This document shows positions 1 through 64,000 of a stretch of 64,000 nucleotides of DNA, one piece after another. The translations under genes were made by a program, and so were the position numbers. The notes beneath the pieces are model-generated. The model ran no database searches. It was not told the DNA's origin and worked only from the letters and a program-made list of their open reading frames with translations. Origin of the DNA: Eledone cirrhosa (Eukaryota); assembly GCA_964016885.1 (NCBI GenBank), contig OZ024745.1:99634001-99698000 (forward strand), read 5' to 3'. Positions within the stretch are counted from its first letter, which is position 1. Every line of letters begins with the position of its first letter.

Positions 1-204
1 ATATACTCTTAAGCGAACCCATGCACTGTACAAAACATAGTACATAAATTCGGGAATTGATTATGCTATACTCTTATACGAACTATACTCTTATCTGATA
101 CACTCTTAAGCGGACCCATGCACTGTACAAAACATAGTACATAAATTTGGGAATTGATTATGCTATACTCTTATGCGAACTATACTCTTAAGCGGACTCG
201 ACTG
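1..204. mobile_element. Right end of a pogo/Tigger-like (Tc1/mariner superfamily) non-autonomous DNA transposon with an internal ~97-bp tandem duplication
   Basis: Ends ...ACTCTTAAGCGGACTCGACTG|TA (reverse complement TA|CAGTCGAGTCCGCTTAAGAG, a Tigger-type terminus with TA target). The block actcttaagcg.acccatgcactgtac...gaactatactctta occurs at ~5 and ~102. The left end lies outside the window. Confidence 0.6.
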
Positions 205-486
205 TACTTATATTTTCAAGTCTAGTATTTCTTTTGTCAACCCCTTTTTGCCAAACAGCTAACATACAGGACATAAATGTAAACACAGACATGGATACAC
301 ACACACATATATATATATTAGCAAAAACAGCTATTGAATAATGAATATATATATATACATATGATAAAGGGGGCAGATTGGAACCTTTCTTGCAAAGCTA
401 GAATTTGCTCTGGTGCATGTTTGCAAATTTCCTTAATTACTTGTCAGCACCAAACCAGCATTATATACACACACACACACACACAT

Positions 487-824
487 GGAGGCACATGGCT
501 TAGTGGCTAGAGCATTGGGCTTGTAACCGAAAGGTTGTGAGTTCAATTCTCAGACCGGGTGATGTGTTGTGTCCTTGAGCAAGACACTTTATTTCACATT
601 GCTCCAGTTTACTCAGCTGTAGAAATGAAATGATAGAGACTGGGGTCTCTATCATTCCACTGCAAAGGGTCATGGAGGTGCCACGACAAAAAAGCACCCA
701 GCACTCACTGTAAATGAGGTTGGTGTTAGGAAGGGCATCCAGCTGTAGAAATCAAGCCAGAATCAGTTCCCGTTCCACCTTTGTAAGCAGGGAAAAGCGG
801 ACGTAACATGATGACGATGATGAT
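487..824 (+). mobile_element. SINE family A (tRNA head, CORE-like centre, RTE-type 3' tail)
   Basis: A-box TGGCTTAGTGG, B-box GTTCAATTC, CORE-like TGTGTCCTTGAGCAAGACACTT, tail ...AAGCAGGGAAAAGCGGACGTAA(CATGATGACGATGATGAT). Near-identical copies at 3603, 9652 and 10203. Confidence 0.9.
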
Positions 825-1598
825 ACATATATATATATTTATTTATATATACAACAGGCTTCTGTACTTTCTGCCTACCAAATTTCATTCAGACAATGGG
901 ACTGAAATTGAAATTAAGTTTGAAAATCAAGCCCCTTGACTGAATAGTGTATTTGTGATCCATTGCAGTAAAATTTTGCACCAAAGAGGGAGATAGGGGA
1001 TGTTGGAGAGAGAGAAAGAGAAAAAAAGGCAATATATAATTTTCTTTTTTTTTCGCTATTTCTTTTCTTTTCATGACCAATTATTAAGAAATTACGAGAA
1101 TCTGAATAAGTGACATATAATTAATGTAAAATAAAATGGCCTATTAAAAGTTCATATCTGGAAAATTTAATGTTCATAAATATAAAGTTACTAGTTTTTT
1201 TGGTTACACATGAACAAGAAAAAATTTGAAAGTAAAATATTTTACGGTTAGTGTAATAGTGTAAATGTACTATATAGTAAGTAAACATTTTAAACACAAA
1301 TAATCACTATTGTCATAAATTTATATAAATTGCATATTCAAAAATATTTCTTGAACTAATGTTAAAAGCTCAAAAGGTATCTTGTCTATGAAAATTAACA
1401 AATTTGTTTTGTAATATTTATTATATGCGTTTAGGAGTGAGAATACTCAATAGCTTTTCTAAGGTCTTTCAAAATTGAGAATCCAGGTGGAGTTAGTGCA
1501 GCTAACATTATTTTTCAAATTTTATAAACTTTTTTCATAAAATTATAATATAAATCTATAACAGAGCTAAGTAATTACTTAAGAGTGTTGCTTTTTAA

Positions 1599-2230
1599 CC
1601 TCTTCAGTGTTGTAAACGAGATAACTCATCCTAACATGTATGCATTCTAGTGCCATGGACAAGATAAATCGTCCTAACATGTTTGAACTCTTTTCCACCA
1701 TTTCATAACTTCAAAGATAGATGGGATTACTAGTTTATTGATGTGACGTTTGTCAGTCATTCTGTTATGCATTGTTAATAAATGTTTGTTTAAAAATATA
1801 GTCATTATTTGGTACTGTTGGTAGAAGTGGTTACTCTGGGTTTTAAATTGTGAAAATATTTTGTTTTATTCATAGATTTGCAAAAATGTCGTAATGAGGT
1901 AAGCTGAAGCAGAGTTAAAGGATTGGTTGGAAGGGATTTCCCGGGGATTGTTTGTAATGTAATTGTGGAGAAGAGAGCATATGTGGGTGTGTTAGGTAGC
2001 AGTGGGAGTTATTGAGTCACCTCTACAGTTATCAGTACTGATTCAGTGAAAATGTTTTGTATGTATGTATTGATGGTATTTAGAAGTTAACATATTTCTG
2101 GGTGTAGTCTGATGGTGCTATGTGTATGTTTATTGTGTTAATCTCATTTATCTTACATGGGTTTTTTTTTTATCTTAAAGGCTTATATTTCAAGTATGAG
2201 GTTATGCCCAATTTAAGAGAAAATATCACT
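1599..2230 (+). mobile_element. Possible degenerate piggyBac-like element (left end)
   Basis: TTAA|CCTCTTCAGTG start and a twice-repeated subterminal motif (aacgagataactcatcct / gacaagataaatcgtcct). No right terminus found. Confidence 0.3.
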
Positions 2231-2416
2231 TCTGAATATATATATAAGTATGTATACGTACATACATACATGCATGCACACATATATATATATGTACATA
2301 TGGATTCACCGAACATTTATTATAATGCTCGGTGTGTTTGTAAACAAACATCCCGAATTAAGCCGTACAGTGTCTAGCAACCATCATTGCTCATTTGTTC
2401 AACACTGACAAAGGAA

Positions 2417-2457
2417 CGCTGTACTAGTTTCAAGCTTATTAGCTATCGTCAGCAACG
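2417..2457 (-). ncRNA. Minimal type I hammerhead ribozyme motif (minus-strand copy)
   Basis: Minus strand reads CGTTG-CTGACGA-tAGCTaataAGCTt-GAAA-CTAG-TA-CAGCG. Helix I is CGTTG/CAGCG, helix III is the palindrome ACTAGT, and the triplet is GUA. Confidence 0.7.
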
Positions 2458-2611
2458 TATACCTTCCTGCCAGATGGTTGAACGTCTGAAAGTATATACT
2501 TTCCTTATGCATATTAATGGCTGAGCAGCCTAATTTGCATATCGAGTGAGTTAATATGCATAAGGAAAGTATATACTTTCAGACGTTCAACCATCTGGCA
2601 GGAAGGTATAG

Positions 2612-2651
2612 GTTGCTGACGATAGCTAATAAGCTTGAAACTAGTACAGCG
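2612..2651 (+). ncRNA. Minimal type I hammerhead ribozyme motif
   Basis: GTTG(2612-15)-CTGACGA(2616-22)-helix II AGCT/AGCT closed by U.U-GAAA(2637-40)-CTAG-TA(2645-46)-CAGC(2647-50). Predicted cut after 2646. Confidence 0.7.
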
Positions 2652-2936
2652 TTCCTTTGTCAGTGTTGAACAAATGAACAACGATGGTTGCTAGACACTG
2701 TACGGCTTAATTCGGGATGTTTGTTTACAAACACACCGAGCATTATAATAAATGTTTGGTGAATCCATACGTACATATATATATGTGTGCATGTATGTTT
2801 ATATATATATATACATACTACTGTTCGTCTGTATACATATATGTATGTACGTATACATACTTATATTTAAGTAACAGCCGTACTAAGAGTGAGAAATGAA
2901 ATTTCGTTTCATTTTTTCCGTTTATATATATATATA

Positions 2937-3200
2937 TCATCATCATCATCAACGTTTAACGTCCGTGTTCCACGTTTGCATGGGTTTGGACGGGGGTTTT
3001 CCCACTTGAGGCAAGAGTGATTGTCTTGCTCGCATAGGACTGTCTGGCAGGTTTTCTACAGTTGGATGCCCTTCCTAACACCAACCACATTTACAGTGTG
3101 GGTCTGGGAGGTTTTTACCATGTTTGCCTACATGGCCACATTACAGCGTGGACTGTGTGTTTTTTTGTCGTGACACCTACACGATCTCATTTGTTTCGGC
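2937..3200 (-). mobile_element. RTE-tailed SINE fragment related to family A
   Basis: (CAT)n tail followed by cgtttaacgtccg...ggatgcccttcctaacaccaacc, the reverse complement of the family A 3' module. Confidence 0.75.
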
Positions 3201-3327
3201 CTGGATGGTGTGGCACCAACATAACTTTACATAGAAGGGGGCGGTGTGGATGGGGTGGGACGTGGGTGTATTTTGTTAGAGGTGCCTACTGATTGTAGTA
3301 GGTTTTAGTAGTAGGTTATATATATAT

Positions 3328-3400
3328 AAATAAAAGTAGTTCCACAACAATTAGTTCACCATACCGAGAACAAATGTTTCACCTTAAGCAGATCTTCAGA
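3328..3400 (-). mobile_element. 5'-truncated Penelope-like tail with partial hammerhead motif, embedded in (TA)n
   Basis: Minus strand reads CTGAAGA-tctgcttaaggt-GAAA-CATTTG-TT-ctcgg. The 5' strand of helix I is replaced by the TA repeat. Confidence 0.4.
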
Positions 3401-3419
3401 TATATATACATACACACAT

Positions 3420-3450
<31 letters not shown>

Positions 3451-3451
3451 A

Positions 3452-3597
3452 TGTAGTTTGATTGAAGCATTGTATATGATATAGATTACCAGGTAACTTA
3501 CTTTTTCGTTACCTCATCTTACAGTGCATTTTGCATTGTTTAGCCTTCTATCTCTTTCCACATAATATATCATATACAATGCTTCAAGCAAACTACA
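3452..3597. repeat. Small fold-back element with 32-bp inverted arms
   Basis: TGTAGTTTGATTGAAGCATTGTATATGATATA (3452-3483) versus TATATCATATACAATGCTTCAAGCAAACTACA (3566-3597), one mismatch. Confidence 0.8.
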
Positions 3598-3602
3598 ACA
3601 TT

Positions 3603-3957
3603 ATCATCATCATCATTTTACGTCCGCTTTTCCCTGCTTGCAAGGGTGGGACAGGAACTGATTCTGGCTTGATTTCTACAGCTGGATGCCCTTCCTAACA
3701 CCAACCTCATTTACAATGAGTGCTGGGGGCTTTTTTCCCATGGCGCCCACACGTCCACTTTACAGTGTGGGCTGGGTGCTTTTTTGCCGTGGCACCTCCA
3801 CGACCACTTTGCAGTGGAATGATCTCATTTCTACAGCTGAGTAAACTGGAGCAATGTGAAATAAAGTGTTTTGCTCAAGGAAACAACAGATCACTCGGTC
3901 TGAGAATTGAACTCACAACCTTTCAATTGCAAGGCCAATGCTCTAACCACTGAGCCT

Positions 3958-3960
<3 letters not shown>
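3603..3960 (-). mobile_element. SINE family A
   Basis: Reverse complement of 487-824, including the (CAT)n tail and A/B boxes. Confidence 0.9.
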
Positions 3961-3998
<38 letters not shown>

Positions 3999-4102
3999 AG
4001 GTGAGTTTTATTGTAGCAGAATAAAGCAATGCAAATATTGGATAAGTTGATTTAAAACTTCACTATTCACAAGTGTTTTTTAAGCTTCATATCATGTCTC
4101 CC

Positions 4103-4173
4103 TATTTTATCTGATGAGAACGCAGATATCATCCCATGATGATATTTGTTTTTGAAATGCGCATAATAAAATA
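4103..4173 (+). ncRNA. Type I hammerhead ribozyme motif with long helix II, inside a (TA)n-flanked insert (~3997-4207)
   Basis: TATTTTAT(4103-10)-CTGATGA(4111-17)-long helix II (gcagatatcatc/gatgatatttgt)-GAAA(4154-57)-TGCGCA-TA(4164-65)-ATAAAATA(4166-73). Perfect 8-bp helix I and perfect palindromic helix III ATGCGCAT. Confidence 0.75.
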
Positions 4174-4203
4174 CTTGGAACTCTTTTAACCATCTTTTGA
4201 TCT

Positions 4204-4243
<40 letters not shown>

Positions 4244-4650
4244 ACTCCAGGGTAATATATATATAACAAGAAAAAAAAACAATGAAATAAAGAAAGAATT
4301 TTGTTGCTTGATATTATATATATATATATATATTCAAATATAATTTCAAAGAGACCGTATTTCGGCGGGGGTCAAAAACAAAACGAAACGCAATCTTCGA
4401 GATATGTGGACTAAAAGATGACCAGAGCAATTAACATACATTATAAAGGCCAGATAAAATGAAAACAGTGGTGTGAAGCCATCAGCCACCGGAGCCCAAA
4501 AAAAAACGAAGCAAGCTAAACAGGTTAACAAAAGAATTTATATATATATATATATATATACACATATATATAAAATTCAGGATTTTATGTATATTATGAG
4601 GTATCAAATGTGTTTTTTTTTTTTCTCACTCTCTTGGCTTGAAACTTAGT

Positions 4651-4932
4651 AATTATGAATTTATGGGATCTGAGTTCAAATCCCGCCGAGGTTGACTTTG
4701 CCTTTCATCCTTACGGGGTCGATAAAATAAAGTACCAGTAATGTACTGAGTAATTGGTGGCCTTGTGCCTAAAGTAGAAACAATTATGAATTTATGGGAT
4801 CTGAGTTCAATTCCTGCCGAGGTTGACTTTGCCTTTCATCCTTACGGGGTCGATAAAATAAAGTACCAGTAATGTACTGAGTAATTGGTGGCCTTGTGCC
4901 TAAAGTAGAAACAATTATGAATTTATGGGATC
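4651..4932 (+). mobile_element. Two tandem 5'-truncated SINE family B copies separated and flanked by a triplicated 20-bp target site
   Basis: AATTATGAATTTATGGGATC at 4651, 4782 and 4913 (period 131) brackets tgagttcaa...gcctttcatccttacggggtcgataaaat...agtagaaac. Confidence 0.9.
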
Positions 4933-4949
4933 CTGTATTGAGGTTGCAG

Positions 4950-5145
4950 CATTAGTAGCTTCAGATTCAGTAGACCTATGATTAGATGGTGTTCCAAGAA
5001 TGAACATGATCTTTTATTTTAAGATAGTGTATCTTGAGTTATATTATATAATGTGTCCTTCCTTTAAAACAATAGTCTAAATTAATGGAAATTTGGCTGC
5101 TATTCAAGAAGGTCAAGTAACCAGAGAGACATCTTTGTTGGCTAA
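4950..5145 (+). mobile_element. Old interspersed repeat family C (further copies ~8745-8945, 11230-11310, 15030-15165, 45800-45990, 49975-50165, 50340-50500 minus, 60300-60490 minus)
   Basis: Recurrent motifs gacctatga...ttcca...acattatccaat...atttggctgctattt...ggtc(a/g)ag across copies; highly diverged. Confidence 0.6.
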
Positions 5146-6272
5146 ATTGTTTTTTTCTATTATTGCAAATGTGAATGTTTCTGTAGCTATAATACATAGT
5201 ATGGCATGATTATGATCAAGTAGTAATGTAATGTTGTATTTTACTGTGATTTTATTTAGGTTCACTATCTCAGCCATGTTTTAATTGTGAATTTTTTTTT
5301 TTTTTCATACATTCTATATATCTAGAGTTTAATTCTGTTGTCATTGATGCATGCTGTTGTTAGTGCACACTGTTATCAGTGCATGCAATTGCTGGTGCCT
5401 GCTGTTGTTGATAACATATGTTATTGATACATTAATGCATATTGTCGTTATTGATATTTGCTATGTCATTTCATAAGTAGGGTTTTGCTTTAAAAAGCTA
5501 ATAGCTAGATTATTCCTAAATCAAAATATCATTCATCCATCAAATTACTTGGAGACATACATACACACACCCTGATAAATTTGGTGTTACTAACTTCTAT
5601 CACAATTATGGTGTTATACTAAGATAATCGTCATCATGTGGTACCTACTTACAGCTAGATGCACTGAGCAATTAAATGCTAGACATCTAGGCTCACCATT
5701 AAGTACTTAGGAGTCAATTCTATTTAAACAGCATTAGAACACAAGAAAATAAAAACAAAAAGAGAGAAAGAAAGTGTATAATCTCTAATTTGGTAATTCA
5801 TGTCATGATATCTTCAGGACCATTAAACTAGCTTTGTTAATTAGGTGTTACTTTGTGGAAGTCAAGAATCTAGTTAAGTTACAGCCATCAGATAGAAAAG
5901 ACTTCATGGTTGAAGGAAAACATTCCAGTGAACTTATCTCTCAGTCTTTAAAGTTATTCTTATTATTAGCGTTATTCTTATTATTAGCATTACTATTATT
6001 ATACTTATTATTAGGGCAGGATTGTTAGCTTATTAGACATCAAGCTTTACAATATTTGTTCTGTATAATCAACTAATTCCCACCCCACCAAATTTCTAGC
6101 CTTGGATCTAGAAATTATTAATGAGTGGAGTAACAAAAAGAATGTTCTAAGAGGTGACTGAAAGAATTGGCACTAGGAAGAGCACCTGGCCATAAAACTG
6201 TCTCAAAAGGAACCCCCACAGTGAGTATGAAGCCAGTTTAATGGGTCCACAAACTAATTGTTGCTTTAACAG

Positions 6273-6304
6273 GGAGAATGATTTTAAAATAATTGCTGTA
6301 TTTG
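6273..6304 (+). CDS. Candidate 32-nt micro-exon (..ENDFKIIAVF..)
   Basis: Branch-like ACTAAT, acceptor ttgctttaacAG and donor TTG|GTAAGT. The open frame is phase-compatible with the 20277 exon; no homology evidence. Confidence 0.25.
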
Positions 6305-7035
6305 GTAAGTAGAATAATAGAGAGAAGGGTAAGGTAAGGCTAAGTTGAACCCAGTACTTGACTGGTACTTTACTATATTAACCTTGGAAATATGGAAGAC
6401 AAAGTTGATCTCAGTGAAATTTTAAATTAGAAGGTAAAGAGCCAAAACAAATTCTTGATTTGTTTTGTTTGATGTACTTATGATAATGATGATAATAATT
6501 GTGTCTAAAGGTAGAAAGCTACAAATCCAGTGATTGCTTATTATATCAGCCCTAGTACTTATTTGGTGCTTTATTTTATCAATCACAGAAGGATGAAAGA
6601 CAAAGTTCACTGCGGCAGAGTTTGAACTTAGAATGTAAAGTGTTAAGACTAAATACTACAAGGCATTTTGTCCAATATTCCAATGTTTCTGCCAACAGTC
6701 AGCTGTAGGAGTAACAGTGGCAGAAATAGTAGAGCACTGGACTAAAACCCCTGCAATTTAACTGATCTATGTTCTGGGTTAAAAACCGGCTGGGAACAAC
6801 TTTGTCTACTGAGGTAATAAAAGCTGATCTTGCACAATTGCACCTCTCAAAAGTGATGACATAGGATCGAGATGTTTGGCATCATGCAGTAATACAGAAA
6901 ACCCATATTCCCACGTGCATGGGTTGAAGCATACATCTAGTATGCACCATTTAACTCTTATCCTCCCTCCCTCATCCTAACACTCCACTCTTCATCCATG
7001 CATTTACCCCCCCCCCCCCCCACTCCCCAGCCAAG

Positions 7036-7500
7036 CCCCAGTCCACACTGTAAAGTGGTTGCTTTGGTGCCACGACAAAAAGCACCCAGTCATCACTGTA
7101 AAGTGGTCATGTTGGTATATTGACAAAAAGCACCCACTCCACACTGTAAAGTGGTCATGTTGGTATATTGACAAAAAGCACCCAGTCATCACTGTAAAGT
7201 GGTCATGTTGGTATATTGACAAAAAGCACCCACTCCACACTGTAAAGTGGTCATGTTGGTATATTGACAAAAAGCACCCACTCCACACTGTAAAGTGGTC
7301 ATGTTGGTATATTGACAAAAAGCACCCACTCCACACTGTAAAGTGGTCATGTTGGTATATTGACAAAAAGCACCCACTCCACACTGTAAAGTGGTCATGT
7401 TGGTATATTGACAAAAAGCACCCAGTCATCACTGTAAAGTGGTCATTATGATGCCATGGTAAAAAGCTCCCAGCCCACACTAAAGTGGTTTTGTAGGTGT
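7036..7500 (+). repeat. 48-bp minisatellite (~9 copies) expanded from an internal SINE module
   Basis: Unit cccactccacactgtaaagtggtcatgttggtatattgacaaaaagca. The same aaaagcaccc...cactgtaaa module occurs in 1-2 copies in SINE A. Confidence 0.9.
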
Positions 7501-8003
7501 CACGACAAAAAGTACCACATAAATGTGGTTGGCATTAGGAAGGGCTAAACAACAACAACAACAACAGCAACATGAAAGAAACATTAGTTTCACAAGTGCA
7601 GCTGTTTCGTTTTTCTTCTTTTTTCTGTTAAATAGCCAAATTTCTATGGAACATTTGGATAAAATAGATCTGAAGCCCACATAATGGAGCCCAAAGTAGT
7701 CTCACAAATGTCATTCTTATGGAACAAAGAAGATGTGAAGGATGAATAGTAAAGTTAGGACTGGTGAATCCCCATCCTTTGGCAATAAAAAAATAACCCA
7801 ATGACAGACATAAACAACAAAGAAATTGATGAAGGTGTAGAAAGATGTAAGTTTCCTTAGATTTGTTGTCCCCCAAGAGACTTGTTGACAATCAATTTAG
7901 CATTGTAGGATGGTGAAGTTAACAAAACCTTCATTATAATTATCTCTGCAGAAGATACTATAGATAATACATATATCTGAAAAACACATCCACATCCCTC
8001 TTC

Positions 8004-8142
8004 ACACACACACACACACACACACATACATATGTACATACACACACACACACATACATACACACACATGTACATACATGCATACACACACCCATGTACA
8101 TACATACACACACACACATGTACATACACTCACACACACACA
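8004..8142. repeat. Compound (CA)n/(TACA)n microsatellite
   Basis: Direct reading. Confidence 0.95.
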
Positions 8143-9157
8143 CTAATGAAATGTACAAGGCATATATATGCTGATAATATCTAAGACATTCTGGTAGATA
8201 AAAAATCTATGAAATGTTTTTTTTTTTCTGTTGGAACACATGGTTTTATATCTAATTCACAACACACACATATTGATATGTTTTGAATACACATCTAAAG
8301 CTACCCTGCACACCATTCCCATAGTATATCTCACATTCAGAAACCCTAATATGATGTCAAACACAACTAAATAAACAAATATAAAGTGAAATAGATTGTA
8401 ATCCTGCCATGGTTGGGAACCACCTTGAACACCCTCGCCCCATTCCAGTCTCTATCTTTAAACCCTCTGAATAGGAGGAGGTAAGCATGGTGTGAGTTTA
8501 TAGACAAAGGTGATGAAGACAAGCACTCCCTCACACTACATTGTTTGAGAATGTAATAGGATCATACAACCAAATGTAGGAAGGGTGGCCATGGGATTTT
8601 GGTGAGAGGATAAAAAAAAAATGGAAAAATAAGAATGAAAGACTTATAAAAAGATCATGAAAGAAATAGATAACAAAATAGATAAGAACCCCAATAAAGA
8701 TCACAGGCATTCAAACAGTTACAGAAGGTTGTTGTTGTTGTTGTTTAACCCCAGGGAAGCATTGATAAAGAAGACCCATAACCCAAACCATTCCAGCCAT
8801 AACTATCCCATCTTTTTTCACACCTTTGTATACCCTGGAATACATTATCCAATATATATGCTTTTTTTAAAGAGAGTACGGAGTGATTTGAGGGAAATTT
8901 GACTGCTATTTCTGGCAGGTCGAGCAACCATATGAAGGTTCCTTTTACTTATAGTATTTAATATATTATATACATTATATAGCTTCTAAGGAATATTCTA
9001 TCACATTGGAATTACTTGCCACATTATTTCAACAATATAAAACATTAGAAATGAGACAAAATCTCTCTCTCAAAACTCAAAAATCTTTAAATTACACAAT
9101 ATGTTATCCTTGGTGGACCAAATTCATTGCTTTATATATATATATATATATATATAT

Positions 9158-9480
9158 GCTGATATGCAAATATGGCTGATCAGTGGATCTGCTAATATGC
9201 AGATCTGACTGATCAGCCAGTCTGCTAATATGCAAATCAGACCGATCAGTCATTGTATATTTTAAAAAATAGCATATATTTTCACTAGCTCTGACAGTTG
9301 GCAGGTGAACAGTGAGATGTACTGATGAACACAGAAACACTAGTGTCTGCAATTCTGTTTACATGCCAACACAAGAGCAAGAATGAGGGGCTCATTCTAC
9401 TGACATGGCTTTAAAAATGAGGCATGTTTGCATAATTGCAAACGAATTGATTATTAATATTCGAAAACTTAGATTACATT

Positions 9481-9485
<5 letters not shown>
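9158..9485 (+). mobile_element. Penelope-like terminal element: three 33-bp octamer repeats, hammerhead and 3' hairpin, between (TA)n tracts
   Basis: gct(g/a)atatgca(a/g)at units at 9158, 9191 and 9224; hammerhead at 9318-9351; hairpin GTTTGCA-taat-TGCAAAC. Architecture is shared with the 2245 element. Confidence 0.7.
9318..9351 (+). ncRNA. Minimal type I hammerhead ribozyme motif lacking helix II
   Basis: TGTA(9318-21)-CTGATGA(9322-28)-acaca-GAAA(9334-37)-CACTAGTG-TC(9346-47)-TGCA. Helix III is the perfect 10-nt palindrome ACACTAGTGT, the triplet is GUC, and helix I can extend via aacag/ctgtt. Confidence 0.8.
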
Positions 9486-9568
<83 letters not shown>

Positions 9569-9599
9569 AATGTAATTTGAGTTTTCGAATATTAATAAT
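9450..9599. repeat. ~150-bp palindrome centred on a (TA)n tract
   Basis: ATTATTAATATTCGAAAACTTAGATTACATTTATTA-(TA)n-TAATAAATGTAATTTGAGTTTTCGAATATTAATAAT, with 2 mismatches in the 36-bp arms. Confidence 0.85.
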
Positions 9600-9651
9600 A
9601 ATATTGGAGGTACATAATAAAATAAATTTGGAGGCACATAATAATAAAATT

Positions 9652-9990
9652 GGAGGCACATGGCCTAGTGGTTAGAGCATTGGCTTTGCAATCGAAAGGT
9701 TGTGAGTTCAATTCTCAGACCGGGTGATGTGTTGTTTCCTTGAGCAAGACACTTTATTTCACATTGCTCCAGTTTACTCAGCTGTAGAAATGAGATGATA
9801 GGGACTGGGGTGCCTGCCTATCATTCCACTGCAAAGCAGTCGTGAATGTGTCACGGCAAAAAAGCCGCCAGCACTCACTGTAAATGAGGTTGGTGTTAGG
9901 AAGGGCATCCAGCTGTAGAAATCAAGCCAGAATCAGTTCCCATCCCACCCTTGCAAGCAGGGAAAAGCGGACGTAAAAATGATGATGATG
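9652..9990 (+). mobile_element. SINE family A (full length)
   Basis: Near-identical to 487-824, with (GAT)n tail. Confidence 0.92.
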
Positions 9991-10068
9991 AATATACAAA
10001 GTGTAGTAAGGAACCAGGTGGACCATAACGCACCAGAGTACTCGATACTTAGGGTAGTAGAGTGGGTA

Positions 10069-10193
10069 ATAGGAAAAGAGTCAGGACCCGGACGGCTGAG
10101 CTCCGGCCGTTTCGACAGCTAGATCCAAACAGTTCAGATCTAGCTGTCAAAACGGCCGGAGCTCAGCTGTCGGGGTCCTGACTCTTTTCCTAT
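10069..10193. repeat. Near-perfect 125-bp GC-rich palindrome
   Basis: ATAGGAAAAGAGTCAGGACCC...AGCTAGATC versus GATCTAGCT...GGGTCCTGACTCTTTTCCTAT, centred near 10131. Several mismatches are consistent with CpG decay. Confidence 0.9.
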
Positions 10194-10202
10194 ATGTATG
10201 TG

Positions 10203-10537
10203 TCATCATTTCATCATACGTCCACTTTTCCCTGCTTGCAAGGGTGGGACGGGAACTGATTCTGGCTTGATTTCTACAGCTGGATGCCCTTCCTAACACC
10301 AACCTCATTTACAGTGAGTGCTGGGGGCTTTTTTGCCGTGGCACCTTCATGACCACTCTACAGTGGAATGATATGGACCCCAGTCCCTATCATCTCATTT
10401 CTACAGCTGAGTAAACTGGAGCAATGTGAAATAAAGTGTCTTGCTCAAGGAAACAACACATCACCCGGTCTGAGAATTGAACTCACAACCTTTCGATTGC
10501 AAGGCCAATGCTCTAACCACTAAGCCATGTGCCTCCA
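10203..10537 (-). mobile_element. SINE family A (full length, inverted relative to the 9652 copy)
   Basis: Reverse complement of 9652-9990. Confidence 0.92.
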
Positions 10538-11047
10538 TATATATATATATATATGCTAGCATGGAAAATGGATATTAAACGATGATATATATCTCATTCT
10601 TCTTCTTCCAAGCATGAAACTAATACACTGCATGTTATTTCATCCTCTTGTTTGAATCCCTCTCTTATAGGCCCTTACATGCTATATTAAATACACTTGC
10701 TCGAGGTATTGTACAGTAGGATTGTATATAGAACTCTGCAGTTGTGAAGTGAACTAAACTACATATACATACACGTCTGTACCCTTGACCAAAGATATCC
10801 CAGCTGTGAACAATGCATCGTTTTGTACTACATTATCTAATGTGTTCCTCCTTAGTTTAACTCTGAACATCCTGGGATGATTTAACAGAAAACATCTGAA
10901 ATAGGTTTGTTAATTCATATTCTTATATTTTTATTGGTGGACAGATCATTGTGAAAATTTGCAACATTAGACTAAAGTAAAGATTGGAATTTTTAATGTG
11001 AGACAGTCAATATTATTTTGTACTTTTCAAGAATCTCTTGCAAATGT

Positions 11048-11220
11048 GGTAAAGGGTCGGGCGCTATGCTTTGCAGCACAGAGTTACGGCCCTTTACGGT
11101 CTGAGTTCAAATCCCATCGAGGTTAACTTTGCCTTTCATCCTTACGGGGGTCGATAAAATAAGGTACCAGTAATACACTGATATAATTGCTGGCCTTGTT
11201 CCAAAAGTAGAAACAATTAT
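11048..11220 (+). mobile_element. SINE family B
   Basis: B-box GAGTTCAAATCC, central gcctttcatccttacggggtcgataaaat, tail ggccttgt..caaaagtagaaacaattat. Confidence 0.85.
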
Positions 11221-12019
11221 TAAGAGTTAAAACTATAGGGTGTGATTTTAGGACAGTTTGACAACTGTTTCTCGCAGGTCAAGTGACTACACAGAGGTTC
11301 CTTCTTTGGTTTGATGAAATATTAGATTAACCAATATCTTCATTGTGAAATAGCTAAAAGCTTATAGACATATATTAATGTTTTACCACAATAGAAAAGA
11401 CAAGTTCATGACTTTGGCTGGAATTTTGAGTAAATTTGAAATCCATATATATTTATTTTCTATAATGCTCAACATGTAAGCAAAATGTAAAATGTGGATA
11501 AAAATATAGTGAAAGCATATAACACTTCAAACCCTTTGGTAAATAAATGTGTGTATATGTGTATATATTTCATTAAAAAATAAGAGAAAATAGCTACTAT
11601 AACACCAAGGTGGCACATCAAGTAACTTTTAGAAGTCTTCAGAGAAGTATTATAAACGAAAGGCATTTGCATGTTATTAAGCTGCCCTGCAAATACAATT
11701 AAAAATAAGTCACACACATACACACACAGTGTGATAAACAGATCAGTGGTCAAGCTGCTGCTATCTCTAGCCATTTATCTTTGAACAATAAAAAACATCT
11801 AGCTATTTACCTAACTGTCTACCTATCAACCTATACATCTGTCTATCTGTTTATCTTGCTGTCTGTCTATCTACCTATCCCTCTCTGTGTCTGTGTCTGC
11901 CCGATTGTCAAATATATAGTTATGCATTTACAAATAAAATCCAGAGTTATTATCTCATATTGATACCCTGCAATTAACAAGCTCAAAGTATAAATACTGA
12001 GCATTATATATAATATTTC

Positions 12020-12403
12020 GGGCAGTGGATTGGCAGTATCGGTAGAGGGTCGGACGCCATGCTTTCCAGCATAATTACGTCCCTTTACGATCTGAGTTCA
12101 AATCCCGCCGAGGTTGACTTTGCCTTTCATCCTTACGGGGTCGATAAAATAAAGTACCAGTAATGCACTGGGTAATTGCTGGCCTTGTGCCTAATGTAGA
12201 AACAATTATGTAGGCGGTGGATTGGCAGTATTGGTAGAGGGTCGGACGCCATACTTTGACGCATAGAGTTACGGCCCTTGCCATTCTGAGTTCAAATCCC
12301 GCCGAGGTTAACTTTGCCTTTCATCTTTACGGGGTCGATAAAATAAAGTACCAGTAATACACTGGGTAATTGCTGGCCTTGTGCCTAACGTAGAAACAAT
12401 TAT
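12020..12403 (+). mobile_element. Head-to-tail dimer of SINE family B with one shared 19-bp TSD
   Basis: Monomers at 12020-12209 and 12212-12403. ATTATATATAATATTTCGG (12003-21) versus ATTATATATAGTATTTCGG (12399-417). Confidence 0.9.
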
Positions 12404-12568
12404 ATATAGTATTTCGGCTCCCTAACTAGGTGAGCTTATAAGTTGAGTGTAATAAGGCTATTATTTCTAGCATATCCACTCACACCACGTATATTGTGCA
12501 ACCCACGAGGTGTATTATTTACTCCTGTGAGTTGTTGTTAGATGTGTTTTGTTTCATTTGATCTTATC

Positions 12569-12651
12569 TCTCGCTGAGGAAAGCCTACGGATTATCTGTT
12601 ACAAACACAATTTTCAGGGCGAAACATATTAAATCTCTAATCTGTCCGAGA
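12569..12651 (+). ncRNA. Type I hammerhead ribozyme motif with hairpin helix III
   Basis: TCTCG(12569-73)-CTGAGGA(12574-80)-aa-GCC...GGC-GAAA(12621-24)-CAtATTA aatctc TAATcTG-TC(12645-46)-CGAGA(12647-51). GUC triplet; helix I can extend via gtttcat/atgaaat. Confidence 0.7.
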
Positions 12652-13663
12652 TGAAATGGTTATTGATACGGTCTGTATATAATTTTATATCTTACTGTAT
12701 GTTTCAGTTTAAATATATAAAACATTTGTGGCATTCTCTACCCTCGTAATTTTAGACACGGAATTTACTGTGTTTATTTCTACATATATTGTTATGCATT
12801 TATGTGTATTTACCAAGGTTTCTATGTTTTTACAACAAAGCACAAATCCCAATAGCAATCTGAAGATGGGTAGATAGATAGATAGGTGGAACAAAAGCAT
12901 CGTAATTAAATGCATATATGTTTGATAATGATTGAAGAAAATATGGAAAAATAATTTGATTTAAATGAATGTAAAATGAAATATGGTGATGGCTAGAGTG
13001 ACAAGAGGGAGAAAGTAAAAGAAAATCAAGGATTCAAGCAGCTTTACATAGAACAATGTAATCGAGAAATTATTAAATTGTATATTTTTTATTATTAAAC
13101 CTGGTCATTTTTGATGGGTACTATGTTAGCTAGTTATATTATAATCAACTAAAAATCAATGCCAAACAGTTATATTTAAGTATTTTTGTCTACGTCCAAG
13201 CAAAGGAAGTATACAGACAAAGGTACAGTATGTTTATGGATTAACAATATGTAAAGTAAGCAAGGATTGCACAAACAAAGGGGCATAATTTTAAACATGT
13301 TCAAGTCTAGTTGAACAGCAAAATCTACAATCAAATAATAGATGTTGAAATTTGTACATTAGCCATCATCGTCATTTTTATACCAACTTTCCATGCTGGC
13401 ATGAACTGGACAGGAATTTTTGAGGCAATGTTTTACAACCAGATACTCTTCTTAACACTGACCCTTTAATTTCTTCTTAAAACATGCATGGATATAGAGT
13501 ACCTTTTCTAAACACCAGATACACATACAGTATGTAAACCATAATAAGCTTTTCAAAGATTATTATTATATAGGGCGGATAAAATCAATATTTTATTTGG
13601 AAGACATTTTCCAAGCATAAATGGCAGTTTATGATTGTGTTAAAACTGAATATTTTTTCTTAA

Positions 13664-13783
13664 CCTATTAGCATTTCAACTGGCTGTATCTGGCCAGAAT
13701 TCTCTCATCTCTTTCTGTTCAAACTGGCTGTAACTGGCCATTCATACTGATGTTATATATAGAGTAATATAAATGCTAAAGGG
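13664..13783 (+). mobile_element. TTAA-flanked (piggyBac-type) MITE family M1, internally deleted
   Basis: TTAA|CCTATTAGCATTT...AAATGCTAAAGGG|TTAA. Confidence 0.85.
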
Positions 13784-14016
13784 TTAACTTCTGGCTGGAA
13801 ATAAATAAGAAATGTAGTTTCAGCTAGAATTAACATAATACAGTAACACGGATTATGTGAATGAGAATTATGGGAATTATTTTGTTTGGATATATCTGAT
13901 CTGATCAGAAAGAAAGGTGGTTATACCCTTGAAACAACTGGTTAACAGTTTTTTTCAGTAAAATATGTCACATATATTGACTATATATCTCCTTCACTTA
14001 TATTGCATTGTGTTAA

Positions 14017-14437
14017 ACCATTTTGTTACCATATTTCTAATGAAAATGCTGCCTATGATTTTCAAATAATTTTGAAAATAATGAAAAATTTAATAAAATA
14101 ACATAACTTTCTATTTATTAAGCAAAACAAAAGGGCAGCAGATTGGCAATATCGGTAGAGCGTCAGACAACATGCTTTGCAACATAGAGTTATGCACCTT
14201 TATGCTCTGAGTTCAAATCCTGCCAAGGTTAACTTTGCCTTTCATCCTTACGTGGGTCAATAAAATAAAGCATCAGTAACGATTTAATTGACTTTCCCCT
14301 CCCCCCAAATTACTGTGCCTATACTAGAAATCATTATTAAATATAATAAAGTTTCTGACATAAAAGTATAAACACTTGAAAACACAGTTTTATATCATAG
14401 TAGCAGAGGCAATTCAGACAGTTTGGCTTCAAAAGGG
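14017..14437 (+). mobile_element. TTAA-type MITE family M2 interrupted by SINE B (~14132-14337)
   Basis: TTAA|ACCATTTTGTTACCATATTTCTAATG ... tttggcttcaaaaggg. The same body recurs at 16980, 17660, 27150 and 30191. Confidence 0.65.
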
Positions 14438-14686
14438 CAAAATATTTGTAAAATTGTAGTCACATTATCTTATATTTGAAATAAATAAACATCAAATGAG
14501 TTTGAACAATCCCACATTCAATATCAGAAAGAAATATGAATGTTTGGAAGTTCAAAATCTCTAAGAATGATAGGGTAGAAGCAAGTGAAAGATTTGAATT
14601 ATCTGATTAATCTTGAAAACTGCTGAAATATATTTTTAGATGAAAAAGCAATGTTGTCGCTGATCGAGACAAAGCGAAAGTGTATT

Positions 14687-15010
14687 TGAATACATATAAA
14701 AATGAGAAAACTAATCGCTAGAACAGCCATTAAAACAGCTAAATGCAGTCAAAGACTTGCCTTGTACACCGCCTTCATTTCCTCTTCTGGTCACTTATGT
14801 GCACCAACACACTTCTCCTTGTCCTTCACCTCTTTCAAACTTTTCTATATTTCATCTGCCTGTCACCCACCTTGTGGATTGTCTCTCTCTTGACCACTGG
14901 CCGGTGATCTCTGTCCTCTGGGGCATTTTTGCCCATCGCTGTCCTTGACAGCATTTAGCTGTTTTAACAGCTGTTCTAGCAATGAGTTTTCTCATTTCTA
15001 TATGCATTCA
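14687..15010. repeat. Fold-back element with ~70-bp inverted arms around a pyrimidine-rich core
   Basis: tgaatacatataaaaatgagaaaactaatcgctagaacagccattaaaacagctaaatgcagtcaaagac versus gtccttgacagcatttagctgttttaacagctgttctagcaatgagttttctcatttctatatgcattca. Confidence 0.75.
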
Positions 15011-15587
15011 TATTTTTAGAGGAGTTGTTGATGTTTAGCTTCCTCCAAGTGACCTCTGATGAGCACCACTTCAGCCAGATGATCAACGTTATTAGAGCTA
15101 TAAACATTCCATCTTATCTTTAGACAATGTATCCAGAACTACATTATCCAATAAGTCCTTCCTTTCTATACTGTTTCTAGTGTATAGAGACACCTCTTGT
15201 TCTTCCCTGGGGTTCTCTTCATAAATCATTGTTTATAGTTTGTTCTAGTAAGAACATTGGCAAACACCTGGAATTACTTATATTTGATTTCTTTCACCAA
15301 ACTTAAATTTGTTTCATTTATGGTTCTCATTTTCTGGGAATGGAATTTTCTTATTTCTTTCTAATATATCATCATCACCATGATGATGATGATGATGATG
15401 ATGATTGTCTATTTATGTTCATTTTTCTCTATTGGCATCAATAGGAAAGAACACTTGAAATAATCCAATTATAACATTTATCCATCAAGATATCATATCT
15501 TAGTTACCTTCCTTCCCATACCTCATATAGACAGGCTGACCTCATCTTACTGAGGTTACTTTTCCATTCTTAATTTGCAATGAACAA

Positions 15588-15921
15588 ACACACACACAGA
15601 TATGTGTGTGTGCACGCACACATATATACACACATACACATATATATATATACATACATACACACATATATATATATATACATACATACACACATATATA
15701 TATACATACATACACACATATATATATACACATACATACATATATATATATATACACATACATACATATATATATATATACATACATACATATATATATA
15801 TATACATACATACATACATATATACATACATACACACATATATATATATATATATATACATACACACACACATATATATATATATATACATACACACACA
15901 CATATATATATATATATACAT

Positions 15922-15962
<41 letters not shown>

Positions 15963-16070
15963 CACACATATATATATATATACATACATATACATACACA
16001 CATATATATATATATACATACATATACATACATATATATATATATACATACATATACATACATACACACA
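15588..16070. repeat. Long compound (TA)/(TACA)/(CA) microsatellite
   Basis: Direct reading; source of the six Y/I/H/T and C/V/Y/M ORFs. Confidence 0.97.
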
Positions 16071-16205
16071 TCTTAGATATCTAATGAAAGATATAAAACT
16101 GTTAACCACAAAGGTTAATGGTAACTTCAATTTTTTTCTCTATTTCATATTAGAATTTTCCATCTGGCTCAATATTTCATACGTTATAAGGGTCATTTTT
16201 TTTAA

Positions 16206-16415
16206 CCCTTTAGCATTTACATTATTCTATTTTTACAATTGTATTTTTGCAGTAAAGACATAATTATCTCACATAATAACAAATTTATGAGATTTTGATA
16301 TTATTTATTTTGAGAACAATACCTAAACATCGGCATAAGTGGCTGGTTACAGCCGGCTTGAACAGAAAGAAGTGAGAGTTTCTGGCCGGATATGACTGGT
16401 TTAAATGCTAAAGGG
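16206..16415 (-). mobile_element. MITE family M1
   Basis: TTAA|CCCTTTAGCATTTAC...TTTAAATGCTAAAGGG|TTAA. Confidence 0.9.
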
Positions 16416-16638
16416 TTAAAGTCAGTCACAACTGTCGGACTTCAAATATGCAAACATCAATTATCTGAATTTTGGATTATCTGAACAATGTCTGAAAGTT
16501 CTGTGAATATTTCATTGATCATACTATGTATAATGCAAAGTTGAGAATAATATTGGTACTACCATTTTGTCTTTTGTGTATATAATGATTAAAAGTGAAT
16601 TTGAATTACTGAAGAAAATATAAAAAACATTATATTAA

Positions 16639-16859
16639 CCCTTTAGCATTTAAACTGGCTGTATCCGGCCAGAATGTTTTCACCTCTTTCTGTTCAAACC
16701 ACCTATAACCGGCCACTCATACTGATGTTCAGGTATTGTTCTCAAAATAAATATCATCAAAATCTTGTAGATTTGATATCATGTGAGATAATTATGTAAG
16801 ATAAAGCCTTTGCCACAAAAATACAACAGGATACAGAGAGTAATGTAAATGCTAAAGGA
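16639..16859 (+). mobile_element. MITE family M1 (inverted relative to the 16206 copy)
   Basis: TTAA|CCCTTTAGCATTTAAACTGG...GTAAATGCTAAAGGA|TTAA. Confidence 0.9.
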
Positions 16860-16979
16860 TTAAGACACTATTGATTTTGCCATACTTTAAGATATTTCAG
16901 CATGTCCTTCACAACCAAAGAAATTAGAATCTAAATCAACGTTGTTACTATTAGAATCCAAAACTAGTATTCTGAACGT

Positions 16980-17653
16980 AAATCTTTTTTATAACCATTA
17001 TTCTCATTGGCAGTATCGGTGGAGGGTCGGACGCCATGCTTTCCAGCATAGTTACGTCCCTTTACGATCTGAGTTCAAATCCGGCCGAGGTTGACTTTGC
17101 CTTTCATCCTTACGGGGTCGATAAAATAAAGTACCAGTAATGCACTGGGTAATTGCTGGCCTTGTGCCTAAAGTAGAAACAATTATTCTCATTATACTCT
17201 ATGATTTTCAAATAATTTTGAAAATAATAAAAAATTTAAAAATATTTAGTAATATAATTAACTTTCTAATAATCAAACTGATGATCATAACTTAAATGTT
17301 TTTTTTTATTTAAAATTATGATAGGTTTTAGATAAATATATATTTATTTTAAAAATTGACAAGATCCCAGACCTCATTCGCTTGGGGTAGAATTTGTCAG
17401 AGTTTCTTTCCTATTGCTGATACTATCTACTGGTCACAACTCCTGGAAGAAGAAGCAATATGAGATAAAGTGACTTGTTCAAGGGCACAATGCATCATGC
17501 AGTCCAAGAATTGAGCTCTCAAACTCATGATTGTGAATTCACCTCTAACCAATATGCTATGCACCTTCACTTAGATAAATATTAACACTTTAAAATAAAC
17601 AGTTTTGCATTACAGAACCAGAGAAGGTTTCAAGCAGTTTGGTATCAAAAGGG
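16980..17653 (+). mobile_element. MITE family M2 carrying two SINE insertions (SINE B 17009-17184; old CORE-type SINE ~17350-17570 minus)
   Basis: M2 body and right end ggtatcaaaaggg. TSD ATTATTCTCATT at 16997/17182 and TSD TTAGATAAATAT at 17328/17571. Confidence 0.7.
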
Positions 17654-17659
17654 TTGAGA

Positions 17660-17884
17660 CCCTTTCATGATAATATTTCTGATAAAAATACAGCATTTCA
17701 ACTAAATTTGGAAAGATTTAGTAAAATAACTAACATTTTCCCTATAAGATGTTTGTTTGGAACATATATTAAATGGTTCTTGTTTAGAACTATGTGGGAA
17801 GGTTTTAATTTAAATACAGACATTTTAAAACTGTTTCCTATCATAGAATCAAGGGTGGTATTAGGTGGATTAGTATCAAAAGGG
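17660..17884 (+). mobile_element. MITE family M2
   Basis: CCCTTTCATGATAATATTTCT...AGTATCAAAAGGG|TTAA. Confidence 0.7.
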
Positions 17885-18498
17885 TTAAAAAGTTCATTCA
17901 GTAAATATTTAGACCATTCTGTAATAATTAAAAAAAAGCATAAATAGGAAGGAGGAAAAGACGGGGGGGGGGGGGGGGAGATAAATGAAATACATGGGAA
18001 AAGATTGAGAAAAGTAGGAGACAGAAAGACTGAGCAAGCGAGAGATAAAAAGATTGAGAGAAAGAGAAGAGAAGAGAAAAGAAAAGATTCAGAGAGGGGG
18101 GGGGGCGGACGAGGACGACGACGACAAAAAATTAAGAATGATAAAGCAGAAGTGGAAGTGTAGACAAAGAACTCATATCCAAAACACACCCACAAAGAAA
18201 GTATTTTCTGTTGACACATGTAGATGTAGTAGTTCTTGAATAGTTTCCCACTCTTCAACTACACAGCTGCAGACCTATGCACTCCCTTATATATACTTTT
18301 TCCTCTTACACTATAAACTCTAGCAATTTAAATAAATATGTCTTCCAATGAATTTTTAAATTTGTGTCTAAGCTTGCTTAATTTTGATATTTAAAAAAAA
18401 GGTGCAGTAGCAGCAAGGCCCCATGAAAGGCTTCATATTTATAAGGTCCTTTGAGAAGCATGTTTGGATGCTCTTGCCTTAACCAACTCTTATAACAC

Positions 18499-18985
18499 AC
18501 AGGACAGAGTGCCCAATGCCGAGGTCCTTATTCATGCTGCCTTCTCAGCATGTTTACCCTGGTCCAACAGCACAGACTACGCTGGCTTGGGCATGTCTAC
18601 CGCATGAATGATGGCTGCATCCCCAAAGACATCTTATATGGGTAACTGGCCTCTGGAAAGAGAGTCATCAGTCGACCTCAGCTGCGATACAAGGACGATT
18701 GAGATCAACACAGAGTCCTGGGAGGGCCTCACAGCTGACAGGCCAAGATGGAGAAACATCTTAAATCAGGGGAGGAGAGGTTGATGACTGCAGCAGCGGA
18801 CAGGAGAGCCCGGCAAAAGGATTGCAATAAATCCAACAGACCAGAGATCATATACAGATGTGTTTCAATGTGACAGAGACTGTCACTCACGTATAGGTCT
18901 GTTTAGCCACCGGAGTCACTGTTCCAACTGAGCTGACAACAGGATACTACCCATGGTCAGCCTTGACCAAAGGAGGCCTTAAACT
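18499..18985 (+). pseudogene. RTE-clade LINE ORF2 3' fragment (post-RT region and C-terminal C2H2-like finger), disrupted
   Basis: Translates QDRVPNAEVL...QQHRLRWLGHVYRMNDGCIPKDILYG*LASGKRVISRPQLRYKD...CDRDCHSRIGLFSHRSHC with frameshifts and a stop. Confidence 0.9.
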
Positions 18986-20276
18986 TTAAAAACAACGACA
19001 CACACACACACACACAAACCTAACTTTAACAATCATTACCTTTATTCCTAGACAAATTCTAAACACATTTTTTTCATTTACTCACCATAGCACAGCAAAC
19101 TGTAATACTGGTTGGCGTTATGAAGGGCATCCAGCCATAGAAACCATGCCAAAAATGAAACATATGAATGAGACATGGGTCTCCTAGGATATTAGGAACT
19201 CCAATTATGTAAAGACCTATCCAACCCATGCCAGCATCGAAAATACATATATATGATGATGATGATAAATGATATGTCAGTTAAAGTGACTGTTCTGATA
19301 GAGCTGATTAAATGAACTGATATGCAAAATACCCTGCTAGTAGAAAATCCCTTACTGGACTCTCTATTCCCACATGATCACAGCTAGTTGGTGAAGATTT
19401 TATCAATATTAATAGAATTATTGACTAAGTTAGACATAGTAGAATTTAAATCATGGAAAACTCTAGGCTAAGTTTCTCACTGACAAGTTGTATTTACATC
19501 AGCAATATATAATAACATCAACTAGAAGTTAAAAAAATTTGACTCAGCAGAAAGTAGAAATATTTGTCTAAGTGGTTGGTAATACTTTAGGCCTGTGACA
19601 CTCAATACACCAATTTCACACTGAACAAATGTGTCAAGTAAAAGAATTGATAAATATTGAATTCTTTTTTTTCTCTTTCTGCTTGGTTTCTGACATGAAA
19701 AAAAAATTAACAATAATGATGTGTTTTTGTCAAAATTTCAACACCAAAAATTATGACATTTTTTCCCAGACAATAACTGCCCACTGAAACGATTTCAGAA
19801 TCTGCCATCAGAAAGATAATAGGTATATTAAAATTAAAAGAAAGCAAGTAAGATAAACAACTAAGTGCTTTTTAACAGAGTGAAAGAAACTTCCTTCAAA
19901 ACACAATAGATATAGTTAATTTATCATTGTTGACTCTTCAGAAATGTTTCAAAACATCTTCCATTTTAGCAAGCTAGACTATTTCTATTTTCCTCTCTCA
20001 AACAATAATTCATTGTACATAAAAAAGGAATAACAATAATAATGATAAAAAAAAAATTTTTTTTTTTTTTTTGAAAGTTAAACTTGGGAAGAAGAGAGGG
20101 TGTCAGAAAGAAAGAAAAGAGATGGGAAGGAGAGAAATTAGGATGATAAAGATACTGATTACTGATTTGCCACATTGCATTTGAGAAAACCAGTTATGTA
20201 GAAGATTTATCACATCTAACTAGCCACCAAGGAATATCTTTTTTGACATTGTAAATTTCTTTTTTCCTCTTTTAAG

Positions 20277-20329
20277 CACACCCTGAGAATGAGCCTTTAG
20301 AAATGCCAAGAACTAGAGAAGACCTATAG
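20277..20329 (+). CDS. Candidate terminal coding exon of an ER-resident protein (..HPENEPLEMPRTREDL*)
   Basis: Strong acceptor tttcttttttcctcttttaAG (AG 20275-76) with branch-like TTGAC upstream. The phase-1 frame is open to TAG 20327-29, ends in KDEL-like REDL, and lies in unique non-repeat sequence. Confidence 0.45.
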
Positions 20330-21680
20330 ATTTCTTAAGGAAAATCTGTGATCTTTAAGAAAATATCTGTGATAATTTAGAAAATGATGACACATATAAT
20401 ATTTTTTATTACACTGTAAGTTAATCAGATTGTAAGAAATCAGTAATAATAGAAAAAAGAAGTTGATTTTCCAGTTAGGATCAATGAAACATTGTTTCCA
20501 TTGGTTTTTACATTGCTGATACTGTCTGTTCATTTCAACTCATGGCAGAAGATTAAATAACTGATAAATCAGTTATTTATGTATTCCTTGAGCTGAGCAT
20601 GGGATGATATGAAGGTTAGTGTACAGGATTTATGAATGTAAGCCTCAGAAGTATCACAGAAGTATTGAAAAAAGTTGAAGAGGCAGGTATATATAACCAA
20701 GGGGTTTCAATAATTAGGTTTTTTAAAGGCTTATTGATTACTCTATTACAAGTTCCAACCAACTGACTGAGGCCATGCTGGGTCACTACCATTGAATTTT
20801 TTTTTTTTTACACTTCATCTGTTAAAATTTGCTGAAGTTAATTGTACTTTTGTGTAACTTGTTAAAATTGGACAATATAGCCAACAGCTAAAATAAAATG
20901 GTAGGCATTAAGGAAGGGCATCCAGCCAAAGAAGCCAAAGAAACCATGGAAAATATGGAATGTATGAGCAGAACATGTCTCCTTGACCCATCTAGTCTTG
21001 GACCATGATGGCTTGTCTAACTTATGCTAGTATGGAAAATGGATGTAAAATGAAGATGATGATAGAAGTTAATGTCATATATAGACCAAGGAAAATAAAT
21101 CTGCTTTTGCAAATAGTCATTAAACAAAGATTTTTTTCTTTTAGTGAGATTTTAAGGTTTTGTTCTTTTAAATTGAAGAATGTCCTTGACACCCAAAACA
21201 AAAAAGAAACTTTGCTTTTAGTTCTGAAAAAAAACAAAGAAAAATTTGTTTAACAAGCACATTTTAGAAAATTGTTTTCTATGTGGCACTGTACAGCTTC
21301 TTAAATGCAAGGGTGAGCGAGCAAAACTAGATATACTTAGCTATTCTACCAGTTTATATTCATTGCTATATTTCTTTTCCTCTATTTTCTAAATTTTATC
21401 CAAACAAAATATTCTCCATGAGAAAGTAAAGAAATTCTCCATATACTAGCATGGTTTGGAAATATTGACCCTGTAAACTTTGAATATATGTTAATTATAA
21501 TTTTTATAGCTTTCTAAGCAACTCTACCATAAAATAAAGCTTGCATAGCTTGCAATAAACTAAGGATTTTATTTTTTTCCAACACTAGCAATCGAAATAC
21601 AATACACATAGTAGAAAAGGACATGGATTTTTAACTGAGAAGTGTAAGAAAATTGTCTCCCTATCTCTCTCTTACATATG

Positions 21681-21960
21681 AGAAAGAGTGAGAAAGAGAG
21701 AGTGAGAAAGAGAGAGAGAGAGAGAAAGAGAGAGAAAGACAGAGAGAGAGAAAGAGAGAGAAAGAAAGAGAGAGAGAGAAAATGGTGGAGGCAAGAATAG
21801 TGAGATAGTGAAATAAAAGGAAAGATTTACAAAAAAGACAAAGAAAGGATGAGAAGAAAAAGAAAATTGACAGAAATAAAAGATGAGATGAAAAGAAGAA
21901 AAGAAAAAAACACGACAGAAAGAAAGAGAAACTAAAAAAAAGGGGAGTGAGAGAAAAGGA
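21681..21960. repeat. GA/A-rich polypurine low-complexity tract
   Basis: Direct reading. Confidence 0.9.
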
Positions 21961-22389
21961 AAGTGTGGTGGACAGAGACAGTGAGATAATGAAATTCCTT
22001 CTTCTAAATCAGCAAAGAATATAGAGAAAGACAAATGAAATAAGAAATAAAAAAAGGCCCAGACATTGGATGAACTTTAGTGTATATTTTTGTTTAATTT
22101 GAACACATTGTTTGGTTAATAAATTTCTAAGTTTTCTTTTTTCTTTTAAGAGGTGTGTGGGGGGGGGGGGGGGGGGGGCAAGTGACATTTTTTCTACAAA
22201 TATTCCAAGATTATATACCAAGGAGACACAGAGAATGTCAAATAGAGTGACCAATCACATAAAAAATACAAATATAAATGATTCATGTATATACTGCATA
22301 CATTACATATATATATATATATTTTTTTTTTTTTGTCTGCCTCACTCAATGCTAACTGAAATGAATTTAGGCAGTACTTTTATATACAT

Positions 22390-22913
22390 TATATATATAT
22401 ATATGCATACATATACACACACACACATATACATATACACACACACATATACATATATACACACACACACACACATATATACATATATACACACACACAC
22501 ACACATATACATATATATATACACACACACACACACATATATATACACACACACACACATATATATACACACACACACACATATACATATATATACACAC
22601 ACACACATATACATATATATACACACACATATACATATATATACACACACACATATACATATATATATACACATATACATATACATATATATATACACAT
22701 ATACATACATATATACACATATACATACATATACATACATATACACATATATACATATATATACATATACACACATATATATATATATATACATATATAT
22801 ACATATATATACATATATATGACTACTACGGGAGTTTTATATGATAAAAAAATATCAGAAAATATACAAAAATTGAAAAGTATGGATGAAGACTGGAAGT
22901 AGGAGAAAGGGAT

Positions 22914-22967
<54 letters not shown>

Positions 22968-23013
22968 GCGTGTGCGCGTGCGTGCGTGCGTGCGTGTGTG
23001 TCTGTGTGTGTGT
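22390..23013. repeat. Compound (TACA/CA/TA)n microsatellite (22390-22820) followed by (TG)n/(TGCG)n (22916-23013)
   Basis: Direct reading. Confidence 0.95.
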
Positions 23014-23561
23014 GAGTCTAATGGGTAAAACAAATGTTGCTTATTCTGCTTGCTTGCTTTTTTCTTCTTTTTGTGTATCTAGAGTACCACTAGTTGATGC
23101 AAAAGATGGTTATTGTACAAGACAGTCTGCAAAAGCTCTTCCCCCACCCAGCTCTTCCAGTTTTGGTGGGGACAGAGACATAGTTAGAGTTGGGGCTGTT
23201 TAGAGACTTTTAATTGGTTACAAAAGACAGGGAGAAAGGGGAGAGAAGCTAGTTTCCACCTCTTTTCTAAAGTCTGATACATGTGCTACATACACAATCC
23301 CTAAAGAGGGCACTGAAACATTTCTAGTATTAAACTACAGTAGTCTCCAGCAAATAGATCTTTGTGACCTAGTAGCATACATGGGCAGATAGACAGGGAC
23401 TGAAGTAAAGCAGTCGCAAACAAGCATGATGTAGATGTTCATCATCATCATCACCATCATCTCTCTCTCTCTCTCCTCATAGTCCAGTTATTTAATAAAT
23501 ATATTTTACTATCAGACAACCACAATAAATACTACTCGCATAACAACCTTGTGCCTCTGTG

Positions 23562-23617
<56 letters not shown>

Positions 23618-24521
23618 TGTGCAAAGACTTCTAAAATAGATGTTGGAAATACTCTACAAAAATATTGCTCCTTACCAATTTCATATTGGGATGACAGCAG
23701 TATGTTTAATGTCTAAAACAATCTGTTCCATGTCATACTTTATACAGCAAGCCTGCACTACATTATAGCCTGCTGGGCCTTCTTGTGTGGCCTGTGCTGT
23801 GATGTGTTTGGAAATAATATGTACAAGAAAACCAAGGAATCAAAATTGGCAGGAAAAGGAAGAAGACTTTCTATATAGCTGAGTGCAGAATAATAATTCT
23901 TCTTTCAGCTCCCAACACCCTACTATCCAGGGGTCAGAACTGAAAATATAAATATGTAAAACATACATATATTTGGAAGGTGTTTGAGGATTCTACCTTC
24001 ATGACCCTCACAAGGAGGCAAAGAAGAAGAAGAAAAGACATATTTGTAAATATATTGCACTAAAATTTCTGGACTTTCTGTATGCAGGAATGATGTATTC
24101 TTATGTCCAGACATAGTTTGGCCACTAGGAATAGGCTAGGAGCGAGTGAATGGACATAGACTGATATAAAAAAAAAATCCCCATTAATAGATATTTATAA
24201 GAAATGACCACCACCACCACCAACAACAATAGTCCTTTTACTACCAAACTAAGCAGCTTCAATTACAAGAGCACTGTTACAGAAACCATGCTAAAACTTG
24301 AGTGTATGTATGATGTGTCCCTTGGCTGGTCTAGGAGGACATTTGCTTTAAGTTCTAACTTAGACTGTAATGATCTGTCCAAACCATGCTAGCATGGAAG
24401 AATGGATGCGAAATGGTAATGATCAATAAGAATTAATAAATTAATTAGTTACAAATATAAGCTGAGGTATTGTGCATATATTTATAGAAGGAAGACACAG
24501 TAGAGGAAGACCACAAAAATC

Positions 24522-24646
24522 ATGGGCGGAGGTGGTGAGAGCTAACCTCAGATTGCTGAAGCTCACGGAGCAGATGACGAAGGACCATGATGAATGGAGA
24601 GATGCTGTGCTGAATAGGACCCGTAAAATGATGATGATGATGATGA
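24522..24646 (+). mobile_element. 5'-truncated RTE LINE 3' end
   Basis: WAEVVRANLRLLKLTEQMTKDHDEWRDAVLNRTR plus (GAT)n tail; matches 44300-44455. Confidence 0.85.
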
Positions 24647-24651
24647 TTTAA

Positions 24652-24868
24652 TCCTTTAGCATTCCATTACTCTATATACATATATATAGATACCATTGTA
24701 TTTTTGTGGTAAAGACTTTATCTTACATAATTATCTCACATAATATGAAATCCACAAGATTTTGATGTTTATTTTGAGAACAATACCTCAACGTCAATAT
24801 GAGTGGCCAGTTACAGCTGGCTTGAACAGAAAGAGGTGAGAAAATTCTGGCCGGATATGGCCGGTTAA
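24652..24868 (-). mobile_element. MITE family M1 (one terminus lost)
   Basis: TTAA|TCCTTTAGCATT... body matches the 16206 copy. Confidence 0.8.
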
Positions 24869-25079
24869 ACCAACGGCAAAAGGCCTATGCTCCTGCTTAA
24901 TAAAATGAAATGTATTGTGGCTGGAAAATTGTACAAGAGACATCTGCAAGAATCTTAGCTAAAGTGAGAAAATAGCAATATTTCTAATTCCCTGAGAGAC
25001 CAAAATATTTAAATTTTGAAGGAAGATTAAATAAACAAAGATCAAAGACATCAAGTTTTGGATGATATGAAAATGTAGT

Positions 25080-25680
25080 GGGGGGGGGGGTATATATGAG
25101 AGGGAGGATGGAGAGTAGGAGAAAGTCAGAAAGTGAGAGAGAGGAGTGGGAGAGTGGGAGAGAGGGGAGTGGGAGAGTGGGAGAGAGGGGAGTGGGAGAG
25201 TGTGAGAGAGGAGAGTGAGAGAGTGAGGGAGGGGAGTGGGAGAGGGAGAGAGAGGAGTGGGAGAGGGAGAGAGAGGAGTGGGAGGGAGGGGAGTGGGAGA
25301 GGGAGAGAGAGGAGTGGGAGAGGGAGAGAGAGGAGTGGGAGAGGGAGAGAGAGAGAGGAGTGGGAGAGCGAGAGACTGGAGTGGGAGAGTAAAGTGGGAG
25401 AGTGAAAGAGATGAGTGGGAGAATGAGAGAGATGAGTGGGAGAGTGAGAGAGAGAGAGAGGAGTGGGAGAGTGAGAGAGAGGAGTGGGAGAGAGAGGAGT
25501 GGGAGAGAGGAGTGGGAGAGACGAGTGGAGAGTGGTGGAGCAGGGTGGAGAATAGTGGAGCAGGGTGGAGAGAGACATGGAGGAGAGAGAGGAGAAAGAG
25601 GAGAGGGTAGAAGGAGAGAGTATGAGGAGAGAGTGGAGAGGAGAAGAAAGAAGAGAAGAGAGAGGAGAGGGGAGAGAGAG
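25080..25680 (+). repeat. Polypurine (GAGTGGGAGA)-type degenerate minisatellite
   Basis: More than 20 GGGAG(A) units with almost no C; source of the S/L/P/H and E/R/G ORFs. Confidence 0.92.
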
Positions 25681-26198
25681 ACTACAATATAGTGACAGAT
25701 CATGAGTAAAGGCCTTTGCCCTTCAAACTAAAAAAAAAACAGCAGCAAAAAAACAAAAGAAACACCTCCCTTCTCATTGCTATAGATTTGGAATGGCTAT
25801 TTCAATGTGTCTACCATGCTATCCCCTATGGTAATGTTTTCTCAATTCTGTCTGATGGAACCATGAGGTGGCCTGTGCCTGAGGTTCTGCATACCAGAGA
25901 CTGTTCTACAACACTGTCATTGGCATAATGATAGAAGCCATAAAGAATAAACAAATTGAAAATGAGGATCTTCAAAGAATGTAACTGAATCGCATAGAAT
26001 AAACTTCTACATGTGTGGCCTTGTTCGTATACTTAATGATTCTAGCAATAATATTTTTCCTCAAATTGAATAATCATTAACCCCTGCTATTACACACACT
26101 CTTATAAGATTGGCTAATTATTGTCTAATACAAGCTACTCACTCCACACAAACTTACTTGCACAACATCACTAATTCCCTCAAACTCTGTGGCATTAA

Positions 26199-26773
26199 AC
26201 CTTTAGCATTTAAACTGGTCAAATCTGGCCACAATTCTCTCACCTCTTTCTGTTCAAACCAGCCCTAACTGGCCAGTCATACCAATGATAAGGTGTACTT
26301 CTCAAAATAAATAACATCAAAATCTCGTAGCTTCGATATTATGCGAGATAAAGCCTTTACTGTGAAAATACAATAAGGACCATGACCTCTGGCGTCATGC
26401 AGTAATACAGAGGACCCGACTTCCCATGGGTACAAGCCGAAGCTGAAGCATATAGACAATACGACCCCACCCCCTCCCAAGTGGTCATGGAGGTGTCACA
26501 ACAAAAAAAGCACCCAGCCCACACTGTAAAGTGGTTGTGTAGGCGCCACGGTAAAAAAAGCACCCAGTACTCACTGTAAATGAGGTTGGTGTTAGGAAGG
26601 GCATCCAGCTGTAGAAATCAAGTCAAAATCAGTTCCTATATAAGCAAGACAAGGTCACCCAACCTGGCATTGCCCACAACAGGACAACCCGTCTAACCCA
26701 TGCTAGCATGGAAGAATGGACGTAAAAGAGTGATGATGATGATGAAATATAGAGTAATGTAAATGCTAAAGGG
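26199..26773 (+). mobile_element. MITE M1 interrupted by an RTE-tailed SINE (~26376-26745)
   Basis: TTAA|ACCTTTAGCATTT ... AAATGCTAAAGGG|TTAA. The insert carries gttaggaagggcatccagc and ggacgtaaaagag(tga)n. Confidence 0.85.
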
Positions 26774-27149
26774 TTAAGTCACGAGTTAACTAGCCAAAGC
26801 TCCACTAATTCTACCCTGACTAGCTTCCACATCACATCTACTTCACCTCTTACCCATCTAAGACAGCTAAACAAATAACCAATACCATCCTTTTGGTATA
26901 TCCCCTCACACCTTCATAACCAAAACTCACAACCCATAACCTTTAAGTGCTTTATATGCAGCTGTGTTATAAAGGAGGAAATTATTCACCATCACCAACT
27001 GGGATATATTCAAACATTCAGTTGAAGAAGAATGGAAAGGGTGTGTCACAATTCTTGAGAAATTGTAAATTGGTAAACTTGCAGTTAGACTATTTTGTAA
27101 GAAGATTAACCCTTCACTACCATAGTTCCAATTACAGACAATGTCTATA

Positions 27150-27665
27150 ACTTTGAAATCATTTTGAAAATAATCTAAAATTTGAAGAGATTTAGTAATA
27201 TAACTAACTTTCTCATTATTAAGCTAATATTTAGGCTATAACTTAACCCTTTAGCATTTACACGGAGGAGATGATGAAGGACCGTGACAGGTGGAGAGAT
27301 GCTGTGCTGAATAGGACCCGTCCCATTCTTGCAAGCAGGGAAAAGCGGACGTAAAATGATGATGATGATGAATACTCTATAATACTATAGTATTTTCACA
27401 ATGTCGAATCTATGAGATTTTGATATTATTTATTTTAAGACAATACCTTAACATAAGTATGAGTGGCTAGTTACGGCTCATTTGAACAGAAAGAGGTGAG
27501 AGAATCTGGCCGGATATGGCCGGTTTAAAAGCTAAAAGGTTAAAAAAGCTTCTTACATAAAATTATGATGACATAATTCATAACTATAAGCACTTTAAAA
27601 CAAAGAGCCTTGTATGGTAAAAAAAAAAACGGGGTTGGAGTCAAGAAGTTTGGTATCGAAAGGGA
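27150..27665. mobile_element. Three-level nest: RTE 3' fragment (27263-27370) inside MITE M1 (27247-27539) inside MITE M2
   Basis: TTAA at 27243 and 27540 flanks M1. M2 body lies on both sides and ends tttggtatcgaaaggg. Confidence 0.8.
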
Positions 27666-28154
27666 TAATCAGTAAAATAATTCATTAGAGTGCGAGATTA
27701 AATGCCTTGGTATTTGTTCTGGCTTTACTTTGTCTTTGATCCTTTAGAAGTCAGTGAATAAAGTACTAGTGCAGGAGGTTGAGGAGCAGAATTGTTAAAG
27801 TGTTGGCCAGGATGCTTTGCAGTATCTGATCTGGCTCTGTGCATTCTGAGTCCAAATCCTTTCTGTCAGAGGTTATGACTGCCAGATAATACCAATAATA
27901 GAAACAATGTATCCATCATCCAATCTGGTGAGTAGCTCCAATCATTTTGTTTAATATTAATTTTCTTTCGTTATAAATGTTTTTGTTCGTGCATAACTAT
28001 CAGCACAAGTTTTCAACAATTCTTCTTCAAATTACTTTAGTAAAACATGTCTTAATATCCTTTGTGTAATATACATACGTACAGTTTAGTGACCATATTT
28101 CTAATGAAATACATTGTCCATGTGTTACAATTAATTTTGTAAAATGCACTTGCT

Positions 28155-28420
28155 GTACAAGCAAGCACAAAAAGTCACCGCAGAGGCATTTAAGGTGTCC
28201 GAAGTTAAGGCATGGGAGGACTTTGGGATTAAGTTGAAATCTGACTTCAGATCAGCAAATAAAGTGTTCTGGCAGACAATTTGTTGACATAAGAAGTCCT
28301 CCACCACACCTGCAATCAGGAACAAGTCTGAGGTTCTCCTCTCTTCAGAGAAGTGTATCTTTGTGAGGTGGAGAAAATACATTGCTGATCTAAACCCAAT
28401 CACAATAGCATCTTCTGAGG
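28155..28420 (+). pseudogene. RTE-clade LINE ORF2 internal fragment (endonuclease-RT linker)
   Basis: Translates ..SEVKAWEDFGIKLKSDFRSANKVFWQTIC*..RNKSEVLLSSEKCIFVRWRKYIADL, the typical RTE AWEEFG..L..DF..ANK.FWQ and RW.EYF..LLN motifs. Confidence 0.75.
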
Positions 28421-28492
28421 TAAAAAAAAAATGTTTTTGTTTCCACTCTGCATGTCTCCTCAATTTTTCTATTTCTTCTTTAATTTCTCCTA

Positions 28493-28528
28493 TCTTCTGA
28501 TGAAGGACTAGCATCTGAAACATTAAGA
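28493..28528 (+). ncRNA. Degenerate minimal hammerhead motif with Penelope-like tail running into (TA/TACA)n
   Basis: TCTT-CTGATGA(28497-503)-aGGActagcaTCT-GAAA(28517-20)-CA-TT-AAGA. Helix III ACAT is plausibly CpG-decayed ACGT. Confidence 0.5.
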
Positions 28529-28685
28529 CTATTTTCCTACTATATCAAGTGTATTTCTTCATTGCCCTGTATCGTTTGCTTTGTTATTTTTGTTTGCCTT
28601 TTGCATACACATATATATACATACATACATATGTACATACATATATACATACATATATACATACATATATACATATGCATGTATG

Positions 28686-28734
<49 letters not shown>

Positions 28735-28738
<4 letters not shown>

Positions 28739-28880
28739 GCGGAGGTGGTGAGAGCGGACCTCAGATCGCTGAAGCTCATGGAGAAGATGACGAAGGACCG
28801 TGACAAGTGGAAGATGCTGTGCTGAATAGGACCCATCCCACCCTTGCAAGCAGGGAAAAGCGGACGTAAAATGATGATGA
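28735..28880 (+). mobile_element. 5'-truncated RTE LINE 3' end inserted at (TA)n
   Basis: [25 protein letters not shown]... plus cccacccttgcaagcagggaaaagcggacgtaaaatgatgatga. Confidence 0.9.
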
Positions 28881-29112
28881 AAGTTATATAATTTGCATTA
28901 AGTTAAAATTCTTCTTCCACAGAGAAAAATATTATAAAACTTGTTTTACAAATAAAGGAAAAACAAGAGGACTAATTCAATTTATATTTACATTAAATAA
29001 ATCTGACACTACATTTAAGAGAGAAAGAATACATTAAATGTTAATGTTGTTAGAGTAATACCAAGCTAAGGAATTTGACCAATAGACATTAGACATTACT
29101 TTAAAATAGAAC

Positions 29113-29615
29113 TGTCAGTATAGTGCCAGCTGCCTCCCACGCTATGCTGCTCTCAACACGTTCATAAACCATGGCTTGCTCACCACAGGCTTTCCTTCTC
29201 AGCTTAAGTTAGTGGGGTTGGACCAAGAGGACAGCAAAATCCAGATGGCATGGCAATCTTCCCATTCCGTAGTGGTAGGCCCCTCATCTGGGATGCTACA
29301 TTTTGTGACACCTTCTCCAGCAGCCACTTGGTGCATTCATCAACTAGTTCAGGGTTTGCTGCTCAACAGGCTGAATAGGGCAAACTGTTGAATCATCACT
29401 TGCTCTCTAATAGCCTTGTGGTTGAGCCTGTTGCAGTGAAGACTTCCAGCTTTCTTGGCCACTGCACCACATACATACTCACTACTATCAGGAGCAGAGT
29501 TGGCTGCTCACAGGAGTGAACCCTGAGAGCTGGAGTGACTGTTCTAGCATGTTTCTCCTCACCATCCTCCAGGCCATTGTCTTCTACATTCTGTCCACTG
29601 GGACATGCCTGTAAA
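29113..29615 (+). pseudogene. CRE-clade non-LTR retrotransposon C-terminus (end of CCHC region plus restriction-like endonuclease), disrupted
   Basis: Translates CQYSASCLPRYAALNTFINHGLLTTGFPSQLKLVGLDQEDSK/PDGMAIFPFRSGRPLIWDATFCDTF...AAQQAE*GK...VEPVAVKTS.., matching the CRE consensus RHAALN..D.KRPDG.T..P...G..L.WDAT..DT..F.P.AVET.G. Confidence 0.85.
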
Positions 29616-30190
29616 TATGACCTGTTCTTTTAGATTCGATAAAAATATACGTGAAACTCACTATCAATAGATAATATGGCCAGCTACAGCAGCAAAAATG
29701 TAATCTAATTAGAAATAGTTTCTTCAATGACAACCTTTAAAATATCAAAAAAGCTATAGAGATGACAGAGAATGTTATGTAGTAGCAGCAAAAACAACTT
29801 GAGAATCCAATGCATGAATAGAAATATCAAATAATAAAGCTTGGGTTTAAGGAAGAAAGAAAAAAGGCCATTAATAATACATATTCTGAAATTAGGTTAC
29901 TATGTAAAAAATTCTATAACAGTAAATGTTTAATACTTAAGACAAACATAGGAGAATTAGTGCAATAACAAATAACAAATCTCTCATTGATGCAGAGAGC
30001 AGCAGCAGCAGCAGTAAACTTCAATGTCCCACTGTTGGTTCAGATTTGCTTTTTAACTCCCTGCAGTCGATAGAACAAGTAGCCTTAATATATTATATTA
30101 TAAAAATGAATAAATATATAAAACAAGTCAATTACTCAGAGATGTTATCAACATGAAAAGCAATAGTTAAGTAAGTGTTAACATATTTAA

Positions 30191-30521
30191 CCTTTCCATT
30201 ACCATATTTCTAATGAAAAACACTGATTATGATTTTCAAATAATTTTGAAAATAACCAAGAATTTAGTGGGGTTTGGTGATATGACTAACTTTCTCATTA
30301 TTAACCCTTTAGCATTTACATTACTTATTATATTTTCATGGTTAAGGCTTTATCTCACAATTATCTCACATAATATGGAATCAATGAGATTTCAATGTAT
30401 AACTTAAAGGTTCTTAAATGAAATTATGATGTAAGGTTTTTAAATAATTATAATCACTTTAAAACATGTAATTTGGTATTGGAGAGCCAGGGTCAGTTTC
30501 AGGCAATTTAGTATCAAAAGG
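30191..30521 (+). mobile_element. MITE M2 with a truncated M1 inserted at TTAA 30301
   Basis: TTAA|CCTTTCCATTACCATATTTCTAATG...AGTATCAAAAGG, with internal TTAA|CCCTTTAGCATTTAC. Confidence 0.75.
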
Positions 30522-30554
30522 ATAAATATAGCGAGTAAAGGAAAAAATTAGCTC

Positions 30555-30690
30555 AATGGCAGCATGGTTAGGATGTTTGCTTTAAAACTATGTTTTCAGA
30601 TTTGATCCCACTGCATGACACCTTGTGCAAATGTCTTATACTATAGCCTTGAGCTGACCAACAACAACTGAGCGAAATTTGGTGTGTGTC
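30555..30690 (+). mobile_element. Old CORE-type SINE family D (other copies ~33455-33630 plus, 57620-57790 minus, 10680-10770 minus)
   Basis: tcccactgca...caccttg.gcaa.tgtct..tactatagc...gacca...gaaatttgg motif shared among copies. Confidence 0.65.
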
Positions 30691-31311
30691 TATTTTCATA
30701 CTGACACTGCTTAAACACTGGTACTTTTTGTTTATGTCCTACACATAATATATAGTTCAAGAGTGACTAGTGAAATGAATGCTAGGGACAGCTGACCATA
30801 AAATATTGTCTCCGTAAATCATTATCATCATCGTTAAACGTCCATTTTTTCACGCTAGCAAGGGTAAAGTCTCATTTAACCCATGTCAGCATGGGAAAGT
30901 GGATAAAAAAAATCATAATGATGATCATTTTGGCAAGTATGGGAGATAACTCTAGACATATTTTGGAAAGCATAGACATCACTGTACTTACCTAAGTAAT
31001 GATGAGAGAATCAGTAAGTAGATATACAATAATGTACATGATTAGACATGAAAAATATACATACAGCAACAACAAACATTTTCTGACCATTTTCCTTGTT
31101 AAAGCAGAGGTTAAGCCTTGTAGGCCCTATTACAGATTTCATGGGGTTCCTTTTGAGGTAATGTTTTATAGTCGGATGCTCTTTCTGGTATCAACTCCTT
31201 TAGTCAGCTCTTATGCAGATATATGACACCTTTTCTAAACCCAATTGAAACAACAGCATGAAAAAAATTAGTAAATTCAATCAATTAGATTTCTGTTGTA
31301 TATTGCATTAA

Positions 31312-31491
31312 CCCTTTAGCATTTACATTACTCTATATTTACTATTATATGTTCATAATATCAAATCTATGAGATTTTGATATTTATTTTGAGAATATCT
31401 TCACATAAGTATGAGCAGCCAATATGGCCAGTTTGATCAGAAAGAGGTGAGAGAATTCTGGCCGGATATGGACAGTTTAGATGTTAAAAGG
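31312..31491 (-). mobile_element. MITE family M1
   Basis: TTAA|CCCTTTAGCATTTAC...ATGTTAAAAGG|TTAA. Confidence 0.85.
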
Positions 31492-31757
31492 TTAAGTTGA
31501 CACTAACATAATATGCTAAATGCTTTATGCTTACTTGTATACAATATTTTGGTATGTTTATAATACTTCCTCAGTGAAGCTGAGGTTTCATCATACTTTT
31601 TCAAACAATGTGAAAATCACTAATTAGATTCCAGGATTGTATACGAATAAGGCATGGCAATATAGCATATATTAAAGGAAAAAAACCCACCATGGTTAAT
31701 TATTCAGATGCACAATACACATTAAAATAATAGTTTTAATATATTTAATTGACTAAT

Positions 31758-31794
<37 letters not shown>

Positions 31795-31831
31795 AAATTA
31801 TATATGCTAATTATTTTTTGTTACTTTCTAG

Positions 31832-31910
31832 AAGCATACACTCTTCAGAGTATAGCCTCTCTGACAGCCACATGAGGCTATTTGAGTGTGTAGGCAATAG
31901 AATCAATCTG
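31832..31910 (+). CDS. Candidate internal exon (..SIHSSEYSLSDSHMRLFECVGNRINL)
   Basis: Branch GCTAAT, acceptor ttattttttgttactttctAG and donor CTG|GTAAGT. One of three frames is open. Could also be a non-coding exon. Confidence 0.4.
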
Positions 31911-32139
31911 GTAAGTAATCAATTTCCATGTTCACGCAATGCGGAATTTGAACTCAGAACATAAAGAACTGGAACAGATATCCCAAAGTATCGCATCCAA
32001 CACTCTGGTATCTCTGCCAATCCAATTTCCTGGGCTGCTGGTATTTTATCGACCCCAAAAGGATAAATGGCAAAGTAGACCATGGCAAAATTTCAACTTT
32101 GAACACAGACAGCCGAAACAAATGCCGTAAAAAATTTAC

Positions 32140-32285
32140 CAAATTTTTTCTTAAAATAAGTCTCAAAAATCTACCAAGTGTCCTGGAGGCCGAAGGTTGT
32201 TTATTTGTTTTTTCTTCAAATTTTTGGTTGTCAAAATTAGGGTGCGCCCTTGAGGACGAAGCGTCTTCGGCGCCATGAAATACGG
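32140..32285. mobile_element. End of a Tc1/mariner-pogo-type MITE inserted in a degraded minus-strand SINE B
   Basis: ...GCGTCTTCGGCGCCATGAAATACGG|TA (reverse complement TA|CCGTATTTC, a pogo-type terminus). CpG-rich relative to its flanks; SINE sequence resumes after 32288. Confidence 0.6.
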
Positions 32286-34429
32286 TAATCTGAAGCTCTA
32301 GCAACCTTTGCCAACATGCCTACATATGTACAAAACGCTTTGCAGTGTTTAGCTAGGTTGATTCATGCTTCCAATGCTGGTAAAATAAGTAACAGACAAG
32401 TACTGGCCTTGTGCCTATGCATAACTAATTAGTGGTTCTCTCATCACTATTTCAGTGTGTATAGTGAAGTCTATGCTTAGTTAGGAGATGTAATAAAACC
32501 AAAAGATGGCCCAACTTGTCTCTCATACTTACCAAAATTATTTTTTAAATATTAGTCATTGAGCAAATAATGTATTTTCATCACAGGATAAAATATTTTA
32601 AATTAGATTTTTGATGTTCACTGCATTAAATACGTTAACATTAATTAAAGGTTACTCTTTTGTTAAGTGTTCGGAATCCTCAGCCGCATAAACCTTGTAA
32701 AATAGAAGTAGTGGACAGAGGCAACATCTGGTAGAACCCTCTCTAGTAGCAGTGTCATGGTAAAATGCACTAAAACTCTGTAATGTTAAAGACACAATAA
32801 AATGTACACAGTTGATGCTGTGTGGAGATTGGTGATGAGAGGGATATCCATTTGTAGAAAGCATGCCAAAGGAACAATATATGCTGAGCTGGTTGGTTTG
32901 TCTCTGTTGCTGTTTAAGCCAGATATGACAAAAGACCATGCCACATTGTGAGAGACATTCAACTCATGCCAGCATGGAAAAACTGACATAAACTGACGAT
33001 AATGAGTCCCAAAGTTGTTTATGCTTTTATCCCTTGAGATAATTGGCCTTGTGTTTAAGAAATTATACTTAGTATTAGCAAGAATTACTTTAATTACTTC
33101 TCATTTAGCTACTAATCTTTTATAATGCAACCACCCTTAACTTTTTCTTAAACCTTCTCAATGGCTGAATGAACAATTAATAGCATTAGAGTAAAATGCT
33201 GTGCAAATCACTAAAGATAGTTAAGTGGGTGCTAGCATATTTGGGGATAGTGTGTTAAGAAATTTTAATTAAATCAACACTTAGTGATAGAAACAATCAT
33301 TATCTAAATGACTAATTCCACTCAAAACAGACAAGGGAGACAATCCCCAAATTTTAATTAAAATTAATTATATATGGAATGCAGTGGGAAGTGATTCTGA
33401 TCTAATTAAGATATATCAGTATATTCAGCTGCTTAGATATTAACAATTACACATAGGAAACATGTATGGTTGTGTGATTAAGGAGTTTGCTCTGCAACCA
33501 CCTGATTTGGGGTTCACTCTCACTGCATAGCACTTTAGGCAGGTGTCTACTACTATAGCTTTGGGTTAACCAATGCCTTATGAGTGAAATTTGGTAAATG
33601 GAAACTGCAGAAGCCTGTCATATATGGTATGTGTGTGTGCCATAACAGTTCAACAAAAAGATATCAATAAAATAATTACTAGACTTGAAAAAAAAAGGTA
33701 CTGGTGTTAATATTATCAATGTTAAGATGGTGCCCCAGTCTAATGAATGAAACCAGTAAAAGAATATATATGTACAACTACAATTTAAAAACTTTACATT
33801 AAAATATAAACAAAGCATTCTGTTATTCTCTTTGCAAACAGAAAAAATAAGAAATTGCATTCATGTTTCATGACTATTTGACCATTCATAAAAAGACAAG
33901 TACCTTTATCCTTCTACCCACAAAGAGAGCTATAGTCAAATGCTATTTATATCAAACATAAACTAGGGTATATCTGCAATGGTCAGTCTAATTTTTACAA
34001 TGTTTATACATTGGTAGTATAATTAATTAAATGAGAATTATTTATGTACAACAGAACATCACAAGGAACATGATACAGAACTGAGTGAACTGGCTATATG
34101 CCTTAGAATAAAAGACTTGTATATCCATACTAGCACTGTAATACTAAAAGTAAATGTGATGAGAAACTGGTGACTATATAGAGTCTGATAAGACTTTTCT
34201 ATCTGGTTGATTATTTAACAATCTCTTTAGTAGTGTTGTTGCTGCAATAAAATGCAACCAGTTCACACTATAAGGTGGGTGTCAGGGAGAGCATCCAGCC
34301 ATAGAAACTATGCCAAATGTAGAAGGTAGAAAGAAGTGATCACTGACTTGTCTGGTTGCAAACTGTGACAACCCATCCAACCCATGCTAACATGGGTTGG
34401 AAAGTGGACATATAAATGATAATGATTAA

Positions 34430-34875
34430 CCCATTAGCATTTAAACTGGCCATTACTGGCCAGAATTCTCTCACCTCTTTCTGTTCAAACAGGCCGTAAC
34501 TGGTCACTAATACCGTCGTTAAGGTATTATTCTCAAAATAAATTATAGCATCATCAAAATCTTGTAGATTCGATATTATGTGAGATAGTTATGTAAGATA
34601 AAGCCTTTACTTCTAAAATACAATATTAACCCTTTAGCATTTAATCCAGTCGTATCTGGACAGAATTCTTTCACCTCTTTCTGTTCAAACTGGCTCTAAC
34701 CAGCCACTCATACTGTTAAGGTATTGTTCTCAAAATAAATAATATCGAAATCTCATAGATTCGATATTATGTGAGATAATTATGTCGAGTAAAGTCTTTA
34801 CCATGAAAATACAATAGTATATATATAGAGTAATGTAAATGCTAAAAAGTTAAGTATAATGTAAATGCTAAAGGG
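34430..34875 (+). mobile_element. MITE M1 with a second M1 (34630-34849) nested in the same orientation
   Basis: TTAA at 34426, 34626 and 34850, and TTAG at 34876; two left and two right termini. Confidence 0.88.
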
Positions 34876-35020
34876 TTAGGGTTATGTTAGAAAATATAAG
34901 ATTATTTAGATATAGCATCAGTTGAGAAAGCTCACAGTGAAAATTGAAAAAAAAAGTCAAACAAATCTTAATATTTTTGTACTCAGAAAACTACAAGAGA
35001 TTGATTTTTATATGTTTCAG

Positions 35021-35109
35021 GGCTAATTGGCTACTCATCTGAAGACAAATACCATGATCTTTTAGACCACAAAGAGAGCTACAGTTCAATGCTTGAAGGA
35101 AATATATAA
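35021..35109 (+). CDS. Candidate terminal exon (..LIGYSSEDKYHDLLDHKESYSSMLEGNI*)
   Basis: Acceptor ttttatatgtttcAG and an open phase-1 frame to TAA. A diverged duplicate at ~33831-33944 lacks the AG and has a stop. Confidence 0.3.
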
Positions 35110-35196
35110 TTTATTATCGTTATCTAAGGGATTGTTCTTTTTACAAAATAAATATGTATCATTCCAGCTTATACAGACACAGTTGTATATCATATC

Positions 35197-35550
35197 TGGT
35201 CAGTTGATAGTGAAGTCAGTTGTCGAGAACTGCAGTCAGTTGTGTTAGTTGATACTGTAGCCAATTGTGGTCAGTTGACAGTGTGGCCAGTTGTGGTCAG
35301 TTGACTGTGTGGCAAGTTGTGGCCAGTTGACAGTGTGGCCAGTTGCTACTGGTCAGTTGACAGTGTGGCCAGTTGACACTGCAGCCAGTTGTGGTCAGTT
35401 GACAGTGTGGCCAGTTGCCACTGTAGCTAGTTGACACTGGTCAGTTGACATTGTGTCCAGTTGTAGTCAGTTGACAGTTGTAGTCAGTTGACAGTTGTAG
35501 TCAGTTGACAGTTGTAGTCAGTTGACTGTATTCAGTTGTGGTCAACTTGA
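35197..35550. repeat. Degenerate minisatellite built on CAGTTG (GTCAGTTGAC / GCCAGTTG)
   Basis: More than 25 CAGTTG cores with variable short spacers; a 17-bp sub-array gtcagttgacagttgta at ~35466-35530. Confidence 0.9.
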
Positions 35551-36537
35551 AGGTCATTAACTGACTATTTGTAAAAGGATATATATATATATTTGTTGTG
35601 AGGAGCAGTAAAAGCTGACATTTGAAGCAGAGGTCTTTGAAAACCACAAAACAAAATAAATTAAAAACAAACAAACAATGACCATCACTAGTTTTTTTTT
35701 TGTTCTTGCCTAGTAACTGATATTGTTTGGTATTGTTAGAAAAGAAACAAAAATAAAATGTTATTCACAAGTCCTTAGCTTGGCATGTGAAAGGTCAGAG
35801 AATATGAACTTTACCAAATCATTCTAAATCAACTTCAACACTTATGATTTCCTAGAATTGCTGCTACTAACACTATTACTAAAATATAGAATGGCAGATT
35901 CACATTCAAATACTGAAATCTGGAATGCCTATAAAGAACACGTATGCAACCCTGGCTCACAGTGAGGACAGACACTAATGTTTATATACAATGTCTGTAC
36001 TAACTTATATAATAAGAGGAAAAATATATAAGATCTTGTGGCAGACAGACAAGAGAAGATGGTATGAGGGAAGGAAGGAAGTAAGTAGTAAATGAGATGG
36101 AAGAGAGTGTAGGGAAGAGAGAGAGAAAAAAAATGATGAAAGAGAAGAGCACTGTTAGAAAGTATTTTTAAAAAAATGAGAAAGCAAGAGGAGACCTACA
36201 TACATCCTGTGTAAATTTTATGGATATATACAAAAATAGTTTCATATTGAAAAAAAAATAAGATCACAATTGATCCACGAAACAAATGAAGAATATTCAC
36301 AAAATAAAAAGAAAGTAAGAAAAAACACAGAGAGAAGAAAAGCACTGAGGTACATGTGTATGCAAATTTACACACGCAGTATGGTTTGTTGCTTGAAGTA
36401 GCAGATGTTAGAAAATGTGTGAGACACACCCAAATATTGTCTCTTCCAGCCAATTGTGAAAGAGAAAATATGGAATGACAAAGTAGAAATTTTTTGTTTA
36501 AAAAAATAAATAAAATAGAATCAAATAAAAAAGAAAC

Positions 36538-36575
<38 letters not shown>

Positions 36576-39500
36576 ATATGTTGGCAAAGCATGAAGCCTG
36601 CACTAAAGATAATAGAAAATTCTCACCAGAGATACTAAGAGATCTTGTGAGAAAGTCTTTCATTCAGGGAAGCAACAAGTATGACTGATGAGAAAGCAAA
36701 AATAGATGGAAGGGATTTAGTAACTGAAGGGAGTAGAAAGCTAAATTGTTTATGACTAACAGTACAGTAGTGGGAAAGTAATAGTTTATTATTGCTTTCA
36801 AGGTCATTTAGAACTATTCTGTAAGAAATGATTGATTGGCTATTTTGTTTTTGTTTAAATTGGCCAGCCAAACTCTTGTGAGTGAATTTGATGGCCGGAA
36901 ACCTGAAGGAAACTCATTTTGTGTGAGAGTGTGTGTGTATGTAGGGAGAGAGAGAGAGAGTAACGGTGGTAGTCACCACAAATGCCATATTGACACTGTT
37001 TATAAAACCTGCAGTGACAGTTGTTTATGTCCCCCATAAACAACACATCTTGCAGCAGTGAGGTTCAAGAAACAGCAGTAGTATATACCATACTTGGAAT
37101 AAGGCATGAGTTAAGATCAGGAAGGACATTTGCTGTAAAAAAAAGCTGAAAAGGATTTTGTCCAACCCAAGTAAAGACAAAAAAAAAAAAAAAAAAATGA
37201 TAATTACACTCTTAAAAATTGATGCGCACTAGTTAATGCTTTTCTTTAGTGTAATAGCAATATAATTCATGTAAAATAATCACACCTAAGTATTACAATT
37301 AGATGGGATACTAGGCTTGGATTGCCAGTGGTCGATTTTCTTTATAAATTCTTAATGAATTTATTCAATGCTAATTGATTGGGTTTTTGTATAAAAAGAA
37401 AAAAATAGCACTGTTGGAATGAGCTGTTGTAAGTATTCGTTCAACAATAGTAGGACAAAAATAAAGTTAAAGATTCGAAGTTAAAGAAATCGTTTACTCT
37501 TTATGTGGTTTACTCTGAGATCAGCACTGATCCAGCAAACTATAGTGTATAGTTTTTTTTTTATATCCAATTCTGCCATGGCTAAACTTCTTATAGAAAA
37601 AATCTCCAAATGTTCATGAGTTTTTAGACTATGCCTTTCAAACAATAATCTATGTTTTTATTTCATGTAATTAAATGTATTTTCTTTTTATTAGTAACTA
37701 TAAAAGTAAGAATGTCATCTAGAAACTAGAATAACTTAAAGGTGGTGTTTTAAACACTAATAATTCGAATATTGGTGCAGATTTAAAGTAAAACTTCTAC
37801 TCTCCTTTTTAACAAACTGCCTAAAAATTGAATTCAGTATGTAATATTATTTCCCTTATTTCTATTGAACATTCTCTAAACCAATGGTTTTCTTTATACT
37901 GTGAACAACACAAATGCTGCTGTAGGTCCACAATGTGTTTGAACTCCTCCCATTGTCATGCTGCCATAGGCATTTCACTTTGAAAAATAGCATTAAATGT
38001 AGTTTGGATGGAGCTAATTTCCCCATCACAACTGACGCTGGCAGGGTTAGACTTCAGAGATGGCAAATAAATAGATAGCATCACAATTTTTCTGTTTCCA
38101 CGTATTAAGTTTCTAATCTGGAATGCAGCCTGCAACAACCTAAAGAAGTCCACATCAGACTAGACTTTGTTGCCTGATACACTCAAGAACACTAGCAGAC
38201 AAAATACTAGCTGCTTTCTGATAAGTTTCCTTTGAAACATATGGTGGTAGAAACATCTGATATCCCTCTCTACTCAGTCCAATTAGAATGGAGATAGCCA
38301 TCCACAAGAATGAGCCTCATGAGCTGGACTGGTTCTGTCAGGGTATCTCCTTCACCATCCTATGGATTAATATATTTGCTATTTTGTCTACAAGCATCAT
38401 AAAACATTTGCTTGGTGTGTTGTGATTTCTGTTATTCATGAAATAGCCCATATACCTGTTTGTAAATGATTATGGAATAAATAATAGAGAAACTAGAAAA
38501 AAATCATTACTGTTTGAGAGAGTAAATTAAAATTATAATGTACCTCTTCTATTAAATTTTCTCCATCTAATTCCTTACTTTGGAGAATTGATTCTTCTAC
38601 ACTCATTTTTCTTTTTTTATTTTCTCTTTGTTATAGCACCCTGCAATGAATTTGTCATTCTTAAAGTCAATATTTGTTTGGTAAACAAAGCTAATAATCA
38701 TTGACCTAGCAGATGTTTTTGTCACTGCTAAAGTTTTCATCCTTAAATATGTTACTATTTCTCAGACAAGAATTGGGGGCGGGGATACAAACCTATAGAA
38801 ACTTTTTTAATTGAAACCATTCTCTTAAATCACATCAGCCATATCGGGTATAAATGAGAATTAAACTATTTTTTTCTTTATCTTGACTTGTGCAGTGAAA
38901 GGAATAAAACCAAGTCAATCAAATTCTTTGCCTTATTCCTATTTATCTTATTTTATCAACCCTAGAGTGATGCAGAACAAAAGTAGGCCGTGACAAGATT
39001 TGAAATTAGAACACAGAAGAACCAGTCTAGATTTTACCTAAAAACAACTAGTTTAGTTATTTGCCAATGATGTCAGTTCTCTTGCTTCACATCTCTAAAA
39101 TAATAACTATTAACTTGGTTCAGTACTTGCTAGGTATTCATTTTAACAAACACAAAATGAAGAGAAAAGTTGACACCAGCAGGCTTTGAATTCAGAATGT
39201 TGAGGGATGAAACGAAATACACTAAGGAATACTATTGCATCATGTAAGAATAAGGATTTGAAACACAAGGTCTAACAGTACTTCACTGGTATTTATTTTT
39301 TTAAGCTTGTAAGGATGAAAGGTAAAGTCAGCTCTGACGGGATTTATCTCAGGATTCAACTTCAAGATTTTTTTTTTTTTTTAATAATGTATTACATGTA
39401 CACTCCCTCAGTTACATGCTACAGCAAGAGATGCAAGTGTTGCTCTCTAAAACTTTTTAAGACATGCCAAAATTGAATTTGGAAGCATCTCTGTCTCTTT

Positions 39501-39890
39501 TATCAGCAAAAATTCTGTCAACCATATATCTTATTTTCTCACACACAATTAGATTTTTTCGCAAATAAATATCTGCCAGATACATGGCATATATCTAAAT
39601 ACTGTAAATCATTTTCTTTGATGCTTTAATTATTTCTACCAATCATTACGCTTTAATATAATTTTTTACAGAGGCTCATGGCCAGAAATCTAAGGGGAGG
39701 GAACAGTAATTTATATCAATTTCAGTAATTTCTTCATATTTATTTTATCATCAACCCTTGCAGAGGGATTAAAAGTAAAGTTGGCTCCAATGAAATGTGA
39801 ACACAGAACATAAAGAGCCCTAACTAAAAACAGACATTTTGTCTGATGTTCAACTGATTCTGTCAAACTCACTGCTCTACTGTTCTTTAA

Positions 39891-40110
39891 CCATTAGCAT
39901 TTACATGGCTCTATATTTACTATCATATTTTCACTGTAAAGGCATTACCTCACATAATTATCTCACATAATATTGAATCTATGAGATTTTGATGTAATTT
40001 ATTTTGAGAACAATACCTTAACATCAGTATGAGCAGCTGGTTTCAGCCAGTTTGAACAGAAAGGGGTGAGAGAATTCTGGCTGGATACAGCTGGTTTAAA
40101 CGCTAAAAGG
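39891..40110 (-). mobile_element. MITE family M1
   Basis: TTAA|CCATTAGCATTTAC...AAACGCTAAAAGG|TTAA. Confidence 0.88.
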
Positions 40111-40456
40111 TTAATATAATACTACTTATTAAATTCAACATCTGGTAAAAGATGTAGTCCACCTTATGATCAGTAGTACTTAACTAGTATTGCTTATTAC
40201 CCCTGAATAGTTGAAATGAAAATCTTGATATCACTCAGAAAATAAAGTGAATAATTAATTAGACCACAAATTAATTTGACTGATGCTCTACCACTTATAT
40301 CATTTACCACCCTTTCAACAACAACAACAACAGCAACAATACTAACAACTGAACCATAACATATGTGTGCTCAATATCTGGCAAAGTAAGCAATGGTAAA
40401 CAAAACCCCAGTATAACCACCAGTACTTCTACTGTGCAAATTGCAGAATAACGATA

Positions 40457-41062
40457 ATTATAATTGTTTCTACTTTTGGCACAAGGCCAGCAATTACCCC
40501 ACTGCTTTATCTTATCAACCCCGTAAGGATGAAAGACAAAGTTAACCGCGGCGGGATTTGAACTCAGATCGTAAAGAGCATTAACTCTATGCTGCAAAGC
40601 ATGGCGTCTGACCCTCTACCTATACTGCCAATAACAATAATAATAATTGTTTCTACTTTAGGCACAAGGCCAGCAATTATCCAGTGCATTACTGGTACTT
40701 TATTTTATCGACCCCGTAAGGATGAAAGGCAAAGTCAACCTCGGCGGGATTTGAACTCAGATCGTAAAGGGACGTAACTATGCTGGAAAGCATGGCGTCC
40801 GACCCTCTACCGATACTGCCAATCCACCGCCCTATTATAAATAACAATAATAATAATGATTTCTGATTTAGGCACAAGGCCAGCAATTTTAGGGAAGGAG
40901 AAAGTCGATTAAATCGACCCCAGTGCATGACCGGTACTTTATTTTATTGACCCCGTAAGGATGAAAGGCAAAGTTAACCTTGGTGGGATTTGAACTCAGA
41001 TCATAACGGGGCATTACCCTATACCATAAAGCATATTGTCCAATGCTCTACCGATACTGCCA
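40457..41062 (-). mobile_element. Cluster of three tandem SINE family B copies (40457-40630, 40643-40833, 40858-41062)
   Basis: Each is the reverse complement of the family B consensus; copies are separated by (AAT)n. Confidence 0.9.
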
Positions 41063-41089
41063 ATAATAATAATAATAATGATAATAATG

Positions 41090-41122
<33 letters not shown>

Positions 41123-41123
<1 letters not shown>

Positions 41124-41390
41124 TTTCTTTATTAACCACAAGGGTTTACATAAAGTAGACATTAAGGACAGTGCAGGACAATGCAGGACGGTACAAATGG
41201 GCATTTCTGCGTGTAAAAAAACAAAAACAGAGGATGTAACAAAAATAACAATGAAAATAACAATGAAAAATTCCCCAATAGGGGGGAGACTTCGGAGGGA
41301 CATTTGTGGAGAAAGCCCAGTAAAAAGCCACAATGACCCTGACCACCAAGGCAAGTGCCCTCTCCCAGTTTTCCACCTTTAGTTTACAGA
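41123..41390 (-). mobile_element. Probable 3' UTR fragment of a non-LTR element inserted into (AAT)n
   Basis: Unique, GC-richer block flanked by (AAT)n on both sides. The minus strand ends cccttgtggttAATAAGaaat followed by (ATT)n. Confidence 0.45.
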
Positions 41391-41424
<34 letters not shown>

Positions 41425-42097
41425 GTGATGACAAATTGAAAACAATAAACTGAATAAAAGATATTTTCCCTCAGAAATATACAATGGAAAATTATATAGT
41501 TTTAAACACTTCAGTTCTCCACTTGATAGATGTTTATCTTGAAATTGAACAGTTACTTTTTAAAACAAAGGGTTTCTATGTTAATTCAAATAAAACCCAA
41601 AGCAAGGAAGAAGAGAATGTTAATAGAGAATGAAATTAAATAAAAGAAAAACAAATTCTTCAGTAAATGTAAGTTGTGTGTCTTTCTCTCAGTAATTTAC
41701 AATTGAGACATTTGAATGTATTTCAACTTGTTTTTGTGTTTCGCTCCTTATCTACATGAAATCTAACTCCACCTCATTGGGACTATATTTTAAGTTTTCT
41801 TTGTAGCATTAAGACACTTTTATATACCATGATGTGAGAGACACCAAGACCTTCAGAAAAATAAGACCTTTGTTGTTTTGCATTTCTTTTTTTGCATGTT
41901 TCTTTTTTTTATTTTTATATTGTTCATATACACTCAGGGTGTATATGAACCAAATTTAAAAGTGGATAAAAAATAGATTTTAGATCAAGACTTCATCTTA
42001 TGAACAACAAAGTTAAGAAATGTCATAGAATATGTAATAGTACAGAATATATAACAGGCAAGCATGGAAAATGAATGTTAAACAGTGATGATGATGA

Positions 42098-42284
42098 TAA
42101 TTGTTTCTACTTTTGGCACAAGGCCAGCAATTACCCAGTGCATAACTGGTACTTTATTTTATCGACCCCTTAAGGATGAAAGGCAAAGTTAACCTCGGCG
42201 GGATTTGAACTCAGAATGGCAAGGACCGTAACTCTATACTATAAAGCATGGCGTCCGACCCTCTACCGATACTGCCAATCCACC
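42098..42284 (-). mobile_element. SINE family B with 19-bp TSD
   Basis: CAGTGATGATGATGATAAT at 42083 and 42289. Confidence 0.9.
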
Positions 42285-44029
42285 ATGTCAGTGATGATGA
42301 TGATAATAGTGAGTTTATAGCAATGAACAATTAAATCTTTTTTGCCCTTCAGACAAAACAGAAAATTATGACACTTATTAGCAAACCTCTGTAGTATAAA
42401 TGTTTATACCCTTGAAACAAATCTTTAGCTACAAAAATATGCTCCTGCATGATGAGAAACAGCTTAAAACCTCTAAAACAACTAAGACACTATCACACAA
42501 TCTGTTGAAACAAATTCATAAATGATAATACCACATATGTTCTAGAAGAAATTTATATTAATACCAAGTAAAGTAGAGCTAAGTGACTTGCTTATAAATC
42601 TTAGAAACCATATACTTGGGCTTGTAGACCAATATTGTGTCCAACTGCATATTATAATAGAGAAATTGATTTGAAAGAAGATTGCTTTCTGATAGGGAAA
42701 TATGTATATTTTAAAAGTTGATTCCTTGCCTCAGAAAACAGGGAATAGGTACATTGAACAAAGAGTTTATAGGCCAGAAGATGTGAGTGAAATATATTTT
42801 ATATCATTCAGCAGTGTATGGTATCACCAACCTCTGGAAATATAAAATGTGAAGCAAATGTTTTGATTAAAAGTCTGATGCCATCAAGGGTTTCTTTGGT
42901 AAAAAACAAAACAAAAATAAATAAATAACAACATAGGAATAACCTATTCATGAATCAAGGTTGACCAGAAGTAAAGATAACATAACCGAGGTATTTTAAG
43001 GTGGTCATTTGAAAAAATTCAAAGTGGCAGCCAAGTGTCTACATAAATTCTAGTATTAGGATTCTCCATATTTTGAAGATTCCAAAAATGCATAGTGTTA
43101 CTAATCTCCAAAATTCTGAATGAAAAACCATAGTGGATTTGACACATTTAGAAAATCATATTTAATACTAAAACTGTAATCCATCCATATCTCTTTCTCT
43201 CTCTCTTATTATCCCAACACTGTCTAACACACCAGGCACAAAACTAAGCACATTTCTAAGTCATATCACTCCTATAATTGCACTCTCTGGAATTGCCTTC
43301 CTATCCATGTTTTTTTTTTTTCCAATGGGCATCAACTTATAGAAATTTAAACCAAACATCTACAATGAGTTCACCACTGTGCAAATAAAACTTTCTAATT
43401 GGTATGAAATCTTTAAATATTAAAAACAAAATACACACACCAGAAAAACAATAACAAAAAAAAAATGCCCAAAACAGAACATTAGAAAGTTTCAGTCAGT
43501 ATTAAGTAGATGTTAAATAAAGTCATTTAAATATAATTTAGATTTAAAAAAAATCAAAGCTTTATTTACTACAATATATCTACTTTGTCTCATAAAATCT
43601 AAACTTTCAGAGACCAAAACACATAAACACTTCAATTCTAAACAATTTAAATAGTATTATAGAGTAATACAAACTACTTGCTGCTGATATAGTGAAGAGT
43701 CAACTGAACAGAACAGATAAGCAACAAATTTTTCACAAATTGTAAACAAACATTATCTTATCAAATTTTATTACAGAGATAAAGGAATTAAAGTTGTTAA
43801 TGGTTGAGAAAATGAAATGGTTATCAACAAAGGAATCCAAGAAGCCCCCCCACCCCCCACCCAATGGATTAACAGCTGTATTAATCCACATTATGTAATA
43901 AATATATCAATGTAATTATTTATTATAATCCAAGAATTCAATGAATGAAGGATATGAAATAGCACTAGCAAAATAATGATTTTTACATTGACAAAAGCCA
44001 ACAAATTTACTGGAGAGGCATATGTATGG

Positions 44030-44455
44030 TCAGTGAATCAACCCCTAAAGTATGTTTGATACATGCTTTATCAAGACTGGAGGGATCAATGGCAAAGTTG
44101 AACCTATGCTCTGTTGGATGTGCAATGTGTGAACGACCAAGCATAGACGAGTTGAGAGAGAAACTGTATAAGGGGGATAGGCTGTAGTGTGTGGAAGAGA
44201 AGTATGGACATGTGATGCGCGTGGAGGATGACCGCTGGGTAAAGAAATGCCAAGAAATCCCAGTGGAAGGAAGATGCAGTCGAGGAAGACCATGAAAAAC
44301 ATGGGCGGAGGTGGTGAGAGCAGACTTCAGATCACTGAAGCTCACGGAGGAGATGACAATGGACCGTGACAAGTGGAGAGATGCTGTGCTGAATAGGACC
44401 CATCCTACCCTTGTAAGCAGGGAAAAGCGGATGAATGATGATAATGATGATGAAT
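44030..44455 (+). pseudogene. RTE-clade LINE 3' fragment (putative partner of SINE A)
   Basis: Translates ..[81 protein letters not shown], then the same 3' tail as SINE A. Confidence 0.9.
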
Positions 44456-45564
44456 GTAAAAGAACAAAGCTAAATCTCATTTGGTGTCTAGTACATGAAA
44501 TTTTTCTAGTGTTGGTTCTACAATAAAATTCCCCCAGCTCACTCTAAAGTGGTAATGTTGGTGCCATGATAAAATACACCCAGTACACTCTGTAAAGTAG
44601 TTGGTGTTAGAAAGAGCAGCCAGCCCTAGAAACCATGCCAAAATATAAAATGTATGAGTAAGGCATTGACCATTCTAGTCTCAGATAGTGATGATGACAT
44701 ATCCAGCCAATGAAAAACAGACGTAAGATAATGATGATGATTAGTTTGATATTCTATTAACTTGTTTTATGGAGAACATACAATTCAAAATGTTTTTGTT
44801 GAAATTTATAGGAAATACTATATTCATTTGAATACTTTTTATCACTTCTGCACATTACATAAATCTTTTAATCATGAAAGTTTCATGATAGTACGAAATT
44901 TTGAACAGCATTCTGACTTTTTACCATTTATTACAGTTCAGCTAGGGGGATTTATTTTACTTCACTTGAACTTTACTCACCAAACCATACTAGATCTTTC
45001 AGTATTGAAACAAATTTTTATAGTGAACAATATATGATACATCACTGTATTTAGAGTTTAGTTGAGAACATAAGAGATTAAAACAGTAGAAATTGGAGGA
45101 AATTAAGCATCTTGAAAATTGTGAACAACTTGGTAATTATATCTATCAAAAGCATTAAAAATAATAATTTTGAAACTTTTACGTTGTTAGTAAACATTGT
45201 GAAATGTGAAGCCATATTTTTGTCATGACAAGCTGCATGAAATTGACTTAACTAAGAATAATCTTTATATTACATCTGTCAACATATAAATCACTTGGAT
45301 GAATGAATATTGTGTATTATAGTTGACAATGTTTAGATGATATCTTTTCTTTTTAGTTTTTAGAAAGCTGTTAAGCAGATTACTAAAATAGGGTCAATGC
45401 CAACAAGATGTTTATTAAATAGTTTACAGCTTTGTCATTAGATATCTATTTTTCAATACTGTTTTCTTTTAGAACTTCAGGAACAAAGAATGGCCAGGGT
45501 TCTGCATTATTGTTATTTAGCCTAAGGTTATATATGAGAGAGATAGGGAGAGAATTAAGACTAA

Positions 45565-45783
45565 CTCTTTAGCATTTAAACTGGCAGTATCCAGCCAGAA
45601 TTCATTCACCTTTTTTTGTTCAAACCAGCTGCAACTGGCCACTCATACTGATTTTAAGGGATGGTTCTCAAAATGAATAATATCAAAATCTCAGATTCAA
45701 TATTATGTGAGATAATTATGTGAGGTAAAGCCTTTACCATGAAAATATAATAGTATATATAAAGTAATACAAATATTAAAGTG
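45565..45783 (+). mobile_element. MITE family M1 (diverged termini)
   Basis: CTAA|CTCTTTAGCATTTAAACTGG...AAATATTAAAGTG|TTAA. Confidence 0.8.
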
Positions 45784-46148
45784 TTAAATAAACAGTTATT
45801 ATTTAGCTCCAGGTTAACTTTAATGAAACTGACCTATGACCAAAGACATTCCAAACATGACTATCCCACTTTTTCTGGCATAATGTACCTTGGACTACAT
45901 CAGCAAATATGTCCTTGAGTAGTTAGTAACTCTAATTGAGCAAACCTATGATTACAAGTATTCTAGCCATGACCCTCCATCTTTTTCTTTTCTTTTTTTC
46001 AGACTGTTTCTACAACTACAGAACACCAGTTTAATGTACTTGTATCATCTTTATTAAAATGCAATTGACAGTTTGACACTTTCACAAAAAAGCACGTTTG
46101 AAAAAGTAACAAAATATCCAGTGAATACATTACATAGACACATTTCAG

Positions 46149-46213
46149 AATACTTTGTTTGAAAGTGTAGATGACACCAACCTTAGCACCAGCTCAATTG
46201 ACACAAGATTTTG
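46149..46213 (+). CDS. Candidate internal exon (NTLFESVDDTNLSTSSIDTRF..)
   Basis: Acceptor catttcAG and donor TTG|GTAAGT. The open phase-0 frame is phase-compatible with 31832-31910. Confidence 0.3.
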
Positions 46214-46354
46214 GTAAGTATTTAGAGACTTGCATTTTAAATAGCATAAGTTGGATGTAAAAGAAATTTTAGAATTATCAATTACAAATGTGAAGTCAAA
46301 TTTCAACTTAATACAAATCTATTTCTCATTGATTGTCACAAGATATCTATCATC

Positions 46355-46676
46355 TAGAGGAATACGAATCATACACGGTTGCCCCTTATCTCCCTTTGGT
46401 CTGAAACTCTTCTTTGCTAGACGCGATAGCTCTTTCGTCACTTTGCAAATGGCTTACTCATGGACACAGATGTACCAAGAACTTCTTTTGTCATTGCTTC
46501 AGAAATAAGGTCTTAAGAAAAGCAAAGAATGTTCAAGACTCATTTATGACAAAAGAAGTACACCCCACTTCCTGCAAATCAACATGAGTTAGCCATTTGC
46601 AAAGTGACGTCTAGCGAAGAAGAGTTCCACAACAAAGGGAGATAAGGGGCGAGCATGTACGTGTTGTATTCCTCTA
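46355..46676. mobile_element. Fold-back MITE with long imperfect terminal inverted repeats
   Basis: TAGAGGAATAC...GTATTCCTCTA termini. Internal complementary pairs: gccccttatctccctttg/caaagggagataaggggc, cgtcactttgcaaatggct/agccatttgcaaagtgacg and acttcttttgtcat/atgacaaaagaagt. Confidence 0.85.
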
Positions 46677-46717
46677 TTATTTACAAAGAAATGCCTCTAA
46701 TACACACTCTGTGTGTT

Positions 46718-46790
<73 letters not shown>
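46718..46790. repeat. (GA)n microsatellite
   Basis: Direct reading. Confidence 0.95.
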
Positions 46791-46794
<4 letters not shown>

Positions 46795-47139
46795 ACAACA
46801 AGACATCCTATTATGGCAGAATTTCAGGAAAAAAGTGATTAGTAAATATTTAGCTAAGCAGAGTGAATATTTTAATAAACAACTTGAATTTATTAGAATG
46901 TGAATGTATAAAGGCTGATAACATTACATCGTTACATATACTGTTGGATATTGACTAAGTTTTATTCACTAGTTTAAACATTATCTGATTTTACTAACAT
47001 TAACTGAACTACAGTAATACAAGAATTGTATCTAGATTCCATTTTAATTAATCATTATTACCATTTTGAGAATAGAAATAGTAGTGAACCTAAATCTCTT
47101 TATCATTAAAGTAAATGGGTGTATTATTATTAAAGAGTT

Positions 47140-47527
47140 AAGGGCGGTGGATTGGCAATATTAATAGAGCATCGGACAACACGCTTCACAACATAGAGTT
47201 ATGGCCCTTTACGCTCTGAGTTTAAATCCTGCCGAGGTTAGCTTTCATCCTTACGGAGTTCGATTTTCCCTTCCCCCAAAATTGCTGGCCTTGTGCCTAA
47301 AATAGAAACAATTAATATTAAAGAGTGAAAGATAGGCGGTATTATTAGAATATCATACAAAGTGCTTTGCTGTATTTAGTTATGACTTTCTGTTCTGAGT
47401 TCAACTTTGTCTTTCATCCTTCTGGGGGTCAATAAATTAAAGCACCAGTCAAGTACTGGGGTTGATTTAATTGACTTACTCTCTCCTCCAAATTGCAGGC
47501 CTTGTGCCTAAATTAGAAAACATTATT
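47140..47527 (+). mobile_element. Two tandem SINE family B copies (47140-47314 and older 47333-47527)
   Basis: Family B head, centre and tail; TATTAAAGAGT duplicated around the first copy. Confidence 0.8.
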
Positions 47528-49049
47528 AAGGAGAGAGATTAACTTACTTTCAAAGTTACATATTTGCCCCCTTATAATTAATTTGACAAAAAGAATTTAA
47601 ACATTAAATTATTTTATTTTTGAAACCCATGCCAGAATGGAAAACAGACATGAAATTCTTTCAATAACGTTTTATTTGATAAAAATTTGGAGGAATTATC
47701 AAAAATGAACCACATCAAAAGGTAAGAAGTTAAATGATTTGGTAACAATAACCAAATCTGTTTAATTAACTTGATAGAACCTGTGATTGGCTTGCTCACT
47801 GACATAATTCAATTCCTGGCAACCCAGTGGATTTTGTATTTCCTAAAACCTAAGAATACTACAAAGATTTGTTTTTCATTCAAACTTATTGAATTCTTAC
47901 CAGCCCTTGGCCTTATGAAACAACTACATTCTATAAACTAAGTCTTAAAAAAAAAATTAAAAAAAAAAAAAAAACTCTTCTTTTTGGAACTCACCTCTTA
48001 TATTTATTTGCTATTAAGCTTCAACATTTTAACAAGAAATACAAATATCCTTTAGTTCATCAATCAGACACATGAAAAGACAAAGGTGAGACCAAAAACT
48101 CATTCAATCTAATAGGCTATATATAATTCCTTAATGGGAATGTTTACTTCAAATAATTGTTTACATTGAAAATTTTTATCTATAAAATTATTGAACAGCA
48201 AAAATAAAATACTCCAATTTTAACAGGTTTCTGAGTTCTCACATGGGCACCAGACATGTTTAAGATATTAAATAAGAAAAACATTTATTTCAAAAGAAAT
48301 AGGTGGATCAAAATTTCTCTTGTACATAGTATATTAGCAGAGGAAGTATTTTAACAAAGATTCATATTTTGTATTTATTGGAGCCGTGGGAAAGGTCATA
48401 ATATTCTCTTCAAAATATTTGTATCCATTTTATTTTTAAACAACATTGTATTATTTTTTTTATTTATGTTTATTTTGTTTTAGTAAAAATTTCAATATTT
48501 ATATTGCAATGCTCTGATGTAATTGAGAAAAGATAAGAATTGAGATTTCTCTTTAGGATATCTGTCTGTTAAAATATTACATTTAACAAATTATATTCTT
48601 AATCTTTATACCACAATGTAAATATTAACTTTTACACTGTTAAAACTGAAAAAAATTCTTTTTTAAAGAAGGATTTTTAATAAAGTGTTTGTAGGAACTA
48701 CTAAACAAATTTACCAGTATAATCAACATAAATTACTAGCACCATCATACTACATGTAAGGATTAAAATTATATTTTCTAACGTGAAAGCAGGGTTTAAT
48801 ATTGAGAGGCATAATGGACAGTTTAGCAAATTAAGTTTTAGTTAGAAAAAAAGATAACTGAAAATTACTATCAACAGGAGTGTGATTATGCTTGATATGC
48901 AAAGAAGATGGGTAGAAACTCTATATTGTAAACCCAATACAATCAATTGGTACACAAAAGGTGTTGTGGGATCTCAGACAGGTTGATAGAAGGATCTTAT
49001 ATGTAATAGATGCATAGAAATTGTTAGCTGTAAGAGCACTCAAGAAATG

Positions 49050-49620
49050 AATTATTTTAAATGCCTTAAAAGGCTTGCTAAAGGTAATTGATAGTTTCTG
49101 TTACTTAGGTGACCTAATCAGCAGTGAAGTGGGTGTTGAAAAAGCAGTTCTCAGAGCTTCTCTCTATGAATAATGGACAGGCTCTATGATATTTGTGAAC
49201 AAAGTGTAATATTGCAGGGTAGTTGAGACATGGGTGCTGAATATAGAGATATGCAAATGCTGGAAAGAAAGGTGGTAAGTATTATCTACTGGATGTGCAA
49301 TGTTTAGCATGCATAAAGTACAGAGCAGAAGTGTGCTGCGATTAAATCTCAGCATCAGAAGTAACAGCAGTAGTGTGCAACAAAGAAGATTGCTATAGTA
49401 TGGACAGGCAATATGTATGAAGAATGATAGTTAGGTGAAGAAAATGTGAAACAATGCAAGCTGAAGCCATGAAAAGGGAAGAGCAAAGATGAAATGGAAA
49501 GAAATGGTATGAGGTAATCTAAAGATACTGAACCTCAGAAAGGAAATGGTGAAGGGTCACAGTGGGTGGAGAGATGCTGTATTGACATGGGCCCATCAAA
49601 ACATGAAAATGTAGGTATAC
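49050..49620 (+). pseudogene. Highly degraded RTE LINE 3' fragment
   Basis: Remnants ..IDSFCYLGDLISS.., SETW-like gagacatgg, ctggatgtgcaatgt and tatggacagg, colinear with the 44030 fragment. Confidence 0.65.
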
Positions 49621-52329
49621 AAATGATGACAATGAAGAATAACAGAATTTGTCGGCTTTTAACAGCAAAGCGACAGTTAGAAGGTTAAAGACTAGTCTAT
49701 GAAAATATGTTAGAAAAATAGCAAATGAAAACTTTATCTGCAAAAATGTTTTTCTTATTTCTTGAAGAGATAAGATATGACCTTAAAGTAGTAGAATGCT
49801 TGAATAAAGTGCGTAATTATAATTTTTTTAGTAAGATACTGTGTCCAACACAGATATTATCAACTTAAAAAAAATAGCCATATATCTGTTTTATATTTTA
49901 TATCAAATTTTATATTTCTTTGAGATATATTGTCTTATGAAACAGTGGTTTAAGAGTGAAGATAATATTGTATTGTTGTTTAGCCCAGTTCAGCCCTCAT
50001 TAAGCAAACTTATGATGAAATGTGTTCCAGTTATAACAATGTCTTTTATTCAGATAGTGCATCTATTATTCAACATATTCCATTTCGAACATGATAAAGT
50101 GTACAATGAGGGAAACTTGGCTGCTATTTTTAGCAGATCACATAACAGCATAAAGTCTCTTTGATTAGTTCAAAGGTTTTATGCCCCATGGTTTTAAGCA
50201 ATGTGGCAATACTTGGTTTTCTCAAGTGAGATACTAATCTACATATATATATAATTACATGCAGGATTTTAATTTAAAAAAATATACAGCTGTAAACACC
50301 TGTTTCAATAAAAACTCAATCTGCAACAACAATCACTCGATTTGCTAGAAATAGCAGCCAAATGTCACTCAAATAAAACTATTAATGAAGTTCTGAGTAC
50401 ACTATGCCAGGGGGAAAATGACAAGATGGCCGTTACTGAAATGTTTTGATCATAGGATTACCCAATCAGAGTTGACTTGAGGTTAAGCAATAATAACAAC
50501 AACAAATTCACTCCCCCACCCTAAACCTATATTACTTCAGGCACGTACTGTGATCTATAAAATGCATGTTTGAAAACTTATTTTACTTCTATAGTAAAAT
50601 ATCTATAACATTTGTGGAGTTGAAATCCATTCAAAAATTGTTTGTAGCAGTAACTCTTTTCTGGATTCCAAGAATTGTATGTTCTAATTAGAAGCTAATT
50701 AGTAACTGTAATTTGATAGTTTGAATAATTCAAGCTCTTGGTCTATATGGCCTTTAGTTCTTACATTTAAGGCTTTATCCTTGAAGAAATCCATGGCAAT
50801 CATTGTTAGAAATTAGAATAGAGAAATGAATGAAACTTCTTAAGGTCTGATGTTGCATAATACTTTCATTGGTACTGTGTTTTTATCTTTTTAGAGAACA
50901 TATGAAAATACATATGCTGTTTAATTAATATTCTAAATATATAAAAAGAAATTAATTAAATTTTTTCAATTAAAATTTATATAATATTGAAAATAAAATA
51001 GTTCTATATTTTATGTTTAGTATATCTATGATATGACATCATTCACTCACTGGCAATAAAAACATGTATTACTTTTACAGATAAGAGAAATTAGAAACTA
51101 TTTAATACAAATGTCAACTTTCTAAGAAATAGTTTCTTTTAAAAACACACCTCTTTTTCAATATCATAGATTTAATTGATGTAAACAAAATAAAAGCTGT
51201 GCAAGAAAGAGTGTTGTGTAAAAAATAGATTGCATGTTTATGTAATTACCAAATTCTTCTTACATGATAAAAATAGAACAATTTAACCATTTTATCCACA
51301 TTAGATATTATGCTTTCTCAATCTTTGATTTTTTTTTTTTCAAAGAATGAATGATACATTTAGTACTTTACCATATTTGTAATTAACAGTAGAACTTCCA
51401 TAAAATGACATAGCCTAATGGAATTAATGCCTTGAATAATGAAACTTAATTATTCTGTTTCATTTGATTATCTTTGCATACTGATAATTAAGCAATACAA
51501 ACAATATCTAATTAGCAAAAGAAAATAAACTTGAACAAATGAGAAAATATTTACATTTCAAGTTAGACAACAATTATTACAAGAATATTTTAAACCATTT
51601 TCCTCTTTATTTTTAACTTTTTGGATAAGAGCTTCCCCTTCAAATGTTCTTTTATCTGTTGAATCTTGTTGCAAAATTTGTGGATTATTTACTCAGAAAT
51701 TAGCACTGGATTAGATGAATCAACACTGTTGGTTTAAAACCTCTCCTTTATGCTGACATAACCAGACAGAACTGTACAACATATTTTGATGCTTCAAAAC
51801 AAAACTATGAATATTCTAAATTCTATAATATAAAATTAGTTGATCCCATAAACCAATCAAAATATTGATTACTATATATGAATGAACACTTTGACTATCA
51901 GCATTTCATGTAAAACAATTAGTGTAGATATTTGCAAGGAAACACTTGTTCAGCATGACTTGATAACTTTCAAACAGTAAAGGAAGGATATGTTTGTTCA
52001 AAGTTTACCTACTTTTACTAATTTCTTGTATTTTTTAGTCAAATGAATACTGTAAAGTAAAAAGTTCCATTGAATCCTACATTCAAAGTTTCATAATAAA
52101 ATAGTTCTATATTTTATGTTTAGTATTAAATTAATCTGCGTAACACTTTTTTTTATTAACCCTTAATGCCATGAAATGCATGAAACAATATTAGCAACAC
52201 ATTCTTGAAAAATGTTAAACAGCACTATGACTATATTACTTTAAAAACTGAAGTCTTTACAACTACAAAATATTGCAAATTTTTATAATGATTTGGCCAC
52301 TAGTAAATTAATTATAAACATTTGAATTA

Positions 52330-52771
52330 GAGAGAAAAAGACTCCGTTCAGTCATGAATAACCATGTATTTTTCACCTAGAAAATTCCCTTTTGAGGCAC
52401 AAGCCTGGGAAAGATGTTTTTGTGGAAGCCTAACAGTTACACATGCATACCAGTCTCCCTTCTCTATGTCACCAATGTTGTCCAAGAGAAAGACAAACGT
52501 TGATACAGCTTGGTGCCAGTGACGTTGCAACATGAAATAAAGTGTCTTGCTTAGGGACACACTACACCACCCGATCCAAGAATTAGGGGCACAAAACACC
52601 ACCTGATCCAAGAATTAGGGGCACAATACACCACCCGATCCAAGAATTAGGGGCACAATACACCACCCAATCCAAGAATTAGGGGCACAATACATCACCC
52701 AATCCAAGAATCAAACACACAACCCCACAATTGTGAATCCAACACTTTAACCACTAAGCCATGTGTCTTCA
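52330..52771 (-). mobile_element. CORE-type SINE (family A-like head) with an internal 32-bp repeat in 5 copies (52553-52711)
   Basis: gaaataaagtgtcttgcttagggacac (CORE reverse complement) and head ccactaagccatgtgtcttca. (g/a)atccaag recurs at 52573, 52605, 52637, 52669 and 52701. Confidence 0.75.
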
Positions 52772-54681
52772 CACATTTGAACTAACAAATCTACTAAGCC
52801 ATGTATCTTCACACATTTGAATTAACAAACCTACTAAGCCATGTGTCTTCACACATTTGAATTAACAAACCTACTAAGCCATGTGTCTTCACACATTTGA
52901 ATTAACAAACCTACTAAGCCATGTATCTTCACACATTTGAATTAACAAACCTACTAAGCCATGTATCTTCACACATTTGAATTAACAAACCTACTAAGCC
53001 ATGTATCTTCACACATTTGAATTAACAAACCTACTAAGCCATGTACCTTCACACATTTGAACTAACAAATCTACTAAGCCATGTATCTTCACACATTTGA
53101 ATTAACAAACCTACTAAGCCATGTATCTTCACACATTTGAATTAACAAACCTACTAAGCCATGTATCTTCACACATTTGAACTAACAAACCTACTAAGCC
53201 ATGTATCTTCACACATTTGAATTACCAAACCTACTAAGCCATGTGTCTTCACACATTTGAATTAACAAACCTACTAAGCCATGTGTCTTCACACATTTGA
53301 ACTAACAAACCTACTAAGCCATGTGTCTTCACACATTTGAACTAACAAACCTACTAAGCCATGTGTCTTCACACATTTGAATTAACAAACCTACTAAGCC
53401 ATGTATCTTCACACATTTGAACTAACAAATCTACTAAGCCATGTATCTTCACACATTTGAACTAACAAATCTACTAAGCCATGTATCTTCACACATTTGA
53501 ACTAACAAACCTACTAAGCCATGTGTCTTCACACATTTGAATTAACAAACCTACTAAGCCATGTATCTTCACACATTTGAACTAACAAATCTACTAAGCC
53601 ATGTATCTTCACACATTTGAACTAACAAATCTACTAAGCCATGTGTCTTCACACATTTGAACTAACAAATCTACTAAGCCATGTGTCTTCACACATTTGA
53701 ATTAACAAACCTACTAAGCCATGTATCTTCACACATTTGAATTAACAAACCTACTAAGCCATGTATCTTCACACATTTAAATTAACAAACCTACTAAGCC
53801 ATGTGTCTTCACACATTTGAATTAACAAACCTACTAAGCCATGTATCTTCACACATTTGAATTAACAAACCTACTAAGCCATGTATCTTCATACATTTGA
53901 ATTAACAAACCTACTAAGCCATGTATCTTCACACATTTGAACTAACAAACCTACTAAGCCATGTATCTTCACACATTTGAATTAACAAACCTACTAAGCC
54001 ATGTATCTTCACACATTTGAATTAACAAACCTACTAAGCCATGTGTCTTCACACATTTGAATTAACAAACCTACTAAGCCATGTGTCTTCACACATTTGA
54101 ATTAACAAACCTACTAAGCCATGTATCTTCACACATTTGAATTAACAAACCTACTAAGCCATGTATCTTCACACATTTGAATTAACAAACCTACTAAGCC
54201 AAGTGTCTTCACACATTTGAATTAACAAACCTACTAAGCCATGTGTCTTCACACATTTGAATTAACAAACCTACTAAGCCAAATGTCTTCACACATTTGA
54301 ACTAACAAATCTACTAAGCCATGTGTCTTCACACATTTGAATTAACAAACCTACTAAGCCATGTGTCTTCACACATTTGAATTAACAAACCTACTAAGCC
54401 ATGTGTCTTCACACATTTGAATTAACAAACCTACTAAGCCATGTATCTTCACACATTTGAACTAACAAACCTACTAAGCCATGTCTTCACACATTTGAAT
54501 TAACAAACCTACTAAGCCAAGTGTCTTCACACATTTGAACTAACAAATCTACTAAGCCATGTGTCTTCACACATTTGAATTAACAAACCTACTAAGCCAT
54601 GTGTCTTCACACATTTGAACTAACAAATCTACTAAGCCATGTGTCTTCACACATTTGAATTAACAAACCTACTAAGCCATG
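52751..54681. repeat. 40-bp tandem satellite, ~48 copies
   Basis: Unit CTACTAAGCCATGT(A/G)TCTTCACACATTTGAA(T/C)TAACAAA(C/T), head-to-tail with no spacers; one 2-bp deletion near 54483. Confidence 0.98.
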
Positions 54682-57600
54682 AATTACCAAACCTGTTTTT
54701 AGATATTTTCAGCTAAACTATTACAGGATGTTACAAGTTAATACTGAAATTAAGTGAAATGTTTCTTTATGTTCTGAATCTAAAATACTTTTGTTTTATT
54801 AAAACAAAGACTCAGTGAGATTTACTAAATAATTTCAATCATTTACCCACAGCTTTTAAGTTTGCTCCTTGTCCTCAGAAAATTCTTCAATCTCAATCTT
54901 TCTCTCTGCTGCTCTTACCCTCTAAATTCCAGGATATAGATATGGGCAACTGTGTATACATATGAAATAATAAAAAATAAGTGAACTTTCAATCCATACC
55001 AACTATTGGCATATTATTACTTTCAGATCCAATATTTCTAAGGTGATATAGTGGATAAAATGCTGTTACTGCCATTCCAAATCATTTTTACTCATCACTC
55101 ATAGACTTCTCTTTTGTACATCACATACCAACAAAATGTTCAGTTATGTCTATTATGTAAAAGTTTCAGGTAATTTTGATTATAGGTTTCATTCATTATC
55201 TAGATGATAAGCCTGTTTACATATTACTCCATTAGTACATGTATCAAATAAACATTCTTTGACAGAAATATAAATTCCACATTGCATGAAAACTCAATGA
55301 CTTCCCTAGCATATTTTCTTACATTAACAATGTACTCTTTACATCAAACCATAGTGATTCTTATGCTACTGGAAACTTTGCTCTCATATCTCACTTTCCA
55401 GGCACAAACATTACATATAAGCAAGCAATTTCTATTTTTTTAGGCCTCAATGAAGAAGCTGCAGAAAGAAACATTCCAATTTAAACTCCATTGATGGCAC
55501 AAAATCAAACGTACTGCTACATAACAAAATACAAAGTTATCAACTCTAAGATGAGATATTAAAACAAAGCTACTGTATCCATGTCTAAATGGAGAAGAAG
55601 CAGCAAAACATCTATTGGACTTGCAAAATGAATTAGCATTCAAACCATTATTAAAACTAATTATAAAATGCCAGTATTTTTTATTAAACCAATTTAATTT
55701 GATACAATAATCAATAAGGTGTCGTTAGTTTTCAATTAATTCTTCATTAACCTTATGATTTCTATAAAAAAGAAATGAACAATTTCTCAACAATGAGTAT
55801 AATGAAAAAGAAATCACAAGGTTGAAGTTCAAATCAGAAGAATGAACAATCCCCTCATTCTAATAGAATTGAAGTTACTATTTTACAGCATAAAGTTAAA
55901 CTTTTTTTAAAATCAAAGCTGCATCAATCAAACCAATTTACTTTATGTGACTCTGCTTCTGTTCCCACCAAAATAAGTGTAGTTATATGAGAATATTTCT
56001 GATATGATGTCTGTTCTTGGAATTGTTTTTTTAAACATAACGCCAACAAAGTCAAGGAATAGAAACAAGAAAAAACTTGTTTAAGAGTTTAAATTATGTA
56101 TAAAGTATACAGCTAAAAATTCAACTTCACAAAGAATGTCAAAATGGAAGAAGCAGAGTATTTTCAGATTCCTTAACCAATTAAATATAGAATATAATTT
56201 CAAGTGCTTGTGGTGAAAATAAGTATTACATAGATTGAGGAATGGAATGACTGTATGGAAGAAATGTTTTTATACATACATTTGTCTTCCAATGTAAGAT
56301 AAATAAGAGTTTATCTTAAGTACTTATTATATCTACTTCTTAAATTTACAGTTTTGTTATTGAAGGCAGCATTTATGGGTCAACAACAAACAGATAGACA
56401 TAGAAATTCACCAGTAAAATGTCATTCACCAAGGGAAAAAAAAGGAAAACAAACGTAGAGAAAAATATTTTAAGAACAAATATTACTCTTACATTCTCAG
56501 TAAATTCAATATATGAGAAACCTCTAGAAAGCCATCTTTCCAGGTTATTAAAACTAAAATGACAACCTCAAAACAATCACAAAAAAAGCAAAATATATAG
56601 TTTATATAAAAATAGATTATTTTAGTATGATGCTGAATTCGACATGGATGAGATACAGTTTGGATTATTTTAATTTACACAAATACCCTACACTCTGCAG
56701 TTGTGCTGGAGGCACTATAAAATGCACCCAGTACGCTCTAAAGTAATAGTACTGTTGCTACTCTAAAAATGTACAGTTTGTGTCAGTTTTTATTCAGTGA
56801 AACTGTTAAGTGGTAGTGACGGTGACACTCTAAAATGCACCCAGTACACTAAACGTGTTGGCACTAGGAAGGGCATCTAGACATATAAACCAACTAAAAT
56901 ATGGAAGGTTTGAGCAAGACATTCTTTGATCAGTCTAGTCACAGACTCTGATGACTCATCCAGCCCATGCCAACTTAGAAAGGGGACTAGGATGATGACA
57001 GTGATTAGAGAAGTCATGGCAAAGAACACATGTAGTAGATTAAAATAATCACTGAGCTTCCTTAACCTTTATATCTAAGGCTCCCATTAACAAAATAAAG
57101 TAAAGTGGCTGGTGTTAGCAAAGGTAACCAGCCACAGAAACCATGCTAAAAATGGAATGTATGAGCAACACATGATCTTCCAATCCCTCTAAAAAGGCAG
57201 TTTCACTGTATAAAAACCGACACAAACTGTGACAACTTATCCAACCCATGCTAGCATGGAAAGCAAATGTAGAGTGGTGAGGGTATGTAAAGTTAGGACA
57301 AAGTTAAGAAAACCTGAATCAGATGCAGTTGAATGGCAATTGCTGGGGTTTACGCACACTTCACTGAAAGTCTTTCATCAGAATCACACAAGCAAAGTGT
57401 TCAGTGGTTTAATGGAATGTTGAGGCATAGCTCTAAGGTATGTAATATAGCATGCATTGATTTTAGTGATGCTGATTCTTTTACTGGTTTCAGTCATTAG
57501 ACAGCAGTTTTCTGAAAGTTTTAGTTGATCATATAGTACTTATTGTTTGCAAGTCTAGTACTTATTTTTCCAATTTCTTTTTTGTCGAAACAAGACAAAG

Positions 57601-59549
57601 ACACAGAGACACACATACACATATATGTGGTAGGCTTCTGCTCAGTTCCCACCAACTAAATTTCATGCAAAAGCACTAATCAACACAAGAGTATAACAGA
57701 AAATGGCCAAAGTTCGACACAGTGGGACTGCACCTGAAACCATAAGGTTGTAAAGTGAATCTCTTAACCATGCAGCCATTGCTACACCTAATATTCCTCC
57801 TCCATACACACACTCACATGTATATCATGACTCATACACTATTCACTTCCTTGACATTTGTATATTATACTATACATGCACTTTTGATGAGTTGTAGTGC
57901 ACCTGAGCACTGTACACAATTTCATTATCATTATTATTATTATTATTATATACATACTTTAAAAAAAATTTAGACAAGGAATGAGAGACTATGGCCATCA
58001 CCTCTGACAGCTGAGAGTATTGTTCAGCTTGTTCAGTCAATGTTTGTAGGAAATATTTGGATGAGGAGGAAATTCCAGAGGGTTGTAGTTCTGGTTGTGA
58101 AGGACTGGAATACCAGTAGCAGGGATAAGTGTCAAACACAATTATTGTTAATTGAAATAGAAATTCATGAAAAAGTTCTGATAACATATACAATAGTGAT
58201 CTATAAAGTAGCATCACAAAGAATCCCAGGTTTGTGTGTGAAACACTGATTAAGTAAGATTTTCTTTTCATGCAATTCCATTTGTTCTACTTCCCAGTCT
58301 AAAGTATATAATCTCTAAGATAATGTTGACACTAATTATCTTCAGTTATTTTATAATTTGACATATATTTAAATAGAATACAATGAATGTGAGATTAACC
58401 ATCTGGAAATTCAGGTGTTAAATTATATACTTTGCTTTTAATAAACATGATAGTAGCATGAATTAGTTAAATTAACCTTAATGAAGCTGAAAATGTAACA
58501 ATTTTCTTTTCAATTAAAATAAATAATTATAAACAAAGCTTTATTCCTTTTAATGTAAACAATGATTAATTAATGAGTTTATATTATAAACCTCTTTGGA
58601 ATGACCAAGCTAATGTAAAGAGAGGACTCTCTTCACATGTCAAATATCTGAGAACAGAGACAATATAGGGTGGAGAGGACTCTTTAGTTTTGCTGAAAAT
58701 ATGGCAGCCTCTCTAGTATTTGTGCTACAATAAAATACACCCGGTACACTCTGAAAAGGGGTAGTGCTGGTGCCATGTTAAAAGCATCTGGGACACACTG
58801 TAAAGTGGTTACTGTCGGCAAGGGAATCCCATTATAGAAACCATGTCAAAATATGGAACGTATAAACAAAATGTGGTTCCACGAACAGTATAGAAACAGA
58901 TTGTGACAACTCATCCAGCCCTTGCAATCATGGTAAGCAGAATTGAAATGATAATGACTTTTTGTAGAAAAGCTAATTGAAAAAAATAATAATAATAATA
59001 ATAATTCAGGTGACCCTTGTTACAGGAACATCTGGATGAAATGGACAAAAATGCAGAAAGTAATGTCAATAAAAAGACAACTTTATAACAGCAAATTTAA
59101 AAAAAATATTAAAGGAAATTAGAATTTAGAGTTTATCCTATCATTATTATTATTTGTGATCATATTTCCCAAACAAGATAGTTTCTTCACAATTCTGACA
59201 TTTCTAATCTTAGGTGTATTTAAAATGTTAGTTGTAGTCAATCTATTTAGTTAAATCTTAACACTGGAAATACTTTGTACCTTTAAAAATAACATAAGTT
59301 TAGTTAATGCAAATGGTTTTGCACCTGCATAACAGTAATATTGGTGGAGATAGTAATGCTGGGGGTCGGTGGTGGTAGATTCACACCTGGCTGAAGAGAA
59401 AAATATCTTCCTTATTTTACCAATTTAAAAAAATGTTATTCTATTTTTTCCCCCCATAAAATTCAATAAAAATATAAAAGCAGAAGTTAATGTCAAAAGG
59501 TAAAATAATAGAAACCGTTTACAGATATAACAATTAACATTTCCTAAAG

Positions 59550-59586
<37 letters not shown>

Positions 59587-59795
59587 ACTAATTTTTACCC
59601 AATAGCCTTTTTCTTTAACATTATTTCCTTGCCAGGTGATTTCTATTTTCTTTACTACTCCACCATCAATCACACTTATATAACAACTTTTCTACATTTG
59701 ATAACCATCAAATGTTTGTTTGATGTTTCATTTTGGACACAGCACATCTAAGATAGTTTTGAGCTGATACCAGGTAAATTATTTAATTAAAAAAA

Positions 59796-59940
59796 ATATA
59801 TATATATATACACACACACATACACACACATACACACATATACATATATACACACACATATATACACACACACACACATACATATACACACATACATATA
59901 CACATATACATATACACATATATACACACATATATACACA
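59796..59940. repeat. Compound (TA)/(CA) microsatellite
   Basis: Direct reading. Confidence 0.95.
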
Positions 59941-60573
59941 GGATTAACTGACTGAATAGGTAACATGAAATCTTTGGGGTCTAATTTATTTTAACAAATG
60001 ACAGCCAACAAGGAAACATCAATCAGTCCATACCAGACATTTTAGCTTTTAATTTAGACTTATGTAAGTGTACAATTCTTGACAGAAGTAGATTTATATT
60101 GAAAGGCATGATTTCTACAACAGAAATCCACTTTACTGCAGATGTACTATCTCCCATGATCTAGTAGAACATAGAAAAAAAAACTAACAAACTTAACAGG
60201 AAAAAAAAAAAATTATAAAAAAGAGAAATAAGGGTAATGTATATATTGAAAATGGTGTTCAGTTAAACCAAAATATCATATAATCACTTATAGCATTTGG
60301 TATTTCTAATTTTAGCCAAATCTCTCAAGTTGCCTACTAGTAACTTTAACAAAGCAAAAAATATTAGATGATATATTCTTATACATGATCCACCTGGAAG
60401 AATAATAATAAAAAAAAAATCTATTGGATGGTCAAGGCTGGAATGTCTTTGATCACGTTTACTTGATCAATACCGTCTTGAGGTAACACTAAACTATTTT
60501 TTGGTACCTAATGTTCAGCATGGGGTGGCGAATTGACAGAGTTGTTAAGACGTCGTATAGAATGCTTTTACAG

Positions 60574-60751
60574 CAGGCATGTCAAACATGCAGCCCGCAC
60601 AAATGTTTTTACAGCACGAGCATGCTTTATCTTTGTAATATAAAATAAAAAAATTAGTCACAATGTGCATAATTAGTTGTCATGTGTGGCCCTCAGACAA
60701 AACATATGGGACCCATGTGGCCCTCGAGGAACCCTCAATTTGACATGCCTG
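60574..60751. mobile_element. hAT (Charlie-like) MITE with 8-bp TSD, inserted in an older SINE B-like element (~60521-60853)
   Basis: TIRs CAGGCATGTCAAA / TTTGACATGCCTG; TSD TTTTACAG (60566-73) / CTTTACAG (60752-59); subterminal gcccgc and gtggccc motifs. Confidence 0.85.
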
Positions 60752-61149
60752 CTTTACAGTATTCGTCTACCACCTCCTTGCGCACTTTGAGTTCAAATCC
60801 CGCCGGGGTCAACTTTGCCTTTCATCCTTTCGAGGTCAATAAAACAAGTGCCAAGGTTGATTCTTCCTCTGCAGAAAAAAATCTGCTGTGTTCAGACCTG
60901 GAGAGGGTTGGGTTCTGACAGGTGCCCTAGACACACCGTATATGGTGCCTCTATGACTCCACAAGGAGTTATGAGATCTTTATCCTTTTAATGTTCAGCT
61001 AATTAAGATTTGTGTTGGACTAATTGTACTTTGCTTCAGAGTAAGAGAGTAGCATTAATAGTGTGATAATTTGGAATACTTAAACGGTTCAACATGTCTT
61101 TTTCTCTTTCTTATACTATCAGCCTTTACATCCGATATTATTAGAATTA

Positions 61150-61743
61150 AGGGTGGGGGATTGGCAGTATCAGTAGAGAGTCGGACACCATGCTTTGTAG
61201 CATAGAGTTATGGCCCTTTATAGTCTGAGTTCAAATCCCGCCGAGGTTCACTTTGTCTTTCATCCTTACGGGGGTCGATAAAATAAAGTACCAGTAATGT
61301 ACTGAGTATTTGCTGGCCTTGTGCCTAAAGTAGAAACAATTATTAGAATTAAGGGCAGTGGATTGGCAGAATCAGTAGTGCATCAGACAACATACTCGGC
61401 AGCGTAGAGTTATGGCCCTTTACATTCTAAGTTCAAATCTCGCTAGGGTAAGTTTTGCTTTTCATCTTTATGAGGTCCAGAAAATAAAGTACTGGTAATG
61501 CACTGGGGTTGATTTAATCAACTTTTCCCCTTCCTTCAAAATTGCTGGCCTTGTGCCTAAAGCAGAAACCATTATCGGTAGAGGGTTGGACGCCATGCTT
61601 TCTAGCATAGTTACGTCCCTTTACAGTGAGTTCAAATCCCGCCGAGGTTAACTTTGCCTTTCATCCTTACAAGGTCGATAAAATAAAGTACCAGTAATGT
61701 ACTGGGTAATTGCTGGCCTTGTGCCTAAAGTAGAAACAATTAT
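61150..61743 (+). mobile_element. Cluster of three tandem SINE family B copies
   Basis: Copies at 61150-61343, 61350-61573 and 61574-61743; ATTATTAGAA repeated at the junctions. Confidence 0.88.
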
Positions 61744-63022
61744 TAGAACTAACTACTTTCTGAAGATAACCACAACTACTCTCCACTTTTGATTATATTG
61801 AATATCAATTCTATATTTTCCATTAAAAGTTACTTGGGAAAATGTTTAACTCTTTTTTTTAAAATCATGTGAATGTCCTCTCTTACTGTCTATATATATG
61901 TCATAATTATAGCTAAACTGTCCCCATTGTCAACATTTAATAGCAATCTAATGCCATTATCACAGATAACTTTTATAATTTGAATTTAAAAGAAATAAAT
62001 CATCTTGCGTTATATTCTAAATAACACTAGTAAATTAATCTGATAAACTTTAAGACTTTAATTTGTAGATAAACAAACTCAAGAAAGCAATTATAACTAG
62101 CAATATAAATTAGTAACACAATTAGGATGTCATTCTTAAAACTTAAGCTAACAAGGCAAAATTTATTCATTTTATTTATTACATTTCTCAGGAACCATAT
62201 TTCTTAAACTTAATGAACTCTGTAATTTGAAGTCACAAAACACCGAAGTCGAAACAATTGAATTGGAAACAAAAACCTCTTAGCATATATAATTTTAAGC
62301 ACACAAAAAGTGGTAGAAGGCACAAAAACTGATATAGCTGTTAAATGTCACCGTCAATGCAATAACCATCATCATCATGGTATTTTAAGTTTCAGATAAA
62401 TTCTAATCTTTCATGAAAAATAGAATTTAAAAACATTGCAAAATAAGTATTGTTGTTGCTTGCAGTAAATAAACAACAAGTCTGGAATAACATTAAATTT
62501 CTCTTTTTCAGCATTTTATAACAGAGTTTTGTAATAATTATTTCCTTTATTCTTTTTTACCATTTTGCATAATTTTTGTAAGAGTAAATTCTATAAAAGT
62601 AAAAAAAGGAAAAAAAGAAAAAATATCCTAATAGGATTTTTCCTCTTACAATAGACATAAAACTTAAAATTTATATTTAACAGCTTTGCTAATAATGGTT
62701 TCTAATTTAGGAACAAGGAGGGTGTAAGTTTATTATGTTAACTCTCAGTATATAACTGGTAGTTTATCATATTGACCCAGAAAGGATGAAAAGCCAAATT
62801 GAATTCAACAGGATTTGAACTCAGAGTGCAAAGAGTCAGAACAAATACTCCAAAGCATTTGTTCAATGCTATAATGATTCTGCCAATCCACCATGCAGAA
62901 CTTCCCTAATAATGAAAAATAGAAGAAATATCAACTGAAAACTCTCATCACACATGTATATATACACCTGGTTGTTGAAGGTTTACTTGATAATTTCTGA
63001 GTTATCTACCTTGCCAGTTACA

Positions 63023-63208
63023 TAATTGTTTCTACTTTTGGCACAAGGCCAGCAATTATCCCAGTGTATTACTGGTACTTTATTTTATCGACCTCGTAAG
63101 GATGAAAGGCAAAGTTAACCTCGGCGAGATTTGAACACAGACCGTAAAGGGACGTAACTGTACTGCAAAGCATGGTGTCCGACCCTCTAACGATACTGCC
63201 AATCCACC
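63023..63208 (-). mobile_element. SINE family B with 19-bp TSD (older degraded copy at ~62695-62893)
   Basis: ACCTTGCCAGTTACATAAT at 63008 and 63206. Confidence 0.9.
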
Positions 63209-63509
63209 TTGCCAGTTACATAATATCAATGATTTTTGTTTACTTCTGGTGAGAACCATCAAAGTTTGATCAACAATTCCATATATGCAAAGTTTATCAA
63301 TCATGATGTCTCTTAATCCTTTAGTTACCAACCTGGCCAAAACCAGCTCTGGTTCAATGAAATAAAGTCCCCCATTTTAAAGAGTTCCAATTTGTATTAA
63401 AATCTTCCAACATAATTTTATATAAGAACCTTACTGTTACTATCTTAGTAATGAAATAATTAATAATTTTAGTAAATCCCTCATAATTCTTCATTAATTA
63501 ATTAAAATA

Positions 63510-63682
63510 GAGCACAAAGTACTCACTGTAAATTAGGAAGGGCATCCAACTGTAGAAAAAAGCCAGAATCAGTCCTGTATGAGCAAGACATGGTCACCCG
63601 ACCCAACTTTCCTCTAAATGGGACAATCCTGTCTAACCCATGCTAACGTGGAAGATGGACGTTAAATGATAATGATGATGAT
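63510..63682 (+). mobile_element. 3' part of an RTE-tailed SINE
   Basis: ttaggaagggcatcca...ctaacccatgcta...ggacgttaaatgataatgatgatg. Confidence 0.8.
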
Positions 63683-64000
63683 GTATTTCATTAGAAATGC
63701 AGTCATGTAAAGTTAAGCAAACTTTTTGAGCTTTAGTACCCAATCCTTGAAGAGATTTAACTCTCTGAGACACCCACCTCCCTTCCCATATGTACTCTCC
63801 AAATAGTAAATGGGAAGAATTCAAACAGAACTCTGTGAGGTTAGTTTTGTCCTCCAGCCTAAAAGGGCTTGAAAACAGCAAGAGTATTGTCTATGCAGCA
63901 GATTAGTTTTAGACCCCCCTCCCCCAAAACACCCAAACAAAAAACAAATAATACTTTTATTGCATTATTCTTATCTAGCACACAGACTAACCAGATGAAT

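Follow-up and report, generated by a model that had tools for sequence, protein, structure and literature searches.

Background

During L1 twin priming a single RNA is reverse-transcribed from both ends of the target and the cDNAs are joined by microhomology, whereby a non-overlapping 5' piece is inverted. For Penelope-like elements an inverted copy, a one-sided tail and a bias towards (TA)n are already in print, as is the likely Penelope origin of retrozymes. The origin of tandem and inverted Penelope structures was called undefined in the section of PMC8557442 dealing with them, and self-priming was put forward as a hypothesis for the inverted copies in the corresponding section of PMC3846280. 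In vitro, both strands of the target are cut and extended by the protein of an anole Penelope-like element, and synthesis begins at two sites which bound the tail (PMC11167929). In that system the two strands showed no difference in start site, and hammerhead cleavage was dispensable for insertion.

Metazoan retrozymes are covered by Cervera and de la Pena 2020 (PMC7229834) and by Li, Clavereau and Pollet 2026 (bioRxiv 10.64898/2026.07.22.740005). The relevant parts of both texts base their mobilisation by Penelope enzymes on phylogeny and on the co-occurrence of the two kinds of element. Palindromic hammerheads with a short helix III are described in passages of PMC4209133 and PMC7229834 as working as dimers and as weak or inactive alone.

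Structure of the palindrome

We analyzed a stretch of 64,000 nt of the Eledone cirrhosa genome (contig OZ024745.1, positions 99,634,001 to 99,698,000), here referred to as the window. The locus under study is an ordinary member of an abundant 430-nt hammerhead repeat and consists of two 5'-truncated copies arranged head to head (Table 1).

A first-pass annotation had described a giant hairpin with near-perfect arms and a 33-nt loop, and this was confirmed. The inverted repeat (2279-2517 / 2551-2789) has 97% complementary arms at a spacing of 33 nt, its 219-bp core (2299-2517 / 2551-2769) contains 4 mismatches, and the predicted fold of 2245-2865 reaches -476 kcal/mol versus -144 +/- 4 kcal/mol in 20 shuffles. 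The microsatellite "extensions" and the loop, initially taken as flanks, are both pieces of the ~430-nt unit. The right end had been set too short at 2865, since the element spans 2242-2925. A shortened mirror of the AT/AC block is located at 2242-2301. The junction microhomology derives from unit 393-398, which is the reverse complement of unit 430-5, and is placed within an (AT)n run. The insertion was into a (TA)n target.

The arms are unequal. They differ by five substitutions, by the 38-nt internal deletion of the left arm and by the 59-nt tail of the right arm. With a GC content of 38%, they have a CpG observed/expected ratio of 1.01 and 0.91, respectively, versus 0.28 across the window, and each arm diverges by 1.4-1.9% from the family majority. 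CpGs are thus retained, and the low divergence supports the earlier suggestion of a young insertion. Four of the five substitutions between the arms are at CpG; such a bias fits methylated neutral decay, and the locus is likely a passive, methylated, decaying copy. Its left end is short and its right end long in the sense defined below, and it was scored apart from the family count owing to the 38-nt deletion.

Table 1. Features of the palindromic locus (positions refer to the window; unit positions refer to the 430-nt repeat)
Feature	Position	Strand	Remarks
Left leftover of the (AT)n target	2234..2241	.	read from the sequence
Left arm	2242..2555	-	5'-truncated unit copy that begins at 393, passes 430/1 and stops at the short 3' end (~312); 38-nt deletion in the unit's microsatellite; end abuts (AT)n
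Type I hammerhead, minus	2417..2457	-	intact core, 5-bp helix I, palindromic helix III
Loop, 33 nt	2518..2550	-	unit 398-430, carried by the left arm alone
Octamer ATGCAAAT	2533..2540	-	unit 408-415; in most family copies
Inversion-junction microhomology	2550..2555	.	6 nt common to both arms
Right arm	2550..2925	+	5'-truncated unit copy, 430/1 to the long 3' end at 371; abuts (AT)n
Type I hammerhead, plus	2612..2650	+	intact core; predicted cut between 2646 and 2647
AT/AC microsatellite block	2767..2866	+	internal to the unit, ~217-312
59-nt tail	2867..2925	+	unit 313-371, right arm only; predicted 12-bp hairpin
Right leftover of the (AT)n target	2926..2937	.	read from the sequence; target duplication indistinguishable from microsatellite

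The repeat unit and its family

The unit of 430 nt was defined from 17 full monomers of 422-435 nt. Within the genome of 3.0 Gb, one 22-mer of the unit had 10,685 exact matches, which is a lower bound for the number of copies, and a second one 8,950. A search of the species' own genome gave 1,632 candidates, 40 of which were scored. In the scored loci an arm was as a rule preceded by the reverse complement of the loop and followed by the microsatellite and the stretch that extends to 2925 in the window. Tandem arrays of the unit exist as well, for example at loci L017 and L061-L067. Monomers of the same array differed by 0-1.2%, compared with a distance of 1.5-4.1% to the family majority (four array loci, two of them being one array).

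No stop-to-stop frame of at least 70 aa was found inside the element; one frame (2108-2377) enters it from the flank. When folded as a circle, a natural monomer reached -131 kcal/mol (z -6.6, 60 shuffles), which is partly due to the microsatellite. From its sequence features we regard the family as a probable non-LTR retrozyme, with predicted self-cleavage and predicted circles. An active retrozyme locus, as defined by Li et al. 2026, comprises at least two tandem units with complete hammerheads. Such tandems are present at L017 and L061-L067, whereas the locus in the window has less than one unit and one hammerhead per strand. A MITE or fold-back DNA transposon was rejected, as 41 of 79 clusters are in a single orientation, junctions vary and tandem arrays occur. 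No account of this repeat family was found in the openly accessible main texts of the literature.

Orientation, ends and junctions of the insertions

Two position-ordered samples were analyzed, one of 79 clusters in chromosome order and one of 25 clusters obtained with another search pattern, together with selected loci. In both position-ordered samples together, 50 of the 104 insertions were head to head. The first sample contained 36 head-to-head, 41 single, 1 tail-to-tail and 1 mixed cluster, and in the second one 14 of the 25 clusters were head to head. The palindrome is real but not unique: about half of the insertions of the repeat family have this layout. These orientation counts, as well as the relevant parts of PMC8557442 and PMC3846280, support the comparison with Penelope-like inverted insertions that had been drawn before.

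Two fixed 3' end sites are found in the family, ~59 nt apart: a short one at unit ~312-315 and a long one at unit 371. Ends at unit 300-322 were classified as short and ends at unit 355-373 as long. Copies in single orientation had the long end in 20 cases, the short end in 14 and another end in 5. By comparison, one short and one long end were paired in 47 of the 50 scorable inversions (p=2e-11 against one half) and the rule was broken in three. The pairing was seen in 21/22 inversions of the first sample, 10/11 of the second and 16/17 of the selected loci; the unbiased samples alone gave 31/33 (p=7e-8). Of 72 inversions considered, 22 were left out of this count because an end was at neither site (12/36, 3/14 and 7/24, respectively). 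Overlapping duplicate loci, one duplicated insertion (L118) and one inversion cut by the locus edge were also removed. No short/long rule in the form of a count was found in the openly accessible main texts; supplementary material to PMC7229834, to PMC11167929 and to the 2026 preprint may be relevant here.

The two arms of an inversion were nearer to each other than to other copies at 42 of 43 loci (medians 4.0% versus 7.1%). At polymorphic sites they carried the same allele in 569 of 625 comparisons, versus 54% between loci, and linked haplotypes agreed between the arms in 16/19 and 33/36 loci. Discordance between arms amounted to about 3 loci per site, with 9/43 at one site. The tail-less arm reached further 5' at 26 of 47 loci and the tailed arm at 18, with three ties. 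As the tail-less arm often extends beyond the tailed one on the 5' side, neither of them is contained in its partner. The lengths of the arms were uncorrelated (rho -0.10), with differences of up to ~700 nt.

The ribozyme cut site was traversed by 54 of 56 copies. Since no 5' ends were found at the cut, we rejected a linear monomer released by the ribozyme as the template. Because the copies cross it, the template would have been circular or an uncut multimer.

The exact junction of the window with its 33-nt loop was found in 10 of 18 matches of a junction pattern. These ten loci comprise two loop haplotypes and carry the tail on either arm, which implies that the junction arose repeatedly at the 6-nt inverted repeat of the unit. 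A single palindromic master for the ten loci was rejected on the same grounds, two loop haplotypes and both short/long arrangements being present. None of the 36 junctions in the first unbiased sample had this exact form: it is a small hot spot among many junctions. An overlap of at least 3 nt was present at 14/36 junctions, versus 7% for random exact pairs, where the observed side is inflated because BLAST overlaps allow mismatches. Inserted bases were found at 12/36 junctions.

At two further loci (L002:1012-1067 and L224:1564-1609) the inverted arm consists of the tail, or of a part of it, alone. These look as if the primer at the long site had halted at or before the short site.

Predicted hammerhead ribozymes

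One hammerhead per strand, pointing outward, had been annotated, and this is confirmed by type I cores (CTGACGA) at 2616 (+) and 2452 (-), both of which face away from the loop. A motif scanner found three hammerhead motifs in the window, whereas 30 first-order Markov sequences had 0.3 on average. At the gathering threshold, Rfam called the tRNA-like head of a SINE alone, and the hammerheads were not called. In the minus hammerhead helix II stands on a U.U, and cleavage is predicted between 2422 and 2421. In the plus hammerhead a C-to-G substitution at 2611 removes the outer pair of helix I, so that 4 bp are left. Family-wide, the core was intact in 186/222 copies. The compensatory pair of helix I was U.G in 157, A-U in 30 and G.U in 20 of the 222 copies, and helix II rested on U.U in 205 of them; both tallies count copies, not independent events.

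Helix III (ACUAGU) forms 1-2 pairs as a monomer and six between two molecules. As a single hammerhead is present per strand here, no dimer can be formed in cis.

In silico folding bears out the proposal that a read-through transcript would bury the ribozyme: the pair probability of helices I and II was predicted as 0.00 in read-through RNA of either strand. The complementary proposal, that transcripts started in the loop would free the ribozyme, was borne out in part. Helix II was predicted to be restored on both strands, whereas helix I had a probability of 0.45-0.94 on the minus strand and a weak 0.05-0.10 on the plus strand. The proposal is further weakened by the form of helix III, for which a second hammerhead is reported to be needed, given one hammerhead per strand.

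Search for an autonomous partner

The element contains no open reading frame for reverse transcriptase (RT) or GIY-YIG; such frames occur elsewhere in the genome. A terminal repeat matching the unit was found in none of the 44 GIY-YIG loci analyzed out of 10,596 candidates, three of which had only neighbouring insertions. Other families of this genome behave in the same way, among them the Penelope-type loci L173 (RT and GIY-YIG) and L181 (GIY-YIG), each of which is arranged head to head and has a long end on one arm and a short end on the other; the layout of these other families was judged by eye from a few loci.

In the hammerhead of a Penelope-type family at L111, L171, L172, L175 and L181, helix II rests on U.U and helix III is a palindrome of 6 nt, as in the unit. 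This family is a candidate partner, with no detectable sequence similarity to the unit. At L169 an 844-aa RT frame is followed, after ~1.7 kb, by a tandem unit of 459 nt with a long-helix-II hammerhead (6200 and 6659). This is either the terminal repeat of that RT element or another retrozyme family.

Neighbouring features

Further hammerheads and inverted repeats are present in the window. At 4103-4174 (+) a hammerhead of another family was found, with an 8-bp helix I, a long helix II and a palindromic helix III; its copies at L073 and L122 also show the head-to-head layout and combine a long with a short end. A third family is represented by a truncated hammerhead-like copy (3320-3399, minus strand), which ends in (AT)n and has a related copy in L181. 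Beside it lies a small inverted pair with 32-nt arms (3452-3483 / 3566-3597). A degenerate hammerhead-like stretch at an (AT)n boundary (~4345-4410, minus strand) was recognized by eye but missed by the scanner.

At 9644-9975 / 10217-10544 a tRNA-headed SINE-like repeat is present as two inverted copies with a complementarity of 94-97%, the tails of which point inward and which have a smaller inverted repeat between them; related copies were found at ~485-830 and 2933-3960. An inverted pair of 118 nt with 86% complementarity (16258-16375 / 16680-16797), close to repeated TTAACCCTTTAGCATTTA ends, resembles a small element of the DNA-transposon type. Additionally, a 40-bp minisatellite with 48 copies and 96% matches spans 52749-54681.

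Origin of the palindrome

We consider it fairly probable that the hairpin is one insertion of a probable retrozyme, consisting of two truncated copies which were written by a borrowed Penelope-type enzyme priming at both (AT)n ends. From the observed unit, arrays, two 3' ends, head-to-head joins, short/long pairing and shared haplotype we infer the following course. Tandem copies would be transcribed, cut pairwise and circularised. On one circular or multimeric RNA the enzyme would initiate two cDNAs, one per site, each end of the cut (AT)n target priming one of them, and both cDNAs would terminate at independent lengths. Their 3' ends would then anneal, by 6 nt at the locus in the window, each templating the second strand of the other. 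The product would be a palindrome, the loop of which represents the surplus length of one cDNA. The uncorrelated arm lengths, the like layout of L173 and L181 and the two start sites of the anole protein, which extends both target strands (PMC11167929), also favour this course.

The broader proposition, that Penelope-type integration is obligatorily two-ended and that one RNP assigns both target ends to two start sites on one circular RNA, might in our view equally hold or fail. Two-ended priming on one RNA was not found described in the openly accessible main texts of the literature. Points against the course described above are the lack of a homologous autonomous partner in the 44 GIY-YIG loci, the 3/50 exceptions to the rule, the 22 of 72 inversions with an end at neither site, the discordant arms, the modest microhomology and the inserted bases at junctions, as well as the in vitro results on the start site, which did not differ between strands, and on the dispensable cleavage (PMC11167929).

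The main rival retains the same family and the same enzyme but derives the inversion from self-priming by fold-back or template switch, with a staggered endonuclease cut later trimming the tail from either arm; the folding strand would be cDNA or antisense RNA, the latter as proposed by Arkhipova et al. 2013. The haplotype shared by the arms is expected here too, the 6-nt inverted repeat of the unit, 33 nt apart, would permit such a fold-back, the junction recurs at ten loci, and parts of PMC3846280 and PMC8557442 propose self-priming with endonuclease resolution of the tail. However, self-priming without trimming predicts the loop on the tailed arm, and the reverse is seen in the window and at 26/47 loci. 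Uncorrelated arm lengths with their large differences, discordant arms at some loci and the coincidence of the tail ends with the starts of reverse transcription in PMC11167929 also speak against it, and we would rather regard it as unlikely. A palindrome formed after insertion, by inverted duplication or repair of one copy or by a second copy landing alongside, is improbable. It is true that the AT-rich block of the unit is itself an insertion target and receives other insertions, as in the nested clusters L004 and L129. Yet the inverted repeat ends at the two 3' ends of the element itself and includes no unique flank, the orientation is strongly one-sided and follows the short/long rule, and independent copies should match at ~54% of the polymorphic sites, whereas 91% was observed.

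That the inversion is an assembly or chimeric-read artefact is hardly credible. The short-read runs are uninformative either way: none of their listed contig pieces spans the stretch, and reads derived from the repeat swamp the signal. The arms are told apart by their substitutions, deletion and tail, the ends follow the rule of the family, the identical junction is present at 9 further loci, with two haplotypes among them, and the flanks are unrelated. We also assign a very low probability to the locus being a retained regulatory device, in which a bidirectional octamer promoter, two ribozymes and read-through dsRNA would form a switch for ADAR or Dicer. The folding model does predict that the ribozymes are sequestered in read-through RNA and released in RNA started in the loop. 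Furthermore, the loop contains the octamer as first annotated, its chance occurrence per unit is ~3%, and newt satellite 2 is cited in part of PMC2220036 as carrying an snRNA-type promoter. This octamer is a standard component of the unit, however, being present in 147/179 family copies, and a promoter role was not supported. In the 320 nt upstream of five host U2 genes neither the octamer nor a similarity above shuffles was found, so that these U2 genes give no support to an snRNA-promoter satellite of the newt satellite 2 type. No Pol III A box was found by a pattern search. Against a retained device are also the likewise palindromic layout of about half of the family insertions, the arm differences, which are largely CpG decay and one of which weakens helix I, and the lone hammerhead per strand, which has no partner in cis. 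No Pfam match was obtained in the 32 frames tested of the window's 114 long ones (short exons would escape), and hence no host gene was shown.

Significance

The locus alone is minor: palindromes like it probably number in the thousands. As a natural archive of integration events the family is large, and its ends likely record how the elements are copied into DNA. Taken together, the short/long rule, the shared haplotype and the independent arm lengths make a sharp prediction for the in vitro system of PMC11167929. If true, the two-ended rule would account at once for three features of Penelope-like elements, namely their inverted copy, their one-sided tail and their palindromic junction, and would be a direct demonstration that Penelope enzymes copy animal retrozymes. 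If transcribed, the many palindromes of the family would be a large source of dsRNA.

Comparison with known systems

The family shares with metazoan non-LTR retrozymes the non-coding tandem unit of 150-450 nt with a GC content below 50% and one type I hammerhead, as given in the relevant part of PMC7229834. The predicted self-paired circle and the co-occurrence with Penelope-like elements are further likenesses, according to parts of PMC7229834 and Li et al. 2026. In contrast, the locus in the window with less than one unit per strand is a dispersed offspring and not an active tandem, and inverted insertions or tails do not appear in the portions of these two sources that concern retrozymes.

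Among the hammerheads, axolotl HHR_Amex1 likewise has a helix III with one pair and a palindromic tetraloop, and HHR_Amex2 a U.U at the base of helix II, in the passages describing them. The type I core, the helix I of 4-5 bp and the short palindromic helix III resemble the terminal-repeat hammerheads of Penelope elements in the corresponding part of Cervera and de la Pena 2014 (PMC4209133). Helix II differs, since it has 3 bp above U.U and lacks the G10.1-C11.1 pair stressed there.

The insertions resemble those of endonuclease-bearing Penelope-like elements in their 5' truncation, partial tandems and adjacent head-to-head inverted copy as well as in the one-ended tail and the (TA)n targets, as described in parts of PMC8557442 and PMC3846280. 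Two 3' ends bounding the tail are common to both as well (PMC11167929), and 5' truncation with an inverted copy, the one-sided tail with its two 3' ends and the (TA)n target are all found here. Unlike in Penelope-like elements, the tail is ~59 nt instead of 30-40 nt long and no RT/GIY-YIG gene is carried. In contrast to L1 twin priming, one and the same sequence is represented in both arms here, and their starts lie at two fixed internal sites.

Follow-up and report, generated by a model that had tools for sequence, protein, structure and literature searches.

Two diverged repeats, at positions 9158 and 2245 of a 64,000-nucleotide stretch of the Eledone cirrhosa genome (the window: contig OZ024745.1, positions 99,634,001 to 99,698,000), are, judged by sequence, members of one superfamily of 300–500 nt non-coding repeats that bear a hammerhead ribozyme. 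With a probability of roughly 70%, we read these repeats as non-LTR retrozymes that carry sequence matching the promoters of host snRNA genes, likely driving transcription by RNA polymerase II (Pol II), and that are likely inserted by the reverse transcriptase (RT) and endonuclease of a Penelope-like element (PLE).

Results

Two related elements in the window

An earlier note on this DNA had described a compact unit of octamer, hammerhead and 3' hairpin shared by the two loci, and all of its motifs are located where it had placed them, with an octamer-to-CTGAYGA spacing of 92 nt in the 9158 element (9230 to 9322) and 88 nt in the 2245 element (2540 to 2452, minus strand). Alignment of 9224–9450 with the reverse complement of 2330–2545 gives a local score of 142, a value reached by none of 2000 dinucleotide shuffles (79.7±7.0, maximum 111), and the top unrelated segment of the window scores 109. 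As a conserved unit the module stands for its promoter-like sequence and its hammerhead, both of which recur across diverged families, and is not supported for the hairpin as a general 3' recognition part. The hairpins of both loci do fold (z of −2.9 and −5.4), although the loop at the 2245 locus is 4 nt long and had wrongly been drawn with 2 nt. A hairpin is present in the families of the two loci (A for 9158, B for 2245), something hairpin-like is seen in family F, and none is seen in C or D; nor is it terminal, the mapped 3' ends lying about 40 nt (A) or 90–150 nt (B) beyond it.

The family A element lies on the plus strand and begins with three 33-bp tandem units upstream of the core (9154..9252), each with an octamer and a PSE-like TCAG; the octamers at 9164 and 9230 are perfect and that at 9197 is a variant. 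An octamer box at 9228..9241 matches that of the host U6, U6atac and MRP genes (14.1 bits under a model from five host Pol III promoters), and is followed at 9246..9251 by a proximal sequence element (PSE) core, TCAGTC, like that of the host U1, U2, U4, U5 and U12 promoters (PSE+TATA score 12.8 bits, p 0.002 over 46 positions). The promoter model scan places a TATA-like box at 9273..9279, 27 nt past the start of the PSE, and the host PSE-to-start distance of 55–58 nt puts the predicted transcription start at 9301..9304, within a conserved TGGCAGG. Fold and layout analysis identifies a type I hammerhead with a long extended stem I at 9288..9381 (core 9322–9328, GAAA 9334–9337, palindromic stem III, predicted cut after 9347). 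Folding gives the 3' hairpin at 9426..9443, and the mapped short 3' end of the family, at 9470..9485, is joined to a (TA)n run. On the other side of this run, tail-to-tail, is a second A copy reduced to a 36-nt 3' fragment (9564..9599, minus strand). Since the 9158 copy has lost stem II, through a deletion private to it among 72 A copies, it is likely inactive as a ribozyme.

The 2245 element, of subfamily B1, is an inverted pair whose arms (2279–2517 and 2551–2789) are 97% complementary. Its minus-strand arm (2243..2545) has the octamer at 2540–2533, the PSE at 2524–2519, the TATA box at 2498–2492, the predicted start at 2469–2466, the core at 2452–2446, the predicted cut after 2422, the hairpin at 2349–2336 and the short 3' end near 2243. 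The plus-strand arm (2551..2924) is 5'-truncated and without octamer or PSE; its core is at 2616 and it runs to the long 3' end, the last 56 nt (about 2869–2924) being the tail.

The octamer at 4029 and the hammerhead at 4111 were considered as a further instance of the module and rejected: there is no PSE (0.4 bits) and the octamer is present in 7 of 12 copies. The window's other five perfect octamers have no downstream hammerhead or are part of the upstream A repeat. We note that 3997–4205 (plus strand) is a separate hammerhead element of about 210 nt between (TA)n runs, with 473 first-look candidates, a 5' end identical in 12/12 loci viewed, the octamer in 7/12 and no PSE. A short 3' fragment with a hammerhead-like core at about 3330–3400 (minus strand) resembles the end of an autonomous PLE at another locus (L092), and tRNA-derived, SINE-like heads are seen at 496–553 (an Rfam tRNA hit) and 9650–9790 (similar by eye).

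Families, abundance and monomers

The host genome is AT-rich and 3.0 Gb in size, and a genome-wide pattern of octamer, 70–95 nt, core, 10–40 nt and GAAA has 26,511 exact matches, with none for the reversed control; a pattern for the promoter only has 40,980 (minus-strand sites counted twice), again with none for the control. Single motifs of 20–21 nt match exactly 1171 times genome-wide for A and 11,894 times for B. DNA searches of the genome gave 1587 and 1347 first-look candidates, 40 being scored per search. The families resolved are A, B1–B3, C, D and F together with a single degenerate copy, G; family D is older, its copies being about 80% identical. The families are probably homologous, and independent origins are therefore not called for.

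Monomers of A, B and F are 422–502 nt long, have a GC content of 0.36–0.38 and occur head to tail, the tail running straight into the next promoter without an intervening ORF. One array of family F has 30 monomers with a period of about 466 nt (G000:C1:5738410-5751969). The longest ATG-initiated ORF in the monomers encodes 50–113 amino acids, and an ORF with RT plus GIY-YIG domains, the mark of an autonomous PLE, is absent from them. Folded as circles, the monomers are highly self-paired (z of −5.5 to −9.7 against 40 shuffles each).

Host snRNA promoters as a reference

Promoters were read against the host U6, U2, U1, U5, U6atac, MRP, U4, RNase P and U12 genes, of which U6, U2, U1, U5 and U4 are found in long tandem arrays (C19, C3, C2, C9, C1). 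Among the 17 non-redundant U1/U2/U4/U5/U12 (Pol II) promoters, YCA(G/A)Y is present at −55 to −58 without exception, and AATTAA at −88 to −91 in 15. An octamer box, ATG(C/G)(A/T)AAT(T/G)AG, is found at −76 to −78, with TATA at −30, in the three top-scoring U6 promoters and in those of U6atac and MRP, that is in five of the six expected Pol III type-3 promoters, RNase P being the exception; at the matching place it is present in 5/5 U6/U6atac/MRP promoters versus 0/17 Pol II snRNA promoters. Weight matrices trained solely on these host genes (17 Pol II and 5 Pol III promoters) separate both classes, the Pol III promoters scoring −3.1 to 4.0 on the Pol II-type core. Probable retro-copies that lack the promoter, namely twelve additional U6 loci and seven lower-scoring U6atac loci, were excluded from the models. 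The RNase P RNA gene (L292) has a Pol II-type PSE core upstream and, unlike U6 and MRP, no octamer box, which suggests that RNase P RNA may be transcribed by Pol II in this animal.

A putative hybrid promoter in the elements

By their motifs, the elements carry a hybrid promoter in which a Pol III-type octamer box is joined to a Pol II-type core, a combination absent from all host genes examined. When 46 positions upstream of each hammerhead were scanned with the host-trained Pol II PSE+TATA model, the site 16 nt past the octamer was chosen in eight of nine octamer-bearing representatives (6.8–13.9 bits), and the same eight octamers score 14.1–18.6 bits on the Pol III box model. The scores are significant for A, B (B1–B3) and D (p 0.001–0.015) and marginal for C (p 0.06), and family F fails the model (0.5 bits). 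In the layout, the octamer is followed 16 nt on by the PSE core and 24–27 nt further by TATA; the PSE-to-TATA distance compares with 25–29 nt in host Pol II genes, whereas the octamer-to-TATA distance of 40–43 nt compares with 46–48 nt in host Pol III genes. The start so predicted lies within the conserved TGGCAGG, where the ribozyme stem has its base; this motif of the earlier note is the 5' strand of the extended stem I. An octamer-PSE unit is duplicated in A and D. The suggestion that the octamer is a promoter element thus extends, on the evidence of these matches, to an snRNA-type layout of octamer box, PSE and TATA in which the octamer is one part.

Thirteen hammerhead ends without the module were scanned as well. 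Family E (two rows, 8.1 bits) and one unrelated hammerhead element (L112, 10.8 bits) scored on PSE+TATA, and the other ten, including the ends of three autonomous PLEs (−4.5 to −8.6), did not. We note that family E (L063 minus 2842; L152 plus 3333) has a hammerhead preceded by a PSE core and a TATA box spaced as in Pol II genes, without an octamer, its predicted start being again at the foot of the extended stem. A look-alike of the host AATTAA element at about −90 was made out by eye in B and E. No convincing 3' box was found in the elements, the best being that of A (8.6 bits, p 0.07) and the others reaching 5.0–6.7, compared with 7.5–18.3 in the host.

Greater conservation of the octamer than of neighbouring positions, on which the unit had been said to depend, is seen between families and not within one. 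Across representatives of five families all 9 octamer columns are invariant; of the columns in the stretch that follows 11 of 88 are so, and of those in the 3' region 3 of 105. The CA of the PSE and the ATA of the TATA box are likewise invariant between families, at a mean column identity of 58%. Within a family, octamer retention is no better than that of its neighbours (A, 343/352 vs 0.89–0.97; B3, 230/240 vs 0.97–0.99), as would be expected because neutral decay after insertion predicts no extra conservation there.

Hammerhead ribozyme folds

A type I hammerhead, with helices I–III and the conserved core, is set on a long extended stem I in every family; that of family D folds poorly (z +0.9), and in A and B stem II has a mismatch at its base (A·A, U·U). 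The hammerhead helices covary, 10 of 13 pairs changing on both sides (0/500 shuffles), in an alignment of eight related rows, from B, F, C and a related H element, with a structure set by hand; 93% of cells are paired, and slid controls give 25–45%. Stem III is palindromic in all families; it forms no hairpin by itself, and as a self-duplex it has an energy of −4.7 to −13.4 kcal/mol; a dimer-dependent form of hammerhead, as with a palindromic stem III, has been described (Cervera 2014, PMC4209133, in the part covered here). Rfam finds no hammerhead in the window at its gathering score, and the best score belongs to family F (HH9, 35 bits, against a cut-off of 52). Other hammerhead-bearing repeats that lack the octamer fall into at least eight types, most of them with a palindromic stem III.

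Ends and insertion sites

The elements have their 3' ends at two fixed sites per family. The 3' ends of B1 fall at single positions 340 and 396, 56 nt apart, in 25 and 28 of 71 cases; those of F lie near 364 and 433 (3 and 9 of 14), and those of A in 251–275 (29 of 61) and 276–325 (24). The 3' flank is TA-rich for 58 of 71 B1 and 35 of 61 A copies, and most ends adjoin (TA)n. Head-to-head pairs combine a short with a long arm in 13 of 18 cases for A (p 0.037) and in 12 of 13 classifiable cases for B (p 0.0015; 10 of 23 were set aside for an ambiguous arm), and the B pair of the window is also of one short and one long arm.

For 5' junctions, samples anchored on a 3' motif were drawn from 90 of 100 listed A sites and from 100 listed B sites, giving 95 and 81 unique junctions. 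About half adjoin an inverted copy of their own family (48/95 A, 37/81 B). Going upstream, the 5' ends thin out smoothly, past cut site, start and promoter and on into the monomer before. The cut site is passed by 66 of 71 ends in A and 61 of 62 in B, and 42 of 95 ends in A and 39 of 81 in B reach upstream of the octamer. Because they run past the promoter, the template must include it, as would a circle closed by re-ligation or a long multimer left uncut. Two pile-ups of 5' ends that had emerged from a biased sample were rejected: the 3'-anchored ends at the cut site (first noticed in A) number 5/71 for A against 4.2 expected and 1/62 for B against 2.7, and those at the predicted start (first noticed in B1) number 6/57 for A against 4.2 and 5/56 for B against 3.1.

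These features recall PLEs, for which two internal RT start sites yield a tail unique to this group, a protein dimer is predicted and both strands are extended (Frangieh 2024, PMC11167929, in part), and whose copies are tandem or inverted, with a one-sided tail and (TA)n targets (Craig 2021, PMC8557442, in part). Young PLEs abound in the genome, some of Hydra type (DKT, CxCx5C) and others of a Neptune-like type, clades assigned from the motifs given in the covered part of PMC8557442. PLE searches gave 76,271 and 39,718 first-look candidates; Pfam misses the ORF of PLE1 and gives a weak RVT_1 match for PLE2. Two autonomous host PLEs also have two 3' ends (19 short and 11 tail; 16 and 11). The families show no 3' homology to three autonomous PLE ends (z at most 2.2), further PLE families being unsampled; and when the 176 5' junctions were searched for chimeras with a helper PLE, three were in contact with a PLE, without a pattern.

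Two observations were made alongside. The 3' UTRs of autonomous PLEs (L124–L153, L092) carry GCGCATGCGC upstream of the hammerhead, in 27 of 30 Neptune-like copies; we take this to be an NRF1 site. At one locus (L266) an inverted fragment of family A directly adjoins a U6atac retro-copy, which suggests template switching onto an snRNA at insertion.

Discussion

The life cycle that we envisage would begin with SNAPc/TBP and a POU factor initiating Pol II transcription at the base of the ribozyme stem. The RNA would read through into neighbouring monomers because there is no strong 3' box, and paired hammerheads, through their palindromic stem III, would cut out monomers that are probably circularised. 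A PLE protein would nick (TA)n DNA and begin reverse transcription at either of the two internal sites, copying the circle or a long multimer, and each insertion would regain the promoter because the copied circle or multimer includes the promoter upstream of the start.

One rival reading concerns the choice of polymerase. The A–F elements could be transcribed by Pol III from a U6-type promoter, ending at a T-run, since the octamer box is a Pol III-type mark in this genome (5/5 vs 0/17), in A, B and F a T-run coincides with the long 3' end or immediately precedes it, and B1 is free of runs of T4 or more from the predicted start to that one. The element octamer-to-TATA distance, however, is 3–8 nt below that of the Pol III genes; the PSE core is of the Pol II type, on which host Pol III promoters score poorly; and family D copies extend about 100 nt or more beyond a T-run. 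Monomers hold T5–T9 runs, and copies span these and regain the upstream promoter. The shorter octamer-to-TATA distance and the need to read T-runs therefore favour Pol II, and we regard Pol III transcription as unlikely. A related question is whether the promoter acts at all, or is the relic of an ancestral capture, the RNA now coming from read-through of host transcripts. The lack of a 5'-end pile-up at the predicted start, the absence of extra octamer conservation within a family and the weak PSE+TATA scores of F and C would fit a relic; invariance of the octamer columns, the PSE CA and the TATA ATA between families otherwise so diverged, together with duplication of the octamer-PSE unit in A and D, makes it improbable.

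A different possibility is that the elements are truncated 3' pseudo-LTRs of an unsampled autonomous PLE, whose ends they match in architecture, in a genome that holds PLEs in very large numbers and further families still unsampled. To this we give a small chance, since head-to-tail junctions join the tail to the next promoter without an ORF, the 700 nt upstream of each of 176 5' junctions hold no PLE ORF in the same direction, and the promoter is absent from three autonomous PLE ends. Our preferred reading therefore remains that of retrozymes with an snRNA-type promoter. Its fuller form, in which the superfamily captured host snRNA promoter machinery as a hybrid and consists of circular-RNA retroelements inserted by a dimeric Penelope-like protein, is more tentative, and we hold it at slightly short of even odds.

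By testable sequence features, the elements appear to belong with the animal non-LTR retrozymes (Cervera and de la Peña 2020, PMC7229834). In the part of that paper covered here, no promoter is named for the retrozymes, in contrast to the snRNA-type promoter mapped here; octopus and cephalopods are nowhere mentioned; and PLEs are only a "strong candidate" for the mobiliser, whereas PLE end signatures are mapped here. The A, B and F monomers (430–500 nt) are at or above the size range given in the same part. PLE pseudo-LTRs, as far as the covered parts of three papers describe them (PMC8557442, PMC11167929, PMC4209133), share with the elements a hammerhead, tandem and inverted 5'-truncated copies, an optional tail from two RT start sites and (TA)n targets. 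The elements differ from them in having no ORF, in carrying an snRNA-type promoter that is missing from three autonomous PLE ends, and in having no 3' homology to those ends.

A precedent is offered by an amphibian repeat with which ours share more than with any other. This is newt satellite 2, likewise a tandem repeat with a hammerhead, which according to partial accounts has an snRNA-type Pol II promoter inside it, a promoter that reportedly includes an octamer and a PSE. The snRNA-type Pol II promoter was described by Coats, Zhang and Epstein (1994; cited in PMC2220036), and the Pol II origin is also given in PMC6765202, in the passages covered here. Unlike the amphibian case, the elements reported here have a Pol III-type octamer box 16 nt before a Pol II-type core, and do so in several diverged invertebrate families. 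The trypanosomatid Pr77 also unites a promoter with a self-cleaving ribozyme, one said to be HDV-like. From the available part of its description, it binds TBP and SNAP50 and differs in being the 5' internal promoter of LINE-type elements (PMC8190864); schistosome Sm-alpha too has a promoter and a self-cleaving ribozyme in a small retroelement, but is reported as Pol III-transcribed (PMC6765202, in part).

What appears to be new is the hybrid promoter read against host genes, its retention over several diverged invertebrate families, and PLE-specific ends on retrozymes. In the main texts of a largely open-access literature, we found no work joining retrozymes and the proximal sequence element, one paper naming both retrozymes and cephalopods that does not deal with this subject, and nothing on a mollusc U6 promoter, PSE or octamer; the main text of a 2026 octopus repeat annotation has no occurrence of hammerhead or ribozyme. 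For both polymerases, the analysis also yields the layout of the snRNA promoters in this genome, which should help in expressing guide RNAs in the animal.

The mobilising enzyme and the cause of constitutive expression are left as questions in the covered part of the retrozyme paper (PMC7229834). On the enzyme, the two fixed 3' ends and the pairing of short with long arms suggest PLE proteins and define exact sites at which their RT would start; on expression, the match to host snRNA promoters, in which three motifs are involved, is a concrete candidate cause. Tens of thousands of such boxes could also affect the binding of SNAPc and POU factors genome-wide. If hybrid capture and a dimeric Penelope-like protein are indeed at work, these repeats would provide the first genome-scale sequence evidence on the mobiliser of animal retrozymes and, together with newt satellite 2, would suggest that SNAPc promoters may be a general reason for the expression of retrozymes in all tissues.
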